IMG/VR virus record: IMGVR_UViG_2778261534_000005
DNA length: 7,663 bases
From: a virus
Lineage: Duplodnaviria; Heunggongvirae; Uroviricota; Caudoviricetes
Reading direction: 5' to 3' (one strand)
Shown here: one piece after another, positions 1 through 7,663 of the stretch
How positions within the stretch are numbered: position 1 is the stretch's first letter
Layout: each line of letters begins with the position of its first letter
Program-made: the position numbers and the translations under genes
Notes under the pieces: model-generated
What the model was told of the DNA's origin: nothing
Databases searched by the model: none
Seen by the model: only the letters and a program-made list of their open reading frames with translations

Positions 1-30
1 CAAGCCATAGGGAGGTGTAGAGAAACCGTT

Positions 31-72
31 AAGGTGTCTGTACAGTTACATCTTAAACAACCATCACAGTGA
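31..72. repeat. Copy A of a degenerate dispersed repeat (aaggtg ... agttacatcttaa ... acagtga)
   Basis: The 13-mer agttacatcttaa at 44..56 recurs exactly at 319..331. Both copies are preceded by aaggtg (31..36 and 313..318) and followed by acagtga (66..72 and 331..337). Copy A carries short insertions relative to copy B. Confidence 0.55.
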
Positions 73-312
73 TGTCAAATAGTTCTTTTAAGAAGGGAGG
101 GTTCTTTCTCATGTATCACCCTCTCTTCCCGTTAAGTAAGCTACACAGACCTAGAGAACATGCTCTGTAACACCTTCACAAACATTGACTAAGGTCAACT
201 TCATAAACTCAGAGTTAAGTTACCTTGAAAGATTTTACCAAGAAACTACACAGGTGTTATTTAGTCTGACTGTGAAGGGATATTTAACGGGAGAGAAAGT
301 AACGATATACCG

Positions 313-337
313 AAGGTGAGTTACATCTTAACAGTGA
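313..337. repeat. Copy B of the same degenerate dispersed repeat
   Basis: Same motif order as copy A (aaggtg, agttacatcttaa, acagtga). Flanking sequence is also loosely alignable: gttaagtaag occurs at 131..140 and 451..460, and aagaag-gaggg-like runs follow both copies. Confidence 0.55.
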
Positions 338-411
338 CTGTAAGAGATACCTGAAAAGATACTTAACAGAACTACCAAGAAGAGAGGGAACGATAAGACC
401 AGAGGTAGTGA

Positions 412-424
412 CCTGTTAAACAGG
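412..424. repeat. 13-bp palindrome CCTGTT-A-AACAGG
   Basis: 6-bp arms are exact reverse complements around a single central base, inside the repeat-rich noncoding block. Confidence 0.5.
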
Positions 425-845
425 CTGTTTCAAAGTCTCTTAAGAAATCTGTTAAGTAAGGGCTATGTGACCAATATTACCATTTTGTCAATGCTTTTGT
501 CTTTGACCTAAATCAATAAAATGTATCGTTTGATATGCTTTTAAACAAAATGGCTAAAAAATCTTTTTAGAGGGGCGCTTCGCTTGTGTCACCAATATAT
601 TCTTCCCTGTCTAAGAGGGAAGTTACAGGGACATTTCAAAGCCCTCAATAGACAAACCGAGGAACACGGGAAACCGAGGGAAGAAAAATCTATTGTGATT
701 GCCTTGAACAAGGTCTGTAAAGGTCGTTTAAGGGGTCGGTTAAGAAAGGAGCTTCCCTCTCTGGGGTTATCGCTCTTCTCTCGCTTAGTGGATTGATTAG
801 GGGTTGTGTTATACAAGCCCAACTAAGAAGACCTCTGAAGTTTCC

Positions 846-1035
846 CTGTGAAGAAGCTGAACAGCTATTATATATGGCTAATTACAACTAATTGAAAAAT
901 AAGCATTTTTAGAAGTTACTGTTAAGGTTACAGAGTTGTCTGTGAAGAGACTTGTCAGTTCTCTATATATGGCTAATTACAACTTATTGAAAAATAAGAA
1001 CTTTTAGAAGTTACTGTCAGAGAGGTGAATACTTG
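846..1035. repeat. Imperfect tandem duplication of a ~94-bp unit (846..939 and 940..~1035) with a near-identical 54-bp core
   Basis: Both units start with ctgtgaaga. The cores at 869..922 and 964..1017 (tatatatggctaattacaac-N-attgaaaaataag...ttttagaagttactgt) differ at only about 3 positions; the flanks are more diverged. Confidence 0.8.
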
Positions 1036-1098
1036 ATAGATACAGCTTTCCGGTTCTGTCAAGCTATTTTTTCATAGATAGCACAAAATGCTAAAGAT

Positions 1099-1128
1099 AC
1101 CCCTATACCATCACGTACAGGGGGTTTT
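1099..1128 (-). terminator. Putative hairpin terminator for the leftward small-protein transcript, possibly bidirectional
   Basis: Stem 1100..1108 pairs with 1115..1123 (9 bp; one G-U wobble in the minus-strand RNA, which is an A-C mismatch on plus), loop 1109..1114. It sits 14 nt downstream of the minus-strand stop at 1138..1140 and is followed on the minus strand by a U-rich but interrupted tail; on the plus strand TTTT (1125..1128) follows. Confidence 0.35.
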
Positions 1129-1137
1129 GGAGGGATT

Positions 1138-1326
1138 TTAACGAGGGTCTGTATGGTTGTCTTCACGGCCTCTGTCCTTGAGGTCAAACGACCATTCACG
1201 ACCAAACAACCGAAACACGATAAACACCCTGACGATGAAATAGCGAAGTAGTAGGCCTGCAATCAGCCCAACACCTCCACCAGCCCATACATCAGGTGAC
1301 CCCAGTTCAGGAGGGAGATTTACCAT
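1138..1326 (-). CDS. Small membrane protein, 62 aa, one predicted transmembrane helix; function unknown
   Basis: ORF-track product MVNLPPELGSPDVWAGGGVGLIAGLLLRYFIVRVFIVFRLFG... has a hydrophobic core followed by a charged tail. GAAGG Shine-Dalgarno about 8 nt upstream of the ATG on the minus strand; extended -10 promoter ~110 nt upstream; hairpin after the stop. Local GC is higher than in the flanking noncoding DNA. Confidence 0.4.
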   Translation of the reverse strand: MVNLPPELGSPDVWAGGGVGLIAGLLLRYFIVRVFIVFRLFGREWSFDLKDRGREDNHTDPR

Positions 1327-1440
1327 TCAATGTACCTTCTGTGTGCAATGCAAAAAACATGTGACCATTCTCGATAGTTGATTCGGTTTATCGAATAAAC
1401 CTCATAGCCACGCTTCATATTTTCCCTCTCCCATAAACCC

Positions 1441-1470
1441 ATTATACCATAAATGTTAATAAATTGTTAA
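1441..1470 (-). promoter_or_regulatory. Leftward sigma70-type promoter with an extended -10 (TGnTATAAT)
   Basis: The minus strand reads TTAACA (plus 1470..1465), an 18-nt spacer, then TGGTATAAT (plus 1449..1441). The -10 hexamer is a perfect TATAAT with the TG extension. Confidence 0.5.
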
Positions 1471-1477
1471 AAAATAC

Positions 1478-1506
1478 TTGACATTAGTCTTTGAAACTGC
1501 TAGTAT
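1478..1506 (+). promoter_or_regulatory. Rightward sigma70-type promoter for the operon starting at 1559
   Basis: TTGACA at 1478..1483, 17-nt spacer, TAGTAT at 1501..1506, with an AT-rich tract upstream. It lies back-to-back with the leftward promoter; the two -35 elements are about 8 bp apart. Confidence 0.5.
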
Positions 1507-1558
1507 TGTATATATAGTTAACAGGAAATTAACAAACACTAAGAGGGTCAGAATATGA

Positions 1559-2113
1559 ATGAGAGACGCAGAATTTAGAGCGATGCTTCAGGCATCAAAA
1601 GAACGCAACAGACACAACGGTTACAGCTACACAAACAACCCCACCAGCTACGAAGTCCCAGCCTTTACCAAATCCGAACGTAAAAACATTGAAGCGGTCA
1701 TTCGTAGCATTACGCCACGAGACAGATTTATGCCAACTAGAAAGAGCACCCAGAACAGCATCAAAAATTATCTGGCTAGTTTTGACAGCTACGAGCAACT
1801 ACCAAGCAAGCTTGATGATATTTTCATTGGATTCTGTAGAGGTGAAGGTCACCCAAAATACAACAGAAAGCTATTTTATATTCTAAAGAATCTTGACGAA
1901 ATTAACACATGCAGCGTGACAAATCATCTTCAAAGACAATCAACCAGACTTAGCTACGAATTACCAACCGATGCCTATTGTGCATTGCTTGCTGTAATGT
2001 GTGCAAAGCTAATTGGTGTTGTTGAGCATCATGTTGCCGTTGGAAATATTGAGCCAATGGAAAACGAGCAACCAGATTTCGAGTTTGACCCGTATATTTT
2101 GGAGGAATTTTAA
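1559..2113 (+). CDS. Hypothetical protein, 184 aa, basic N-terminus and acidic C-terminus
   Basis: Long ORF directly downstream of the promoter; AAGAGGG ribosome-binding site at 1542..1548. First gene of a tightly packed chain. No family recognised by eye. Confidence 0.7.
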   Translation: MRDAEFRAMLQASKERNRHNGYSYTNNPTSYEVPAFTKSERKNIEAVIRSITPRDRFMPTRKSTQNSIKNYLASFDSYEQLPSKLDDIFIGFCRGEGHPKYNRKLFYILKNLDEINTCSVTNHLQRQSTRLSYELPTDAYCALLAVMCAKLIGVVEHHVAVGNIEPMENEQPDFEFDPYILEEF

Positions 2114-2116
2114 ATA

Positions 2117-2395
2117 ATGAATAAACACACATTAACCCGTATTTCAGAGGAAGCTTTTAACGAGCTTACCAGAATTAAACGAGCTACTAACTTGCCTCAT
2201 CAAACTGTTATGCAACTTGCAATCGCTAAAGAAGTCACTGAGTCGGATTTACTTAAATATCCAGTCTCTAAAGGTCGTAAACACATCCGAATTACTACGG
2301 ACGCTTTAGATACTTTGAAGGCACTTAACAGCTTTAAAATTGATATTGCCCGACTATTGAGCATCAAGATTCACAAATTATCTCAGGAGGTCTGA
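2117..2395 (+). CDS. Hypothetical small protein, 92 aa; possible ribbon-helix-helix-like DNA-binding protein
   Basis: GGAGG at 2101..2105; starts 3 nt after the upstream stop. The N-terminus (TLTRISEEAFNELTRIKRATNLPHQTVMQLAIAKEV) has a strand-helix-helix pattern reminiscent of CopG/Arc-type folds. The fold assignment is inference only. Confidence 0.65.
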   Translation: MNKHTLTRISEEAFNELTRIKRATNLPHQTVMQLAIAKEVTESDLLKYPVSKGRKHIRITTDALDTLKALNSFKIDIARLLSIKIHKLSQEV

Positions 2396-2397
2396 TT

Positions 2398-2670
2398 ATG
2401 AAGCAATGGCGAGATGATATTAAACGGTTCTTTGCAACTTACTTCATGATTAATTACGAAACAGGAATGCTTGAATGGATTGATGGCGGAGAGGTTAAGA
2501 CAAGAGATGATGCTTACGGTAATCCAATGATTCGTTATGGCACTCGTGATTATTATGTGAAGTATGTCATCTGGTTTTTGCATCATGAAGTTCAGGCAAC
2601 TAAAAAGATTATCTTCAGGGATGGTAATAAAAGAAATTGCCACCCAAACAATTTGCTACAGGAGGTTTAA
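2398..2670 (+). CDS. HNH_3-like (homing-endonuclease-related) small protein, 90 aa; canonical catalytic His not evident
   Basis: AGGAGG at 2385..2390 with 7-nt spacing; starts 2 nt after the upstream stop. The C-terminal IIFRDGNKRNCHPNNL (nt 2608..2655) matches the DGNK-N...NL core of HNH_3-type endonucleases, but Phe-Arg sits where His-Ile is usual. Confidence 0.7.
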   Translation: MKQWRDDIKRFFATYFMINYETGMLEWIDGGEVKTRDDAYGNPMIRYGTRDYYVKYVIWFLHHEVQATKKIIFRDGNKRNCHPNNLLQEV

Positions 2671-3056
2671 TGTATGACTTTTATAAACATCGTGACCATT
2701 TGGTAAGATTTGACGGTAAAGTCTGGAAAGACGTAACACAAACCAATAAGCCCAAGTTTACCCACCAGCAATTAGCCTCAAGATTTGATATCTGGACTGA
2801 AGCACAAAAAGATAATGGTGATTTCGAGTTTATCAGGGGTTTTGATTATGCTTACGAAGACGACCTTAAAGACGCCATTAAATTAATTGAGAATTTCAAC
2901 TCTATTAAAAGTGGTGACAAGCACAAAGCCAATGGTAACAGATACGATAAAGATTTAATCATTGATGCAATCACCAAAGGACAATCACAAAGTTATATTT
3001 CTGAGAAATACGGTTTATCACGCAGTCAATACTACAAGATTAAAGCGTCTGTGTAA
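2670..3056 (+). CDS. Putative DNA-binding protein, 128 aa, with a C-terminal recombinase/invertase-type helix-turn-helix
   Basis: The ATG at 2670 overlaps the upstream TAA (TAATG); GGAGG at 2661..2665. The ORF track starts this frame at a TTG at 2637, but the ATG with its Shine-Dalgarno is the more likely start. The C-terminal SQSYISEKYGLSRSQYYKIK resembles HTH_7/Hin-type helix-turn-helix motifs. Confidence 0.7.
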   Translation: MYDFYKHRDHLVRFDGKVWKDVTQTNKPKFTHQQLASRFDIWTEAQKDNGDFEFIRGFDYAYEDDLKDAIKLIENFNSIKSGDKHKANGNRYDKDLIIDAITKGQSQSYISEKYGLSRSQYYKIKASV

Positions 3057-3068
3057 GCCTGTGAGAAT

Positions 3069-3115
3069 GAGTGAGACTCAAAGATGAGCTACCCTATTAC
3101 TAAGGTGTCTCACTC
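3069..3115. promoter_or_regulatory. Perfect 9-bp inverted repeat GAGTGAGAC-N29-GTCTCACTC in an intergenic region
   Basis: Arms at 3069..3077 and 3107..3115 are exact reverse complements. A second small hairpin follows (gtaacc/ggttac, 3121..3137). No T-tract follows, so it is not a classical intrinsic terminator. Confidence 0.45.
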
Positions 3116-3193
3116 CCTCTGTAACCCGCATGGTTACTGGCCTCAGAATGGCTATTTTGGCAGATTTAAGATGTGTTTTAGAGGAATTTAAAA

Positions 3194-3517
3194 ATGAACA
3201 ATCACCCAATGCAAATTTTCGTTGATAACGACACCGCCATGATGATTCAGGCTTTCAGTGATGTAGGTGTTGGCATTGACTTTGATAAGTTGTTAGAGTT
3301 AATGGCTGCTAATGCAGAAAACATCTCTGACTTTATTCAGTCGGTGGAGTTTAACGAGCCTCGAATGATGCTACCAATTTCAGACAGCAACATGAAAAGA
3401 TTGGTTATCGAGCAAACGAACAAATACAGCGTTAGCCCTGAAAGATATCTCAAGGCAGCTATAGCAATTTTGTACGCTGACAATATTTTGGTGACGGATT
3501 CCGTGAGGGTTCACTAA
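3194..3517 (+). CDS. Hypothetical protein, 107 aa
   Basis: AGAGGA ribosome-binding site at 3179..3184, 9 nt before the ATG. No family recognised. Confidence 0.65.
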   Translation: MNNHPMQIFVDNDTAMMIQAFSDVGVGIDFDKLLELMAANAENISDFIQSVEFNEPRMMLPISDSNMKRLVIEQTNKYSVSPERYLKAAIAILYADNILVTDSVRVH

Positions 3518-3594
3518 TGACGTTAATTGTATTATGGACGCTGTTAGGCTTATTTGTTGGCTGCATTATTAACAATGCGGTAAATAAGAATTGA
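3517..3594 (+). CDS. Small hydrophobic peptide, 25 aa (MTLIVLWTLLGLFVGCIINNAVNKN), possible single-pass membrane peptide
   Basis: Absent from the ORF track (too short). The ATG at 3517 overlaps the upstream TAA (TAATG); GAGGG at 3505..3509 with 7-nt spacing. Hydrophobic core followed by a polar basic tail. Confidence 0.4.
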   Translation: MTLIVLWTLLGLFVGCIINNAVNKN

Positions 3595-3618
3595 TGTTAC
3601 CAATCTGTTAAAAAGCTG

Positions 3619-3647
3619 TTGACAAATAACCTTAAGCATGACATAAT
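3619..3647 (+). promoter_or_regulatory. Sigma70-type promoter (TTGACA-17-CATAAT)
   Basis: Perfect -35 TTGACA at 3619..3624, 17-nt spacer, CATAAT at 3642..3647. Confidence 0.5.
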
Positions 3648-3656
3648 TTTAATTAT

Positions 3657-3684
3657 AGAGAGAATTGCTCTCTTATTTTTTTTT
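3657..3684 (+). terminator. Hairpin plus T-tract (intrinsic-terminator-like) just downstream of the promoter
   Basis: agagag (3657..3662) pairs with ctctct (3668..3673), loop aattg, followed by tattttttttt (3674..3684). Confidence 0.5.
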
Positions 3685-3817
3685 CAACAATTCCATCTAC
3701 ATCTAGGGATAGTTATTCTGAAAGGTGCAATGCTTTTCGCTACATGGCCTCTTATATAACCTGAGAGGTCATCTCGAAAAGTCTTTGTTCATTCATTATT
3801 GAATCCTTTACAGCTTT

Positions 3818-3856
3818 GCCCTAACTCATGATTAGGGCGTTTCTTTAAGAGTTTTT
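3818..3856 (+). terminator. Hairpin plus U-rich tail (terminator-like)
   Basis: gccctaa (3818..3824) pairs with ttagggc (3832..3838), 7-nt loop, then gtttctttaagagttttt. Confidence 0.4.
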
Positions 3857-3915
3857 AAACAGAACTTTTAAAGAAAGTTTTTCCTGAAACTTCGTTAACG
3901 TTAAAGCAAACCTTC

Positions 3916-3960
3916 AAAGCCCTTCACAGATGAGGATGAACCTATGTTTAGGGCTTTTTT
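3916..3960 (+). terminator. Hairpin with a large loop plus T-tract (terminator-like)
   Basis: aaagccct (3916..3923) pairs with agggcttt (3950..3957) around a 26-nt loop; the T run extends to 3960. Confidence 0.35.
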
Positions 3961-4070
3961 CAGCTTTTAAAAAGCATACTTGGCAAACGCCTTTTAAGCC
4001 TCTTCTAAGTTCGAGGATGTCAGGTGTGCTTTTTAAAAACTGAATATTACTTAGAAGAGGAAATGAAATA

Positions 4071-4781
4071 ATGGCAAATGACATTTATATTAGTGGAAGA
4101 AAAATTGATAGCTTCGGTGACTGGTCGCCACAGACTGAACATCCAGCTATCGCTATTCAGCGCAAAGAGCACGATGAAAGAATTGCACTTGAGCAAGAGT
4201 TAAAGATGACACCAAAGGAAATTACCTTTGTGTCTCCTGAGCCTCAAGAGATGCCTGATGTATGCAAAACTGAATCATTACTTGAGCTTGAGCGTGAATA
4301 TTACCCACTACTGAAAGCACAAAGAATTAAACTTGATATTGCTTACGATGCGGTTAAGAACTTCGAAGAAACCTCGAAACCTTCAGAATATGATATTGCT
4401 TACGAGATTAAGTCAAACCCATTTATCTATTATGAAGGAAACTTTAATGATGGTTTTGGTACAGCGATTGAAGACGTTCCTAAAGTTCTTCAAAGTATCC
4501 CTGAAGGGTTCCGGTTAATTGATGTCAGACAAGCATTAAGGGGTTCTGGTCAATTTATCCTGATGAGTGATAAGACAGATGAAGAGATTCTTCAGTTAGC
4601 TGAAGCTAATTTGACTAAGCATTATTCCGGTAAACTGGATAAGTTAAAGCAAAAGCTTAGAAAAGAACTTGATAGCATGAAAGAACTTGTTAGTGAATAT
4701 GAATCACAGAAGAAGATTGCTATGCAGGCTGATATTGAGCAGTTAGTGAAGATTTCAACGAAGTACGCAAAGGTGCTTTAA
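4071..4781 (+). CDS. Hypothetical acidic protein, 236 aa; possible tail assembly chaperone by position (inference)
   Basis: GAGG at 4057..4060 about 10 nt before the ATG. First gene after the long noncoding region and two genes upstream of the tape measure gene. Rich in Asp/Glu with a helical, charged C-terminus. Confidence 0.7.
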   Translation: MANDIYISGRKIDSFGDWSPQTEHPAIAIQRKEHDERIALEQELKMTPKEITFVSPEPQEMPDVCKTESLLELEREYYPLLKAQRIKLDIAYDAVKNFEETSKPSEYDIAYEIKSNPFIYYEGNFNDGFGTAIEDVPKVLQSIPEGFRLIDVRQALRGSGQFILMSDKTDEEILQLAEANLTKHYSGKLDKLKQKLRKELDSMKELVSEYESQKKIAMQADIEQLVKISTKYAKVL

Positions 4782-4804
4782 CTACGAATTAAAAAGGGGT
4801 GTGA

Positions 4805-5008
4805 ATGATTGATTTAACAGAACGCTATGAACTTATCAAAGCAATTAGCGAACGATTGAAAGAACAACCCAACAAACCAAAACGAATCAAATCATCCACC
4901 TCTAAGCAAAAGAATAGAATCAGAAGAATCGCTAAGTGGTGTCTTGATAAATTACCAAGTGATTGTCAGATTGTCGGTGAAGATGGCAATTATTATCTGA
5001 TTAAGTAA
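4805..5008 (+). CDS. Hypothetical small basic protein, 67 aa
   Basis: AAGGGG ribosome-binding site just upstream of the ATG at 4805. Its frame is closed by TGA at 4802..4804, so it is not a frameshift extension of the upstream gene. Confidence 0.55.
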   Translation: MIDLTERYELIKAISERLKEQPNKPKRIKSSTSKQKNRIRRIAKWCLDKLPSDCQIVGEDGNYYLIK

Positions 5009-5027
5009 AGAATTGGTTGGGTAAATA

Positions 5028-5067
5028 CGGGGAGAGATTAACCTTAATTGGTTGGTCCTCCCCTTTT
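5028..5067 (+). terminator. Strong intrinsic-terminator-like hairpin immediately upstream of the tape measure gene
   Basis: ggggag (5028..5033) pairs with ctcccc (5057..5062), with internal pairing aacc/ggtt around ttaatt, followed by ttttt (5063..5067). It ends 33 nt before the ATG at 5100. Confidence 0.6.
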
Positions 5068-5099
5068 TCGTATATGAACACTTAAGAGGTGAAACATGA

Positions 5100-7277
5100 A
5101 TGAGCAAATTCACAGTTGATAGTTTTATCGTTGAGCTAGGCTTCAGCGAGAACGTTATTAAGGGCTTGCAAAGAGTTGAAAAGGCAGCTTTGCAGTCAGC
5201 ACAAAGAATTGAAAAGAACCTAAATAAAGGTTTCAGGATTAATACAAAGCAGCTTGATAGTAATTTAACGACTTCTTTAGGGCAACTTGAAAGGAAGTTT
5301 AATAAGACCTTTGACAAGATTGAACAGAGAGCAAGAAACACAAAAGTTTTCCGTTTCACAAGTCAGGTTAATGACGCTATTAATCCTCCAAAACAACCAA
5401 GACAGCCACGAATTAGCGGAAACAGAGCAATCACAGCAGCTTATTCAGCGAATATGAGCAAGCTAAAAGGCTTTGACCCTATTTTGCAGAAATACATCAA
5501 ATCTCAGTTTTACGGGCTATCTGCTAAAGCTGGGTCAATGGATAATTCAAAATTCAATGAGAAGCTGGCTCAGTTAAACACTTCAGTCAGAGAAGCAATT
5601 GCTAAAGCCAGAGGTCATACATCCACCAGCATTAACAATACAAGCGACGCATTTAATAATCTTGCAAGCAATGCGATTAAATTATCTGGTGCATTTTACT
5701 CTGTGATGGGTGCTCTTAACGCTTACAAGGCCATTATGAATGCAGGTCTTAAACGAGATTCCGCACAGAGAGCCGCTAAGTTTGTACTTGGTGATAAAGC
5801 ATCTGAAGCTGAAACATTTATCAGGGGACTGGCTGACAAGACAGGTCTTAATATCTCTGAAGGGCTATCAAGCTACGCTAAGTTTGCAGCAGGTGCTCAG
5901 GGTTCTATGTCACAGGAACAGACACAGGAGCTATTTGGTAATGCAACGGCTATGAGTCGCTTAATGGGGCTTTCTAACGACGAGCTAAACGGCATTCTGA
6001 AAGCATTTGAGCAGATGGCGAGCAAGGGCAAGATTCAAGCTGAAGAGCTTCGTGGGCAGTTAGGTGACCGTATGGCTGGTGCATTTAAGCTATTCGCTGA
6101 AGCATTGGGTATGACTGCTACAGAGCTTGATAAAGCGATGAAAGACGGGAAGATTTTAAGTAGTGATACTCTCCCTAAAGTCGCTAAACAGATGGGCTTG
6201 ATGATTGATAAAGCGGGTGGTTGGGCTGAAGTCGCTAAGAGCACTCAGACAGCTTTAGGTAAGTTAGCAAACAACTGGGATGACACGATGGTGAAAATCT
6301 TCTCAGGTTCACAGGATGAGCTAAATGGCTTCTTATCCAGCCTGAGTAACCTGCTTAGTGAAATGGGTATGAGTTCTTCTATCGCTGGTGATGCTATCGG
6401 TGGACTTATCGACATGCTTAAAGCTGGTGTAGATGATATCCGTATCTTTAACAATCACATTGAAGGCTGGATTTTACAGACTAAGAAGTTCTATTACAGC
6501 CTTGATGACACTAAACGAAAACTACTTGATGAAGTCGGTGATGGTTTTATCAATTTTGTCAAAGGTCTTGCTATAGCGTTATCTGCAAAGACGCTATTCA
6601 GTGCTACTACAGGGGTTATGAACCTGACAAGAGCAATCACAACGTTAGGTACAAGAGCTAATCAGGTGGCTGGTCAGGTAGCTACTGGTAAAGGTGGTGG
6701 AAAACTGAAAGGTGTAGCTGGTGGTGTAGGTAGTGCTCTTGCAATTGGTTATGCTGATGACGGTTATGAAACAGCGTTAGCATTAGCTTCAATGATTCCA
6801 CAAATCAGAGGTGTCACTCTTGGTTTATATGCATTGAAGAAAGCACTGGATTTTATGAATCAGGAAGTAGTCAAAAACGCTAATATGCATCCATCTGGGG
6901 TAGGTGTGGGTAGTGACTTTAATCCTGTGTATTCTGGTGACCCTAATAAACCGAATGTGATTAACGAAGGATGGAGTAGAATTTTTAGTTCAATGGGTGA
7001 ATTGTTTAACAATGCCACAATGAATATTGCAAGATTCAATCATCCAGAATTGATTACCATGAAACAAGATGCATCATTAACGAGCACTGACATCCAAAAT
7101 CTAAGAGATGAAATTAGTGCTTTGAGTAAACGTATTCAGGAGCCAGTGAAAGTTTCACTTGGTGGTGAAGTTGCCATTAAACCAGATGAAACCAGCTTTA
7201 TGACCTTTAGCAGTAATATCTACGACCAATATGCAGAAGCTACGTTATTAAGTTCATCATTCCCAGAAGATGATTGA
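5100..7277 (+). CDS. Phage tail tape measure protein, 725 aa
   Basis: AAGAGGTGA ribosome-binding site 8 nt upstream. Residues ~291..366 (nt ~5970..6197; LSNDELNGILKAFEQMASKGKIQAEELRGQLGDRMAGAFKLFAEALGMTATELDKAMKDGKILSSDTLPKVAKQMG) match the conserved tape measure domain pattern. Long Ala/Gly/Leu-rich helical-looking protein with a Gly-rich segment at residues ~526..549. Confidence 0.85.
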   Translation: MSKFTVDSFIVELGFSENVIKGLQRVEKAALQSAQRIEKNLNKGFRINTKQLDSNLTTSLGQLERKFNKTFDKIEQRARNTKVFRFTSQVNDAINPPKQPRQPRISGNRAITAAYSANMSKLKGFDPILQKYIKSQFYGLSAKAGSMDNSKFNEKLAQLNTSVREAIAKARGHTSTSINNTSDAFNNLASNAIKLSGAFYSVMGALNAYKAIMNAGLKRDSAQRAAKFVLGDKASEAETFIRGLADKTGLNISEGLSSYAKFAAGAQGSMSQEQTQELFGNATAMSRLMGLSNDELNGILKAFEQMASKGKIQAEELRGQLGDRMAGAFKLFAEALGMTATELDKAMKDGKILSSDTLPKVAKQMGLMIDKAGGWAEVAKSTQTALGKLANNWDDTMVKIFSGSQDELNGFLSSLSNLLSEMGMSSSIAGDAIGGLIDMLKAGVDDIRIFNNHIEGWILQTKKFYYSLDDTKRKLLDEVGDGFINFVKGLAIALSAKTLFSATTGVMNLTRAITTLGTRANQVAGQVATGKGGGKLKGVAGGVGSALAIGYADDGYETALALASMIPQIRGVTLGLYALKKALDFMNQEVVKNANMHPSGVGVGSDFNPVYSGDPNKPNVINEGWSRIFSSMGELFNNATMNIARFNHPELITMKQDASLTSTDIQNLRDEISALSKRIQEPVKVSLGGEVAIKPDETSFMTFSSNIYDQYAEATLLSSSFPEDD

Positions 7278-7289
7278 TTTAACGGTGTT

Positions 7290-7342
7290 CTACGTGAATA
7301 AAGCAAAGTTAATACCCACACCAAAAATTATTTTTCACGTAG
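7290..7342. promoter_or_regulatory. 9-bp inverted repeat CTACGTGAA-N35-TTCACGTAG downstream of the tape measure gene
   Basis: Arms at 7290..7298 and 7334..7342 are exact reverse complements. No T-tract follows the right arm. Confidence 0.4.
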
Positions 7343-7373
7343 CTCACGCTTAACAGAGAAAATACTTATATAT

Positions 7374-7663
<290 letters not shown>

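Follow-up and report, generated by a model that had tools for sequence, protein, structure and literature searches.

The 7,663-nt stretch of DNA analysed here (the window) comes from an island of 11.26 kb that has inserted into wrbA, at the 5' end of this gene, and has a large serine recombinase gene at its own right end; the inserted island rebuilds the wrbA start. A gene-free block that occupies positions 1-1137 of the window was found in 438 of 5,426 complete E. coli genomes (~8%), always in the chromosome. A circular 11.2-kb metagenome contig of the island, with a 10-nt att overlap, was seen once, and two further contigs cross the excision junction. A 23-kb metagenome contig, whose loci also span this junction, carries two copies of a conserved 25-mer of the block and may represent a tandem or concatemeric form of the island. 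An origin from a plasmid or phage-plasmid was dropped, given that no match was found among 72,556 plasmids. No known phage in a 2.3-Gb phage collection carries the block, and an exact 33-mer of the window is absent from IMG/VR. We also considered whether the island is part of a larger prophage, as tail-fibre and baseplate genes lie upstream of it at one locus (L003). These genes belong to a neighbour, because island homology starts 71 bp inside the island's left end.

The only recognisable virion genes in the island encode a tape measure protein and a Dit-like baseplate protein. The tape measure gene (5100-7277, plus strand; PHROG 4036, E 4e-96) is related to that of Felix O1-like phages, with 34% amino acid identity to the protein of phage Pr103Blw over residues 1-499 and two nucleotide patches at 75-78% identity. 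The 5' part of the Dit-like gene (Dit_like Pfam, E 8e-19) lies at 7434-7663 on the plus strand, and the 206 nt of it at 7458-7663 are 95.6% identical to positions 30312-30517 of Pr103Blw. The Dit homologue of another island locus (L015) has 70% amino acid identity to the phage protein, and both genes occur as several divergent alleles among islands. Searches across the 11.26-kb island gave no matches to capsid, portal or terminase genes, no capsid-resizing gene was recognised, and none of the island ORFs matched Rep, primase or helicase families. All island variants encode a small HNH nuclease, nearly all have ORFs of 184, 92 and 107 amino acids, and in some the block is interrupted by a gene for an N6-adenine methyltransferase. 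Sequence searches with PADLOC, NCBIfam, Pfam, PHROGs and PDB assigned no function to island proteins beyond HNH, tape measure, Dit and recombinases. Two features used to define satellites are thus present, namely integration and excision by the element's own recombinase and an incomplete set of virion and packaging genes.

The block has 7 GTTAAG sites per kb and no CDS annotated in complete genomes, with PGAP placing no gene under it in most of them. In full islands it runs ~350 bp further left, to a small serine recombinase gene. A coding reading of the block was rejected: the ORFs at 185-319, 584-796 and 589-822 have no family matches, and among homologues they are interrupted where indels shift the frame and where a 13-bp unit varies in copy number. 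The idea that the block holds recombination sites of the small serine recombinase encoded next to it was rejected as well. By eye, a AAACCGAGG pair at 655-680 looks like a gix half-site, but the other half agrees at only 6 of 12 positions.

The initial annotation had listed eight GTTAAG or CTTAAC sites in the first ~930 bp. All eight exist, although two were placed 9 bases too high (223 and 336): an exact search of the window gives GTTAAG on the plus strand at 28, 131, 214, 451, 739 and 921, and on the minus strand, as CTTAAC, at 327 and 362. The contexts quoted for them, GTTAAGTAAG at 131 and 451 and AGTTAAGTTA at 213, are correct. Four sites belong to the 8-mer CTGTTAAG. Two of these copies are on the minus strand (327-334 and 362-369; top strand CTTAACAG) and two on the plus strand. 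The plus-strand copy at 449-456 is followed by TAAGGGCTA, which is comparable to GTTAAGGGCTACC at the right boundary of the direct terminal repeat (DTR) of the phages described below. The site at 919-926 falls within a 54-bp direct repeat, in the first of its copies, and has a context (GTTACTGTTAAG) also found in the phage terminal region. The sequence at 413-456, read directly, forms a plus-strand mini-array in which four units follow one another at exact 12-bp steps: CTGTTAAA (413), CTGTTTCA (425), CTCTTAAG (437) and CTGTTAAG (449). One of the four units is thus a perfect copy, and the other sites of the window are 35-288 bp apart. GTTAAG at 739 is included in a short plus-strand tandem repeat at 722-747, with a 12-13-bp unit (GGTCGTTTAAGGG / GTCGGTTAAGAAA). 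The remaining plus-strand sites are at 28-33, in the context CCGTTAAGG, at 131-136 and at 214-219.

GTTAAG occurs at 8.6/kb in positions 1-930 and at 0.9/kb in the remaining window, with eight of the 14 sites in the former and six across the other 6.7 kb. The mean over 200 dinucleotide shuffles of the window was 5.2 sites and the maximum 12. For the block at 1-1137, an order-1 Markov model predicts 1.2 sites, and none of 5,000 simulations reached eight; an order-2 model predicts 1.8 sites (P=8e-4 for eight). An order-3 null, for which 1.1 kb served as training sequence, gives back the words already present there and is uninformative. The hexamer was chosen post hoc, so the window by itself is suggestive (family-wise P about 0.1-0.2). 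In simulated blocks, some hexamer reaches eight copies with a chance of 0.12-0.21 and some 8-mer reaches four copies, the number seen for CTGTTAAG, with a chance of 0.05-0.09. Two other word groups, AGGGAA/AGAGGG/CTTCCC and AGTTAC/GTTACA, show an enrichment in the block no lower than that of GTTAAG.

The enrichment is convincing because of evidence from outside the window. It is real: it recurs in 35 homologues, is confined to the block, and the word is independently among the top hexamers in the homologous terminal region of a Felix O1-like phage. The initial annotation would have read an equal frequency in coding DNA as a composition effect; this comparison was run and did not refute the enrichment. 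The block and the remaining window do not differ in base composition. Other segments of the island, including two gene-free ones, have 0-1.8 sites per kb, except for an end segment of 82 bp that contains a single site. Host DNA flanking the island has 0.5-0.6.

Among 35 distinct copies of the block, which are 78-92% identical, GTTAAG density ranges from 2.8 to 9.7/kb, with a mean of 6.3/kb. The conserved sites are those with CTGTTAAG. The site at 327 is present in every homologue (35/35) despite variable surroundings, followed by those at 451 (33/35), 921 (27/34) and 362 (26/35); at the last, CCTAAA replaces the word in one island lineage. In the regions around these sites, just 24-33% of hexamers are identical. 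The mini-array units are kept in outline. The unit at 722-747 is present in one to three copies depending on the homologue, with GTTAAG at 739/740 in 25/35 and at 726 in 16/35, and in L015 the repeat places GTTAAG in 13-bp steps (20718, 20731 and 20744). Other lineages gain GTTAAG at new positions (610 and 726), and the density is thereby maintained. The site at 28 is variable, being found in 9 of the 14 homologues that cover the position, and those at 131 (3/21, or 2/8 in a smaller set) and 214 (8/31, or 1/8) are not conserved. Conservation at these three sites does not exceed that of the sequence around them; they may be copies that have decayed or arose by chance, which those at 131 and 214 probably are.

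Felix O1-like phages are classic typing and therapy phages of Salmonella and E. coli. A GTTAAG repeat with the consensus (C/T)TGTTAAG(A) fills the DTR and the adjoining gene-free DNA of these myophages. In Pr103Blw, the word occurs at 19/kb in the 581-bp DTR, at 7.9/kb in the next 631 bp and at 0.68/kb in the remaining 86 kb. Its genome-wide count in this phage matches the Markov expectation (86 observed, 64-89 expected), so the word is neither avoided nor generally favoured, just locally concentrated. In a ranking by enrichment in the terminal 1,212 bp of Pr103Blw over the remainder of the genome, the leading four hexamers are TAACAA, CTTAAC, TGTTAA and TCTTAA (P 1e-14 to 1e-17). This ranking is unbiased, in that the GTTAAG words emerged from it without preselection.

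The DTR sites are oriented and phased. They lie on the minus strand at the left end (6, 17 and 28) and on the plus strand on the right side (401 to 569), mostly spaced by 10-11 bp or multiples of this. Two phages with both DTR copies on record share boundaries, the repeat beginning with GCCCCCTTAAC and ending with GTTAAGGGCTACC. Each boundary has an outward-facing GTTAAGGG 5-7 bp to its inner side, both in the 581-bp DTR of Pr103Blw, determined by PhageTerm (PMC8303462), and in the 613-bp DTR of SeKF_63. For the phages, the repeats thus cluster at experimentally defined cut sites, as expected of terminase recognition repeats. A role of the motif as a -35 element was rejected: its reverse complement contains TTAACA, and no -10 element was seen by eye at the proper distance in the arrays. 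Literature searches on Felix O1-like terminal repeats and genome-end recognition found nothing.

The conserved CTGTTAAG sites flank the only stretch of the block that is recognisably homologous to the DTR. This core (327-435, plus strand) matches five Felixounavirus genomes in the 2.3-Gb phage collection at 80-87% identity (E=6e-6). In pairwise comparison it is 70% identical to Pr103Blw 208-318 (E 1e-9), and its strongest part, at 374-419 (AGAGAGGGAACGATAAGA..AGAGGTAGTGACC), is 84% identical to Pr103Blw 255-303; both phage segments are within the 581-bp DTR. Around the core, leftward-facing copies lie at the left (327 and 362) and rightward-facing copies at the right (413 and 449), as in the phage DTR. 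Positions 915-935 are 86% identical to Pr103Blw 869-888, the stretch at 15-45 has weak matches to the phage region right of the DTR, and the first 200 bp of the block in full islands are similar to the right DTR boundary together with the adjoining sequence (E 8e-15). These similarities are short, with ~110 bp at 70% and ~200 bp at 64%. Compared as a packaging signal, the block has patches of the DTR interior and of the right boundary at 64-84% identity, in an order different from that of the phage, and at the island's homologue of the right boundary, upstream of the window, GTGACG replaces GTTAAG.

We tentatively propose, with a probability of about 0.4, that the GTTAAG sites of the block are partly conserved, partly decaying protein-binding sites shared with Felix O1-like phages, which act at genome ends in the phages and as a cis-acting handle in the island. 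The motif would be the recognition site of a Felix O1-like DNA-binding protein that works at genome ends. Most likely, this protein would be part of the machinery for end cutting and packaging, which is favoured because of the outward GTTAAGGG just inside each DTR boundary. In the island, the reduced set of sites could allow proteins of an infecting phage to process or package island DNA; alternatively, it could divert these proteins from the phage. The suggestion of the initial annotation that a phage or host protein binds the hexamer as an iterated site is partly supported by these sequence comparisons. It fits the conserved CTGTTAAG copies, their position flanking the DTR homology and the phased phage arrays, with the binder itself putative.

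Several observations were weighed in judging this explanation. Counted for it were the contact between island and phage seen in the Dit gene and the mobility of the island. Counted against it were the scatter of the sites in the window, where only 413-456 is phased and the phage arrays are dense; the three of eight sites that are unconserved; the size of an 11-kb genome, too small to fill a head with a capacity of 88 kb; the short and reordered DTR homology with its lost boundary GTTAAG; the absence of the block from known phages; and the enrichment within the window alone, which loses significance once the post hoc choice of the word is corrected for. Known satellites preserve the packaging site of their helper nearly unchanged.

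The terminal DNA of a Felix O1-like phage could instead be the ancestor of the block, whose GTTAAG copies would then be leftovers, now drifting and functionless. The three unconserved sites, the patchy and rearranged phage homology and the missing dense phased arrays of the phage type agree with such a relic, which we nevertheless consider improbable. The sites at 327 and 451 are near-invariant in a fast-changing region, new copies are gained and the 13-bp GTTAAG unit varies while the mean density stays at that given above for the 35 variants, and the island is intact, excisable and widespread.

A motif bound by a replication initiator, of phage or host, would make the block the origin of the excised island and the DTR arrays the origin of the phage. 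The phased 10-11-bp repeats of the DTR and the four 12-bp units of the mini-array are reminiscent of those at origins of plasmids and of satellites such as P4 (ori/crr) and PLE. The island has no recognisable replication gene and would therefore need to borrow one through a cis-acting site, and the 23-kb contig with its two 25-mer copies, possibly tandem or concatemeric, is compatible with replication. Set against this, no initiator gene adjoins the block, a non-rigorous inspection by eye revealed no DnaA boxes, and the outward motif at both DTR boundaries of the phage fits end cutting better than origin firing. We regard an origin as rather improbable.

It is distinctly unlikely that the sites are operators for an island regulator (the 92-, 107- or 184-aa protein) that controls promoters in the block and also targets phage DNA. 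The block contains promoter-like sites, including a conserved one on the minus strand (78 to 50), the 92-aa protein is faintly similar to the DNA-binding protein DndE, and the ORFs for all three candidates are near-universal among variants. However, the small proteins of the island have no homologue in the motif-sharing phage, and the conserved sites do not consistently overlap predicted promoters. The initial annotation had pointed to an adjacent helix-turn-helix protein as the binder. The sole ORF with such a match (2637-3056, 139 aa, weak Pfam match) is missing from most of the island variants that keep the sites, which makes it an unlikely candidate, and it was rejected.

Very unlikely, in our judgement, is a signal at the RNA level, in which the block would be transcribed and (U)UAAG would lie in helices, or in stretches resembling ribosome-binding sites (UAAGGAGG-like), that belong to one or more non-coding RNAs or leader peptides. 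RNAalifold on 29 sequences found 6-7 base pairs changed on both sides in 590-800 and a long-range helix of CUAAGAGGGA (about 611-620) with UCUCGCUUAG (about 779-788), and purine-rich stretches follow several sites (GTTAAGAAAGGAG at 739, TTAAGAAGGGAGG at 88). However, ARAGORN and Rfam identified no tRNA or RNA family in any of the three sequences scanned (window, complete island and phage gap), with no Rfam match at E<=1 for the window and a spurious microRNA match alone for the whole island. No convincing promoter would drive 100-1100, and the best-conserved sites (327 and 451) lack covariation. Nor would an RNA signal explain why the DNA arrays at the DTR boundaries of the phage are phased and occur in both orientations.

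Chance or base composition, whereby an A+T-rich non-coding stretch yields some frequent hexamer, gains from the simulated frequencies given above and from the other words that are equally enriched in the block, and is still hardly credible. The same word recurs in 35 homologues and not in the other non-coding segments of the island, it is independently enriched in the homologous phage region (P about 1e-15), and the block does not differ in composition from the rest of the window; a composition effect is thus largely refuted and was rejected. The retained restriction or modification target of the initial annotation can be practically dismissed: some variants do carry the N6-adenine methyltransferase gene in the block, but the word is asymmetric, we know of no enzyme with GTTAAG specificity, the phage genome shows no avoidance and a purely local enrichment, and a target under pressure should be depleted rather than clustered in one non-coding block.

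Returning to binding sites that act at phage genome ends, the island itself might be a satellite-like parasite or a mobile defence element of virulent Felix O1-like phages, using the reduced DTR sites together with its own tape measure and Dit proteins. We hold this further step to be doubtful. Hints that a helper phage might induce the island and transfer it in its particles are indirect, namely the 95.6% DNA identity over 206 nt of the Dit gene and the single circular contig. In such a parasite, the CTGTTAAG copies around the core at 320-460 would get island DNA processed or packaged by the phage, and the tape measure and Dit proteins would build or sabotage tails. If so, (C/T)TGTTAAG would settle a long-standing question, as the signal by which the genome ends of Felix O1-like phages are recognised, and the phased (C/T)TGTTAAG arrays with the outward GTTAAGGG inside each terminal-repeat boundary make it a testable candidate. 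An island that exploits or blocks these phages would give E. coli an equivalent of the Vibrio PLE-ICP1 pair, with relevance to the host range of phages used in therapy and to the origins of satellites of virulent phages. If the island does neither, the result is still a clean example of a phage and a chromosomal element that share a conserved, iterated site. Nothing relevant to Felix O1 satellites, to islands in wrbA or to the GTTAAG motif came up in the literature searched.

Several known systems offer comparisons. P4 carries the cos site of P2, and SaPIbov5 and EcCICFT073 carry the cos sites of their helpers; SaPIbov5 also needs a phage HNH nuclease. Like these satellites, the island is small and integrative, lacks capsid and terminase genes, has a non-coding stretch that resembles the end region of a phage, and encodes a small HNH nuclease. 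Its candidate partner, however, is a virulent, DTR-packaging phage, whereas theirs are temperate cos phages; its similarity to the phage is short and rearranged, whereas theirs is near-identical; and it has a tape measure and a Dit gene.

The R sites of lambda cosB and the pac boxes of SPP1 are repeated sites for the small terminase subunit beside the cut site. The Felix O1-like motif is likewise iterated and phased, at both cutting boundaries of the DTR, but its binder is putative, and the island sites are few and mostly unphased. In T7, short repeat arrays flank the terminal repeat, and their role is only partly understood. Felix O1-like phages similarly have short-repeat arrays at or near the DTR boundaries, and concatemers are cut at fixed sites, although the sequences and the phage family differ.

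The octamer TGTTCACC of P4 ori/crr is bound by the alpha protein. As with such origin repeats of plasmids and P4, a short asymmetric word occurs many times in non-coding DNA with partly helical spacing; unlike them, the island lacks a cognate initiator gene, the copies lie in both orientations around a core, and the motif coincides with phage genome ends. Finally, PLE of Vibrio cholerae is a satellite of the virulent myophage ICP1. The island shares with PLE a compact size, integration by a large serine recombinase, excision as a circle, a link to a virulent myophage (putative for the island) and a large non-coding region that bears repeats. The two differ in that the repeats of PLE are bound by its own RepA initiator, whereas the island has no recognised replication gene, and their sequences are unrelated.

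An exact search of the window places GTTAAG at 28, 131, 214, 451, 739 and 921 on the plus strand, and its complement CTTAAC at 327 and 362. All eight sites counted by the initial annotation in the first 930 bases were found, in the extended contexts quoted for them; six of the coordinates were right and two, 223 and 336, were each 9 bases too high. These 930 bases have 8.6 sites per kb and the other 6.7 kb, of equal base composition, 0.9 per kb (6 sites); 200 dinucleotide shuffles averaged 5.2 sites and never exceeded 12, against 14 in the window itself. Simulations using the first- or second-order statistics of the gene-free block itself (window 1-1137) predict 1.2 (P<2e-4) or 1.8 (P=8e-4) sites in it. 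Because the word was picked after viewing, and because some hexamer reaches 8 copies in 12-21% of simulated blocks and some 8-mer reaches 4 copies (the count of CTGTTAAG) in 5-9%, the enrichment seen in the window by itself is true but only suggestive. At least equal enrichment occurs in the block for the AGGGAA/AGAGGG/CTTCCC and AGTTAC/GTTACA word groups. The claim that the enrichment is local, and not equal in coding DNA, held island-wide, where per-segment densities confine it to the gene-free block: other island segments, including 536 bp and 573 bp of gene-free DNA, have 0-1.8 sites per kb (the exception being an 82-bp end segment with a single site), and the host flanks 0.5-0.6 per kb.

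The word is also persistent. We gathered 46 homologous blocks from IMG/VR, GTDB genomes, complete E. coli genomes and metagenomes, and aligned the 35 distinct ones, which are mosaic, 78-92% identical, and contain 2.8-9.7 GTTAAG per kb (mean 6.3). The minus-strand site at 327 is present in 35/35 homologues and the plus-strand site at 451 in 33/35, followed by 921 on the plus strand (27/34), 362 on the minus strand (26/35) and 739/740 (25/35). Lower frequencies were found at 610 (17/35; not in this window), 726 (16/35), 28 (9/14), 214 (8/31) and 131 (3/21). In a nine-sequence alignment of homologues, no more than 24-33% of the 1-460 hexamers are invariant; against this background 327 and 451 stand out, unlike 28, 131 and 214. 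The 8-mer CTGTTAAG, the commonest of the block, is shared by all four of the best conserved sites. Four units lie exactly 12 bp apart in 413-456 (CTGTTAAA, CTGTTTCA, CTCTTAAG and CTGTTAAG), the 739 site is inside a 12-13-bp tandem unit present in one to three copies among homologues, and the 921 site has the context GTTACTGTTAAG, which recurs in phage. The reading as an iterated protein-binding site is partly supported and sharpened: its functional unit would be (C/T)TGTTAAG, with about half of the eight sites mattering.

Other parts of the block have features of their own. A near-invariant stretch of ~130 bp (460-590), with 71% identical hexamers against 24-33% around it, is more conserved than the island genes. 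This A+T-rich stretch contains the hexamers TTGTCA and TTGACC and a palindrome (CTAAAAAATCTTTTTAG) but no convincing promoter. A 54-bp direct repeat beginning TATATATGGCTAATTACAAC (869-922 and 964-1017; 94% identical, 95 bp apart) ends in CTGTTAAG in its first copy and CTGTCAG in its second, and is single-copy in the homologous locus L002, in a region otherwise highly conserved. On the minus strand, a sigma-70-like promoter at 78->50 (TTGACA-17-TAAGAT; TTGACG-16-TATAAT in a divergent variant) is directed leftward into an 8-nt repeat of variable copy number (top strand ACCnnACC) whose end makes up the first bases of the window. Past this repeat a hairpin and then a T-run were seen by eye on the minus strand. 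These features span window 1-78 and some 350 bp to its left (L003 8108-8433 and L015 19650-20000, two homologous loci). A G-rich small RNA of ~200 nt may run leftward from the promoter; this candidate has no Rfam match. In 95-170, a strong ribosome-binding-like stretch (GGGAGGG) precedes by 9 nt an ATG at 111, both kept in divergent variants; the 19-codon ORF, which holds the GTTAAG at 131, does not keep its peptide, and could be a leader peptide or nothing.

The only phage DNA that resembles the block is a 50-70-nt stretch (window 368-435) in five Felixounavirus genomes, with 80-87% identity (E=6e-6). The match sits in a 1.6-kb gap without genes, which is the location of the physical genome ends. 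The record of the Felix O1-like phage Pr103Blw begins in this gap and has an annotated 581-bp direct terminal repeat (DTR), called by its authors with PhageTerm (PMC8303462); several other phage records have the same start base, and in SeKF_63 an exact repeat of 613 bp, bounded identically, occupies the two ends of the record. In the Felix O1 genome paper short terminal repeats were inferred, and repeats of this region are not described. The phage end region is crowded with CTGTTAAG, TTGTTAAG and TTGTTAG units, often 10-11 bp apart. Each copy of the Pr103Blw DTR contains 11 GTTAAG sites (19 per kb), among roughly 20 phased (C/T)TGTTA(A)G units in its interior, the next 631 bp contain 5 (7.9 per kb), and the remaining 86 kb contain 59 (0.68 per kb). 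When hexamers of the terminal 1,212 bp were ranked against the rest of the genome, TAACAA, CTTAAC, TGTTAA and TCTTAA came out on top (P 1e-14 to 1e-17), and all four are overlapping pieces of (C/T)TGTTAAGA. Recovery of the same word by this unbiased ranking removes the post-hoc problem. Copies face left at 6, 17 and 28 from the left end of the Pr103Blw DTR and right from 401 to 569. Because the repeat begins with GCCCCCTTAAC and ends with GTTAAGGGCTACC in both Pr103Blw and SeKF_63, an outward-facing GTTAAGGG lies 5-7 bp inside each boundary. We found no description of this boundary-repeat architecture in the literature searched. The island and the Felix O1-like terminal repeat share this word, which in the repeat is arranged in phased arrays and marks both boundaries.

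The DTR interior, at Pr103Blw 208-318, aligns with window 327-435 (70%, E 1e-9), and at 84% with the core at 374-419. Conserved GTTAAG copies flank this DTR-like core, left-facing at 327 and 362 and right-facing at 413/449, so the outward orientation of the phage repeat recurs around it in miniature. In full islands, the first 200 bp past the small recombinase gene, upstream of the window, align with the right DTR boundary (64%, E 8e-15), including a promoter-like phage stretch beyond it; here GTGACG replaces the boundary GTTAAG. Window 15-45 weakly matches a phage stretch further right, and the homologous pieces are not in phage order.

The block belongs to a mobile island that has tail genes of Felix O1 type and exchanges DNA with Felix O1-like phages. 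In two annotated genomes this island occupies the interval between ymdF and wrbA and consists of a 182-aa small serine recombinase, a gene-free stretch of ~1.9 kb, five or six small genes, ORFs of 236 and 67 aa, a tape measure gene, a Dit-like gene and an opposite-strand large serine recombinase, followed by wrbA. In the full copy L015 (18565-29823) it measures 11,259 bp; its insertion point lies within the first 30 nt of wrbA, and it gives that gene a new start (MARILVLYYSM in place of MAKVLVLYYSM). One metagenome contig (L040; 11,233 bp) is circular, with a 55-nt terminal overlap and island ends joined with a 10-nt att overlap, and two more metagenome contigs span the excision junction; the island therefore excises as a circle. 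Loci from a 23-kb contig (OOBX01000469.1) also span the junction, and this contig, in which the conserved 25-mer of the block occurs twice, may represent a tandem or concatemer. The block occurs in 438 of 5,426 complete E. coli genomes, always in the chromosome and usually without annotation beneath, and also in E. albertii. The window as a free phage was rejected, as only chromosomes, and no plasmid, match in complete E. coli genomes. Some variants have an N6-adenine DNA methyltransferase gene inside the block (e.g. NZ_CP182387.1 and NZ_CP100895.1; L044, L053, L062), which is then 1.5-1.7 kb long. We found no description of the island in the searchable literature.

Rightward from 1559, the window encodes small proteins of no assigned function, a small HNH nuclease, the tape measure protein (725 aa; ORF and family search) and the start of a Dit-like baseplate protein (family search). 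A 62-aa membrane-like ORF on the minus strand (1326-1138) is hydrophobic in its middle part (MVNLPPELGSPDVWAGGGVGLIAGLLL...), shows 73-95% conservation throughout the island variants and has no family match; a terminator-like hairpin (1123-1100) comes after it. A second gene-free stretch (3520-4070; 550 bp), upstream of the 236-aa ORF, shows no GTTAAG enrichment and looks like a termination-controlled leader, with a TTGACA-type promoter near 3620 and several hairpins then T-runs, by eye. Among island proteins, only two have homologues in the phage: the tape measure protein, 34% identical in amino acids, and Dit (70%). The 95.6% DNA identity of window 7458-7663 to the Pr103Blw Dit gene points to recent exchange between island and phage. 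Set beside the 34% of the tape measure, and with several divergent alleles of both genes among islands (44-95% for tape measure and 59-100% for Dit; L014, L015, L040 and others), it suggests repeated exchange with different phages.

We hypothesize that (C/T)TGTTAAG is a putative recognition site of a phage protein acting at genome ends; a component of the cutting and packaging machinery is the most plausible candidate, because the word sits at both DTR boundaries. The island would keep a reduced set of sites so that proteins of an infecting phage act on its DNA; alternatively, its sites would draw these proteins away from the phage. This is our best explanation, with a tentative probability of about 0.4. 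Against it, homology to the phage end covers short stretches in a rearranged order, the island no longer has GTTAAG at the boundary, its sites are scattered, and 11 kb of DNA is mismatched to a head of 88-kb capacity. Of the iterated protein-binding site first proposed, the conserved CTGTTAAG copies around the DTR-like core fit the site itself; an adjacent helix-turn-helix protein as the binder is unlikely, and a Felix O1-like phage is a likelier partner than any protein encoded next to the block.

A relic of a phage end region is unlikely: it would account for the three unconserved sites, but 327 and 451 are nearly invariant, new copies have been gained and the density is maintained. Unlikely too, and ranked after it, is a replication origin borrowed from phage: phased repeats and the island's lack of a replication gene agree with one, but the boundary placement favours cutting, and family searches of the island ORFs found no cognate initiator gene for the repeat array. 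Operators for an island regulator are improbable, since most variants lack the sole ORF with a helix-turn-helix, and none of the conserved small proteins has a phage homologue. As for RNA, window 590-800 has possible conserved secondary structure, with 6-7 pairs changed on both sides (RNAalifold, 29 sequences). Here we noted a hairpin, AGGG (627-630) with CCCT (642-645), with a G-C to A-U swap, local pairing of CTTCCCT (602-608) with AGGGAAG (616-622), a second CTTCCCT at 752-758, and a long-range helix of ~611-620 with ~779-788. The covarying pairs lend some support to an RNA-level role of the word, which is nevertheless very unlikely, as there is no convincing promoter or Rfam match and the best sites show no covariation; the window as a whole matches no tRNA or Rfam family. 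Chance or composition is largely excluded by the phage density, homologue conservation, island confinement and unbiased ranking. The initial suggestion of a kept restriction/modification target is not supported and highly improbable, because the 86 GTTAAG of the whole Pr103Blw genome match the Markov expectation (64-89).

Membership of the island in the phage satellites, its candidate class, is not established. It integrates and excises and has no capsid or terminase genes; as a candidate for a helper-compatible packaging signal it offers DTR-like patches (64-84%), out of phage order and with GTGACG for the boundary GTTAAG. It is possible but doubtful that the island targets virulent Felix O1-like phages, as a satellite-like or a defensive element, and that the motif is the end-recognition signal of these phages. 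The closest parallels in possible mode of action are satellites that bear the packaging site of their helper: P4 carries the P2 cos, and SaPIbov5 carries a helper cos site plus a phage HNH nuclease. The iterated motif has a further parallel in lambda and SPP1, where repeated small-terminase sites lie beside the cut sites. In overall design the island resembles the Vibrio PLE, which combine integration by a large serine recombinase, a link to a virulent myophage and a long non-coding region.

Follow-up and report, generated by a model that had tools for sequence, protein, structure and literature searches.

A tandem 95-bp repeat in a chromosomal island of Escherichia as a candidate cis-acting DNA module

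The parS site of phage P1, the cosB site of phage lambda and the attP arms are sites of ~90 bp in which a central IHF bend is flanked by protein-recognition blocks, and all of them work as DNA. In satellite P4, the cis replication region crr consists of two iteron-bearing direct repeats of ~120 bp, in which the P4 alpha protein binds copies of an octamer. RIP/BIME elements of E. coli lie where convergent operons have their 3' ends and carry an IHF site flanked by REP palindromes. Tandem cis-acting modules are a known kind of feature in the control regions of mobile elements. To these we add the replication origins of PLE and PICI satellites, which have iterons in a non-coding region; background on PLE is given in two publications (PMC9638900, PMC9410903).

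The locus described here is a tandem pair of 95-bp units that shares features with each of these systems and differs from all of them. With P1 parS, lambda cosB and the attP arms the unit has in common its size of ~90 bp, a central IHF-like bend, which is predicted here, and flanking blocks, but no ParB, terminase or Int partner was found and there is no sequence similarity. As in P4 crr, two long direct repeats lie in the non-coding DNA of a phage-dependent element, away from other cis sites, whereas neither an initiator gene nor a clear internal iteron was found in the island and its units are adjacent rather than spaced. The likeness to PLE and PICI origins consists of an island with a large serine recombinase, a link to virulent myoviruses and a long non-coding region with repeats; the differences are that no RepA-type gene was found, that the unit is 95 bp long instead of ~20-30 bp and that only 1-3 copies occur. 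The palindromes and the IHF-like site between convergent transcription units recall RIP/BIME, but the sequence of the unit is unrelated and is specific to the island rather than scattered over the chromosome. The unit corresponds to no RNA family described so far, and its sequences were not found in the literature searched.

The window, by which we mean the whole stretch of 7,663 nucleotides analyzed (IMG/VR record IMGVR_UViG_2778261534_000005), contains one outstanding family of direct repeats. A direct-repeat search of this 7.6-kb sequence returned positions 869-922 and 964-1017, two stretches of 54 nt that start 95 nt apart, are identical at 51 of 54 positions (94%) and differ at 890 (A/T), 904 (C/A) and 906 (T/C). 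The runner-up in the window was 31 nt long at 74%, so that the 54-nt repeat is far above chance. For 869-1057, Tandem Repeats Finder gave a period of 95, 2.0 copies, 78% matches and a score of 225, and its consensus has a weak and degenerate third partial copy that runs into 1036-1057, where the terminator-like hairpin T1 (see below) takes the position of the 5' hairpin of a unit. The first-pass annotation of this DNA, made from the letters alone, had described a tandem duplication of ~94 bp with a near-identical 54-bp core differing at about three positions and with flanks more diverged than the core. The tandem arrangement, the core and its three differences are confirmed, and so is the divergence of the flanks, given 94% identity in the core and 78% matches over 869-1057; only the length of the unit has to be changed to 95 bp. 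When a profile made from 113 units was run against the window with nhmmer, exactly two copies were found, unit F (the first copy, 846-940, E 4e-24) and unit L (the last copy, 941-1035, E 2.5e-28, with T1 directly after it), and no further diverged copies elsewhere in the window. Units and cores (869-922 in F, 964-1017 in L) are given without strand. Each core contains, as had been noted before, a TATA-rich segment (869-875 and 964-970) and a TTGAAA hexamer (892-897 and 987-992). Both cores are AT-rich yet not of low complexity: their similarity spans the non-repetitive blocks ATTACAACT, TTGAAAAATAAG, TTTTAGAA and TTACTGT, and the same units were recovered in more than 60 independent loci, which disposes of the objection that the resemblance might be confined to low-complexity AT-rich sequence.

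The relatives gathered for comparison comprise three IMG/VR contigs, two E. albertii contigs, eleven annotated E. coli loci and 64 metagenome hits, and the anatomy of a unit was drawn from 113 aligned units. The 5' end of the unit, CTGTGAAG, is invariant and is followed by a 15-nt segment whose sequence varies from island to island while a small palindrome or hairpin is kept. In unit F this is the palindrome AGCTG-AA-CAGCT (855-866) and in unit L the hairpin GAGAC-TTGTCA-GT(T)CTC (947-963), again without strand; the palindromes ACTG-GA-CAGT and GCTG-GA-CAGC of other islands amount to a compensatory change from A-T to G-C, and this short 5' hairpin is the only part of the unit that covaries. 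The hairpins are weak (-1 to -6 kcal/mol), and their plus strand is slightly more stable in 18 of 26 variants (mean of -3.1 vs -2.2 kcal/mol). The palindrome is followed by TATAT(A)TGG, by CTA or GTG, and then by ATTACAACT, NN, TTGAAAAATAAG, NNN, TTTTAGAA, 1-3 variable bases and ACTGT. The invariant blocks of the core are TATAT(A)TGG, ATTACAACT, TTGAAAAATAAG, TTTTAGAA and TTACTGT with 1-3 variable bases between them, and variation is restricted to these few short gaps separating long invariant blocks, where the same few alleles recur in F, L and single copies. In unit F, CTGTGAAG and the small palindrome come first, then a TA tract and the conserved core, and after these the linker TAAGGTTACAGAGTTGT. 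An IHF-like site lies on the minus strand of both units, as TTTCAATTAGTTG at 885-897 in F, which fits 8 of the 9 specified positions of WATCAANNNNTTR, and as TTTCAATAAGTTG at 980-992 in L. The loosened IHF consensus WWTCAANNNNTTR was matched on the minus strand in 112 of the 113 units; the match reads TTTCAA-NNNN-TTG, has a T-rich tract 5' of it and holds two hypervariable bases inside its N4. We treat this match as a lead and not as a test, because it turned up after several consensus sequences had been tried.

The units lie directly 5' of T1, an intrinsic-terminator-like hairpin on the plus strand at 1032-1072 (CTTGATAGA / TCTGTCAAG then CTATTTTTT; -13 kcal/mol, z -3.56), in which a 9-bp stem is followed by CUAUUUUUU and which has a U6 tail. 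Among 49 parsed loci the stem is invariant, the loop is variable and the T6-7 tract is kept, and a U.G pair is tolerated on the plus strand only, since it would be an A.C mismatch on the other strand; T1 thus has the makings of a predicted, conserved intrinsic terminator of the plus strand. It faces the convergent T2 (1123-1100, minus strand, -15.9 kcal/mol, z -3.2), the terminator of an operon of small genes, namely a 33-aa ORF (1417-1320, minus strand) that overlaps the ORF of a 62-aa protein with one membrane helix (1326-1138, minus strand). Divergent promoters are predicted at 1441-1518, and the one on the minus strand would drive the 33-aa and 62-aa ORFs, ending at T2. Bases 1-845, on the other side of the units, contain no conserved ORF.

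Mean pairwise identity across 16 colinear islands places the block 845-1125, which holds the units and the two convergent terminators, at 0.89-0.94 (unit F 0.89, unit L 0.94, T1 0.93, and the 1078-1125 segment, which holds T2, 0.94). For comparison, the left non-coding DNA is at 0.62-0.75, with its minimum of 0.62 in 701-844, upstream of the units and the least conserved stretch, the gene for the 62-aa protein at 0.87 and a 184-aa gene at 0.60-0.71. On the contig that carries loci L001 and L090, the 236-aa protein is 61% identical to that of the window and unit L 96%. The units are the best-preserved non-coding sequence of the island and therefore a convenient marker for finding it. The cores of F and L are as similar within an island (0.894) as between islands (0.892; permutation p 0.34), a comparison that gives no sign of ongoing gene conversion between them, and orthologous cores are identical at 0.904 (F-F) and 0.937 (L-L). 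Islands of E. coli and of E. albertii whose genes are 60-70% identical in nucleotide sequence have both copies. Because the identity of the paralogs is the same within and between islands and the genes are so diverged, the duplication predates the diversification of these islands. The first-pass annotation had offered either a recent duplication or selective constraint on the core, and the data speak against the former and for the latter: the likeness of the two cores points to purifying selection, since the block is 89-94% identical where the neighboring non-coding DNA is at 62-75% and the 184-aa gene at 60-71%, and since paralogs are equally alike between and within islands.

The number of units per locus varies among relatives. 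In 66 distinct sequences we counted one unit in 20, two in 45 and three in 1. Single-copy units are chimeras in which an F-typical 5' part is joined to an L-typical 3' part, in several haplotypes, and in a tree of the flanking DNA the single-copy loci are scattered among two-copy loci, which argues for repeated loss, or gain, by unequal exchange inside the core. Tandem protein-binding sites typically vary in this way, with 1-3 copies and with single copies that are chimeric. Relatives with a single copy and no phenotype had been named in advance as evidence against the proposal, and single-copy relatives are indeed common (20 of 66 loci, with one single-copy island matched over nearly the whole window), but the unit itself is kept in them; the duplication is therefore dispensable and the unit is not. 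Further variants are a divergent island, L030, with a decayed second unit and altered terminators, and the three-copy locus L035, whose middle copy carries the L-type hairpin inverted as a block.

The window is part of a chromosomal island of ~11 kb and not a free phage. It matches 545 of 5,426 complete E. coli genomes (~10%), always in the chromosome and at up to 4 places per genome. Among 185,579 species representatives, E. albertii was the only species besides E. coli in which the core pattern was found. The insertion in NZ_CM136172 is ~11 kb long and lies between ymdF and wrbA; at another locus the element adjoins yciI. In NZ_CM136172 a small serine recombinase comes first, then ~1.8 kb in which no genes are annotated and where the repeat lies. 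Orphan ORFs and an HNH endonuclease follow, and after them a 236-aa protein, a 725-aa tape measure protein, a Dit-like 'baseplate' protein and, as the boundary of the island, a large serine recombinase. Two sites of cargo exchange, 592/623 and the recombinase slot, are each bordered by conserved DNA. An inversion of the small recombinase gene was considered and rejected; its opposite orientations are unrelated genes exchanged in one slot. Annotation of the island ORFs with PHROGs, Pfam, NCBIfam, PADLOC and a PDB sequence search, as well as with tblastn against phages, a search of 1.8 billion cluster representatives, AlphaFold and Foldseek, put names to the tape measure protein, the HNH endonuclease, the Dit-like protein and the recombinases and to no other. 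For the 236-aa protein, which NCBI names 'transposase', these searches gave no family support, and the orphan ORFs had no Pfam, PADLOC, PDB or fold match. The same Pfam, PADLOC, PDB and fold searches yielded no candidate for a protein that binds the units among the island ORFs, an observation that counts against a role of the units as DNA, and no recognizable replication, partition or terminase gene lies beside them. The window has no Rfam match at E <= 1 and no match in a tRNA scan, and our literature search returned nothing on the island, on the repeat sequence or on the function of the Felix O1 non-coding region.

The first-pass annotation had proposed comparison with related phage genomes, a proposal that does not suit a locus in a chromosomal island, and the unit is absent from all phages in our collection. 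Against its 50,697 phage records the window matches only with 7458-7663, which is 96-97% identical to more than 200 Felixounavirus genomes, and with pieces of the tape-measure gene; bases 500-1500 gave no blastn match. The tape-measure protein of the island is 34% identical to that of the phage, and the start of the Dit-like protein is 85% identical as protein and 97% as DNA. The link extends to non-coding DNA. Felixounavirus garuso has a gene-free region of 1.65 kb (record 48,953-50,602) where two gene blocks converge, packed with 11-bp-phased YTGTTAAG, CTGTAAAG and CTTAAAAG words in both orientations and with AT-rich boxes, and with GTTAAGAAGG 12-mers at its right end. A non-coding region of this type is conserved and unannotated in 257 phage records, and the Felix O1 genome paper does not discuss it (PMC3185647). 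A patch at 363-435 of the window (plus strand) is homologous to part of this repeat region (garuso 49,666-49,739; 73% over 75 nt, E 2e-5), and islands have, just upstream of the window, a module of 157 bp similar to garuso 49,952-50,107 (E 1e-9 to 2e-12, by search space), with three AT-rich boxes at the same spacing as in the phage and different intervening DNA. From the homology of both tail genes and non-coding DNA it follows that the island borrowed both from the Felix O1-type phage group, as would be expected of a satellite or interference element. In the DNA around the units, 12-bp tandem repeats of GGTCGGTTAAGG lie at 722-744 on the plus strand, and the 1.1 kb left of T1 is enriched in oriented words, picked after inspecting the sequence, with CTGTNAAG seen 7 times where shuffling predicts 0.14, AGTTAC 6 times against 0.54 expected and GTTAAG 6 times against 0.65. 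Taken with these words, the patches homologous to the iteron-rich, AT-rich region of the phage suggest that the DNA around the units works as DNA. The unit itself has no counterpart in garuso (best E 0.27 for the unit profile with nhmmer), and for this reason, together with the lack of any match for 500-1500, mimicry of a helper-phage site was rejected at the level of the unit. Recognition of the unit by a phage protein cannot be demonstrated by homology, which is a further observation against a role as DNA. An iteron-type origin was rejected too, with a unit of 95 bp, 1-3 copies and no initiator recognized; the AT-rich, phage-like boxes lie ~1.2 kb from the units, outside the window.

We tentatively favor a reading in which each 95-bp unit is a cis-acting DNA module, the assembly site of a bent nucleoprotein complex, although our confidence in it stays below even. 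Along each unit would be arranged the palindrome, the TA tract and then the central IHF-like bend site, with the invariant blocks of 8-12 bp that flank the bend contacted by a partner protein from the island or from a helper phage. The units would lie in the non-coding control region of an island mobilized by its large serine recombinase, and the module would tag the DNA of the island for a process such as its replication, packaging or partition after excision, a DNA transaction for which one unit would suffice and two would be the usual state. We infer the binding of IHF, the partner protein and the transaction served. A role at the level of DNA is favored because the block-like conservation exceeds that of the genes and the core has no RNA or coding signal, and because the symmetry of the palindrome is kept, copy number is free and the surroundings look like a mimic of a phage cis region. 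The protein-binding role that had been put forward as one explanation for the constraint on the core is, in our judgment, the most economical.

That the units act as RNA is possible but rather doubtful. Plus-strand transcripts from the upstream cargo or recombinase side would cross the units and stop at T1, and their conserved final ~230 nt would act as a small RNA, processed or derived from a 3'-UTR, or as a sponge, to which each unit would contribute a small 5' hairpin and an unstructured A/U-rich stretch; GAAAAAUAAGAAC holds four consecutive A-R-N triplets, the kind of motif that is bound by Hfq. This reading stays alive because T1 is directional and conservation rises just before it, climbing sharply ~230 nt before T1 as in 3'-UTR-derived sRNAs, and T1 is a good predicted terminator in its stability, its U6 and its invariant stem with variable loop. 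High conservation, on the other hand, extends beyond T1 to T2. Covariation of the 5' hairpins and their slightly greater stability on the plus strand also speak for an RNA, but the hairpins are weak. A conserved plus-strand T1 directly 3' of the units and 5' hairpins that favor the plus strand fit a role as RNA equally well, which weighs against a role as DNA. Units and cores, folded on both strands, showed no significant structure, and compared with shuffled sequence the core gave z values between +1.67 and -0.73; the cores of copy F fold worse than shuffled (z +1.4 to +1.7), as would fit a single-stranded seed or a protein-binding RNA, and the structured RNA element suggested earlier for the core is not borne out. 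The one hairpin that stood out in the core, the GNRA-looped CUUAUU-GAAA-AAUAAG, was rejected because its left arm varies (TA/CA/CG/AA) without compensating change and the stem is broken in most copies.

Other results speak against an RNA role. A consensus scan reported no plus-strand sigma-70 site in 1-1400, inspection by scan and by hand found no plus-strand promoter in or just upstream of the units, and the stretch that such transcripts would have to cross first, 701-844, is the least conserved. The pairing of a TATA-rich segment with TTGAAA had implied a plus-strand promoter, but TTGAAA is preceded by the TA tract instead of being followed by it, and the hexamer 17 nt further downstream, GTTACT or ATTACT, has T in place of the essential A at position 2. 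No target emerged either. Antisense pairing with the neighboring 33/62-aa operon, in the manner of a type I toxin-antitoxin system, gave duplex energies no better than shuffled sequence, and pairing with 117 ribosome-binding (start) regions predicted by motif in the phage gave energies equal to shuffled; the latter idea, of an antisense RNA to conserved ribosome-binding regions of Felixounavirus early genes, had been prompted by weak nhmmer matches, and the bases due to pair with AUG are the variable ones. With tandem sRNA genes and 3'-UTR-derived sRNAs such as agrA/agrB by dinQ, the locus shares tandem units of ~90 nt, a gene for a small membrane protein and a shared 3' terminator; it differs in having no promoter per unit, a terminator after the last unit only and mRNA complementarity at chance level. 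No Rfam family was matched by the units.

A third reading, that each unit is a minus-strand sigma-70 promoter, we regard as unlikely. From the tandem pair, transcription would run to the left into the cargo region, antisense to arriving plus-strand transcripts; the IHF-like site, which would overlie the start region, would be a modulator, and the palindrome, ~20-40 nt downstream, an operator. A consensus scan reports a weak promoter-like pair on the minus strand of both units, at 896-925 in F (-35 TTAACA at 925-920, 18-nt spacer, -10 TATTTT at 901-896) and at 991-1020 in L (-35 CTGACA at 1020-1015, 18-nt spacer, -10 TATTTT at 996-991). In 112 of the 113 units a -35 variant (CTGACA, TTAACA or CTAACA), the 18-nt spacing and a -10 of TATTTT or TATATT are kept; the change to TATATT, nearer the consensus, is seen in four units, the variable triplet falls in the spacer, and the minus strand has 8 of the 10 promoter-like sites of 1-1700. 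The score of 9/12, though, equals the threshold of the scan, at which shuffled sequence yields 3.8 +/- 1.9 such sites per 1.7 kb, and a spacer of 18 nt is suboptimal. The conservation is not confined to the hexamers: neither the spacer TTCTAAAA nor the +3 to +12 region AGTTGTAAT varies, something a promoter does not call for, and the block pattern of conservation exceeds the needs of a promoter alone. Downstream on the minus strand there is no conserved ORF, terminator or sequence, 701-844 being the least conserved stretch. Inspected by eye, the units fit no sigma-54, CRP, LexA or DnaA box and no recombinase site of the res/hix/gix type.

We consider it improbable that the units are passengers without a function of their own, a homology anchor between the hotspot of cargo exchange and the terminators whose duplication is neutral slippage. 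The exchange of cargo at 592/623 and at the recombinase slot between stretches of conserved DNA, the free change in copy number and the decay of the second unit of L030 with its altered terminators all agree with such a view. Neutral DNA is not expected to be conserved above the adjacent genes or to vary at only a handful of positions, however, and paralogs are as similar as orthologs with no evidence of conversion; the poor conservation of 701-844, between hotspot and units, shows that proximity to the hotspot does not account for that of the units. The notion of a 12-aa peptide encoded in each core (MANYNLLKNKNF on the plus strand, or MLIFQLVVISHI on the minus strand in one allele), suggested by an ATG or TTG with 12 codons in many copies, is hardly credible and effectively refuted on both strands, with no Shine-Dalgarno sequence, a stop (TAA/TGA) at codon 6 in several units (including copy F of the window and the single-copy loci L063 and L066), changes that are nearly all non-synonymous and a minus-strand ATG in one allele only.

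The features of the island raise a broader idea, which we hold to be speculative and on balance doubtful: an undescribed family of satellites or parasitic islands of virulent Felix O1-type phages in Escherichia, in which the units would be a cis signal of the family itself that serves packaging, replication or partition and is recognized by IHF and an orphan protein of the island. The features in question are the ~11-kb size, the large serine recombinase, tape-measure and Dit-like genes of the island's own and mimics of the phage non-coding cis region. If the units are a cis signal, they would offer a handle on how an island found in about one in ten sequenced E. coli interacts with Felix O1-type phages, which are widely used in typing, biocontrol and therapy. 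An island with a phage-like tape measure protein, a Dit-like protein and copies of phage control DNA could interfere with tail assembly, or it could ride in phage particles, and either route would alter phage efficacy and gene transfer. If the units are only a terminator-proximal passenger, the finding is an ordinary one.

The ymdF-wrbA interval is the site of a chromosomal island of about 11 kb that includes the whole of the window (1-7663; L004, the locus carrying it at this site, 10300-21900), and in a second locus, L002, the same island adjoins yciI. A small serine recombinase is encoded near one end of the island and a large serine recombinase of 547 aa at the other end. The window was matched in 545 of the 5,426 complete E. 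coli genomes, at up to four places per genome, and our literature search found no published description of the island.

The island contains slots in which the gene content differs among its relatives. The first of these, a cargo slot, lies at window 592/623, and in some islands (L010 and L013) a DNA N-6-adenine methyltransferase gene sits between the equivalents of these two positions. This gene is absent from the slot in the window, where the start of a 70-aa ORF (584-796) coincides with the start of the methyltransferase gene of those two islands. A further slot, beyond the window's left end, is occupied by genes that are unrelated to one another and may point either way (L009 786-1328, L010 23-598, L016 925-1473 and L014 1291-1815). 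Their products are small serine recombinases of different kinds or a protein with an AP2 domain, and the flanks of the slot are kept. Inversion was ruled out, as the opposite orientations belong to unrelated genes between conserved flanks; the variation at the left slot is cassette exchange.

The tail-type genes at the right end of the window were compared with those of Felixounavirus garuso, a virulent phage of the Felix O1 type. The tape-measure protein (window 5100-7277) is only 34% identical to its garuso counterpart, over aa 1-497, whereas the initial ~70 residues of the Dit-like protein encoded by the next gene (7424-7663) are 85% identical, and the DNA of window 7458-7663 is 96-97% identical to more than 200 Felixounavirus genomes. 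Because identity is mosaic in this way, the sequences suggest that the island has recently undergone exchange with virulent Felixounavirus phages.

The island and the phage also have non-coding DNA in common. Felixounavirus genomes contain a gene-free region of 1.65 kb where gene blocks converge (garuso record 48953-50602, equivalent to L083 8953-10602), which is kept, without annotation, in 257 records and whose function (origin, packaging site or termini) has apparently not been described in the literature. In garuso this region is dense in YTGTTAAG and CTGTAAAG words, phased at 11 bp and in both orientations, together with AT-rich boxes. Two patches of island DNA are homologous to it, window 363-435 (garuso 49666-49739) and L010 794-949, upstream of the left end of the window (garuso 49952-50107); their order is reversed relative to the phage, and the second has three AT-rich boxes with the spacing fixed as in garuso. 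The plus strand of window 1-1100 is itself enriched in the oriented words CTGTNAAG (at 270, 449, 715, 846, 919, 940 and 1056), AGTTAC (at 44, 218, 319, 621, 914 and 1009) and GTTAAG (six occurrences), and AGTTAC does not occur on either strand of the remaining 6.5 kb.

The 236-aa protein (window 4071-4781) is labeled 'transposase' in RefSeq, a label for which no supporting match was found in Pfam, NCBIfam, PHROG, PADLOC or PDB; its AlphaFold model, of low confidence (pLDDT 60.6), consists mostly of long helices. Just upstream of its gene, at 3959-4044, is a 27-nt inverted repeat, 85% complementary with arms 32 nt apart, which might act as an operator, or as a terminator separating the two plus-strand operons. 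Divergent promoters at 1441-1518 adjoin 2.5 copies of the 11-bp repeat ATAAATTGTTA, and the segment ATGTTA-N6-TGTTAAAAA-N5-TTGACA of this region reappears at 3594-3624, upstream of another TTGACA (3619). It is a candidate activator or UP element common to both places. On the minus strand of window 1138-1417 two small ORFs of 33 and then 62 aa, missing from several RefSeq annotations, overlap at a common ATGGTAA junction. The 62-aa protein has one membrane helix and the layout of the pair is similar to that of a small toxin; no antisense partner was found for the pair.

The tandem 95-bp units, F (846-940) and L (941-1035), vary among the relatives. The only three-copy locus is L035. In its middle unit (minus strand, 4760-4836) the usual 17-nt hairpin, GAGACTTGTCAGTTCTC, is replaced by its exact reverse complement, GAGAACTGACAAGTCTC, which looks like a quasi-palindrome inverted by template switch. 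The divergent island L030 (4380-4860, minus strand) keeps unit F intact, and unit L, the plus-strand terminator-like hairpin T1 (window 1032-1072) and the minus-strand terminator T2 (1100-1123) are decayed or replaced: T1 is without its U tract and another hairpin takes the place of T2. Just upstream of unit F, a 26-bp indel, TTAGGGGTTGTGTTATACAAGCCCAAC (800-825), itself a hairpin, is present in 5 of the 15 aligned sequences, the window among them.

Follow-up and report, generated by a model that had tools for sequence, protein, structure and literature searches.

The region between positions 1100 and 1534 of the window, as the whole stretch of 7,663 nucleotides analysed here is called, is best explained as the part of a mosaic island of 10-12 kb, equipped with a serine recombinase, from which the island is controlled and in which its only leftward gene lies, an explanation that, taken as a whole, is held with slightly less than even confidence. 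The gene, whose product is a previously undescribed 62-aa membrane protein with one helix, and the two promoters, P_L and P_R, are both very probably real. Judging by the positions of the elements, the leftward promoter would yield a self-contained transcript of ~335 nt, from about 1434 to about 1095. The initial annotation of this DNA had described a leftward extended -10 promoter, a rightward TTGACA-17-TAGTAT promoter and a compact leftward unit with a 62-aa one-helix ORF, a Shine-Dalgarno sequence and a hairpin behind the stop codon, and each of these was recovered at the positions given in Table 1.

Table 1. Features of the promoter region, the leftward gene and the associated sites in the window
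Feature	Position	Strand	Remarks
P_L extended -10 (TGGTATAAT)	1441..1449	-	Consensus scan and conservation; transcription would start near 1434
P_L -35 TTAACA, 18-nt spacer	1465..1470	-	Doubles as inner half-site of O1
P_R: TTGACA (1478-1483), 17-nt spacer, TG, TAGTAT (1501-1506)	1478..1506	+	Transcription would start near 1513
P_R, overlapping alternative TTGAAA-16-TATAGT	1491-1518	+	
O1, operator-like tandem site TGTTAATAAATTGTTA	1454..1469	+	Perfect match to TGTTA-N6-TGTTA
O2, operator-like tandem site, inverted relative to O1	1519..1534	-	About +6 to +21 of P_R
O3, operator-like tandem site	3595..3610	+	8 nt upstream of the -35 of a strong promoter (3619-3647)
Leader of leftward mRNA (putative), 108 nt	1327..1434	-	
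G-rich 5' element in leader	1432..1423	-	
Leader hairpin	arms 1411..1404 and 1368..1361	-	Arm changes compatible with pairing
Optional insert in leader hairpin loop	about 1403..1369	-	
Shine-Dalgarno GAAGG	1339..1335	-	8 nt before the ATG at 1326
Gene for 62-aa single-pass membrane protein (predicted), orphan family	1138..1326	-	Conservation, dN/dS, helix prediction
C/U-rich 3' untranslated element	1137..1125	-	
Terminator hairpin (predicted) CCCCTGTACGTGATGGTATAGGGG	1123..1100	-	Starts 14 nt past the stop codon
First rightward gene, 184 aa	1559..2113	+	No recognisable family
Second rightward gene, 92-aa tandem ribbon-helix-helix protein	2117..2395	+	Candidate binder of O1, O2 and O3

The minus strand of 1441-1449 reads TGGTATAAT (attatacca on the plus strand), and a consensus scan resolves P_L as TTAACA-18-TGgTATAAT (1470..1441, minus strand), with a consensus score of 11/12, and P_R as TTGACA-17-TGcTAGTAT (1478..1506, plus strand), with a score of 10/12, the TG being present in both. 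Both promoters are among the three top-scoring matches of their kind in the window, each has what defines a sigma-70 extended -10 promoter (the TG, a -10 close to TATAAT and a -35 at 16-18 nt), and a gap of 7 bp separates their -35 hexamers. A consensus match alone proves nothing here, since promoter-like matches as a class are not enriched in the window (22 found, 18.2 expected), and the case for both promoters is carried by conservation rather than by the score. Specifically, the DNA flanking the promoters diverges by 10-25% among related loci, and the -10 TATAAT of P_L and its 18-nt spacer are each found in 84/84 of them, with a -35 of TTAACA in 76 and GTAACA in 8. In P_R, no locus departs from the -35 TTGACA or from the TG (84/84 each), and 68/84 have TAGTAT as the -10, the remainder having TAAGAT, TAGGAT, TAATAT or TAATGT. 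Judged from these alignments, P_L and P_R are near-consensus sigma-70 extended -10 promoters that are essentially invariant across the 84 loci.

The leader between P_L and the gene is modular: the distance from the -10 to the ATG ranges from 92 to 247 nt across loci, and three leader variants exist, every one of which retains the Shine-Dalgarno sequence. The initial annotation had drawn attention to nested inverted repeats in this leader. The repeats themselves (tcgata/tatcga) are indeed present at 1371..1394, but they are not a conserved regulatory element and were discarded as such, because they sit inside the optional insert of the hairpin loop, which is absent from many relatives; elsewhere in E. 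coli genomes, too, a 37-nt piece of this insert occurs. Other candidate elements of the leader were likewise rejected. An upstream ORF of 32 codons, ending 4 nt past the main ATG, has ATA in place of its ATG in many relatives, and inserts shift its frame in relatives. The 100-nt leader insert that many relatives carry is not a dispersed mobile repeat, as no genome has more than one copy and all copies lie in these islands, and an antisense promoter within it is not conserved, its -10 being TATGAG in most.

At the other end of the unit, a hairpin follows the gene in every relative, in four forms (kept, inverted, extended, or swapped for a different hairpin). The hairpin of the window, when read on the plus strand, has TTTTGGAGGGATTTT behind it, for which reason it is predicted to be, probably, a two-way terminator. 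With its hairpin in four forms and its Shine-Dalgarno sequence in three leader variants, the leftward unit appears to be an autonomous cassette. No tRNA was found in the window.

The leftward ORF encodes a protein and is under purifying selection, as its variation among relatives shows. It is intact in 85/85 loci, where the product is 58-62 aa long and every indel is in frame; the median dN/dS is 0.19 over 2067 pairs, and variable sites are distributed 36/24/50 over the three codon positions. The initial annotation had named the synonymous sites as a place where the coding assignment could fail, and their pattern is that of a coding gene. That the ORF is untranslated and the leftward transcript a noncoding or regulatory RNA is therefore hard to credit. 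The NCBI pipeline does leave the ORF unannotated in several genomes, and the leader together with the first 54 nt of the ORF is unusually conserved at the nucleotide level, but the intact frame, the dominance of third-position variation and the Shine-Dalgarno sequence in all three leader variants speak against a noncoding transcript, as does the absence of an Rfam match for the window or for a relative with a long leader.

The product fits a single-pass inner-membrane protein, with the N terminus predicted to lie outside. A single helix is predicted over residues 11-50, hydropathy peaks at 2.2 over residues 19-37 (19-residue window), and the N terminus carries a net charge of -2, the core one of +3 (R28, R33, R39). 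The prediction is of a single long helix that is acidic at its N terminus, hydrophobic in its core and rich in arginine on its C-terminal side. The protein alignment has 20 invariant columns, mostly in residues 20-50. No family match was found in Pfam, PHROGs, NCBIfam, PADLOC or the PDB sequences, tblastn against 50,697 phage records was empty, and a profile search of 1.84 billion protein representatives gave no relatives beyond this element.

Among the proteins of the island, the 62-aa product has diverged least (at least 64% identity), whereas neighbouring genes fall into allelic types with identities down to 25-45%, and such low divergence amid mosaic neighbours argues for a conserved partner. 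No co-variation was seen between it and any other gene of the island, the tape measure gene included (largest absolute Spearman r 0.28). One could picture a small regulator directed at the host, which binds a conserved inner-membrane protein of the cell (for instance a protease, a sensor kinase or a transporter) and has no direct role in phage conflict. Besides being the most conserved protein of a very mosaic island and independent of every island module, the product has an amphipathic stretch (residues 26-45) and invariant residues at R28, Y29, R33, W45 and in the D48-L49-K50 motif, whose invariance is suggestive of a specific contact with another protein. The family is, however, confined to this island and its gene lies at the island's control switch, so that a purely host-directed regulator seems unlikely.

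Small hydrophobic proteins with long leaders also raise the question of toxicity, and the initial annotation had listed a toxic peptide among the possible functions. Type I toxin loci such as tisB/istR-1, zorO/orzO, shoB/ohsC and hok/sok have a small hydrophobic ORF behind a long leader, promoters arranged back to back, and a 5' end that may pair with the start of the ORF or with the 3' end. On this model, the 62-aa protein would damage membranes, would be silenced at the RNA level and would either stabilise the island or abort infection. The present locus resembles those loci in its small hydrophobic ORF, its long 5' leader and its divergent promoter, the layout of tisB/istR-1, and also in a 5' end that may pair with the start of the ORF or with the 3' end. 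More specifically, the conserved G-rich element at 1432..1423 has two possible pairing partners, UCUCCCUCC in codons 3-6 and the C/U-rich sequence past the stop codon, such pairing is possible in nearly all of 72 transcript variants, and synonymous change is almost absent from codons 1-18.

A small hydrophobic membrane peptide is thus present, but the antisense or divergent small RNA with complementarity, the defining partner of a type I toxin, is missing. No antisense promoter covers the unit in the window, and the only match, in relatives with a long leader, is not conserved. Unlike at the type I loci, the divergent transcript is an operon mRNA, its complementarity to the mRNA of the small gene is only 10/12, and no antisense RNA gene was found. 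Nor does long-range pairing give a covariation or stability signal: the leader does not exceed shuffled sequence in stability (z about 0), its consensus fold keeps one 7-bp hairpin only and leaves the Shine-Dalgarno sequence and the AUG open, and a Hok-like fold-back of the 5' and 3' ends, which can pair, has no covariation and no excess stability and is given little weight. Most such toxins, finally, are smaller and look less specific than this protein, which has 58-62 aa and a charged tail that is strongly conserved. A type I toxin is accordingly given a low probability.

What the initial annotation had missed is a tandem TGTTA operator motif, through which the promoter pair is connected both with a third promoter and with Felix O1-type phages. 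Perfect TGTTA-N6-TGTTA sites occur exactly three times in the window (roughly 0.015 expected from base counting), and all three (O1, O2 and O3) are located at promoters. With respect to P_L, O1 occupies about -35 to -20; with respect to the start of P_R, its position is about -59 to -44. O1 and O3 have an identical 8-nt spacing to the -35 hexamers of P_R and of the promoter at 3619, respectively. The sites are conserved in 84/84 loci (O1), 82/84 loci (O2) and 65/66 of the loci that reach that far (O3). On this evidence the promoter pair is a candidate operator-controlled switch, which we regard as reasonably probable.

Positions suggest how such a switch might work. A protein bound at O1 would have to block P_L, since O1 forms the -35 and the spacer of that promoter. 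One DNA-binding protein probably co-regulates P_L, P_R and the 3619 promoter, as O1 and O3 stand at equal upstream distances and O2 lies just downstream of the start of P_R; P_R and the 3619 promoter are near consensus, so the upstream site need not be an activator site. Two candidates for the binder are the tandem ribbon-helix-helix protein encoded by the island itself and a phage protein with affinity for the repeats of the phage (see below), and with either of them expression of the membrane protein would be coupled to the state of the island operon. The 92-aa product of the second rightward gene is modelled by AlphaFold (pLDDT 91) as a strand-helix-helix fold twice over. Its best structural matches are TraY, DndE and AvtR, which are modest (E about 0.03, TM 0.5-0.6), and its sequence match to tandem ribbon-helix-helix proteins is below threshold.

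The rightward unit had been taken for the early operon of a phage. It is instead the operon of a small integrative island that has serine recombinases, for which annotated gene content and family scans reveal no replication, capsid, terminase or lysis genes. The island, with its large serine recombinase at one end, occupies yecE or a site near wrbA in E. coli, Salmonella and Citrobacter. Roughly a tenth of complete E. coli genomes carry the element; only 4 matches were found in viral contigs, most of which appear from their record names (UViG ids resembling genome ids) to come from isolate genomes.

Several features link this island to Felix O1-type phages. Its tape measure gene and the gene that follows are homologous to genes of these phages, with up to 97% nucleotide identity. 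The phage garuso carries 15 tandem TGTTA motifs, 13 of them within 49.4-50.6 kb (shuffle mean 0.5), and the motif-dense phage region is conserved and unannotated, noncoding sequence in 256 phage records. The first 1.1 kb of the window (1-1100), also noncoding, has motifs in common with the phage region, together with a 76-nt segment: positions 363-435 align to the phage noncoding repeat region with 78% identity (E = 4e-7).

Two of the properties that mark a phage satellite are found, namely (i) integration with a recombinase of its own but no autonomous replication, capsid or lysis genes, and (ii) specific ties to a helper (the tape measure gene and its neighbour, the TGTTA repeats and the 76-nt noncoding segment). 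The markers of known satellites are absent from the window proteins in Pfam, PHROG and NCBIfam scans (psu, sid, delta and alpha of P4; the tyrosine integrase, alpA and pri-rep of PICI; the cfPICI capsid; the PLE set), and those of P4-like elements, PICI, cfPICI and PLE are absent from annotated relatives as well. A search of the literature turned up no Felix O1-associated satellite and no account of this island, and the Felix O1 genome paper is silent on the repeat-rich noncoding region. Taken together, the sequence comparisons make it likely that the island is a parasite (satellite) or an antagonist of Felix O1-type phages, a status that we call putative.

If the island is a satellite, its membrane protein might act during infection, after the helper has entered, by shifting the timing of lysis or the state of the membrane for release of the island, in the way of LidI from the Vibrio PLE, or as a holin or antiholin partner. 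The PLE of Vibrio cholerae, too, has a large serine recombinase, and it parasitises a lytic myovirus (PMC7182436). Moreover, if repression at O1 and O2 were the resting state, P_L and P_R would fire together on induction, and Felix O1-type phages carry rIIA and rIIB. On the other hand, the island has no endolysin or spanin, the protein has no holin-family match in Pfam or PHROG, and the profile search finds no outside relatives. Of the hallmarks of a holin, the small transmembrane protein with a charged C terminus is there; a lysis cassette or a holin-family match is not. The holin-like role proposed in the initial annotation is unlikely because no lysis partners are present in the island, and an effector of the infection phase in general is an improbable reading.

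A protective role in the maintenance state is favoured for the 62-aa protein, which would act at the inner membrane on a conserved component of the host or the helper phage and thereby modulate or exclude phage infection. This putative function in exclusion or infection modulation is offered tentatively. No link to a known exclusion family was found in PHROGs, Pfam, NCBIfam, PADLOC, the phage tblastn or the profile search, and the type of the protein does not co-vary with the tape measure type of the island, which removes one attractive route of exclusion.

A bolder extension of the same idea, which we consider doubtful, is that the promoter pair is the helper-sensing switch of a new satellite family of virulent Felix O1-type phages. 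In the resting state, the 62-aa protein would serve as the island's guard at the inner membrane. After infection, a phage protein that binds the 11-bp-phased TGTTA repeats of the phage, which may be an origin or a packaging region, would also bind O1, O2 and O3, shut off the membrane protein and turn on the hijacking operon as well as the tail-gene promoter, and the 1.1-kb noncoding region would let the helper replicate or package the island.

Small membrane proteins are often missed by annotation, and the one described here is the most conserved protein of its island. The operator-like motif at its promoter also serves the main operon of the island and a third promoter, as far as position tells, and it recurs in a conserved noncoding region of Felix O1-type phages, which find wide use in typing, biocontrol and therapy. 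Should the island be a satellite of these phages or a defence against them, the switch and the membrane protein would provide handles on infection sensing and on phage efficacy.

Among known systems, the 'moron' exclusion genes of prophages, for example HK97 gp15, are small inner-membrane proteins encoded in self-contained cassettes with their own promoter and terminator. The 62-aa gene resembles them in encoding a predicted small inner-membrane protein on a mobile element, with a promoter and a putative terminator of its own, and differs from them in lying at a regulatory switch rather than in the tail region and in a type that is independent of the tape measure type; the sequence and family searches gave no match for the 62-aa protein. 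LidI of the Vibrio cholerae PLE comprises transmembrane proteins of 66 or 121 aa, without homologs and at first unannotated, which are made only on infection (PMC7182436). The present protein is similarly a small, predicted transmembrane protein without homologs that annotation has missed, but host and helper are different and LidI is not described at a divergent promoter pair; no homology was detected by the profile search of protein representatives.

As regards the switch, tandem ribbon-helix-helix proteins (TraY of F, AvtR, DndE) bind phased repeats, and the 92-aa product, with its doubled strand-helix-helix fold, may bind O1-O3 in the same manner. Back-to-back promoters with common operators, both set by one protein, are known from PRM/PR of lambda and from stl/str of SaPI, and the arrangement of P_L and P_R with their common operator-like sites would be of this kind. 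Unlike in those switches, the leftward gene encodes a membrane protein and not a DNA-binding repressor, and the operators are direct, 11-bp-phased TGTTA repeats that are also present in the noncoding region of the helper-type phages.

The divergent promoter pair of the initial annotation, with a leftward promoter (P_L) and a rightward one (P_R), is borne out by the sequence on both sides, and 7 bp separate the two -35 hexamers. Promoter-like matches are not generally enriched in the window (22 in a consensus scan, against 18.2 expected), and the case for the promoters therefore rests on conservation, for which 84 related control regions were gathered from E. coli genomes, metagenome contigs, E. 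albertii, Citrobacter and Salmonella. Across these loci the -10 and 18-nt spacer of P_L are unchanged, as are the -35 and TG of P_R, while the P_L -35 reads TTAACA in 76/84 (GTAACA in 8/84) and the P_R -10 is TAGTAT in 68/84; the DNA around the pair diverges by 10-25%.

The promoter pair is embedded in conserved operator-like sites of the form TGTTA-N6-TGTTA; the motif is met again at a third promoter and in a phage of the helper type. Exactly three perfect copies (O1, O2 and O3) exist in the window, where base counting predicts about 0.015. O1 supplies the -35 of P_L and part of its spacer and stops 8 nt short of the -35 of P_R; the same 8 nt separate O3 from the -35 of the third promoter, and the sequences upstream of these two rightward promoters are closely alike. 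O2 covers roughly +6 to +21 relative to P_R. The sites are retained in 84/84 (O1), 82/84 (O2) and 65/66 (O3) loci; the TGTTA cores are identical throughout and the spacers vary. In the Felix O1-type phage garuso, the tandem motif occurs 15 times (shuffle mean 0.5), 13 of them within a noncoding region at 49.4-50.6 kb between two convergent gene blocks; 256 phage records conserve this region and leave it unannotated.

Occupation of O1 would necessarily block P_L, and a single protein probably sets all three promoters together, this being either a ribbon-helix-helix protein of the island that holds the window or a phage protein binding the phage repeats. The second rightward gene encodes a 92-aa protein predicted with high confidence (pLDDT 91) to be a doubled ribbon-helix-helix, with TraY, DndE and AvtR as best structural matches; its two allelic types do not differ at the residues of either predicted DNA-contacting strand, and no homolog was found in garuso. 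At the third promoter, a hairpin with nine T lies almost directly past the inferred start, and a second terminator follows, still ahead of the tail genes, a layout that would either need antitermination or yield a very short RNA.

Coordinates of the control elements and associated features in the window
Feature	Position	Strand	Description
P_L	1470..1441	minus	TTAACA (1470..1465), 18-nt spacer, TGGTATAAT (1449..1441); 11/12 match, extended -10
P_R	1478..1506	plus	TTGACA (1478..1483), 17-nt spacer with TG, TAGTAT (1501..1506); 10/12 match
O1	1454-1469	plus	perfect TGTTA-N6-TGTTA
O2	1519-1534	minus	perfect TGTTA-N6-TGTTA
O3	3595-3610	plus	perfect TGTTA-N6-TGTTA
Third promoter	3619-3647	plus	TTGACA-17-CATAAT with TG; near consensus, 11/12
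Hairpin and nine T	3657-3673		past third promoter
Second terminator	3817-3839		ahead of tail genes
Leader, G-rich 5' element			GGGAGAGGGA or variants; conserved
Leader hairpin	1411..1404 and 1368..1361		GUGGCUAU/AUGGUCAC, 8 bp; conserved
Leader, further sequence			UUGCAUUGCACACAG; conserved
Leader, Shine-Dalgarno			conserved
Small gene	1138..1326	minus	62 codons
Hairpin 3' of small gene	1100-1123		putative terminator
92-aa protein gene	2117-2395		second rightward gene
Direct repeat, 54 nt	869-922 and 964-1017		within 1-1100

The leftward unit starts with a modular leader, which for that reason varies from 92 to 247 nt between the -10 and the ATG. AAGG or AGGA is kept in all three contexts of the Shine-Dalgarno. 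The nested inverted repeats described earlier are indeed present (1371..1394), but they belong to an optional insert inside the loop of the leader hairpin and not to the conserved part. About half of the relatives carry an extra structured insert of ~100 nt ahead of the Shine-Dalgarno, which occurs once per genome and only in these islands. Every substitution in the hairpin arms is pairing-compatible (G-U to G-C or A-U), and, owing to its two G-U pairs, the mRNA strand gives a better hairpin than the other strand does; no double compensatory changes were found among the relatives, and the stem is shorter in one lineage. In nearly all of 72 transcript variants the G-rich element can pair with UCUCCCUCC (codons 3-6) or with a C/U-rich stretch directly past the stop. 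Overall, the leader shows no excess stability over shuffled sequence, and in its consensus fold both the Shine-Dalgarno and AUG are unpaired.

The small gene has an open frame in each of the 85 loci that include its full extent, at lengths of 58, 60, 61 or 62 codons, with every length change in frame. Among 70 distinct coding sequences, variable sites are distributed 36/24/50 by codon position and the median pairwise dN/dS is 0.19 (median dS 0.39). Synonymous-site patterns at odds with coding had been named at the outset as grounds for rejecting the ORF; given the open frames, the in-frame changes and the dN/dS, the pattern found is one of coding conservation. Judged from these sequences the ORF is a real gene, annotated by NCBI's pipeline in some genomes and left out in others, and a noncoding leftward transcript is considered highly improbable. 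Synonymous change is almost absent from codons 1-18 (1273-1326) and normal in codons 19-43, which points to an additional nucleotide-level constraint on the former.

Past the stop, a hairpin is conserved as a feature and not as a sequence. It exists in four forms, namely that of the window, its exact reverse complement (in several loci), one with a loop insert, and an unrelated hairpin that replaces it in the most divergent group of loci. Since on the plus strand it is followed by TTTTGGAGGGATTTT, it probably also stops rightward transcription arriving from the left. A hairpin inverted in place is an uncommon finding and is consistent with a terminator acting both ways. The leftward cassette is conserved and appears self-contained, encoding a predicted membrane protein.

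For this protein, AlphaFold (with the family alignment) predicts one helix at residues 11-50, confidently at residues 20-40, and the top 19-residue hydropathy window covers residues 19-37 (score 2.2). The N-terminal 13 residues have a net charge of -2. The hydrophobic core holds R28 and R33 (both invariant) and R39, and GREWSFDLKD and a charged tail come after it; by the positive-inside rule, the N terminus is predicted to be outside and the C terminus inside. The family is an orphan: its 79 clusters have E. coli, Citrobacter and Kluyvera as their only named sources (the gene also occurs in Salmonella), a profile search of 1.84 billion representatives matched its own family only, and nothing usable was found in Pfam, PHROGs, NCBIfam, PADLOC, PDB or by phage tblastn.

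Positions 1-4000 of the window match none of 50,697 phage records and no plasmids, and are matched in 542/5426 complete E. coli genomes (~10%). In annotated genomes they belong to an island that sits in yecE or adjoining wrbA, spans 10-12 kb and has serine recombinases at its borders; the same island is located in yecE in Salmonella and is also present in Citrobacter and E. albertii. Read from left to right, it opens with variable cargo, which may be a small serine recombinase or something else (e.g. a Dam methylase or AP2-type gene); noncoding DNA of about 1 kb or more comes next, and then the small gene. The rightward operon follows and encodes a 184-aa unknown, the 92-aa protein, an HNH protein and several small unknowns. 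Beyond a second promoter lie, in this order, genes for proteins of 236 and 67 aa, for a tape measure protein, for a baseplate protein of Dit-like type and for a large serine recombinase. Replication, capsid, large terminase and lysis genes were not found in the annotated genomes or by family scans. In the rightward operon, a 90-aa HNH protein and the overlapping 139-aa ORF after it (2398-3056) might form a pair related to packaging; the ORF has a weak helix-turn-helix match at its C terminus.

The island is highly mosaic. Each gene of the rightward operon, like the tape measure gene, comes as two to four independently assorting allelic types (window 1559-7277 against related loci L002-L094), with types sharing 25-98% amino-acid identity. 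The control region and the small gene are common to all compared loci, and the small protein is the least divergent of the island, co-varying with none of these multi-allelic genes.

Several features tie the island to Felix O1-type phages. Its tape measure protein matches tape measure families and is 34% identical (amino acids) to that of garuso, the following gene being 85-92% identical. The last 206 bases of the window (7458-7663) are 96-97% identical to >200 Felix O1-type genomes, the rest being far less close, which suggests recent exchange between island and phages. On the left, 1-1100 is ~1.1 kb with no convincing ORF and 75-90% identity across >80 loci; it holds a direct repeat and eight copies of C-N-GTTAAG, and many relatives have a Dam methylase gene inserted at about 592/623. 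The best garuso match of window 1-1560 (363-435, at 78% identity) falls in the 49.4-50.6 kb region, and 1-1100 may be an origin or a packaging region that the island has borrowed.

The initial observation of promoters and a compact leftward unit stands, and the accompanying interpretation is supported in part. Tentatively, the protein may modulate or exclude phage infection by acting, at the inner membrane, on a conserved component of the host or helper, because the gene is strictly tied to a phage-related island, is positioned at the switch, and is conserved across islands whose phage-matching genes vary. A host-directed small regulator seems a less probable role. What the sequences describe is a real, new small-membrane-protein family at a putative operator-controlled switch; by itself this is a modest discovery, and the interest lies in its context, suggestive of a Felix O1-associated island not described before.

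No published description of this island was found in a literature search, and marker genes of P4-like, PICI, cfPICI and PLE satellites were absent from it in Pfam, PHROG and NCBIfam scans, so that it appears to fit none of these four described families. In layout the small gene is similar to type I toxin loci that have divergent small RNAs. The antisense partner that defines such systems was, however, searched for here and not found, and a type I toxin is unlikely. The island also resembles PLE, which encodes LidI, a transmembrane protein of 66 or 121 aa without homologs (PMC7182436); a LidI-like or lysis-timing effector is similarly doubtful. The leftward cassette is reminiscent of prophage morons such as HK97 gp15. 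Finally, the promoter pair is similar to the divergent switches of temperate elements, with the difference that its leftward product is a predicted membrane protein.

Follow-up and report, generated by a model that had tools for sequence, protein, structure and literature searches.

A truncated HNH_3-like protein in the early operon of an Escherichia island, predicted to be nuclease-dead and kept by selection

Two overlapping genes of the window (the whole stretch of DNA analysed, 7,663 nucleotides) encode a small protein related to HNH_3 endonucleases, hereafter ORF1, and a protein ending in a helix-turn-helix (HTH), hereafter ORF2. The explanation that we consider probable is that ORF1 is a truncated and catalytically dead derivative of HNH_3 or HNH_3-AP2 endonucleases that is kept by selection and binds rather than cuts, and that ORF2 is an independent HTH regulator. 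ORF1 would have been derived from a free-standing homing-endonuclease lineage of this type by truncation and catalytic loss, purifying selection would keep it intact, and it would be carried as an optional single-gene cassette of its operon. ORF2 would be a separate optional cassette for a small regulator-like protein that combines a novel N-terminal domain with a resolvase-type HTH.

Both genes belong to the early operon of a serine-recombinase island of Escherichia of ~11-12 kb, the gene order being 184 aa, 92 aa, ORF1, ORF2 and 107 aa (Table 1). In other island variants, the slot of the 184-aa gene is occupied by an O/DnaD-like replication initiator. Searches of every operon protein against NCBIfam and PADLOC gave nothing meaningful, and the tRNA and Rfam scans returned no match.

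Table 1. Position of the features discussed in the text, numbered along the window
Feature	Position	Strand	Basis or remark
Divergent promoter-like site	1470-1441	minus	consensus scan only
Promoter-like sites 5' of the operon	1478..1518	+	consensus scan only
First operon gene, 184 aa	1559..2113	+	no family
92-aa gene 5' of ORF1	2117..2395	+	
Shine-Dalgarno (AGGAGG) of ORF1, within the 92-aa gene, at its 3' end	2385..2390	+	read from sequence
ORF1, 90-aa 'F-type' mini HNH_3-like protein	2398..2670	+	predicted nuclease-dead
Degenerate HNH motif I72-F73-R-D-G-N-K-R-N-C-H-P-N-N85-L86	2611..2655	+	alignments, hhalign
C_CCA_AAC, sole X_XXY_YYZ heptamer in the ORF1 frame	2643..2649	+	judged chance
Shine-Dalgarno (AGGAGG) of ORF2	2660..2665	+	read from sequence
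ORF2, 128-aa two-domain protein	2670..3056	+	AF2 mean pLDDT 75.8; pN/pS 0.19
ORF2 N-terminal alpha/beta domain, residues 1-76	2670..2897	+	no known family
ORF2 C-terminal resolvase/invertase-type HTH, residues 94-126	2949..3047	+	
107-aa gene, last of the operon	3194..3517	+	
Terminator-like hairpins after the 107-aa gene	3657-3673 and 3817-3839		

Kinship and catalytic positions of ORF1

The resemblance of ORF1 to HNH_3 endonucleases, read by eye in the original prediction, was recovered only in part by Pfam: residues 52-86 match positions 1-36 of the 46 of the HNH_3 profile (PF13392) with E = 7.6e-05, but the score of 22.7 bits lies below the gathering threshold of 24.8 bits. PHROG families of HNH proteins also match, phrog_959 at 6e-05 and phrog_99 at 4e-04. 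With 33.4 bits, the HNH_3 threshold is exceeded by P0028 ('IIHRNGN...'), a sister allele that belongs to the same family of islands, keeps the His and is 40% identical to ORF1. The kinship was supported by a comparison of the ORF1 family with the HNH_3-AP2 endonuclease of the island in hhalign (94.8% probability, E = 5e-08, 88 columns, 28% identity), in which the homologous span covers residues 2-89 of ORF1, and by a profile search of 1.84 billion proteins, in which 117 proteins were found at E <= 1e-3, those checked being HNH_3 proteins. Judged from these comparisons of sequence, ORF1 is a true though divergent relative of HNH_3. Searches of PDB sequences with ORF1 or with its family profile gave only spurious matches to antibody light chains and a xylanase, and no match to ORF1 or ORF2 was found by tblastn in 50,697 phage records.

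The protein ends in ...KKIIFRDGNKRNCHPNNLLQEV. In this region, the column of the general-base His is occupied by Phe73 (codon TTC, 2614-2616) and the column of the metal-binding Asp, just before it, by Ile72. Pfam coordinates, MAFFT and hhalign agree on both, the MAFFT alignments having taken in I-HmuI (its sequence verified against 1u3e), RB49 p040, Matisse gp57 and the HNH_3-AP2 protein of the island. In I-HmuI, the metal ligand before the His is Asp74 and the structural Asn87 hydrogen-bonds the general base, while in colicins the ligand preceding the general base is a His (PMC2816704). The Asn-Leu pair of the motif is retained in ORF1; it is invariant in 9/9 aligned sequences, and its equivalent is present in 169/169 aligned remote modules. 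Since ORF1 stops four residues past this pair, the alpha-helix that follows the hairpin and bears the second and last metal ligand (N96 of I-HmuI) is missing. In the H-type sister allele (95 aa), the terminal residue is an Asn in the N96 column. A DNA-binding tail of the AP2, NUMOD or HTH kind is likewise absent from the ORF1 chain, AP2 being found in the canonical relatives only.

The three independent alignments confirm that Phe stands in place of His and place no His at the catalytic position. In the same way, the description of the nuclease motif as non-canonical was correct, the Asp-His pair being lost together with the C-terminal helix of the metal ligand. Going by these residues, ORF1 is almost certainly incapable of cutting DNA, and because of this the RefSeq name of the protein, 'HNH endonuclease', is misleading; such a label misdirects surveys of defence systems and of mobile elements.

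Could ORF1 still nick or cleave DNA through non-canonical residues, for example H62/H63, C81/H82 or E89, as an analogue of the nickase NixI? The phage satellite PLE does attack its helper phage with a nickase of the I-HmuI-like HNH/N kind (PMC9410903), and general-base mutants of HNH enzymes can retain about 1% of activity, as observed for HpyAV H295A (PMC2816704); the preserved Asn-Leu pair points in the same direction. Nevertheless, this appears highly unlikely, as only one of four catalytic elements remains in ORF1 and the sister allele does not conserve H62, C81 or H82. Moreover, the N95A substitution in NixI, at the Asn position that ORF1 does not have, largely eliminates nuclease activity (PMC9410903). 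Finally, tandem proteins combine the same His-less motif with intact copies, a pattern to be expected of a non-catalytic module.

Maintenance of ORF1 by selection

Over all ten alleles of ORF1, a small set of which six were retrieved by exact protein identity, pN/pS is 0.035 with pS = 0.073. The same picture was obtained for the independently sampled alleles, in which nine polymorphic codons are synonymous-only and two change an amino acid; both protein-changing codons (88 and 90) are located at the 3' recombination junction. The gene is full length in 67/67 complete genomes that carry it, and a protein identical to ORF1 was found in E. albertii. Frameshifted variants occur at low frequency (P0004, P0006, P0007). 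To judge from its alleles, ORF1 is under purifying selection and is no decaying pseudogene.

These observations bear on the possibility that ORF1 is a functionless relic, a decaying homing-endonuclease gene that hitch-hikes in the island. The gene has lost its catalytic residues and its DNA-binding tail, its Pfam score falls below threshold, it is present or absent from island to island and some copies are frameshifted, all of which would suit a relic. However, such decay is unlikely in view of the low pN/pS at this level of synonymous diversity, with amino-acid changes confined to the 3' junction, of the intact reading frame in every complete carrier genome, of the unchanged protein in E. albertii and of the strong Shine-Dalgarno that ORF1 has retained. 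The suggestion of a decayed homing endonuclease thus holds for the lost catalytic residues and DNA-binding tail but is at odds with the purifying selection on the gene.

Independent assortment of ORF1 and ORF2

The stop codon of ORF1 (TAA, 2668-2670) and the ATG of ORF2 at 2670 share one base, and the TAATG overlap reported between the two genes is indeed present in the sequence. This ATG (MYDF) is the start of ORF2 in homologues and in gene calls, whereas the mechanical list of open reading frames gave TTG at 2637. From the overlap and the recombinase-type HTH of ORF2, a split or two-subunit homing endonuclease had been considered, in which ORF1 would supply the nuclease and ORF2 the DNA-binding module, the two being assembled through translational coupling. 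In favour of such an enzyme, the overlap comes with a strong Shine-Dalgarno, enzymes of the I-HmuI type combine nuclease and C-terminal HTH in one chain (1u3e), and the two genes are adjacent in 20 complete genomes. Nonetheless, this number has to be set against a census of 5,426 complete E. coli genomes in which ORF1 was present in 67 and ORF2 in 128, so that 70% of ORF1 copies and 84% of ORF2 copies do not have the partner alongside.

ORF1 and ORF2 assort independently. Elsewhere the next gene after ORF1 encodes 66 aa, or 76 aa without HTH, which makes three different genes found 3' of it, and in most islands with ORF2 the gene that precedes it is a 96-aa homologue of the 92-aa gene, with the same overlap. 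The 3' end of ORF1 (2661-2676) is a recurrent recombination breakpoint between island variants. All genes of the operon are spaced just as closely, the Shine-Dalgarno lying within the gene before, and the overlap would be accounted for by this dense packing and by the shuffling of modules at gene boundaries rather than by a functional pairing. In addition, hhalign showed no homology between ORF2 and the AP2-type domains at the C-terminus of single-chain ORF1 relatives, and neither the Asp-His pair nor the last metal ligand is present in ORF1. The two-subunit enzyme is not supported and is very improbable; among the options of the original prediction, the one favoured by the data is the domesticated DNA-binding regulator.

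A single chain might also be produced by a programmed -1 frameshift at C_CCA_AAC, which would join residues 1-83 of ORF1 to ORF2 in a homing-endonuclease-like architecture. This heptamer, the only one of its kind, falls inside a stretch of ~30 nt in which the -1 frame is open into ORF2, a placement whose chance probability is roughly estimated at ~0.03. Such a fusion of 219 aa is extremely improbable even so: it would remove the conserved Asn-Leu, no stimulatory RNA structure was found downstream of the heptamer (z = 0.87), and ORF2, which starts at an ATG of its own behind its own Shine-Dalgarno, is mostly found without ORF1. In E. coli, slippage at A_AAC is weak, which also counts against the frameshift.

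As for ORF2 itself, its N-terminal domain gave no match in a Pfam search and makes up, in other islands, an entire protein of 76 aa (33% identity, E = 1e-04). By eye, its beta-beta-beta-alpha arrangement was considered as a cryptic AP2 domain, which would have revived the split-gene idea; this was rejected, with hhalign probabilities of 0.06-0.17% and no Pfam AP2 match. The recombinase-type HTH described at the C-terminus was upheld by a three-helix HTH fold like that of the DNA-binding domain of resolvase, Hin or transposases. All Pfam scores of this region fall short of their thresholds, HTH_7 giving 14.6 bits against a gathering threshold of 23.8 and HTH_28 giving 18.0 against 25 bits. ORF2 differs from resolvases and invertases with this HTH (Pfam HTH_7; gamma-delta resolvase, Hin) in having no recombinase catalytic domain.

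Relatives, possible roles and host island

ORF1 has homologues in the free-standing homing endonucleases of HNH_3-AP2 type from T4-like phages (among others RB49 p040 and gp57 of Klebsiella phage Matisse) and in an HNH_3-AP2 protein of 173 aa that some copies of the island encode. These proteins share with ORF1 the N-terminal 'W..e..r...' and 'sG.L' scaffold, a helix and the NL motif, and match phrog_99 over an equivalent region. Unlike them, ORF1 has Ile-Phe for Asp-His and Lys for the His of 'vHr', ends before the metal-ligand helix and is devoid of the AP2 domain. The nicking HNH/N homing endonuclease I-HmuI (PDB 1u3e) has D74, H75, N96 and, on the same chain, a C-terminal DNA-binding region with an HTH, none of which is found in ORF1. 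With NixI of the PLE satellites of Vibrio cholerae, ORF1 shares the presence of an I-HmuI-like HNH/N gene on an island of phage-satellite type (PMC9410903). However, NixI is an active nickase that needs its catalytic Asn, and ORF1 has neither that Asn nor the His; the NixI analogue is plausibly the His-bearing sister allele (95 aa) rather than ORF1.

From what remains of the fold, we infer that ORF1 would bind DNA or a partner protein through its retained N-terminal beta-sheet/helix scaffold. It could in this way occupy or mask the target of a nuclease, or modulate an active HNH_3 enzyme in conflicts between element and phage or in the regulation of the element. Modules derived from homing endonucleases and reused without, or apart from, homing are known from CapR of PLE and Odn of ICP1, and in phage-satellite conflicts the boundaries of genetic exchange harbour nuclease genes (Barth, Dunham and Seed 2023, PMC10448857). 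The 3' end of ORF1 is likewise such a boundary. The CapR and Odn cases differ in that they concern genes of T5orf172/GIY-YIG type and DNA-binding domains, and no HNH_3 pseudo-nuclease is described there (PMC10448857).

Loss of the His was also observed beyond this locus. Among the remote relatives, 44 of ~167 aligned HNH_3-like modules are without it, a share of 26% that is inflated by the search profile itself, in which three of seven rows have Phe at this position. In mixed tandem proteins, the His-less copy is N-terminal to the intact one in 12/12, and 12 further proteins contain two His-less copies each. The nearest outside relative of ORF1 (P0054, 41% identical) is also His-less. One tentative and rather doubtful extension is that His-less HNH_3 modules ('[FY]-[RK]-D-G-N...N-L') form a conserved class of pseudo-nucleases, of which ORF1 would be the minimal stand-alone member, and that the free copy acts in trans. 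It could then pair, itself inactive, with an HNH_3 enzyme of a phage or of the island and restrict or redirect it, or it could mask target sites and so shield the element from helper phages of Felixounavirus type or interfere with them. Recurrent nuclease-dead HNH_3 modules kept by selection would point to an uncharacterised, non-catalytic use of the homing-endonuclease scaffold, parallel to the reuse of AP2 and CapR-type domains.

The island was found in ~10% of complete E. coli genomes, and ORF1 in 67 of ~545 island-bearing genomes, a presence/absence polymorphism as for free-standing homing endonuclease genes. A 66/71-aa gene of the island is flanked by the F-type gene on one side and the H-type gene on the other. 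The tape measure and Dit of the island are Felixounavirus-like, and parts of them are near-identical to their counterparts in virulent Felix-O1-like phages; no match to positions 1-5100 of the window was found by blastn in 50,697 phage records. The island is probably a phage satellite. No relevant publication turned up in a search of the literature on Felixounavirus satellites and yecE serine-recombinase islands, and the island may represent a satellite, as yet undescribed, of phages with a use in biocontrol.

Identity of the island with the E. coli satellites of Barth et al. 2023 was considered and rejected, the locus and the gene content being different. Those ~13-kb elements are also integrative and have tape measure and baseplate(-hub) genes; serine recombinases are present in some of them, and their modules for replication initiation are variable as well. 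Nevertheless, they differ from the island in carrying capsid genes and in matching Justusliebigvirus, whereas the island matches Felixounavirus. In CP011416, the element of Barth et al. 2023 is located at 3.14 Mb and the island at 4.83 Mb.

HNH_3 kinship and active site of ORF1

ORF1 and the overlapping ORF2 are located in the table below. The original description of ORF1, of its end and of its overlap with ORF2 was accurate, since ORF1 and the one-base TAA/ATG overlap are as read. ORF2 starts at TTG 2637 in the mechanical ORF list and at MYDF in all homologues and gene calls, which gives 128 aa. At every operon junction the spacing is -1 to +3 nt, with the Shine-Dalgarno inside the gene upstream. 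ORF2 and the 107-aa gene are 138 nt apart, and a 14-nt inverted repeat (3064-3077/3107-3120) lies in this interval.

Features of the HNH_3 genes and their junction (window positions unless an island locus, L009 or L020, is named)
Feature	Position	Strand	Remarks
ORF1	2398-2670	+	90 residues, C-terminal end KKIIFRDGNKRNCHPNNLLQEV
ORF1 Shine-Dalgarno AGGAGG	2385-2390	+	
ORF1 stop TAA	2668-2670	+	one base in common with ORF2 ATG 2670
ORF2 Shine-Dalgarno AGGAGG	2660-2665	+	5' of ATG 2670
H-type gene	L009 7578-7865; L020 3991-4278		226 complete genomes
Island HNH_3-AP2 gene	L020 842-1366	-	173 aa, canonical, left end of some island copies

The proposed HNH_3 likeness of ORF1 was borne out. Pfam HNH_3 matched residues 52-86 with profile positions 1-36 of 46 (E = 7.6e-05), although the score of 22.7 bits is just below the gathering score of 24.8 bits for ORF1 alone. 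PHROG HNH families matched at 6e-05 and 4e-04. The H-type, a His-bearing sister allele found in the same island family (95 aa, end IIHRNGNRADTRPKNLMQVRDFKRN, 40% identity to ORF1), scored 33.4 bits, over the threshold, and a joint ORF1/H-type profile was aligned by hhalign with the 173-aa HNH_3-AP2 protein of the island over 88 columns (94.8% probability, E = 5e-08). When 1.84 billion representative proteins were searched with a profile, 117 matched at E <= 1e-3, and Pfam HNH_3 was found in all ten of those scanned. By these comparisons, the homology of ORF1 to HNH_3 and I-HmuI-type endonucleases is secure. The 173-aa protein itself, named 'AP2/ERF family transcription factor' in RefSeq, contains HNH_3 at 52.7 bits and shares 36-41% identity with free-standing homing endonucleases from >2,000 phage records. 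Its relatives RB49 p040 and Matisse gp57, from T4-like phages, adjoin gp46/gp47.

The active site was compared with I-HmuI (PDB 1u3e residues 1-104, identity checked), and alignments by MAFFT with I-HmuI alone, by MAFFT with a larger set and by hhalign were in agreement. The general-base His (I-HmuI H75) is Phe73 in ORF1, as had been predicted, the metal-ligand Asp (D74) is Ile72, and the structural Asn (N87) corresponds to N85-L86. The C-terminus falls short of I-HmuI N96, which is reportedly the second metal ligand. One of four catalytic elements is kept in ORF1 and three in the H-type (His, Asn, terminal Asn). Both mini alleles have Lys in place of a further conserved His, that of the 'vHr' motif. 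The change from His to Phe, CAT to TTC, takes two nucleotide substitutions. Set against active members, ORF1 scores below the gathering level and has neither the Asp and His nor the final ligand.

Active-site motifs of HNH_3 proteins
Protein	Motif
I-HmuI	V-D-H-K-D-G-N-K-D-N-N-L-S-T-N-L-R-W-V-T-Q-K-I-N
Canonical phage and island enzymes	I-D-H-I-D-x-x-P-x-N-N-x-x-x-N-L-R-E-...-N
H-type allele	I-I-H-R-N-G-N-R-A-D-T-R-P-K-N-L-M-Q-x-R-D-F-K-R-N(end)
ORF1	I-I-F-R-D-G-N-K-R-N-C-H-P-N-N-L-L-Q-E-V(end)

The roles of the I-HmuI Asp, His and Asn87 are summarised in PMC2816704, and in NixI the N95A change, equivalent to the validated I-HmuI catalytic Asn, largely eliminates nuclease activity (LeGault et al., PMC9410903). 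Cryptic nuclease activity of ORF1 is very unlikely: HpyAV H295A is still ~1% active (PMC2816704), but three catalytic elements are absent here. Purifying selection also acts on the H-type gene (pN/pS = 0.085), which is located on the opposite side of a 66/71-aa gene from ORF1 and whose protein is a candidate NixI-like active nickase.

ORF1 is not decaying but conserved by selection. In a small sample of six alleles, not picked by protein identity, 9 polymorphic codons were synonymous-only and 2 protein-changing, the latter being codons 88 and 90, where the recombination junction lies. Ten distinct alleles, also a small sample, gave pS 0.073 and pN 0.0025, a ratio of 0.035, and ORF2 a pN/pS of 0.19. 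Frameshifted ORF1 variants are present and rare. A decayed homing endonuclease had been suggested, and the catalytic residues and DNA-binding tail are indeed gone; decay itself is at odds with this ratio and with a gene intact in 67 of 67 genomes. A relic without function, contradicted by the same pN/pS, is unlikely.

The ORF1 model, built from a 7-sequence alignment, had a mean pLDDT of 74 (54-65 in the motif region) and comprised helix 3-15, four strands, helix 54-65 and strands 71-73 and 86-88, followed by no helix.

ORF2 and the variable operon slot

Among 5,426 complete E. coli genomes, ORF1 was found in 67, full length and at least 95% identical in all, and ORF2 in 128, full length in 125. 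The two genes are neighbours in only 20, and they are not a pair. Their operon slot takes at least five layouts: 92 aa, ORF1, 128-aa ORF2 (A, 20 genomes); 92 aa, ORF1, 66 aa (B, about 45); 92 aa, 71 aa, H-type HNH (C, 226); 96 aa, 128-aa ORF2 with the stop/start overlap of layout A (D, about 105); and 92 aa, ORF1, 76 aa, 73 aa (E, seen in E. albertii). The 76-aa protein of layout E matches the ORF2 N-terminal domain only (33% identity, E = 1e-04) and is without the HTH. Homology between variants ends at 2661-2676, the ORF1/ORF2 junction, which is consistent with nuclease genes being markers of exchange boundaries (PMC10448857).

The census and the variable neighbours contradict the split or two-subunit nuclease that had been proposed for ORF1 and ORF2, which is thus highly improbable. 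No similarity was found between ORF2 and the AP2-type C-terminal domains of the single-chain relatives of ORF1. A fusion of the two by -1 frameshifting at CCCAAAC (2643-2649) has a negligible probability. This is the only X_XXY_YYZ heptamer of the ORF1 frame and it lies where the -1 frame briefly runs on into ORF2 without a stop, but no structure is predicted 3' of it and Asn-Leu would be lost from the product. An in-frame deletion fusion, P0009, is represented by a single sequence.

In the ORF2 model (mean pLDDT 75.8), residues 1-76 form a beta-beta-beta-alpha-beta-alpha domain and residues 94-126 a three-helix bundle, with a disordered linker (81-90) between them. The recombinase-type HTH predicted at its end was recovered by BLASTP as an alignment to the C-terminal HTH of a small serine recombinase that the island itself encodes, the common motif in this alignment being G[KQ][ST]...I.E..G[IL]SR..YY[RK][LI]; with an ORF2 profile, residues 94-127 align weakly with the gamma-delta resolvase HTH (E 0.4-0.9). 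One full-length structural relative of ORF2 (127 aa, E = 4e-06) was found in BFVD. ORF2 would act independently, as a small regulator whose HTH is of the resolvase type. An island Dam-type N6-adenine methyltransferase (L008 5408-6070) also has a C-terminal resolvase-type HTH (HTH_7 E = 2e-04), a kind common to it, ORF2 and the small recombinase.

His-less HNH_3 modules and possible roles of ORF1

Remote homologues from the profile search (P0036-P0146) were aligned with the profile of the family. In the column of ORF1 F73 their modules have His (124), Phe (17), Tyr (13) or another residue (12), a His-less share of 26% that is inflated because the query profile has Phe there in 3/7 rows. Single-module relatives comprise 40 with His and 7 without; two-module relatives are His-His (35), His-less first and His second (10) or His-less twice (12). 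In the two triple-module relatives (xxH, xHH) His-less copies lead, and no remote relative has a His-less copy after a His copy. The ORF1 signature recurs almost exactly in several relatives, e.g. P0123 'VMFRDGNKRNLRASNL' and P0140 'LSFRDGDKTNLHPDNL', and the nearest outside relative, P0054 (168 aa, 41% identity over ORF1 residues 11-87), is His-less. From these alignments it stands that apparently nuclease-dead HNH_3 modules are recurrent, with ORF1 as the minimal stand-alone case. In the searchable literature no description of His-less HNH_3 pseudo-nucleases was found, which is absence of evidence only.

Structurally and evolutionarily, ORF1 is probably an HNH_3 scaffold kept by selection without catalytic machinery or DNA-binding tail. 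It belongs to an early operon, has its own strong Shine-Dalgarno and may act by binding; the equivalent N-terminal sheets of I-HmuI are said to contact DNA. In tandem proteins the arrangement of a dead copy ahead of a live one recurs, which suggests that a dead HNH_3 module could serve as a non-catalytic partner. In the favoured role, less certain than the scaffold itself, ORF1 would serve the island as an accessory factor that binds DNA or protein, possibly masking a target or modulating a nuclease. In function, the nearest precedents are NixI, an active enzyme carried by a satellite, and CapR and Odn, which are domesticated homing-endonuclease domains.

The chromosomal island

Rather than a free phage, the window is part of a chromosomal element. 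A protein identical to ORF1 is encoded in >2,000 assembly blocks (the six places listed are chromosomal) and in E. albertii, and its matches in complete E. coli genomes are chromosomal in every case. The island, of ~11-12 kb, interrupts yecE or sits between ymdF and wrbA in E. coli and E. albertii, is bounded by a 507/547-aa large serine recombinase and is present in about 545/5,426 complete E. coli genomes. A variable left end (small resolvase, Dam methylase or HNH_3-AP2 gene) and a divergent promoter region are followed by the 184-aa, 92-aa, ORF1, ORF2 and 107-aa genes and by terminators. Beyond these come genes of 236 aa and 67 aa and then the tape measure, Dit-like and recombinase genes. 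An O/DnaD-like replication initiator occupies the 184-aa slot in another variant.

At 5100-7277 and 7434-7663 of the window, the tape measure gene and the opening ~200 nt of the Dit-like 'baseplate' gene share 92-97% DNA identity with >200 virulent Felixounavirus genomes, and positions 1-5100 had no match in phage records. This implies that a lytic phage lineage and the chromosomal element exchanged DNA recently. The surrounding Felixounavirus-linked island is of more interest than ORF1. No capsid or terminase gene was seen in the island, and its integrase, swappable replication module and few helper-like tail genes suggest a phage satellite. It looks like an undescribed satellite or defence element, distinct from the satellites that Barth et al. 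2023 predicted in E. coli; no description of it was found in the searchable literature, which is absence of evidence only.

The 236-aa protein (4071-4781), called 'transposase' by RefSeq in many genomes, had no significant match in Pfam, PHROG, NCBIfam or PADLOC. Just 5' of its gene lies a 27-nt inverted repeat (3959-3985/4018-4044, 85% complementary), and a promoter-like site (3619-3647) and terminator-like hairpins (3657-3673 and 3817-3839) were also observed. This may be a regulated junction from early genes to the tail-gene module. Window 1-1558 is ~1.5 kb without an ORF >77 aa, the equivalent region of some islands being ~3 kb without called genes, and contains a 54-nt direct repeat (869-922/964-1017, 94% identical). 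A 62-aa minus-strand ORF (1138-1326) has a hydrophobic core and a counterpart annotated as 58 aa in other island copies, and may encode a small membrane peptide or toxin. It is faced by a promoter-like site (1470-1441) divergent from the main operon promoter.

Follow-up and report, generated by a model that had tools for sequence, protein, structure and literature searches.

A perfect inverted repeat lies between the gene of a putative helix-turn-helix (HTH) protein and the next gene in a viral DNA record of 7,663 nucleotides (the whole stretch that was analyzed, referred to as the window). The question raised by this locus is whether the repeat, here called IR1, is a binding site for the product of the adjacent gene, a structured element of RNA or single-stranded DNA, or a recombination remnant without function. 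The initial annotation had favored an operator for a dimeric protein or an RNA processing or stability element over a terminator, both for IR1 and for a second hairpin next to it.

Genomic setting and properties of the inverted repeat

The window is part of an integrative island of ~11 kb in complete E. coli genomes (e.g., chromosomes L016 and L031, and strain CFSAN061772, NZ_CP042893.1, at ~1,932,000), and matches to the window were found in 545 of 5,426 complete E. coli genomes (~10%). A large serine recombinase (integrase) gene forms the island boundary, genes for a small serine recombinase and a Dam methylase are often present, and there are at least two insertion sites, between ymdF and wrbA or within a DUF72 gene. 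The tape-measure and baseplate genes resemble those of Felix-O1 phages; parts of the tape-measure gene show 92% identity to Felixounavirus phages, and the final 206 bases of the window show 96–97% identity. Judged from its sequence, the island looks like a phage satellite and is a candidate satellite of Felix-O1-type phages. The literature search retrieved no paper on satellites with Felix-O1-type tail genes or on the island itself, and no DNA homologous to window positions 2300–4100 was found in GenBank phages. Genes for a replication initiator, a primase, or a helicase were not recognizable in the island. The features around IR1, in their order along the window, were as follows.

184-aa and 92-aa protein genes, + strand: ORFs before the HNH gene
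90-aa HNH endonuclease gene, + strand: ORF with a domain match, directly upstream of the HTH gene
2670..3056, + strand: 128-aa protein gene, putative C-terminal three-helix HTH at residues ~93–127
3057–3193: intergenic region of 137 nt with IR1 and the core motif, between the HTH gene and the 107-aa protein gene
3069..3077: IR1 5' arm, GAGTGAGAC; the outer GAGT is the same in all alleles, and the inner GAGAC is allele-specific
3078..3106: IR1 spacer of 29 nt; TTAC at 3097–3100 is invariant among alleles
3107..3115: IR1 3' arm, GTCTCACTC; the break-point of inter-allele homology lies within it, after GTCTC
3119..3140, + strand: core motif copy, CTGWAASCCGCRTG(GTTACTGG), enclosing hairpin 2 (3121–3137)
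3138..3158, + strand: third small hairpin, TGGCC-TCAGAAT-GGCTA with TTTT after it, not strong enough to be listed by the terminator scan
3194–3517, + strand: 107-aa protein gene, with a ribosome-binding site AGAGGA at 3180–3185
236-aa, 67-aa, and tape-measure protein genes, + strand: after a 550-nt non-coding stretch

Repeats and promoter-like sites were also seen elsewhere in the window. The ~1.5 kb at positions 1–1559, just before the first gene of the operon, contain no convincing ORF and end in back-to-back promoter-like sites (1470–1441 on the − strand and 1478–1518 on the + strand), with inverted repeats at 1374–1534. The 550-nt non-coding stretch (3518–4070) carries a near-consensus promoter with TG (TTGACA-17-CATAAT, 3619–3647), two terminator-like hairpins (3657–3673 and 3817–3839), and long inverted repeats (3959–3985/4018–4044, and 3999–4010/4049–4060 as a perfect 12 bp), and it could be a small-RNA or regulatory region. 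Imperfect inverted repeats between the tape-measure and baseplate genes (7279–7301/7331–7353 and 7365–7385/7404–7424) directly precede the block with 96–97% identity to Felix-O1-type phages.

IR1 was read in the sequence exactly as annotated, as a perfect 9-bp inverted repeat with a 29-nt spacer (3069–3115), 12 nt past the stop codon of the HTH gene. Perfect 9-bp inverted repeats with a spacer of 3–40 nt occurred in 1.2% of the dinucleotide shuffles of the 137-nt intergenic region, and seed matches of such repeats in the whole window numbered 7 versus 1.76 expected (~4-fold). The folding z-scores were ordinary (−1.4 and −1.9 for the + strand, and −2.6 for the − strand). The IR1 stem was predicted in the MFE and centroid structures alike, and three extra outer pairs can lengthen it on the + strand (AGA/TCT in allele A, which is that of the window, and AGG/TCT with one G-U in allele B, described below). 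A partial half-site-like GTGAGA stands at 3061–3066 beside the two inverted copies, and no further copies of the IR1 half-site were found in the window.

Neither IR1 nor hairpin 2 is followed by a T-tract (CCCTCTGT comes after IR1 and TGGCCTCA after hairpin 2), and both were absent from the terminator scan; with a 29-nt loop in the case of IR1, they were rejected as intrinsic terminators, as the initial annotation had argued. The scan listed no sigma-70 promoter-like site or terminator at 3057–3193, ARAGORN reported no tRNA/tmRNA, and Rfam gave no match to this region even to an E of 10. An antisense or guide role of the 29-nt loop was also rejected, as the stem-loops of alleles A and B searched against 50,697 phage records matched by the core motif only.

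The proposal of an operator held in one part and failed in another. The half-sites of a classical dimer operator are ~10–11 bp apart from center to center (adjacent major grooves), and the operator overlaps a promoter. The half-sites of IR1 are 38 bp apart from center to center, which is unusual for an operator, and the region at 3057–3193 has no promoter-like site; thus, IR1 does not fit a classical operator bound by a simple dimer. The part that held is the matching of the alleles of the dyad with those of the HTH gene.

Alleles of IR1 and of the upstream HTH protein

Related loci were collected by protein look-ups and among viral contigs, metagenomes, and species genomes. A stretch of 161 nt spanning IR1 was found whole in 126 E. 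coli genomes and from position 3112 onward in ~50 more. IR1 occurred in three alleles.

Allele A: 5' arm GAGTGAGAC, spacer of 29 nt, 3' arm GTCTCACTC
Allele B: 5' arm GAGTTGCAC, spacer of 29 nt, 3' arm GTGCAACTC
Allele D: 5' arm GAGTGTCAG, spacer of 29 nt, 3' arm CTGACACTC

All three alleles are perfect 9-bp dyads, in which the outer GAGT/ACTC is fixed and the inner five pairs vary. Four of the nine pairs were changed on both sides among the alleles, with no broken pair and no G-U pair; these four two-sided changes trace to just two allele replacements, and the pattern would look no different for a DNA dyad. Alleles A and B agree at only 11 of the 29 spacer positions, without an indel in any of the three alleles, and no secondary structure common to the allele spacers was found on either strand. 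A CCT linker and then the core motif follow IR1 in all three alleles. The third small hairpin (3138–3158) is likewise kept in alleles A, B, and D with differing stems (GGCTT/AAGCC in allele D). The 107-aa protein gene is replaced by other genes in allele D, after the HTH gene, IR1, and the motif, and it is therefore not an obligate partner of IR1.

Within allele A, the commonest, with 27 distinct sequences, variation was observed at none of the 18 arm positions, 9 of the 29 spacer positions, and 10 of the 32 positions of the upstream flank; in this count, the filter partly fixed the 3' arm and left the 5' arm free. For the metagenome loci, the anchors lay beyond the two arms. Conservation of the arms but not of the spacer, which had been suggested as a check, was thus found. 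Comparative data, rather than single-sequence statistics, indicate that IR1 is under selection beyond what chance would give.

The region is highly mosaic, with break-points within the HTH gene and within the 3' arm, and inverted repeats are ~4 times more frequent than expected throughout the window. Both observations would suit a functionless IR1, in which the alleles are hitch-hiking recombination remnants at the edge of a mosaic module, with a dyad symmetry that was inherited. We consider this improbable, as three diverged alleles keep the perfect 9-bp dyad, the spacer length, and the spacing from the motif, the ACTC of the conserved side is in every case matched by GAGT on the side that diverged, and the arms are invariant where the neighboring positions vary.

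The 128-aa protein encoded upstream (2670–3056) matched HTH_28, HTH_7, and HTH_23 of Pfam, all below the threshold, and a sequence search of the PDB returned only the DNA-binding domain of gamma-delta resolvase with a marginal E of 1.4. The single-sequence model placed helices at residues 94–102, 107–114, and 118–127 with pLDDT of 72–83 and was otherwise poor (mean pLDDT of 56.6). These matches and the model weakly suggest that the protein ends in a three-helix HTH, as the initial annotation had it. No initiator, primase, or helicase domain was recognizable in the protein. Its family is confined to Escherichia, and the genes are mosaics of N-termini of two kinds and C-termini of three kinds. 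The gene upstream of allele B (L026, 997–1422) encodes a product 58% identical to the window protein, and that upstream of allele D encodes a third homologue (P0025), 42% identical to the allele B protein. The putative recognition helices are SRSQYYKIKASV, SRRQYFYVKSLI, and SDRQYYRIKKRV for alleles A, B, and D, respectively.

Each of the three IR1 alleles goes with its own C-terminal HTH allele. In locus L115, a B-type N-terminus is joined to an A-type C-terminus and the repeat is of type A, and the IR1 allele always follows the C-terminal HTH. In a further group of islands (type C), the homologue is truncated ahead of the HTH, and both IR1 and the core motif are absent. The HTH domain, IR1, and the core motif thus appear to behave as one module, as would be predicted for a cognate pair of protein and site. 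As IR1 changes together with the DNA-binding tail of the upstream gene, it is most likely the docking site of that protein, and we give about an even chance to IR1 being the cognate binding dyad of the 2670–3056 product. Adjacency of the two alleles is a confounder of their linkage; because the HTH, IR1, and the motif lie side by side, inheritance as a single block without co-evolution could explain it.

If IR1 is the cognate dyad, the C-terminal HTH would recognize two inverted 9-bp half-sites, in each of which the outer GAGT is constant and the five inner bases would set the specificity. As the half-sites are exactly 38 bp apart from center to center, binding would require an oligomer of the protein by which the DNA is bridged or wrapped. 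The locus would then offer three natural specificity alleles and a ready-made swap experiment, and allele swaps would show how this E. coli island, a satellite-like element, labels its DNA as its own.

Compensated arms would be no less expected of a stem of RNA or single-stranded DNA. IR1 could accordingly form a stem-loop in a polycistronic + strand transcript, as a barrier to 3'-5' exonucleases, a site of processing by RNase E or RNase III, or a regulator of translation further downstream, with arms that co-vary merely to keep the stem. All nine pairs are formed in all sequences with four of them changed on both sides, IR1 comes right after a stop codon in a tightly packed + strand operon, its stem is present in the MFE and centroid structures with three more outer pairs possible on the + strand, and another long-range inverted repeat occupies this position in the type C islands. 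We nevertheless judge an RNA stem-loop to be unlikely, though the most serious of the structural alternatives. The folding z-scores are ordinary, neither a G-U intermediate nor a one-sided change was seen among the nine pairs, a fixed 29-nt loop without conserved inner structure is unlike the needs of a simple stabilizer, and the spacer substitutions within allele A suit the − strand slightly better than the + strand. The 5' arm of allele D lies within the coding sequence, and an RNA stem leaves the linkage to the presence or absence of the HTH domain unexplained.

Other structures were noted in the related islands. In type B islands (L026 and L027, ~1425–1445), a small extra hairpin lies upstream of IR1 and shows a compensatory change between the copies (CTATC-TAAGAAAC-GATAG versus CCATC-TAAGAAAC-GGTAG). 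In type C islands (L016, 17565–18170, and L007–L010, L012, L013, and L015), the HTH C-terminus, IR1, and the motif give way to a short extra ORF and a different intergenic region, which has a long-range inverted repeat (CGCTCTCAATCGC ... GCGATTGAGGAG) and a boxB-like CCCTGAAAAAG.

The core motif at the second hairpin

Hairpin 2 was also found as annotated, with GTAACC (3121–3126), CGCAT, and GGTTAC (3132–3137), while its interpretation as a structural element was not borne out. Of its six pairs, three deviate among the island relatives, solely by mismatches; variants that break the pairing are GAAACC, GTAAGC, GAATAC, and GAATAA, and allele D has GAAACC...GAATAA. Hairpin 2 is instead enclosed in a widespread sequence motif, CTGWAASCCGCRTG(GTTACTGG), whose pairing is broken in many copies including those of the island relatives, and no covariation was observed for either possible dyad; the motif was therefore rejected as a conserved hairpin.

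About 100 unrelated copies of the motif were collected, in which a core of 14–22 nt is nearly invariant. They occur in plasmids, phages, satellites, and integrated elements of Proteobacteria, Firmicutes, Bacteroidota, Acidobacteriota, and Armatimonadota. For CTGWAASCCGCRTGGTTACTGG, 38 stretches were found in one-genome-per-species contigs, whose taxa were Gamma-, Beta-, and Alphaproteobacteria, Tissierellaceae, Selenomonadaceae, Chitinophagaceae, Acidobacteriota, and Armatimonadota, and 41 in viral contigs versus ~0.5 expected by chance. The motif was also present in GenBank phages of Erwinia, Pantoea, Klebsiella, Pseudomonas, Pectobacterium, and others. A scan with the left half only identified CTGTAACCCGCATG as the most constant part, with a variable right half, and conservation of the flanks is gone within 2–3 nt. 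The motif occurs once in the window and as a single copy at most loci.

The core motif is apparently without an earlier description in Rfam or the literature searched: no Rfam match covered it in the window, in four phage loci, or in one type B island locus, and the literature search for its sequence found no paper. To our knowledge, it corresponds to none of the consensuses of IHF, DnaA box, sigma-54, LexA, parS, dif, Ter, CIRCE, and MuA. No conserved small ORF was found downstream of the motif, and no AT-rich side (unwinding region) was systematically associated with it. When the motif was compared with E. coli rRNA for identity or complementarity, the top match was a segment of the rrnH leader just upstream of boxA (CTGAAAGCCGCGTCGCAACTGC, L111 109–130), which agrees with the motif at 17–18 of 22 positions; the match was judged to be probably due to chance, as its p is only ~0.03 and this segment presumably differs in rrnB.

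The motif is usually located amid element-specific repeats beside replication genes. In integrase-bearing islands, it directly follows Toprim-primase and DUF927-helicase genes and has inverted iterons to either side. In other cases, it separates the iterons of a Rep_3 gene from an AT/GATC-rich stretch, adjoins the iterons that precede repHI2 (279 E. coli plasmid records), or lies upstream of the rep gene of a Pseudomonas plasmid. In a rolling-circle (Rep_trans) plasmid of 1.78 kb, it is 37 nt away from the rep gene. At host/insert junctions, the motif abuts the 3' end of a tRNA gene with constant orientation in at least six independent cases (L055 2329–2424, L093 493–598, L064 5555–5696, L036 601–650, L141, and L180), and it overlaps the CCA end of the tRNA in two of the tRNA-junction cases. 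In phage intergenic regions, it is sometimes multicopy and located 40–75 nt upstream of genes. A 21-mer of the motif was found in unrelated high-GC viral contigs between a capsid gene and a terminator, on the strand opposite to the genes. In L148 (3200–4320), an IS200-like Y1 transposase gene is flanked by two copies, each enclosed by REP-like hairpins (GGGGACGGGGG / CCCCCGTCCCC), which is the arrangement known for REP-associated transposases. The motif also lies near an IS91-type Y2 transposase.

The layout seen at IR1 recurs in at least five unrelated elements (L039, L056, L080, L104, and L158), where an inverted repeat of 8–10 bp with a spacer of 18–36 nt stands 0–3 nt before the motif; in L056 and L080, the arms of this repeat are themselves copies of iterons in the flanks. 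A stem of at least 7 bp next to the motif was observed in 15% of 100 instances versus 2–7% at control offsets (~2–7-fold).

Candidate role of the module and comparison with known systems

IR1 ends 3 bp ahead of the generic core motif (3119–3140). As the motif lies amid element-specific repeats by replication-initiator genes elsewhere, we read the HTH gene, IR1, and the motif as one cis/trans module. The module would mark a nucleoprotein assembly site of the satellite-like island, in which the protein would give the element specificity and the core motif the common function. A replication origin, or an equivalent helper-dependent cis site, is the most likely role that we infer for the module, and a replication-origin-type site is our best guess for the core motif. 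The motif also occurs where an origin is unexpected, past a capsid gene, at tRNA junctions, and between the REP-like hairpins by an IS200-like gene. Provided that IR1 is the site of the HTH protein, an origin-like module and a regulatory module are roughly equally probable.

A broader proposal, which we put forward tentatively and which is more probably wrong than right, is that CTGWAASCCGCRTG(GTTACTGG) may be a new cis-element of mobile DNA across phyla, a common site for differing element-specific DNA-binding proteins. The proteins acting at the common core would then include Rep_3, RepHI2, Rep_trans, primase-helicases, and the island HTH protein, and the core might, for instance, be used universally for priming or loading, or be the site of a host factor, both at origins and at those ends of integrated elements that face a tRNA gene. 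In that case, IR1 and the HTH protein would be the smallest known specificity adaptor for such a core, and a core common to unrelated initiators would imply a common host-side step in the replication or mobilization of mobile DNA.

Some of the motif settings point to single-stranded DNA, such as the position 37 nt from the rep gene of the 1.78-kb rolling-circle plasmid, the copies between REP-like hairpins by the Y1 gene, and the position near the Y2 transposase; in the island, the − strand folds somewhat better (z = −2.6), and an HNH endonuclease gene directly precedes the HTH gene. Both IR1 and the core motif might act as single-stranded DNA or an extruded cruciform, for example, to signal priming or nicking or to serve in packaging while a helper phage replicates or mobilizes the island, with the HTH protein not being the reader of the arms. 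This has only a small chance of being correct, as no HUH nuclease, Rep, or terminase gene is recognizable in the island, most contexts of the motif are double-stranded iteron origins, and the matching of the repeat to the HTH allele would be unexplained.

Returning to a site read by the HTH protein, the closest systems are the origins with iterons or inverted repeats, e.g., the SaPI/PICI ori next to pri-rep, P4 ori/crr, PLE ori, and Rep_3 plasmids. As in iteron-type origins, element-specific repeats adjoin the gene of the protein that would read them, and the alleles of protein and site match; the satellite-like setting of the island and the presence of other core motif copies inside Rep_3 and RepHI2 origins are further similarities to satellite and plasmid origins. 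In contrast to iteron-type origins, IR1 has only two half-sites, both on one side of the core, the adjoining 128-aa protein is without a recognizable initiator, primase, or helicase domain, and no AT-rich unwinding element is evident. Double-strand origins of the pT181 family consist of a conserved IR-II with the nick site beside a plasmid-specific IR-III that determines Rep specificity. The island similarly has a family-wide core directly beside an inverted repeat that would give specificity, whereas the sequences are unrelated, the island is without a Rep_trans gene, and the core is common to differing initiators.

The operators of heteroimmune phages (lambda, 434, and P22 type) have half-sites ~10 bp apart and are located at promoters upstream of the regulated gene. 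Allelic HTH recognition helices matched to allelic dyad sites are common to these repressor–operator pairs and the island, whereas the IR1 half-sites are 38 bp apart and downstream of their own gene, with no detectable promoter. Similar to mRNA stabilizer hairpins and REP elements, the IR1 stem directly follows a stop codon without a U-tract; it differs from them in its long loop of fixed length, its linkage to the HTH domain, and the conserved non-structural motif alongside.

In hix, gix, and res site I, two inverted half-sites of ~12 bp flank a 2-bp crossover center, and partner sites are present. The core motif is an imperfect palindrome (...AACC / GGTT...) with a left half, CTGTAACC, similar to gix CTGTAAACC; a small serine recombinase gene is present in the islands, and the putative HTH encoded in the window weakly resembles a resolvase DNA-binding domain. 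The center of the motif is 5 nt and not 2, and most loci are single-copy. The motif was rejected as a serine-recombinase crossover site on account of this 5-nt center, the variants at positions 3 and 6, which break the symmetry without compensation, and the single copy in the window.

Small serine recombinase genes were located relative to the motif as follows. In the islands, the gene lies 3.3–4 kb upstream of the core motif. Such a gene was also seen in the neighborhood of six other motif loci, and most motif loci are without one. In Amphritea (L068 2935–3122 and L071 1188–1375), two direct copies of the motif 166 bp apart, each ~20 nt before CTAGGAATACCA, precede a small serine recombinase gene by 100–350 nt.

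Follow-up and report, generated by a model that had tools for sequence, protein, structure and literature searches.

A promoter close to consensus that is followed almost at once by a terminator-like hairpin, and then by two more, ahead of an operon holding phage tail genes raises the question of how expression of those genes is controlled. This arrangement lies in the 7,663-nt stretch of viral DNA analyzed here, which we call the window. An earlier note on this DNA had compared it with phage late promoters at which read-through depends on an antiterminator. We examined which elements are present, how they are kept in relatives, and which form of control they suggest.

The island and the genes around the promoter

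The promoter and its leader are hosted by a phage-related, integrative island of ~11 kb, which is carried by 545 of 5,426 complete E. coli genomes. Its genes include those for a small resolvase and a large serine recombinase, along with a tape measure and a Dit-like gene; head and terminase genes are absent. The ~11-kb element thus shows the gene content of a phage satellite, with its own recombinase, helper-phage-related genes, and neither capsid nor terminase. On this content, the island is a small, integrative, and probably satellite-like element. Its tape measure shares 34% protein identity with that of Felixounavirus, and its Dit gene shares 81-97% DNA identity. Terminal overlaps, as in a circular or excised form, were sought in 29 metagenome contigs; none were detected, and none of the contigs were circular. 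A search of the literature returned no paper describing such an element or a Felixounavirus satellite.

Behind the leader, the operon encodes a 236-aa protein, a 67-aa protein, the tape measure, and the Dit-like baseplate protein, in which the first gene is as follows.

4071..4781, plus strand: first gene of the operon, encoding the 236-aa protein (no assigned function), with its ATG at 4071.

The gene at 4071 had been taken to open the tail module; no relationship of its product to tail proteins was detectable, and a tail gene can first be recognized at 5100, where the tape measure is encoded. The 236-aa protein belongs to no family in Pfam, PHROGs, NCBIfam, or PADLOC, and none of its 3,080 homologues carries a Pfam domain. 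Its structure model is helical and poor, with low confidence (pLDDT 58). A family search with the 67-aa protein likewise returned no family, and neither protein is similar to phage tape-measure chaperones. RefSeq calls the 236-aa protein a "transposase," a label without domain support.

On the other side, the genes upstream of the promoter P2 end at 3594. Between their end and P2 there is no terminator, so the terminator-like elements T1 to T3 described below are the first stops for transcripts of the early operon. The gene directly upstream of P2 encodes a 107-aa protein whose structure model shows, with moderate confidence only, two beta-alpha-alpha repeats. Fold comparison gave this model weak matches only, at E about 0.1, to TraY, a DNA binder of the tandem ribbon-helix-helix type; cysteines with which a zinc finger could be built are absent from the protein. 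This protein had been named as an antitermination candidate. The weak TraY matches, if they hold, point instead to promoter binding, and a ribbon-helix-helix protein would be a promoter-binding candidate rather than an antiterminator candidate.

Promoter P2 and the repeats over its -35 element

3605-3609 and 3616-3620, plus strand: two CTGTT repeats 11 bp apart, read from the sequence; the second overlaps the -35 element.
3619..3647, plus strand: promoter P2, with TTGACA, a 17-bp spacer, and TG-n-CATAAT; 11/12 match and top match of the promoter scan.

P2 is a near-consensus sigma-70 promoter with an extended -10 element (TG at 3639-3640) and a predicted start near 3654/3655, and the promoter read earlier as TTGACA-17-CATAAT at 3619..3647 is therefore present. 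When first-order random sequences of the same size were scanned, 41 of 2,000 held any site of at least 11/12 together with the TG. Between the CTGTT repeats, an A-tract (3610-3614) occupies the place of a proximal UP element, and 3605..3620 on the plus strand is a candidate UP-like element and protein-binding site over the -35 element. The window holds 10 copies of the word CTGTTAA, where 1.8 would be expected. Together, the CTGTT repeats over the -35 element suggest that control could sit mainly at initiation, with the terminators then secondary.

To judge conservation, the way in which the relatives were retrieved has to be considered: 78 loci were retrieved using the promoter sequence itself, and the invariance of P2 is independent evidence only for 21 loci retrieved without it. 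P2 was present in all 21 relatives that were retrieved without the promoter sequence and cover the stretch, with CATAAT in 19 of them; CATAAT was found in 71 of the 80 distinct leaders. The spacer and the upstream flank of P2 are also invariant among relatives; in the CTGTT and A-tract region, the block TGTTACCAATCTGTTAAAAAGC hardly varies among loci whose retrieval did not depend on it. P2 and a 20-nt block within the leader (see below) are essentially invariant while the flanking proteins are merely 26-92% identical. The initial transcribed sequence is AT-rich and reads TGTATATATAG in most relatives and TTTAATTATAG in the window. The former contains -10-like hexamers of the sigma-dependent-pausing kind and is common to P2 of most relatives and the early promoter of the island (1478-1517). 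A further word, CTTTAAGAG, was considered as a phage promoter motif and rejected, having only 5 copies in 86 kb.

Structure and conservation of the leader

The leader is untranslated and spans ~415 nt in the window and 281-480 nt in relatives. The window fold scored z = -6.9 on the plus strand and -3.6 on the minus strand, and in each of 10 leaders tested the plus strand folded more stably than the minus strand. Both hairpin 1 and the long hairpin LH contain conserved G.U pairs, which would turn into A.C mismatches on the minus strand and thus fit the plus strand only. Two possible coding sequences, a 46-aa ORF with a TTG start (3619-3759) and a 56-aa minus-strand ORF (3914-4084), were weighed but discarded on account of the 1-, 2-, and 4-nt indels and the module swaps seen between close relatives.

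Comparison with databases yielded no known relative of the leader. With cmscan at E <= 1, the window matched no Rfam family, and seven relatives gave only a sub-threshold plant miRNA match on LH. A tRNA and tmRNA search returned none, positions 3400-4300 had no match among 50,697 phage records, and the window had no match among plasmids. Local alignment to Felixounavirus intergenic regions was not significant (best z 4.7, exceeded by the shuffle maximum); similar-looking words in these regions, GTTAAAAAAGTTGTTGACAAA and the ribosome-binding-site context TTACTTAAAAGAGG, were not significant against shuffles either. Candidate long-range pairings of 3605-3618 (upstream of the promoter) with 3961-3974 (in LH), of 3604-3641 with 3826-3863, and of 3769-3787 with 3915-3933 were discarded, being lost in B-type or other variants.

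The 5' part of the leader holds four features.

3657..3673, plus strand: hairpin 1, the 5' stem-loop AGAGAG-AATTG-CTCTCT, with 6 bp, a 5-nt loop, and -6.7 kcal/mol.
3676..3684, plus strand: T9 tract after hairpin 1 and TA, which makes T1 terminator-like in the window.
3720..3739, plus strand: invariant block GAAAGGTGCAATGCTTTTCG, identical in 21/21 independently retrieved relatives that cover it.
3732..3782, plus strand: nested hairpin M2, with outer stem 3732-3739/3775-3782 and inner stem 3744-3752/3764-3772; -21.9 kcal/mol.

The hairpin and T-tract reported earlier at 3657..3684 are thus found in the window. Hairpin 1 was kept in 80 of 80 leaders, at -6.7 to -13 kcal/mol. A T-rich tail stood behind it in 37 of the 80 distinct leaders (46%) and is dispensable in the remaining 54%, so hairpin 1 is conserved as a 5' stem-loop and not as a terminator. 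Among 14 distinct stem variants of the common type, every pair was A-U, G-C, or G.U except for a T-T at the outer end of the stem in one variant, and at two positions A-U was exchanged for G-C. In the window, hairpin 1 is an exact inversion of the common type. A boxA-like sequence, TGCTCTCTTA, in hairpin 1 was rejected, since it occurs only in this inverted type. Because hairpin 1 tolerates complete inversion, by which its loop sequence is changed, a sequence-specific contact with RNA polymerase is unlikely there. In the 5' untranslated region of ompA, for instance, a 5'-terminal stem-loop acts as an mRNA stabilizer. Hairpin 1 resembles stabilizers of this type in lying a few bases from the predicted 5' end and in being present in every relative whatever follows; it differs from them in that the stem-loop of the window also carries T9 behind it.

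The 20-nt block forms a second conservation peak (0.92) and can fold in two ways, either locally (3720-3726 with 3732-3738), as predicted by RNAalifold, or through its 3' half with 3775-3782, as predicted by the single-sequence fold. The inner stem of M2 varies among relatives by G-C, G.U, and A-U exchanges, and CCTCT/AGAGG is replaced by CCTAT/ATAGG.

Farther downstream lie three more hairpins.

3817..3846, plus strand: terminator-like T2, with a GCCCTAA/TTAGGGC stem (3818-3824/3832-3838), -10.7 kcal/mol, and a TTTCTTT tail (3840-3846).
3840..3876, plus strand: AU-rich hairpin H4, an inverted repeat with 93% complementarity, 3840-3853 pairing with 3863-3876; -13.3 kcal/mol.
3916..3960, plus strand: terminator-like T3, with stem AAAGCCCT/AGGGCTTT (3916-3923/3950-3957), -14.1 kcal/mol, and T6 to 3960.

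The two further hairpin and U-tract elements that had been proposed correspond to T2 and T3. T2 was found in 62 of 80 leaders, each time with a T-rich tail, and its loop occurs in both orientations among relatives. The U-tract of T2 doubles as the 5' arm of H4, which is conserved wherever the T2 module is present. The T3 hairpin, GCCCT...AGGGC, was found in 78 of 80 leaders, and in 69 of these 78 at least four T residues follow directly. At 26 nt, and partly paired, the loop of T3 is unusually large for an intrinsic terminator, and among relatives it carries indels of 19 and 38 nt. T1 and T2 were detected by the terminator scan and T3 by folding and inverted-repeat search; the scan takes loops of at most 8 nt and therefore missed T3. 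T1, T2, and T3 each consist of a GC-containing stem followed by a U-tract on the transcribed strand, as intrinsic terminators do, and U-tracts behind stems were seen on the plus strand only. The window total of terminator-like sites is not above chance (3 found, against 5.1 +/- 2.0 expected); T1 to T3 exceed chance because they are clustered on one strand behind P2 and conserved in relatives. Among relatives, the first GC-rich terminator comes at a fairly constant distance from the predicted start (median, about 200 nt).

At least one hairpin with a U-tract is retained in 77 of the 80 distinct leaders, the other 3 having none by the criteria used. The layout described in the earlier note, a strong promoter and terminators ahead of tail genes, is thus upheld, while its first "terminator" is not, the stem being universal and the T-tract not. 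Since the layout is conserved, termination in the leader and short RNAs are reasonable predictions, as is the proposal of short transcripts, which would measure roughly 30, 190, and 305 nt in the window.

Between T3 and the first gene lies the element that bears on translation.

3959..4044, plus strand: long hairpin LH, with a 27-bp stem (3959-3985/4018-4044), a 32-nt loop, and -33.1 kcal/mol.
3999..4010, plus strand: anti-Shine-Dalgarno sequence CCTCTTCTAAGT in the LH loop, 12/12 complementary to 4049-4060.
4049..4060, plus strand: Shine-Dalgarno region ACTTAGAAGAGG of the 236-aa gene, with GAGG at 4057-4060.

Over 65 distinct sequences, 96.9% of cells in the LH stem were paired, against 41-56% in slid controls, and 6 pairs were changed on both sides (compensatory) between variants A and B; as LH has essentially these two alleles, the covariation represents few independent events, and as the leaders are also recombination mosaics, the sequence counts overstate the support. 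The helix between the anti-Shine-Dalgarno and Shine-Dalgarno sequences was paired in 92% of cells across the 65 sequences, and in variant B its register is shifted by 2 nt with the 12-bp length of the helix kept. This duplex, at -19.0 kcal/mol, and the lower, AU-rich part of LH, at -16.7 kcal/mol, have comparable energies, which makes a switch between the two energetically plausible. The linker from LH to the Shine-Dalgarno region is only 4 nt, and the full LH and the anti-Shine-Dalgarno helix therefore cannot coexist in cis. On this geometric argument, LH and the anti-Shine-Dalgarno helix would exclude each other, and together they resemble a translational gate with two states.

LH also has the length of an RNase III substrate (~20 bp or more of near-perfect double-stranded RNA), with 27 bp and one mismatch. 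In lambda, the leader of N contains a long stem that is a site for RNase III and blocks the ribosome-binding site of N. The leader described here similarly has a long double-stranded stem just upstream of the first gene and a structure involving the Shine-Dalgarno sequence, and from its length the LH stem is predicted to suffice for RNase III. The two leaders differ in having no sequence similarity, and here it is the loop, not a stem arm, that pairs with the Shine-Dalgarno sequence.

Rival readings and the proposed control

Even chances are what we would give to the reading that the region consists of P2 and a folded plus-strand leader that limits downstream expression by termination and by masking of the ribosome-binding site. 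The block and nested hairpin at 3720-3782, LH at 3959-4044, the anti-Shine-Dalgarno loop, and the CTGTT repeats over the -35 element had not been part of the earlier note. Of these, the anti-Shine-Dalgarno loop and the CTGTT repeats point to controls other than, or additional to, antitermination.

Under antitermination, P2 would be constitutive and T1 to T3 would stop polymerase unless it had been modified at or just after the promoter, by a Q- or N-type protein or a put-type RNA from the island or from an infecting phage, whereupon it would read through into the tail genes. A strong promoter with several terminator-like elements in a conserved layout accords with this, the invariant spacer and upstream flank of P2 are as expected of a factor-binding site, and TGTATATATAG with its -10-like hexamers recurs at most P2 promoters and at the early promoter. 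Lambda PR'-tR' (6S RNA) with its Q protein shares the strong promoter, the intrinsic terminator close by (here T1 to T3, at the sequence level), the long structural operon beyond, and the short abortive RNA, which is predicted here as well, with about 190 nt from P2 to T2. However, none of the eight ORFs of the window matched Q, N, or another antiterminator family in Pfam, PHROGs, or NCBIfam, none matched a solved antiterminator by sequence, and no Rfam family was matched, which leaves the proposed analogy with lambda Q and HK022 put without a counterpart in the window, though a helper phage may supply such a factor. The gene at the lambdoid Q position is that of the 107-aa protein, with its weak TraY-like match and no zinc-finger cysteines, which may be a ribbon-helix-helix DNA binder, again on weak evidence. 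T1, at about +30, lies at or before the point of Q engagement, and its U-tract is dispensable in 54% of relatives. The first hairpin begins at about +3, there are several terminators in place of one, and a translational anti-Shine-Dalgarno layer is added, in all of which the leader departs from PR'-tR'. HK022 put RNA is likewise a structured RNA right behind a strong phage-type promoter and ahead of terminators, but the 5' stem-loop and M2 bear no put-like identifying feature. We consider antitermination improbable.

P2 might instead yield, as its main product, a regulatory RNA that is stable and either stops at T2 or T3 (about 190-320 nt) or is processed from LH, and that base-pairs with its own read-through transcript or with other island or phage transcripts, the anti-Shine-Dalgarno loop serving as the seed. 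A very strong promoter, terminators with U-tails typical of sRNAs, and the fairly constant distance of about 200 nt (median) to the first GC-rich terminator all agree with this. The invariant 20-nt block might serve as a seed or bind a protein, and the complementarity of loop and Shine-Dalgarno sequence is conserved; if the RNA acted in trans, the long stem would no longer stand in the way sterically. A satellite and prophages provide precedents, namely P4 CI RNA, P1 c4 RNA, and Salmonella IsrK (PMC4825925). Like the P4 CI, P1/P7 c4, and Gifsy-1 IsrK RNAs (Rfam C4), the island would silence genes of a mobile element through its own leader RNA, with transcripts from a constitutive promoter that probably end early and a leader hairpin loop complementary to a downstream ribosome-binding region. 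In contrast, the covariance model of C4 was unmatched, as was every other family, and a 27-bp stem with a 32-nt loop is not the c4/CI fold. There is one target site here, where P4 and P1 have two flanking ones; the sole candidate for a second, upstream target was a weak Shine-Dalgarno-like M2 arm (7 bp, including wobbles), which is lost in relatives with the ATAGG variant. The anti-Shine-Dalgarno sequence lies downstream of T3 and so would be present in read-through transcripts only, unless these are processed, and comparison with the Felixounavirus genome revealed neither significant complementarity nor significant similarity. Taken together, a regulatory RNA of this kind seems unlikely, if less so than antitermination.

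Intermediate between these two in likelihood, and thus also doubtful, is the reading in which there is no switch: the elements would end early-operon transcription and insulate the operons, the hairpins would stabilize mRNA, and P2 would be the one point of control, with a DNA-binding protein acting at the CTGTT repeats. T1 to T3 are indeed the first stops for early-operon transcripts, with no terminator before P2. The CTGTT repeats lie over the -35 element and CTGTTAA is overrepresented (10 copies for 1.8 expected), the 107-aa product of the neighboring gene may, on weak evidence, be a ribbon-helix-helix DNA binder, and stem-loops at the extreme 5' end are classical stabilizers of mRNA. An insulator placed downstream of the promoter that it protects would, however, also stop the transcripts of that promoter, and insulation leaves unexplained the anti-Shine-Dalgarno helix with its length-preserving changes, the 20-nt block, and the two to three redundant terminators. 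Finally, that the inverted repeats act as DNA, as an origin, packaging, or recombination site, and not as RNA structure, is very improbable. AT-rich palindromes such as GCTTTTAAAAAGC recur, the inverted loops of hairpin 1 and T2 in relatives reflect a DNA-level event, and similar short words occur in phage intergenic regions; against this, the similarity to phage DNA is not significant, the conserved G.U pairs and the energy asymmetry favor one strand, U-tracts follow the stems on the plus strand only, and the elements sit exactly between the promoter and the Shine-Dalgarno sequence. For cis-acting DNA functions, the leader is a weaker candidate than the non-coding, repeat-rich stretch at 1-1050.

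With P2 and the leader read as limiting expression by termination and ribosome-binding-site masking, initiation would occur at a near-consensus sigma-70 promoter helped by the UP-like A-tract and the extended -10 element. The transcript would open with a stem-loop a few bases from its 5' end, followed by the conserved block and M2, and polymerase would then meet one to three hairpins resembling intrinsic terminators, which in the window would stop it at about +30 (T1), +190 (T2), and +305 (T3). Polymerases that read through would transcribe LH, the loop of which can pair with the first gene's Shine-Dalgarno region. The net effect that we infer is that transcripts would for the most part stop as short leader RNAs, and those few that extend farther would be translated poorly; expression of the tail genes would remain low until initiation, read-through, or translation is increased by a signal. 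At the isrK locus, read-through of an sRNA terminator gives a translationally inactive mRNA (PMC4825925). The control logic is thus already known; the leader RNA itself is undescribed.

A more specific and tentative proposal, which we regard as unlikely, is that the leader is the helper-sensing switch of undescribed E. coli satellites, or tail-interfering defense islands, directed against virulent Felix O1-like phages. At rest, P2 would make short leader RNAs only; once a phage infects, some event that depends on it would unlock the tape measure and the distal tail protein encoded by the island, and these would enter or poison the tails of the helper. Candidates for such an event are a protein on the YTGTTAA repeats (at P2 and in the repeat-rich non-coding region of the phage), an antiterminator, and processing or refolding of the 27-bp hairpin. 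Virulent Felix O1-like phages are used for typing and biocontrol of Salmonella and E. coli. If the main reading, of a leader that limits expression, is right, about one-tenth of complete E. coli genomes would carry a small mobile island whose tail genes stand under a conserved leader RNA of 300-480 nt that has no Rfam family or described relative. The leader would then be a compact natural case of three stacked controls, at initiation, termination, and ribosome-binding-site masking, and a practical entry to the use that the island makes of a tape measure and a distal tail protein from Felix O1-like phages.

Promoter P2 and the plus-strand leader

The four features described in the earlier note, a promoter and three hairpin/T-tract elements, were all found where it had placed them. 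Its list of elements stands but lacks a long hairpin, LH, with an anti-Shine-Dalgarno (anti-SD) segment in its loop. These elements lie upstream of and within a leader, the ~415-nt untranslated RNA that precedes a 236-aa gene:

3619-3647, plus strand: promoter P2 (TTGACA at 3619-3624, 17-bp spacer, CATAAT at 3642-3647, TG-n before the -10), top promoter-like site of the window (11/12)
3657-3673, plus strand: hairpin 1, AGAGAG-AATTG-CTCTCT (-6.7 kcal/mol), then TA and nine T at 3676-3684
3817-3839, plus strand: terminator-like element T2, found in the scan of the window, then TTTCTTT
3916-3957, plus strand: terminator-like element T3, found in the window, then T6
3959-3985 with 4018-4044, plus strand: LH, directly after T3 (27 bp, -33.1 kcal/mol)

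A site of at least 11/12 with TG occurred in just 41 of 2,000 first-order random sequences of the same size and composition. An A-tract at 3610-3614 occupies the position expected for a proximal UP element, and transcription is predicted to start at 3654/3655. In independently retrieved loci, the block TGTTACCAATCTGTTAAAAAGCTGTTGACAAATAACCTTRAGCATGACATAAT at the promoter is nearly invariant, even though the flanking proteins share merely 26-92% identity among relatives. Two copies of CTGTT spaced 11 bp apart overlap the -35 of P2, and the window holds 10 occurrences of CTGTTAA where 1.8 would be expected.

Relatives were collected in two sets, one through a flanking protein and BLAST (22 loci, 21 covering promoter and leader) and one through exact patterns in viral and metagenome collections. 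The pooled sets comprised 92 complete leaders (80 distinct), with most of the metagenome loci retrieved by the promoter sequence itself. Leaders range from 281 to 480 nt and are mosaics of exchangeable modules: an optional extra hairpin of 27 nt after the -10, T2 with the AU-rich hairpin H4 (in some leaders only), a T3 loop that varies by 19- or 38-nt indels, and a last hairpin with two alleles. A coding role on either strand was ruled out by indels of 1-4 nt between close relatives. Compared with shuffles, the window leader folds with z = -6.9 on the plus strand and -3.6 on the minus strand, and the plus strand was the more stable in 10/10 diverse leaders (z from -5.6 to -8.9). The 20-mer GAAAGGTGCAATGCTTTTCG (3720-3739), a second conservation peak, shows no difference among the 21 independently retrieved loci spanning it. 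This invariant block could form a hairpin of its own, or its 3' half could close a nested hairpin with 3775-3782, making it a possible second point of alternative structure.

Terminator-like elements, the 5' stem-loop, and the long hairpin

The whole window holds three terminator-like sites against 5.1 +/- 2.0 by chance, which is not above chance, and the case for their significance rests on arrangement and comparison with relatives, not on count. Hairpin 1 was kept in 80/80 distinct leaders. Among the 14 distinct stem variants of its common type, the sole pair other than A-U, G-C, or G.U was the outermost one (T-T) in one variant; A-U to G-C exchanges occurred at two positions, and the many G.U pairs would mismatch on the opposite strand. 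What the earlier note called the first terminator is present in the window as hairpin and T9, but a T-rich tail follows the hairpin in only 37/80 leaders, so that what is conserved is a stem-loop at the RNA 5' terminus, and the T9 is one allele. The window hairpin is an exact inversion of the common type, so the loop sequence is not the selected feature.

Both orientations of hairpin 1 (3657-3673) are found among relatives, AGAGAGAATTGCTCTCT and AGAGAGCAATTCTCTCT being exact reverse complements, and the loop of T2 (3825-3831) likewise reads CTCATGA in some relatives and TCATGAG in others. These are hairpin inversions that presumably arose from template switching within palindromes.

T2 was found in 62/80 leaders, with a T-rich tail every time, and T3 in 78/80; in 69 of these 78 the T3 stem runs straight into four or more T. 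Between P2 and the last hairpin, 77/80 leaders carry one or more hairpins with a U-tract. The predicted 3' ends are ~200 nt (T2) and ~225-315 nt (T3) from the predicted start.

Across 65 distinct sequences, 96.9% of the cells of the LH stem were paired, compared with 41-56% in slid-partner controls. Its alleles A (n=41) and B (n=24) differ by six pairs changed on both sides, a covariation drawn from few, recombining alleles, so that sequence counts overstate the independent events. In the LH loop, CCTCTTCTAAGT (3999-4010) is complementary at every position to ACTTAGAAGAGG (4049-4060), which is the Shine-Dalgarno (SD) region of the 236-aa gene; in allele B this helix is shifted by 2 nt and is still 12 bp long. 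The base of the LH stem and the SD segment are just 4 nt apart, a geometry from which we infer that the full stem and the anti-SD helix are mutually exclusive in cis. The anti-SD duplex (-19.0 kcal/mol) and the AU-rich lower LH stem (-16.7 kcal/mol) are close in energy, and the arrangement resembles a translational gate with two states, or else an antisense loop acting in trans.

Proposed control of the downstream operon

The best-supported account, which we hold at even odds, is that the plus-strand leader limits tail-operon expression by premature termination and ribosome-binding-site masking, both inferred consequences; the existence of a conserved, structured plus-strand leader is much more certain. 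Transcription would end prematurely at one to three sites, their number set by the allele, and the ribosome-binding site of the first gene would be masked as a second level. The likely role of the 5' stem-loop is to protect the RNA end.

This layout works like lambda PR'-tR' and the P4, c4, and IsrK leaders, yet the window leader belongs to none of them. Family searches of the window ORFs found no Q or N family protein, and the region matched neither the C4 model nor any other Rfam family. Unlike P4/c4/IsrK-type leaders it has one antisense target only, and its fold differs from that of the compared leaders. Sharing the working layout while lying outside all compared systems, it is regarded here as a variant of a known control type.

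Release of expression has several candidate routes. Initiation could be controlled through the CTGTT repeats over the -35, with the adjoining 107-aa protein (3194-3517) nearby. Its moderate-confidence model (pLDDT 67) has two beta-alpha-alpha repeats, with weak fold matches to the F relaxosome protein TraY (E about 0.1), DndE, and single-chain Arc; a tandem ribbon-helix-helix DNA-binding protein is one possibility. Antitermination is another candidate, for which a factor was sought and none identified. RNase III might process the 27-bp LH stem, or a short leader RNA might act in trans by analogy with isrK, in which read-through past the sRNA terminator yields an mRNA inactive in translation, whose activity the short form restores; in P4, premature termination is enforced by a leader-derived RNA (PMC4825925).

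The 92-aa protein (2117-2395) also matches DndE weakly. Overlapping the stop codon of the 107-aa gene (TAATG) is a 25-aa hydrophobic ORF (MTLIVLWTLLGLFVGCIINNAVNKN; 3517-3594) that has a GAGGG of its own and that RefSeq does not annotate. An ORF is retained at this position in relatives, its sequence changed yet likewise hydrophobic.

The earlier note's reading of the 236-aa protein (4071-4781) as the first tail gene was not borne out: it has no family, no confident fold, and no similarity to phage tape-measure chaperones. It had no match in Pfam, NCBIfam, PHROG, or PADLOC, and no domain was found among the best 120 of 3080 homologues. RefSeq labels many copies "transposase," a name that appears unfounded.

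The island and Felix O1-like phages

The window matches chromosomal DNA in 545/5426 complete E. coli genomes and no plasmids. In annotated relatives it lies within an ~11-kb integrative island (loci L002 19000-29800, L003 4900-15400, and L117-L120), inserted at varying sites, between ymdF and wrbA or inside yecE. In order, the island carries a small resolvase, a long non-coding stretch, a short early operon, the 107-aa gene, an ~550-nt intergenic region holding P2 and the leader, the 236-aa and 67-aa genes, the tape measure, a Dit-like baseplate gene (PF21821), and, on the other strand, a large serine recombinase. The early operon (window 1559-3056; L118-L120 6500-9900; locus L012 4256-6534) comes as two alternative modules followed by the same 107-aa gene and leader: one encodes proteins of 184 and 92 aa, an HNH protein, and a 139-aa helix-turn-helix protein, the other a Dam methylase, an ~320-aa HTH_36 protein, and small ORFs.

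Positions 1-1050 form ~1 kb with no convincing ORF, a possible origin, packaging site, or regulatory site. CTGTTAA/TTAACAG motifs cluster there at 328, 363, 413, 449, and 919, and the two copies of a 54-nt direct repeat (869-922, 964-1017) share 94% identity. A divergent promoter pair lies at 1441-1530. Its plus-strand promoter (TTGACA-17-TAGTAT, 1478-1506) precedes TGTATATATAG, which in most relatives is also the initial transcribed sequence of P2; this promoter and P2 further share TGTTAAAAA upstream of the -35, and a TTAACAG motif lies at 1518-1524. A strong promoter on the other strand (TTAACA-18-TATAAT with TG, 1470..1441) heads a small minus-strand operon (1100-1470) with an ~31-aa ORF from 1415, an overlapping 62-aa hydrophobic ORF (1326..1138), and, at its end, a terminator-like hairpin (1123..1100); its product may be a small membrane protein or toxin.

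Window 363-419 is 82% identical to 49667-49724 of the Felixounavirus genome garuso, a repeat-rich non-coding stretch packed with YTGTTAAG repeats. Just left of the window start (window 1-20), on the left side of the non-coding region, lies an ACC-rich stretch (ccacccatacc...ccagaccaagcc; L002 19914-19981) with 85% identity to two intergenic regions of Felixounavirus (garuso 5652-5719 and 4396-4474). Short-word similarity to Felixounavirus promoter and ribosome-binding-site regions was not statistically significant.

Only two island genes are related to garuso, the tape measure (34% protein identity) and the Dit gene. At the start of the latter (7458-7663), DNA identity to more than 200 Felixounavirus genomes is 97%, whereas in other islands it is ~81%; this contrast, together with the low identity of the adjacent tape measure, suggests that this island copy and a virulent phage have recently exchanged genes. 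Positions 5091-5212 and 6003-6151 go with 7458-7663 in this comparison. No published description of the island was found in the literature searched. Since only these two genes are related to garuso and head and terminase genes are lacking, the island can be seen as a candidate satellite of Felix O1-like phages or as a candidate element of tail interference against them.

Follow-up and report, generated by a model that had tools for sequence, protein, structure and literature searches.

The PLEs are satellites of the lytic myovirus ICP1 that are integrated by a large serine recombinase and carry their own tail assembly chaperone (TAC), their own tape measure protein (TMP) and sometimes a baseplate hub protein, giving rise to chimeric tails (PMC11838301, PMC12987554). 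Deletion of tmp from a PLE lowers transduction by 96-99.9%, and PLE11 encodes Rta, an orphan protein of 80 amino acids that stops tail assembly of the helper via the phage TMP (PMC11838301, PMC12987554). Rta and Tai/Tab are tail-assembly inhibitors, small orphan proteins of mobile elements that act on the tails of a helper or invader (PMC12987554, PMC11364771, PMC10884400). Here, we describe a locus that has its closest precedent in the PLEs and is probably an undescribed analogue of them in Escherichia coli. The stretch of DNA analysed (7,663 nucleotides, hereafter the window) encodes a TMP preceded by an acidic protein of 236 amino acids (p236) and a separate basic protein of 67 amino acids (p67). 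An earlier note on the window had taken it for a phage tail operon with an odd layout that lacks the frameshifted G/GT chaperone pair. Its reading of the two ORFs, their positions, sizes and charges included, is confirmed, as is the lack of a G/GT pair, but the premise of a phage tail operon is contradicted: of the virion genes only those for TMP and a Dit-like protein are present, and there is no sheath, tube, chaperone, capsid or terminase gene. The features of the window are compiled in Table 1.

Table 1 Features of the window (positions refer to the window; strand as + or -).
Feature	Position	Strand	Remarks
Divergent promoter pair	1441..1506		Promoter scan: 1470-1441(-) 11/12, 1478-1506(+) 10/12
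Early operon	1559..3517	+	p184, p92, 90-aa HNH endonuclease, p139, p107
Promoter and putative operator of the p236-p67 unit	3594..3647	+	11/12 match, with TG
Short 5' stem-loop	3657..3673	+	At the predicted transcript start; followed by a U9 run in the window
Terminator-like leader hairpin	3817..3839	+	dG -12, z -2.7
Long leader RNA hairpin	3959..4044	+	Arms 3959-3985 and 4018-4044; dG -33.8, z -4.9
p236 Shine-Dalgarno region	4049..4060	+	ACTTAGAAGAGG; complementary to the hairpin apex
p236	4071..4781	+	Acidic, 236 aa, island-specific; pI 5.0, net charge -10
p67	4805..5008	+	Basic, 67 aa, island-specific; pI 9.7, net charge +6.5
Intrinsic-terminator-like GC hairpin with U5	5029..5068	+	Between p67 and TMP; dG -23.7
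TMP	5100..7277	+	725 aa; PF20155 7e-21, phrog_4036 4e-96, TIGR02675
Two hairpin modules between TMP and Dit	7279..7424	+	7279-7353 and 7365-7424
Dit-like baseplate gene, 5' part	7435..7663	+	Cut by the window end

The locus is an excisable chromosomal island of E. coli of ~11.3 kb and not a phage. Among 5426 complete E. coli genomes, 545 have chromosomal matches to the window and 386 to the p236-p67 segment; in a scan of species-representative genomes, matches were confined to two Escherichia species. The matches in IMG/VR are prophage-type calls from isolate genomes and not evidence from viromes. A plasmid origin was rejected, as a comparison with plasmids gave no match. The islands sit between intact host genes at several sites, and their order is fixed: a small resolvase, ~1.5-2 kb without long ORFs, small genes, p236, a small ORF, TMP_3, Dit_like and, at the island end, a large serine recombinase with Resolvase, Recombinase and Zn_ribbon_recom domains. 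The island excises precisely as a circle: one assembly contig of 11,280 nt is a circularly permuted island with a terminal overlap of 27 nt, and the 13-nt core of its attP junction, CAATGACCCTTGA, recurs in the attL and attR sites that flank an integrated island. With an intact recombinase, precise excision and several integration sites, the island behaves as a self-mobile element. An invertible segment at the small recombinase was also considered; orientation differs between islands, but so do the cassettes, and there is no inversion.

The gene order of the early operon is identical in all related islands. Of its products, p92 gave a weak DndE/RHH-like match, the endonuclease matched HNH_3 (7.6e-5) and the C-terminal helix-turn-helix of p139 matched HTH_28 (3e-3). 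A replication initiator, a packaging signal or a capsid-remodelling gene was not recognised in the island, and the islands examined encode no homologue of the phage sheath, tube, TAC, g120 or g121. Tube and chaperone genes are absent because the tail module of the island is partial, like that of PLE satellites, and not a rearranged complete one. Islands combine alleles of p236, p67, TMP and Dit freely, and a search for a partner by allele coupling of p236 or p67 with TMP or Dit found none. The coupling expected for a tightly matched pair of chaperone and client is thus not seen. A literature search retrieved no existing description specific to the island.

Judged from their sequences, both p236 and p67 are real genes, and purifying selection acts on them. 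Pairwise dN/dS is ~0.35 for p236 and ~0.1 for p67, and the N-termini as well as the Shine-Dalgarno sequences of both are kept across homologues. p236 ends with a TAA at 4779-4781 and is separated from p67 by a spacer of 23 nt; the TGA at 4802-4804 abuts the ATG of p67 at 4805 and closes its frame, just as the earlier note had stated. In the predicted structure, the acidic p236 is mostly helical and forms a long antiparallel coiled-coil hairpin (helices 68-101 and 170-226) that carries a small alpha/beta tip domain of ~60 residues (106-166) between the helices. p67 is laid out as an N-terminal helix, a variable Lys/Arg-rich linker and a small C-terminal module; its structure model was too weak to be used as a query in fold searches. 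The basic segment of p67 differs in sequence and length among homologues. The Lys/Arg-rich segment appears to be disordered.

The island pair has no frameshift potential. In line with the earlier note, the -1 frame is never open for 25 codons or longer along p236 (4071-4781), and a search for slippery heptamers (all X_XXY_YYZ in all frames, 4071-5100) gave nothing usable. At the only heptamer in phase, A_AAC_CCA at 4415, a ribosome slipping by -1 would meet a TGA after four codons. In the phage garuso, which served as positive control, the -1 frame overlap of 79 nt with an in-phase T_TTT_TTC is present. The window and one further island (L004) have p67 in the -1 frame relative to p236, and four others (L002, L003, L005, L007) have it in frame 0; this variation argues against conserved recoding. 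A frameshift or fusion pair was therefore rejected on the closed -1 frame, the TGA at 4802-4804 and the dead end at heptamer 4415.

Both proteins are unlike a tail tube and unlike any known chaperone; the earlier note was right on this point, which is now backed by family, profile and hhalign searches. p236 and p67 had no family match in Pfam, PHROG and NCBIfam at E<=1 or in PADLOC; among the members of the p236 family, a single one gave a chance-level match to a TAC in PHROG (E 0.2). The profile of the p236 family had only three matches to PDB chain sequences at E<=10, all of them unrelated and noise; the library presumably includes the PLE1 TAC 5IR0. In hhalign, the p236 and p67 profiles matched the G and T parts of the Ounavirinae TAC with a probability of 0.1-0.2% only. 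No homologue of p236 or p67 was found by tblastn in 50,697 phage genomes. With phmmer, p236 retrieved only the island family from 1.84 billion representative proteins (19 clusters at 50% identity), and re-searching with a profile added no further relatives. The five distant homologues of full length were checked: four are inside complete islands and the contig of the fifth stops before the TMP gene. Sequence comparison thus places p236 and p67 exclusively in the island family, with synteny kept down to ~25% identity, and the searches gave no link to chaperones, tail tube or transposases. The order p236-p67 upstream of TMP, which starts at 5100, is the same in all related islands. Position therefore fits a TAC pair of the G/GT type, but frameshift and membership in TAC families fail, and p236, acidic and mostly helical but a coiled-coil hairpin of 236 amino acids, compares with G parts that are small, acidic, helical and ~100-150 amino acids long and that bind TMP, the T parts binding the tube. 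The term novel accessory proteins, as offered in the earlier note, is still the best description of the two.

Its family matches show the 725-aa product to be a genuine tape measure protein, and among phage TMPs those of Ounavirinae come closest to it (30-35% identity; 33% overall to the Felixounavirus TMP). The first 45 residues are ~76% identical to phage, and a central motif as well as the C-terminal tip, LLSSS[F/Y]PE, are also phage-like. The link is even closer in the Dit-like gene, whose start (7458-7663) is 97% identical at the nucleotide level to more than 200 Felix O1-like phages; the window protein is 97% identical over phage residues 8-78. In other islands, the N-terminal 510 nt are 81-93% identical to phage, and full-length island copies match PF21821 (Dit_like). 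Felixounavirus has a nearly identical gene following TMP, and homologues are found in only ~300 of 50,697 phage records, nearly all of which bear names of hosts of Ounavirinae phages. As far as sequence relationship tells, the virion genes of the island are TMP and the Dit-like gene only, both related to those of lytic Ounavirinae. These phages carry a canonical frameshifted chaperone pair, g116 (PF21822, Phage_TAC_15; phrog_1613) and g117 (phrog_4963), for which the joined frameshift product is annotated in the Mijalis record; the island has no homologue of it.

The p236-p67 unit is preceded by a conserved promoter and a structured leader. The promoter region has three phased TGTTR repeats, a -35 box TTGACA (3619-3624) and an extended -10 box, TGaCATAAT, ending at 3647. 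It is 94-97% identical between most of the otherwise mosaic islands, among them an island whose p236 is only 24% identical. The suggestion in the earlier note that the operon starts two genes upstream of TMP agrees with this near-consensus sigma-70 promoter (3619-3647), highly conserved between islands, as far as a prediction can tell. The upstream TGTTA-repeat motif (D4) is common to the promoter at 3619 and to that at 1478-1506 on the plus strand, which is predicted to drive the early operon. Other island versions also have a stem at the position of 3657..3673, with different sequences.

In front of p236, a stem of 23 pairs is paired to 98.6% over 10 sequences, with 13 pairs changed on both sides; none of 500 shuffles was as good and slid controls reached 35-52%. 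G.U pairs in the stem assign the structure to the plus-strand RNA. Its apex contains an anti-Shine-Dalgarno stretch (3999-4010, CCTCTTCTAAGT) with perfect complementarity over 12 nt to the Shine-Dalgarno region of p236 (0 of 3000 shuffles), and this complementarity is kept with differing sequences in three other island versions (TCTAAGTG/CACTTAGA, TTCACCTCT/AGAGGTGAA and TTTCCTATT/AATAGGAAA). Apex and Shine-Dalgarno region form a putative loop-SD pseudoknot that may gate translation of p236. A hairpin with a covarying stem and T5-6 is in the same place after p67 in all of the 11 islands examined. With this conserved terminator between p67 and TMP, a single and simple transcription unit of chaperone and TMP is less convincing. 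The first of the two hairpin modules that lie between TMP and Dit in the window precedes the TMP gene in many other islands. The motif occurs in island copies only; it was absent from 16.8 kb of garuso, against which the island intergenic modules were compared, and from all other viral contigs. An Rfam scan of the window gave nothing.

How does the island compare with the PLEs (tac-tmp-bhuB)? Each is a small element of the chromosome that owes its integration to a large serine recombinase and is tied to a strictly lytic myovirus; both have a partial tail module with a helper-related TMP and a baseplate-proximal protein, without tube, sheath and fibres; and both have small orphan proteins beside the tail genes in mosaic clusters. 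p67 is also of similar size to the 80-aa Rta. However, no sequence relationship was detected beyond the generic TMP and recombinase families. The PLE TAC is recognisable by its HK97-like fold (PDB 5IR0), whereas p236 and p67 have no similarity to a TAC. The Dit-like protein (PF21821) is up to 97% identical to phage, compared to 41% for BhuB of the PLE, and the island is smaller (11.3 kb vs ~18 kb) and has no recognised genes for a capsid scaffold, replication or nucleases. The PLE host is Vibrio cholerae; the island resides in Escherichia. Compared to the lambda-type gpG/gpGT and to g116/g117, the island pair also consists of two consecutive ORFs directly 5' of TMP, the first one acidic, and the second happens to be in the -1 frame in the window. 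Unlike the phage pairs it has no common N-terminus, no open -1 overlap, no usable slippery site and no fixed frame relation; a terminator separates it from TMP, the first ORF has 236 instead of ~130 amino acids, sequence and profile similarity is missing and the predicted fold differs.

cf-PICIs, PICIs and P4-like elements are integrative elements of E. coli as well, are thought to exploit virion parts of their helpers and in the case of some cf-PICIs have a putative tmp. They differ in having tyrosine integrases, genes for capsid, packaging or a primase-type protein, and temperate helpers; the island has none of those genes and is related to virulent Ounavirinae. Genes of the cf-PICI/PICI type were not found with Pfam and PHROG in the eight window proteins scanned or in the gene content of complete islands. 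In the leader of the lambda N gene, nutL and a stem processed by RNase III control translation of N. The island shares with it the strong promoter, the long perfect stem just 5' of the Shine-Dalgarno sequence of the first gene and the terminator after a short gene block, but there is no sequence homology, the apical loop of the island is itself complementary to the Shine-Dalgarno sequence and an antiterminator was not identified in the island.

Which traits of a phage satellite does the island have? It has its own integrase and excises as a circle, and its virion set is incomplete, with genes related to those of a specific helper. On balance, we favour the following reading, with somewhat more confidence than doubt. 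p236 and p67 are not a degenerate G/GT pair but the first two genes of a late module (p236, p67, TMP, Dit-like) in an island that is integrated by a serine recombinase and excises as a circle; TMP and Dit would derive from Felix O1-like myoviruses and still exchange sequence with them, and, by analogy to the PLEs, the island would be a satellite of Ounavirinae or a defence element derived from one. TMP and Dit of the island would enter the tail assembly line of the helper and give chimeric tails, and p236 and p67 would be the non-homologous accessory factors that the island itself contributes to the tail insertion step. As a first guess, p236 could be a stand-in for a chaperone that keeps the island TMP competent for assembly or tells it from the phage TMP, and the small and basic p67 could be an adaptor, an inhibitor or an RNA-binding regulator. 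The pseudoknot in the leader would hold off translation of p236 until the RNA is remodelled or processed. As modelled, the acidic coiled-coil hairpin with its tip domain is loosely holdase-like. Several observations do not fit easily: an island TMP with a phage-like N-terminus could simply use the chaperone of the helper, phage TAC-TMP units have no terminator like that between p67 and TMP, the alleles of p236, p67, TMP and Dit reassort freely, and nothing in the island was recognised as a replication initiator, a packaging signal or a gene for capsid remodelling.

The latter point would suit a pure anti-phage defence element without transfer of its own, in which TMP and Dit are dominant-negative decoys that poison the tails of Ounavirinae and p236 and/or p67 act as inhibitors, like Rta of PLE11 or Tai/Tab. 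Such decoys would be expected to look as TMP and Dit do, with the Dit N-domain and the TMP ends fitting the phage and the rest divergent; p67 is a small orphan like Rta, and the high allele diversity and mosaicism of all genes of the module are those of arms-race loci. PADLOC, however, gave no match, and an intact large serine recombinase, precise excision and several integration sites argue for mobility. We regard this as a possible explanation, clearly behind the satellite reading, with which it overlaps since defence and transfer coexist in the PLEs. A regulatory role of the pair is less probable still and in our view unlikely. It would be laid out like pL-nutL-N-tL1 of lambda: a strong promoter would be followed by a structured leader with an RNase III-type stem that gates translation, then by regulators and a terminator, and a product, for example p67 acting on the repeated hairpin modules, would override the terminator for TMP and Dit. 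Much of the layout agrees with this, namely the conserved near-consensus promoter, the covarying stem of 23-27 bp with its anti-SD just 5' of the Shine-Dalgarno sequence, the conserved terminator directly after p67, hairpin modules that recur 5' of TMP and/or Dit, and a basic p67 with a Lys/Arg-rich disordered segment. Nevertheless, family searches turned up no relationship to N, Q or any other antiterminator, the basic segment of p67 is constant neither in sequence nor in length, an acidic coiled-coil protein of 236 amino acids is left without explanation and the evidence is all by analogy.

That p236 redirects capsid size or is an external scaffold, like Sid of P4 or TcaP of the PLE, and is only by chance in the late block of TMP appears improbable; the long helical coiled-coil architecture in the model would be compatible with it, as would the size of the island (11.25 kb), about one eighth of the helper genome of ~86 kb. 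We give very little credence to an ordinary phage or prophage tail operon, or its decaying remnant, with chaperones diverged past recognition, which was the implicit frame of the earlier note. The pair is indeed directly 5' of the TMP gene and p236 is acidic like chaperones of the gpG type, but the same 11-kb architecture, bounded by recombinase and host genes, recurs at several sites with 24-95% protein identity, genes for sheath, tube, capsid and terminase are never present, the genes are under purifying selection in an element that excises, the frame relation of p236 and p67 varies and all tests for TAC homology were negative. Hardly anything speaks for p236 as a transposase, the name given by RefSeq/PGAP: the name on most database entries is its sole support, no transposase model of NCBIfam or Pfam matched at E<=1, the predicted coiled-coil hairpin with a tip of 60 residues has no DDE/RNase H, HUH or recombinase fold, and the gene is always single-copy at a fixed position in the island, without terminal inverted repeats of its own.

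It is tempting to go further and to speculate, although we doubt that every part will hold, that the island is the first E. coli counterpart of the PLEs: widespread 11-kb satellites of virulent Felix O1-like myoviruses would place their own TMP and Dit in the helper tail, p236 and p67, with new folds, would replace the universal frameshifted chaperone pair, and the anti-SD loop, which has a perfect match of 14 nt to the leader of the helper TMP mRNA, would also pair with that leader and thereby couple translation of p236 to late transcription of the helper.

Some consequences concern the databases: ~3,000 protein clusters carry the name transposase without support, and prophage callers label these islands as phage. 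Satellites of strictly lytic phages are essentially represented by one known system, PLE/ICP1 in Vibrio cholerae, and satellites that rebuild the helper tail with their own TMP are a very recent idea (Nature 2026). If the satellite reading is true, an unrelated family present in ~7-10% of complete E. coli genomes would bring PLE-like biology to a tractable model organism. Felix O1-like phages are widely used in typing, biocontrol and therapy, and the island could then account for poor yields of Felixounavirus or for resistance at the strain level. With it would come two new proteins that replace or sabotage the near-universal G/GT chaperone mechanism.

The unusual gene arrangement upstream of the gene for the tape measure protein (TMP), to which the earlier note had drawn attention, is real, but the frame in which it was interpreted was wrong: the arrangement is anomalous because the locus comprises only part of a tail module, which is borrowed and resides on a mobile island. 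Of 5426 complete E. coli genomes, 545 match the window on the chromosome, and 386 have the segment encoding p236 and p67, the two proteins preceding the TMP, in as many as three copies; no plasmid matched the window. Among 50,697 phage genomes, even sensitive blastn gave no match to the window upstream of position 5091. Megablast matched only the margins of the TMP region: a short stretch where the TMP gene starts, and positions 7458-7663, which share 97% identity with over 200 Felix O1-like phages.

Annotated island copies have a single fixed architecture of ~11 kb between intact host genes: first a small serine recombinase, next 1.5-2 kb in which ORFs are few or absent (some copies have a Dam methylase there), then small genes in a block, among them an HNH endonuclease, and, after a gap of ~550 nt, p236, a small ORF, TMP and a Dit-like "baseplate protein" (Dit; PF21821), and finally a convergent large serine recombinase. 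The islands adjoin wrbA, lie within the DUF72 gene yecE or are found near msyB/lpxL or yciI. Distant p236 homologues (24-53% identity) reside in the same architecture wherever the contig is long enough to show it. TMP and Dit are the only virion genes of the island, and the view that the locus is a diverged phage operon or a prophage remnant is contradicted by the evidence. IMG/VR lists the islands as viral contigs with isolate genomes as source. The small recombinase forms an exchangeable cassette at the left end and occurs in either orientation.

A contig of 11,280 nt from the Logan assembly of SRR22802630 (L031) is a circular permutation of a related island with a terminal overlap of 27 nt, and its junction has a 13-nt core, CAATGACCCTTGA, in common with attL and attR of an integrated copy; thus, the island excises precisely. 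The attP core sits between the arms of an inverted repeat, CCGAATAG/CTATTCGG. This circular, or tandem, form is represented by L031 and L029.

Features of the island in the window
Feature	Position	Strand	Remarks
Terminator-like hairpin	1123-1100	-	end of the two minus-strand ORFs
Small ORF	1326-1138	-	62 aa, hydrophobic, membrane-like
Small ORF	1442-1320	-	40 aa
Divergent promoter	1470-1441	-	within 1100-1506
Divergent promoter	1478-1506	+	within 1100-1506
Predicted sigma-70 promoter	3619-3647		near-consensus: TTGACA, 17 nt, TG-n-CATAAT
Leader hairpin	3959-4044	+ (RNA)	dG -33.8, z -4.9; just upstream of p236 SD
p236 ORF	4071-4781	+	236 aa; ORF list
p67 ORF	4805-5008	+	67 aa; ORF list
TMP ORF	5100-7277	+	725 aa; PF20155 7e-21, phrog_4036 4e-96, TIGR02675

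The ORF list, pI and charge agree with the earlier description of an acidic protein (p236; pI 5.0, net charge -10) and a separate basic one (p67; pI 9.7) encoded upstream of the TMP gene, whose product is, judged by its family matches, a bona fide TMP. Both p236 and p67 are real genes, since their starts are kept in homologues and pairwise dN/dS is ~0.35 and ~0.1, respectively. As had been noted, p67 is closed off by a TGA (4802-4804) directly before its ATG, and no long -1 frame overlaps the p236 gene, the -1 frame being without any open stretch of at least 25 codons. The only in-phase slippery-type heptamer in p236, A_AAC_CCA at 4415, is followed by a stop after four codons. Moreover, the frame relation of p236 and the small ORF is 0 in some islands and -1 in others, which argues that conserved recoding is absent. 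In some islands, p236 and p67 are separated by an additional small gene.

In Felixounavirus garuso, a Felix O1-like phage, genes for sheath, tube and two chaperone ORFs precede the TMP gene, and a gene for a 266-aa Dit-like protein comes after it. The first chaperone ORF, g116, matches PF21822 (Phage_TAC_15) and phrog_1613, the second, g117, phrog_4963; the g117 frame extends open 79 nt into g116 and holds an in-phase T_TTT_TTC, and the joined frameshift product is annotated in the Mijalis record. Hence, the Felix O1-like phage has a canonical chaperone pair, whereas the island has none. Homologues of the garuso sheath, tube, chaperone and downstream baseplate genes are absent from the islands. 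Neither p236 nor p67 had a match in Pfam, PHROGs, NCBIfam or PADLOC, and when their profiles were aligned with those of the phage G and T parts, the probabilities stayed below 1%. The proposed absence of a G/GT-type frameshifted pair is thus borne out.

The phage relationship is specific. The nearest phage TMPs are from Ounavirinae, and Dit homologues in the phage collection are limited to ~300 records, the organism names of which correspond to hosts of Ounavirinae. Identity between islands and garuso is 27-35% for TMP and 57-97% for Dit; in other islands the N-terminal 510 nt of the Dit gene show 81-93% nucleotide identity and the C-terminal third is divergent. Overall, the TMP of the window island shares 33% identity with that of the phage, rising to ~76% over the first 45 residues, and it keeps a strongly conserved central motif (~residues 300-352) as well as the C-terminal tip LLSSS[F/Y]PE. 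We infer that the conserved parts are those that must dock to phage partners. The island genes p184, p92, HNH, p139, p107, p236, p67, TMP and Dit each occur in several alleles with identities down to ~40-60% (related islands L002-L016). These alleles reassort freely between islands, which fits frequent recombination and an arms race. The 90-aa HNH endonuclease (HNH_3; 2398-2670) is 98-100% identical in four compared islands, with neighbours differing by 10-35%; it could serve in homing, packaging or attack on the helper genome.

The p236 family comprises ~3,100 clusters at 90% identity, nearly all from E. coli, and only 19 at 50% identity (1.84 billion representatives searched); no member was found in phage genomes. 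Most clusters are labelled "transposase", an identity that is contradicted, being unsupported by any model or by fold, and the name is probably a propagated misannotation. In the AlphaFold model (pLDDT 79), a disordered N-terminus leads into two long helices (68-101 and 170-226) that run antiparallel and bear an alpha/beta tip domain of 60 residues, in which the motifs NDGFG and PEGxR are invariant. Fold searches gave no significant match; they returned only coiled-coil hairpins of a generic kind (RipA, prefoldin, Skp, SMC hinges) and proteins combining a hairpin with a tip, including IpaD of the T3SS needle tip. Between its conserved ends, p236 has a central part that is found in E. coli as two allelic blocks with ~45% identity. 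p67 forms 58 clusters, every one from E. coli. Its N-terminal helix is joined through a Lys/Arg-rich linker, which varies in length, to a small C-terminal module that is poorly predicted.

Among the non-coding parts of the island family none is better conserved than 3594-3647, which contains the predicted promoter preceded by three phased TGTTR repeats; the promoter region is 94-97% identical among most islands, even with p236 at only 24%. A related motif lies upstream of the early promoter at 1478. In both places (1453-1483 and 3594-3624) TGTTA/TGTTG repeats are phased with a period of ~11 nt, which suggests a binding site for a common regulator. In the leader hairpin, a 23-pair stem is 98.6% paired across ten sequences, with 13 pairs changed on both sides; none of 500 shuffles reached this value, and slid controls gave 35-52%. 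G.U pairs assign the hairpin to the plus-strand RNA. Its apex, CCTCTTCTAAGT, is complementary to the p236 SD, ACTTAGAAGAGG (0 of 3000 shuffles matched), and the complementarity is kept with different sequences in three further island versions. The hairpin may therefore gate the translation of p236, either as a loop-SD pseudoknot or as a processing site of the RNase III type. The loop (4000-4013) is a perfect 14-nt antisense match to garuso 7984-7997, which lies 14-27 nt ahead of the start codon of the phage TMP, and a same-sense copy lies at garuso 10185-10196, ~25 nt upstream of the Dit gene. The match may point to an RNA link in trans or be coincidental, SD-like sequences being common to both.

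Another hairpin module, CTACGTGAA...TTCACGTAGCTCACGCTTAA (7279-7353), precedes the Dit gene and in many other islands the TMP gene (L002 ~19923-19995, equivalents in L005, L008-L010 and L012); its motif is confined to island copies and absent from phages. Positions 1-1100 have no ORF of at least 80 aa and no Rfam match, yet are 74-88% conserved between islands; they include two direct repeats of 54 nt (869-922 and 964-1017) that are 94% identical and 95 nt apart. The stretch could serve as an origin or as a packaging site, or could encode a non-coding RNA. A small minus-strand gene similar to those in the table is annotated in other islands.

In all islands examined, a GC hairpin followed by T5-6 lies between p67 and TMP, so that p236-p67 may be a transcription unit at least partly separate from TMP-Dit. 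Together with the freely reassorting alleles, this terminator is the main finding that sits badly with a classical chaperone role. One rival reading, suggested by the layout of promoter, leader, genes and terminator, is a regulatory unit resembling that of lambda N; others are a defence element acting purely as a decoy and a capsid-size scaffold. The best-supported explanation is that p236 and p67 head a tail-manipulation module of an Ounavirinae-associated, satellite-like island. The genomic context, the excision, the link to the phages, the lack of a G/GT pair and the RNA elements are demonstrated; by inference, the island would depend on a helper and chimeric tails would form, with p236 as a chaperone-like accessory or discriminator and p67 as an adaptor, inhibitor or regulator.

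By analogy, the direct functional precedent is given by the PLEs of Vibrio cholerae, satellites of the lytic myovirus ICP1 that are integrated by a large serine recombinase and encode their own tail assembly chaperone (TAC), TMP and, in some cases, baseplate hub, from which chimeric tails are assembled; deletion of the PLE tmp lowers transduction by 96-99.9%, and the 80-aa orphan Rta of PLE11 blocks helper tail assembly via the phage TMP (PMC11838301, published as PMC12987554). The E. coli island is alike in concept but unlike in sequence, and it has no recognisable TAC. tmp genes have been reported only from PLE-like Vibrio elements and some cf-PICIs (PMC11838301, PMC12987554), and a literature search found no published description of this E. 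coli island. The island family seems not to have been described before and is of considerable interest.

Follow-up and report, generated by a model that had tools for sequence, protein, structure and literature searches.

Intrinsic terminators and attenuators situated within Escherichia coli operons stop a part of the transcripts, and this partial termination sets the ratio of upstream to downstream product. In lambdoid phages, terminators are overridden by processive antitermination, which acts at tR' together with Q, through nut/boxB together with N, and through the put RNA of phage HK022. Salmonella phage Felix O1 has a published rho-independent terminator, t64 (gggggagactttaaaaggtcttcccctttttt; Whichard et al. 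2010, PMC3185647), which is analogous to the element described here and lies upstream of the phage chaperone and tape measure protein (TMP) genes. According to the same paper, it is unknown how transcription gets past the many terminators of this phage (PMC3185647). All 31 of the Ounavirinae contigs that were examined have a terminator after the tube gene, with about 20-30 nt separating its T tract from the ATG of the chaperone gene.

Genomic setting of the hairpin

The window, which is the entire 7,663-nucleotide stretch of DNA that was analyzed, is a part of an E. coli chromosomal island and not of a phage. The phage tail operon implied by the original prediction is therefore the wrong setting, because the genes upstream of the hairpin are island-specific and the locus resides in the E. 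coli chromosome. The island, a low-GC segment of about 11 kb, is flanked by yciI and tonB. About 10% of complete E. coli genomes are matched by related copies, and no match was found in the plasmid collection searched. An island of this family is carried by ETEC E24377A (1,400,000-1,414,200 of NC_009801.1). The island encodes two serine recombinases and holds Felixounavirus-like TMP and tube-initiator genes. In the literature, no account of an island or satellite linked to Felix O1-like phages and no Felixounavirus transcript map was found, the library searched being limited and absence thus unproven; with no description found in that search, the island family is apparently undescribed.

The two genes preceding the hairpin are specific to the island, and family searches returned no matches for the 236-aa or the 67-aa protein. 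The RefSeq label of the 236-aa coiled-coil protein (Table 1) found no support in family or structure searches: the protein has no matches in Pfam, PHROG, NCBIfam or PADLOC, and its AlphaFold model (pLDDT 72.7), which consists mostly of long helices, gave nothing at E <= 0.001 in Foldseek searches of PDB and BFVD. The 67-aa ORF carries an arginine/lysine-rich stretch. A homologue of 67-72 aa precedes the hairpin in every related locus, with 3-73 nt between its stop codon and the stem. The structure model of the 67-aa protein is of low confidence (pTM 0.30) and too poor for a fold search. Assignment of the two ORFs as tape-measure chaperones was rejected, as BLASTP against the Felixounavirus chaperones gave no similarity and tblastn matched no phage.

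The gene downstream of the hairpin does encode a tape measure protein, as had been proposed from the sequence. The distance from the end of the T tract to its ATG is 31 nt, rather than the 33 nt given initially. DNA similarity to Felixounavirus begins at position 5091, within the Shine-Dalgarno region of the TMP gene, and the tube-initiator gene has 97% identity to Felixounavirus DNA from position 7458 onward. In phage Bas63, the gene following that of the TMP encodes the tube initiator gp18 (PMC12609058).

Table 1. Features of the window around the hairpin
Feature	Position	Strand	Remarks
Candidate promoter TTGACA-17-CATAAT	3619-3647	+	11/12, with TG; may feed the 236-aa and 67-aa genes and the hairpin
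236-aa ORF, coiled-coil protein	4071-4781	+	RefSeq label "transposase"
67-aa ORF	4805-5008	+	stop 20 nt ahead of stem; basic in its middle part; no family recognized
Terminator-type stem-loop	5029-5063	+	stem of 6 bp, bulged A and 8 bp; 6-nt loop
Left arm, outer, GGGGAG	5029-5034		
Bulged A	5035		
Left arm, inner, GATTAACC	5036-5043		
Loop, TTAATT	5044-5049		
Right arm, inner, GGTTGGTC	5050-5057		
Right arm, outer, CTCCCC	5058-5063		
T tract (U tract in RNA), TTTTT	5064-5068	+	abuts stem
Shine-Dalgarno region of TMP gene, AAGAGGTG	5084-5091	+	read from sequence
TMP gene	5100-7277	+	725 aa, ATG at 5100; PF20155, phrog_4036
Tube-initiator ("phage baseplate protein") gene, start	7434-7663	+	ORF exits window

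Structure and detection of the hairpin

A GC-clamped hairpin followed by TTTTT had been predicted in front of the TMP start, and reading of the sequence, folding and shuffling all agree with it. The stem is longer than originally described, consisting of 14 pairs, two of which are G.U, with one bulged A and a GGGG/CCCC base. The minimum free energy of the RNA is -23.7 kcal/mol, while shuffled sequences have a mean of -12.1 kcal/mol (z -4.24) and none of 200 folds equally well. When both strands of the window were scanned for hairpins abutting T5, the site at 5029-5068 had an energy of -22.6 kcal/mol and the runner-up -14.0 kcal/mol, a gap of 8.6. When the window was dinucleotide-shuffled 100 times, the best hairpin with T5 had -16.6 kcal/mol, and none of the shuffles reached -20 kcal/mol. 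The existence of the hairpin is thus well beyond chance. It was not reported by a simple terminator scan of the window because of the bulge, nor by a DNA inverted-repeat search because of the G.T pairs. Rfam covariance models had zero matches in the entire window at E up to 1.

The hairpin has all the sequence features of an intrinsic terminator, namely a stable GC-rich stem-loop, an adjoining U tract and a codirectional position just 3' of a gene. Its d-score is +32.7, compared to +52 for the phage terminator t64 and +49 for a trpA-type reference, as calculated with a formula of the d'Aubenton-Carafa type. Two properties count against a terminator. In the window, just five nucleotides make up the U tract, which is interrupted by C and G, and the stem, which has 14-17 bp across the relatives, exceeds the length of most E. 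coli terminators.

Conservation among related islands

The hairpin with its T5-T7 tract is present, once per island, in all 70 related islands whose sequence includes the TMP start. It occurs in 29 distinct sequence versions, every one with T5-T7 directly after it, and all 73 related loci have the tract right next to the stem. In the sequences compared, the hairpin invariably has the small ORF on one side and the TMP gene on the other. Its pairing is preserved through G.U wobbles, through changes that compensate each other and through shifts in the position of the bulge. In an alignment that was itself fitted to the structure, and from which all pair counts derive, 89% of the cells are paired compared to 47-65% with slid partners, G.U accounts for 72 of the 417 pairs, and four pairs are changed on both sides, the covariation score being matched by none of 500 shuffles. 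The mean folding energy is -20.5 kcal/mol for RNA of the + strand and -12.8 kcal/mol for the - strand, and the + strand is the more stable in all 29 versions.

The surroundings of the hairpin are far less constant. Among 70 loci there are 34 combinations of small-ORF type, hairpin class, leader class and TMP type, and blocks of similarity between the islands begin or end at window positions 5007, 5029, 5040, 5077 and 5084. The comparison makes it clear that, notwithstanding the heavy reshuffling of its flanks, the hairpin is under selection as a + strand RNA structure. In 71 of 80 loci the left arm reads GGGAGAGATTA without a change, and variation is seen in the right arm. This invariance goes beyond what the structure alone would explain and could reflect sequence-specific recognition.

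A role at the DNA level is most improbable in view of the strand asymmetry, whether the hairpin were to form a cruciform, to serve recombination as an att or similar site, or to signal packaging or replication where island and phage-derived DNA meet. Such a function would fit the location, as the hairpin sits where phage DNA similarity begins and where the islands recombine, and it would fit the presence of the serine recombinases. However, the stem relies on G.U wobbles and loses much of its stability on the opposite strand, the site is missed by the search for DNA inverted repeats, and a T tract that flanks just one side of a stem belongs to transcription. The hairpin is also internal to the island, away from its ends, and an att or recombination site was rejected on this ground together with the strand asymmetry.

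An RNA element that shields the upstream message at its 3' end or a processed TMP message at its 5' end, or that binds a protein as a translational operator, is very unlikely, albeit consistent with an intercistronic, strand-specific RNA structure having a conserved left arm. Elements of this kind do not need a U tract, yet the tract abuts the stem in every locus. Moreover, the ribosome binding site of the TMP gene falls outside the hairpin, there is no Rfam match in the window, and a stem of 14-17 bp is a short substrate for RNase III.

Candidate promoters around the hairpin

The candidate promoter at 3619-3647 is at least 90% conserved over 49 distinct upstream regions. It is followed, ahead of the 236-aa gene, by a conserved leader of about 450 nt containing several hairpins with T runs. 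Transcripts predicted to start at this promoter could run into the hairpin, and the 236-aa and 67-aa genes may share a promoter with the TMP gene.

No sigma-70-like site matching at least 8 of the 12 consensus positions is found in the window over the interval that starts 60 nt ahead of the hairpin and ends at the TMP ATG, and no conserved sigma-70-like promoter lies between the hairpin and that ATG among the related islands. This result covers sites of the sigma-70 type; the TMP gene may have a promoter of another type or one that depends on an activator, chiefly in islands with long leaders. A weak promoter overlapping the hairpin had been put forward in the original prediction. Its 17-nt spacer is correct, but TTGGTT and TATATG are at 5048-5053 and 5071-5076, respectively, each one base away from the positions assigned to them. 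The two elements match 7 of 12 consensus positions in total (3/6 and 4/6, the final T of the -10 being missing), which is below the cut-off of 8/12, and the site was not listed by the promoter scan. The -35 element, situated in the loop and right arm, is not conserved, differing in hairpin classes B, C, D and F, and GTATATG is absent where the ribosome binding site abuts the T tract. This promoter was consequently abandoned.

A second candidate combines another TTGGTT (5013-5018) as the -35 element with GATTAA or GATTAT of the left arm as the -10, and would start transcripts within the hairpin. Though attractive, it was rejected in its own right and counts only towards the separate-promoter alternative below, because a 31-nt insert upstream of the hairpin breaks the spacing of the two elements in many islands and hairpin class E lacks the -35.

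These observations bear on the suggestion that the hairpin is a full terminator and that the TMP gene has a promoter of its own, overlapping the hairpin or situated in the adjoining variable modules and possibly dependent on an activator from the phage or the island. Dependence on an activator would account for the lack of a good -35 element. Some islands have ATGAGA-16-TATAAT (10/12) just upstream of the hairpin, whose predicted start point is in the left arm, so that its transcripts should be unable to form the full stem. Many islands have additional modules of 30-110 nt between the T tract and the ATG, which could hide unrecognized promoters, and weaker sites (TGAACA-18-TATTTT) do occur in the long ones. 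The invariant left arm itself contains GATTAT/GATTAA, 17 nt past the conserved TTGGTT at 5013-5018. Nevertheless, no candidate site is common to all islands, the window lacks any site of at least 8/12, the 31-nt insert disrupts the TTGGTT-to-GATTAT spacing, and five loci have no room downstream of the hairpin. We regard a separate promoter as unlikely.

Proposed termination and read-through

In the five loci just mentioned, the T tract is a mere 18-21 nt from the TMP ATG, which leaves no room for a downstream promoter. The TMP ORF is intact (706-725 aa) in four of the five, and the TMP mRNA of these four islands would therefore have to cross the hairpin. For this reason the terminator is probably leaky. 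The arrangement that Felix O1-like phages show downstream of their tube gene speaks for partial termination as well.

The interpretation that we favor, with moderate confidence, is that the hairpin is a leaky Rho-independent terminator of + strand transcripts, serving as an attenuator or insulator ahead of the tail genes. RNA polymerase would transcribe the 236-aa and 67-aa genes and then synthesize the 14-bp GC-clamped hairpin and the U tract. A fraction of the complexes would release their RNA at this point, as the sequence features predict, and the remaining polymerases would read through to produce mRNA for the TMP and tube-initiator genes. The hairpin would in this way both attenuate transcription and insulate the island's own genes from the phage-derived tail genes. 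That it terminates partially and so lowers the dose of TMP, as first suggested, is plausible. The terminator interpretation of the original prediction is in keeping with selection of the hairpin as a + strand RNA, even though the promoter that accompanied it is not retained.

The attenuators of E. coli operons likewise consist of a GC-clamped hairpin and a U tract, are codirectional with the genes and lie between cistrons whose products are needed in very different amounts. The island hairpin differs from them in having an unusually long stem and a left arm that is unusually invariant among recombining relatives.

Comparison with t64 and antitermination systems

When a model of the island hairpin was compared with the 85.8 kb genome of Felixounavirus garuso, the top match (25.8 bits, E 1e-4) was the terminator that follows the tube gene, a site corresponding to the listed t64 of Felix O1. 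Both structures have a G-rich left arm, a C-rich right arm and a T tract, and their outer stems resemble each other in sequence (GGGGAGA...TC(C/T)TCCCC). Both are on the same side of the gene block, upstream of the TMP and baseplate genes, with a gap from the T tract to the following ATG that is too small for a promoter. However, in the phage the tube gene lies in front of the terminator and two chaperone genes lie behind it, whereas in the island the hairpin has island-specific genes on its upstream side and the TMP gene immediately downstream. The stem has 11-13 bp in the phage and 14-17 bp, with an extra inner helix, in the island. The flanks of the two align no better than shuffled sequences (p 0.45-0.8), and the neighboring genes differ. 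Common descent with t64 is therefore unsupported, and the resemblance of these G-rich/C-rich terminators may be convergent.

The similarity to t64 raises the question of whether the hairpin is a conditional gate, a strong terminator that keeps the TMP and tube-initiator genes off unless the polymerase has been made resistant to termination. Resistance would come from a factor of the infecting Felix O1-like phage, which would let transcription past t64 as well, or else from an island factor, for instance the basic 67-aa protein or the conserved leader RNA. Such a gate would fit the t64-like outer stem, the invariant left arm, the strong conserved promoter with its long leader of hairpins and T runs, and the arginine/lysine-rich stretch encoded next to the hairpin, and passage of the terminators of Felix O1 is itself unexplained (PMC3185647). 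A lambdoid antitermination region has a similar layout, with a strong conserved promoter, a long leader with terminator-like hairpins, and late-type genes behind a further terminator. No element resembling Q, N, nut, put or ops was recognized, however, and the likeness is one of analogy only. An antiterminator is neither known nor recognizable in the island or the phage, the island proteins lack family matches, the model of the 67-aa protein is of low confidence, the flanks have no significant similarity to those of t64, and the shared features may have arisen by convergence. Conditional gating thus seems rather doubtful. There is a similarly low probability that the hairpin imitates, for regulatory purposes, the terminator of a helper phage. 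Under this reading the island may live as a satellite on virulent Felix O1-like phages, or as a parasite that interferes with their assembly, and its TMP and tube-initiator genes would stay silent until the infecting phage, the 67-aa protein or the leader RNA enables read-through.

Biological implications

The hairpin itself is an ordinary kind of signal, which probably ends one transcription unit and sets the amount of message for the TMP and the tube initiator. It is also the single fixed non-coding landmark at the seam between the island-specific genes and the phage-derived tail genes. If the hairpin does mimic the phage terminator, expression of the tail genes of the island would be timed to the late phase of the phage. 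Read-through that depends on infection would bear on the question left open for Felix O1, namely the passage of its many terminators (PMC3185647). Phage-dependent read-through, if true, would mean that a chromosomal element is coupled to the late program of a strictly virulent phage.

Structure of the hairpin

The hairpin ahead of the tape measure gene is a stem-loop interrupted by one bulged base and followed directly by a T tract (see the table). Its RNA has a calculated folding energy of -23.7 kcal/mol, compared with a mean of -12.1 kcal/mol for shuffled sequences (z -4.24), and none of 200 shuffles folded as well. When both strands of the whole window were scanned for hairpins abutting T5, the site at 5029-5068 had an energy of -22.6 kcal/mol and the second best site -14.0 kcal/mol; when the whole window was shuffled 100 times with dinucleotides preserved, the best such hairpin reached -16.6 kcal/mol. 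A simple terminator pattern scan missed the site because the bulge breaks the stem, and an Rfam search of the entire window gave no match. Reading of the sequence, folding and shuffling thus bear out in substance the original prediction of a hairpin and T tract before this gene, except that the T tract ends 31 nt, rather than 33 nt, before the ATG. The gene had been correctly named, as its 725-aa product is a tape measure protein by its matches to PF20155 and phrog_4036.

The sequence AATTGGTTGG occurs twice, at 5011-5020, just ahead of the hairpin, and at 5046-5055, as hairpin loop plus right arm. This duplication is limited to hairpin class A.

Features of the hairpin region, the upstream promoter and the DNA matches to Felix O1-like phages
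Feature	Window position	Strand	Basis or detail
Stem left, outer: GGGGAG	5029-5034	+	sequence read
Bulged A	5035	+	sequence read
Stem left, inner: GATTAACC	5036-5043	+	sequence read
Loop: TTAATT	5044-5049	+	sequence read
Stem right, inner: GGTTGGTC	5050-5057	+	sequence read
Stem right, outer: CTCCCC	5058-5063	+	sequence read
T tract: TTTTT	5064-5068	+	sequence read
Shine-Dalgarno: AAGAGGTG	5084-5091	+	sequence read
ATG of 725-aa ORF (tape measure)	5100	+	sequence read, ORF call
Promoter 5' of 236-aa gene	3619-3647	+	TTGACA-17-CATAAT, 11/12, with TG
Felix O1-like DNA match	5091-5212		78%
Felix O1-like DNA match	6003-6151		77%
Felix O1-like DNA match	7458-7663		97%

The hairpin in related islands

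With the 236-aa protein encoded upstream of the hairpin as query, 78 related loci (52-92% protein identity) were found in species genomes, IMG/VR and metagenomes; homologues of named source come from E. coli, Shigella, Salmonella, E. albertii and E. fergusonii. The hairpin is present, in one copy each, in all 70 island loci that cover the start of the tape measure gene. It keeps a fixed place, 3-73 nt 3' of the stop codon of the small-ORF homologue, with 18-142 nt between the end of its T tract and the tape measure ATG. There are 29 different hairpin sequences, the stem alone having a stability of -15 to -23 kcal/mol, each followed by T5-T7. The inner helix is swapped wholesale between classes (AACC/GGTT, ATCGA/TCGGT or ATCTGGAT/ATCTAGGT), and differences in the outer helix consist of C/U changes facing G and of one-base indels that shift or delete the bulge. 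In a covariance-model alignment, 89% of the cells are standard pairs, compared with 47-65% when the partners are slid by 1-3 columns, the paired fraction being somewhat inflated because the alignment was fitted to the structure. Four pairs are altered on both sides, and the covariation score was reached by none of 500 shuffles.

G.U pairs account for 72 of the 417 hairpin pairs. The mean stability of the 29 versions is -20.5 kcal/mol for RNA of the + strand and -12.8 kcal/mol for the - strand, and the + strand is the stronger in every version. These properties point to a hairpin that acts as + strand RNA rather than as a DNA palindrome, making a role at the DNA level unlikely. The left arm, GGGAGAGATTA, is unchanged in 71 of 80 loci and the right arm is variable, which may reflect recombination in the loop or a sequence-specific reader.

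Blocks of similarity between islands start or stop at window positions 5007, 5029, 5040, 5077 and 5084, and small-ORF type, hairpin class, leader class and tape measure type are combined in 34 ways among the 70 loci. The hairpin persists through all this reshuffling of its surroundings.

Many islands have additional modules around the hairpin. One, GATAG-N4-CTATC, is situated before or after the hairpin, depending on the island. As a unit of about 30 nt, TATGAG(G)ATAG-N4-CTATC(C)GAA(G)TCTAT, it is also found right behind the promoter equivalent to window 3619-3647; examples occur in three related regions (L056 3905-3945, L047 7244-7290 and the L035 leader), and the unit is missing from the window. 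This inverted repeat has the look of a small mobile unit or of a binding site. The second module, CTACGTGAA...TTCACGTAG, has a 12-bp stem and a 33-nt loop. Followed by CTCACGCTTAA, it occurs at window 7291-7352, between the tape measure and tube-initiator genes, with a stem of 9-12 bp and a loop of about 33 nt; many other islands have it 3' of the hairpin and 5' of the tape measure ribosome-binding site (e.g. 6130-6200 of region L011). It is a putative portable expression or stability signal.

Termination and expression of the tape measure gene

The defining sequence features of an intrinsic terminator are present, namely a stem with a GC clamp, a U tract abutting it, the right orientation and a stop codon just before. 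The hairpin is very likely such a terminator, as was originally proposed, and is a fresh instance of a well-known type of signal. Its d'Aubenton-Carafa-type score is +32.7, compared with +52 for the Felix O1 terminator t64 and +49 for a trpA-type reference, its value being approximate as modern energies were used with the formula.

Termination is plausibly partial, or leaky, on indirect grounds. Five islands have just 18-21 nt from the T tract to the ATG, with the ribosome-binding site immediately after the tract, and in four of these the tape measure ORF is intact (706-725 aa). The tape measure mRNA of those islands must therefore contain the hairpin. In addition, the stretch of the window from 60 nt 5' of the hairpin to the ATG lacks any sigma-70-like site scoring 8/12 or better, and no promoter candidate common to all islands was found near the hairpin. 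An efficient terminator combined with a separate tape measure promoter is retained as an alternative; the additional modules flanking the hairpin in many islands could hold promoters not recognised by sequence. The overlapping promoter of the original prediction (TTGGTT-17-TATATG) is rejected. Each hexamer had been placed one base off, the match to consensus is 7/12, the -10 element lacks the final T, and the -35 element falls in hairpin sequence that varies from class to class. Two other readings are kept beside leaky termination: a gate opened by antitermination upon phage infection, and an element for RNA stability or protein binding.

Transcripts reaching the hairpin could be supplied by the strong promoter 5' of the 236-aa gene, which is at least 90% conserved across 49 distinct upstream regions. 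This promoter lies within a highly conserved stretch without genes, 3518-4070, which may be a regulated leader or a small RNA. A hairpin, AGAGAGAATTGCTCTCT, with T9 (3657-3682) begins no more than 10 nt 3' of the promoter, more hairpins with T runs end near 3845, 3877, 3960 and 4034, and some blocks, AAGGTGCAATGCTTTTCG (3722-3739) among them, show conservation of at least 90%. A 25-codon ORF at 3518-3595 (MTLIVLWTLLGLFVGCIINNAVNKN), its ATG immediately after the stop of ORF 3194-3517, would encode a hydrophobic product resembling a small membrane peptide.

Comparison with Felix O1-like phages

In a search of 50,697 phage records, matches to the window came solely from Felix O1-like phages and were patchy. 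The whole tape measure protein is just 30-34% identical to its Felix O1-like counterparts. When window 5100-7663 is aligned with positions 77012-79464 of the Felixounavirus garuso (L081/L082), the first 110 nt or so of the tape measure gene are 78% identical, a central 150 nt 77% and the start of the next gene 97%; the remainder is about 30% identical as protein. This pattern points to recent exchange with phages or to constraint on the contact surfaces. The next gene corresponds to the tube initiator, gp18 of Felixounavirus Bas63, described in a cryo-EM study (PMC12609058). In the phage the second chaperone gene overlaps the tape measure start, leaving neither a gap nor a hairpin, so that the island hairpin sits exactly at the seam between island-specific and phage-like DNA.

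A model of the island hairpin has one good match in the 85.8 kb garuso genome (25.8 bits, E 1e-4; the following matches have about 15 bits). It is the terminator directly 3' of the tail tube gene, which in Felix O1 is the rho-independent terminator t64; whether terminators there are passed by read-through or by secondary promoters was stated to be unknown (PMC3185647). A terminator follows the tube gene in all 31 Ounavirinae contigs examined, including Erwinia-phage-like ones with unrelated stem sequences, and only about 20-30 nt separate its T tract from the chaperone ATG. The phages thus follow the same design, the abundant tube protein being encoded ahead of the terminator and the low-copy chaperones, tape measure and baseplate proteins behind it. 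By this analogy, the island hairpin is a positional and functional counterpart of t64. The flanks of the two give no evidence of common descent, since they resemble each other no better than shuffled sequences do (p 0.45-0.8).

The island

The hairpin does not lie in a phage tail operon. The 5 kb upstream of the tape measure gene lacks genes for sheath, tube and chaperones, and the ORFs there have no family matches besides a weak HNH match. ORFs 2398-2670 (weak HNH_3 match) and 2637-3056 (weak HTH match) overlap and together resemble an HNH endonuclease that is split or made up of two parts. The 236-aa protein (4071-4781) is labelled 'transposase' in RefSeq; its predicted model consists mainly of long helices, and the label is unsupported, there being no family match and no fold match for the model.

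The first 1558 nt of the window contain no long ORF; the parts of most note are 351-419, 424-438 and 1453-1500. Short 82-90% matches to a gene-free repeat region of garuso (49.4-49.9 kb) occur there. Inverted repeats of 15 nt (424-438 and 1486-1500) enclose about 1 kb, divergent promoter-like sites lie at 1441-1518, and the neighbouring small recombinase gene is oppositely oriented in strains A10 and E24377A; the segment is possibly invertible, or phage-like control DNA. Two copies of a 54-nt direct repeat (869-922 and 964-1017), 95 nt apart and with 94% identity, also lie there.

Of 5,426 complete E. coli genomes, 543 have a match to window 1-5100, in every case in the chromosome; the plasmid collection has none. 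In strains A10 and E24377A the island is about 11 kb long and lies between yciI and tonB. Its order is a small serine recombinase, variable small genes, the 236-aa and 67-aa ORFs, the hairpin, the tape measure gene, a 'phage baseplate protein' and a 506-aa serine recombinase. The island is low in GC, with the small and large recombinases at its bounds (L002 13300-24520; L083 2000-16200). Capsid, sheath, tube and terminase genes are absent from the island, PADLOC gave no match, and no published description was found in the literature searched. More unusual than the hairpin is its host, a widespread island whose tape measure and tube-initiator genes are Felix O1-like. The island could be a satellite of virulent Felix O1-like phages, or serve as a defence against them.
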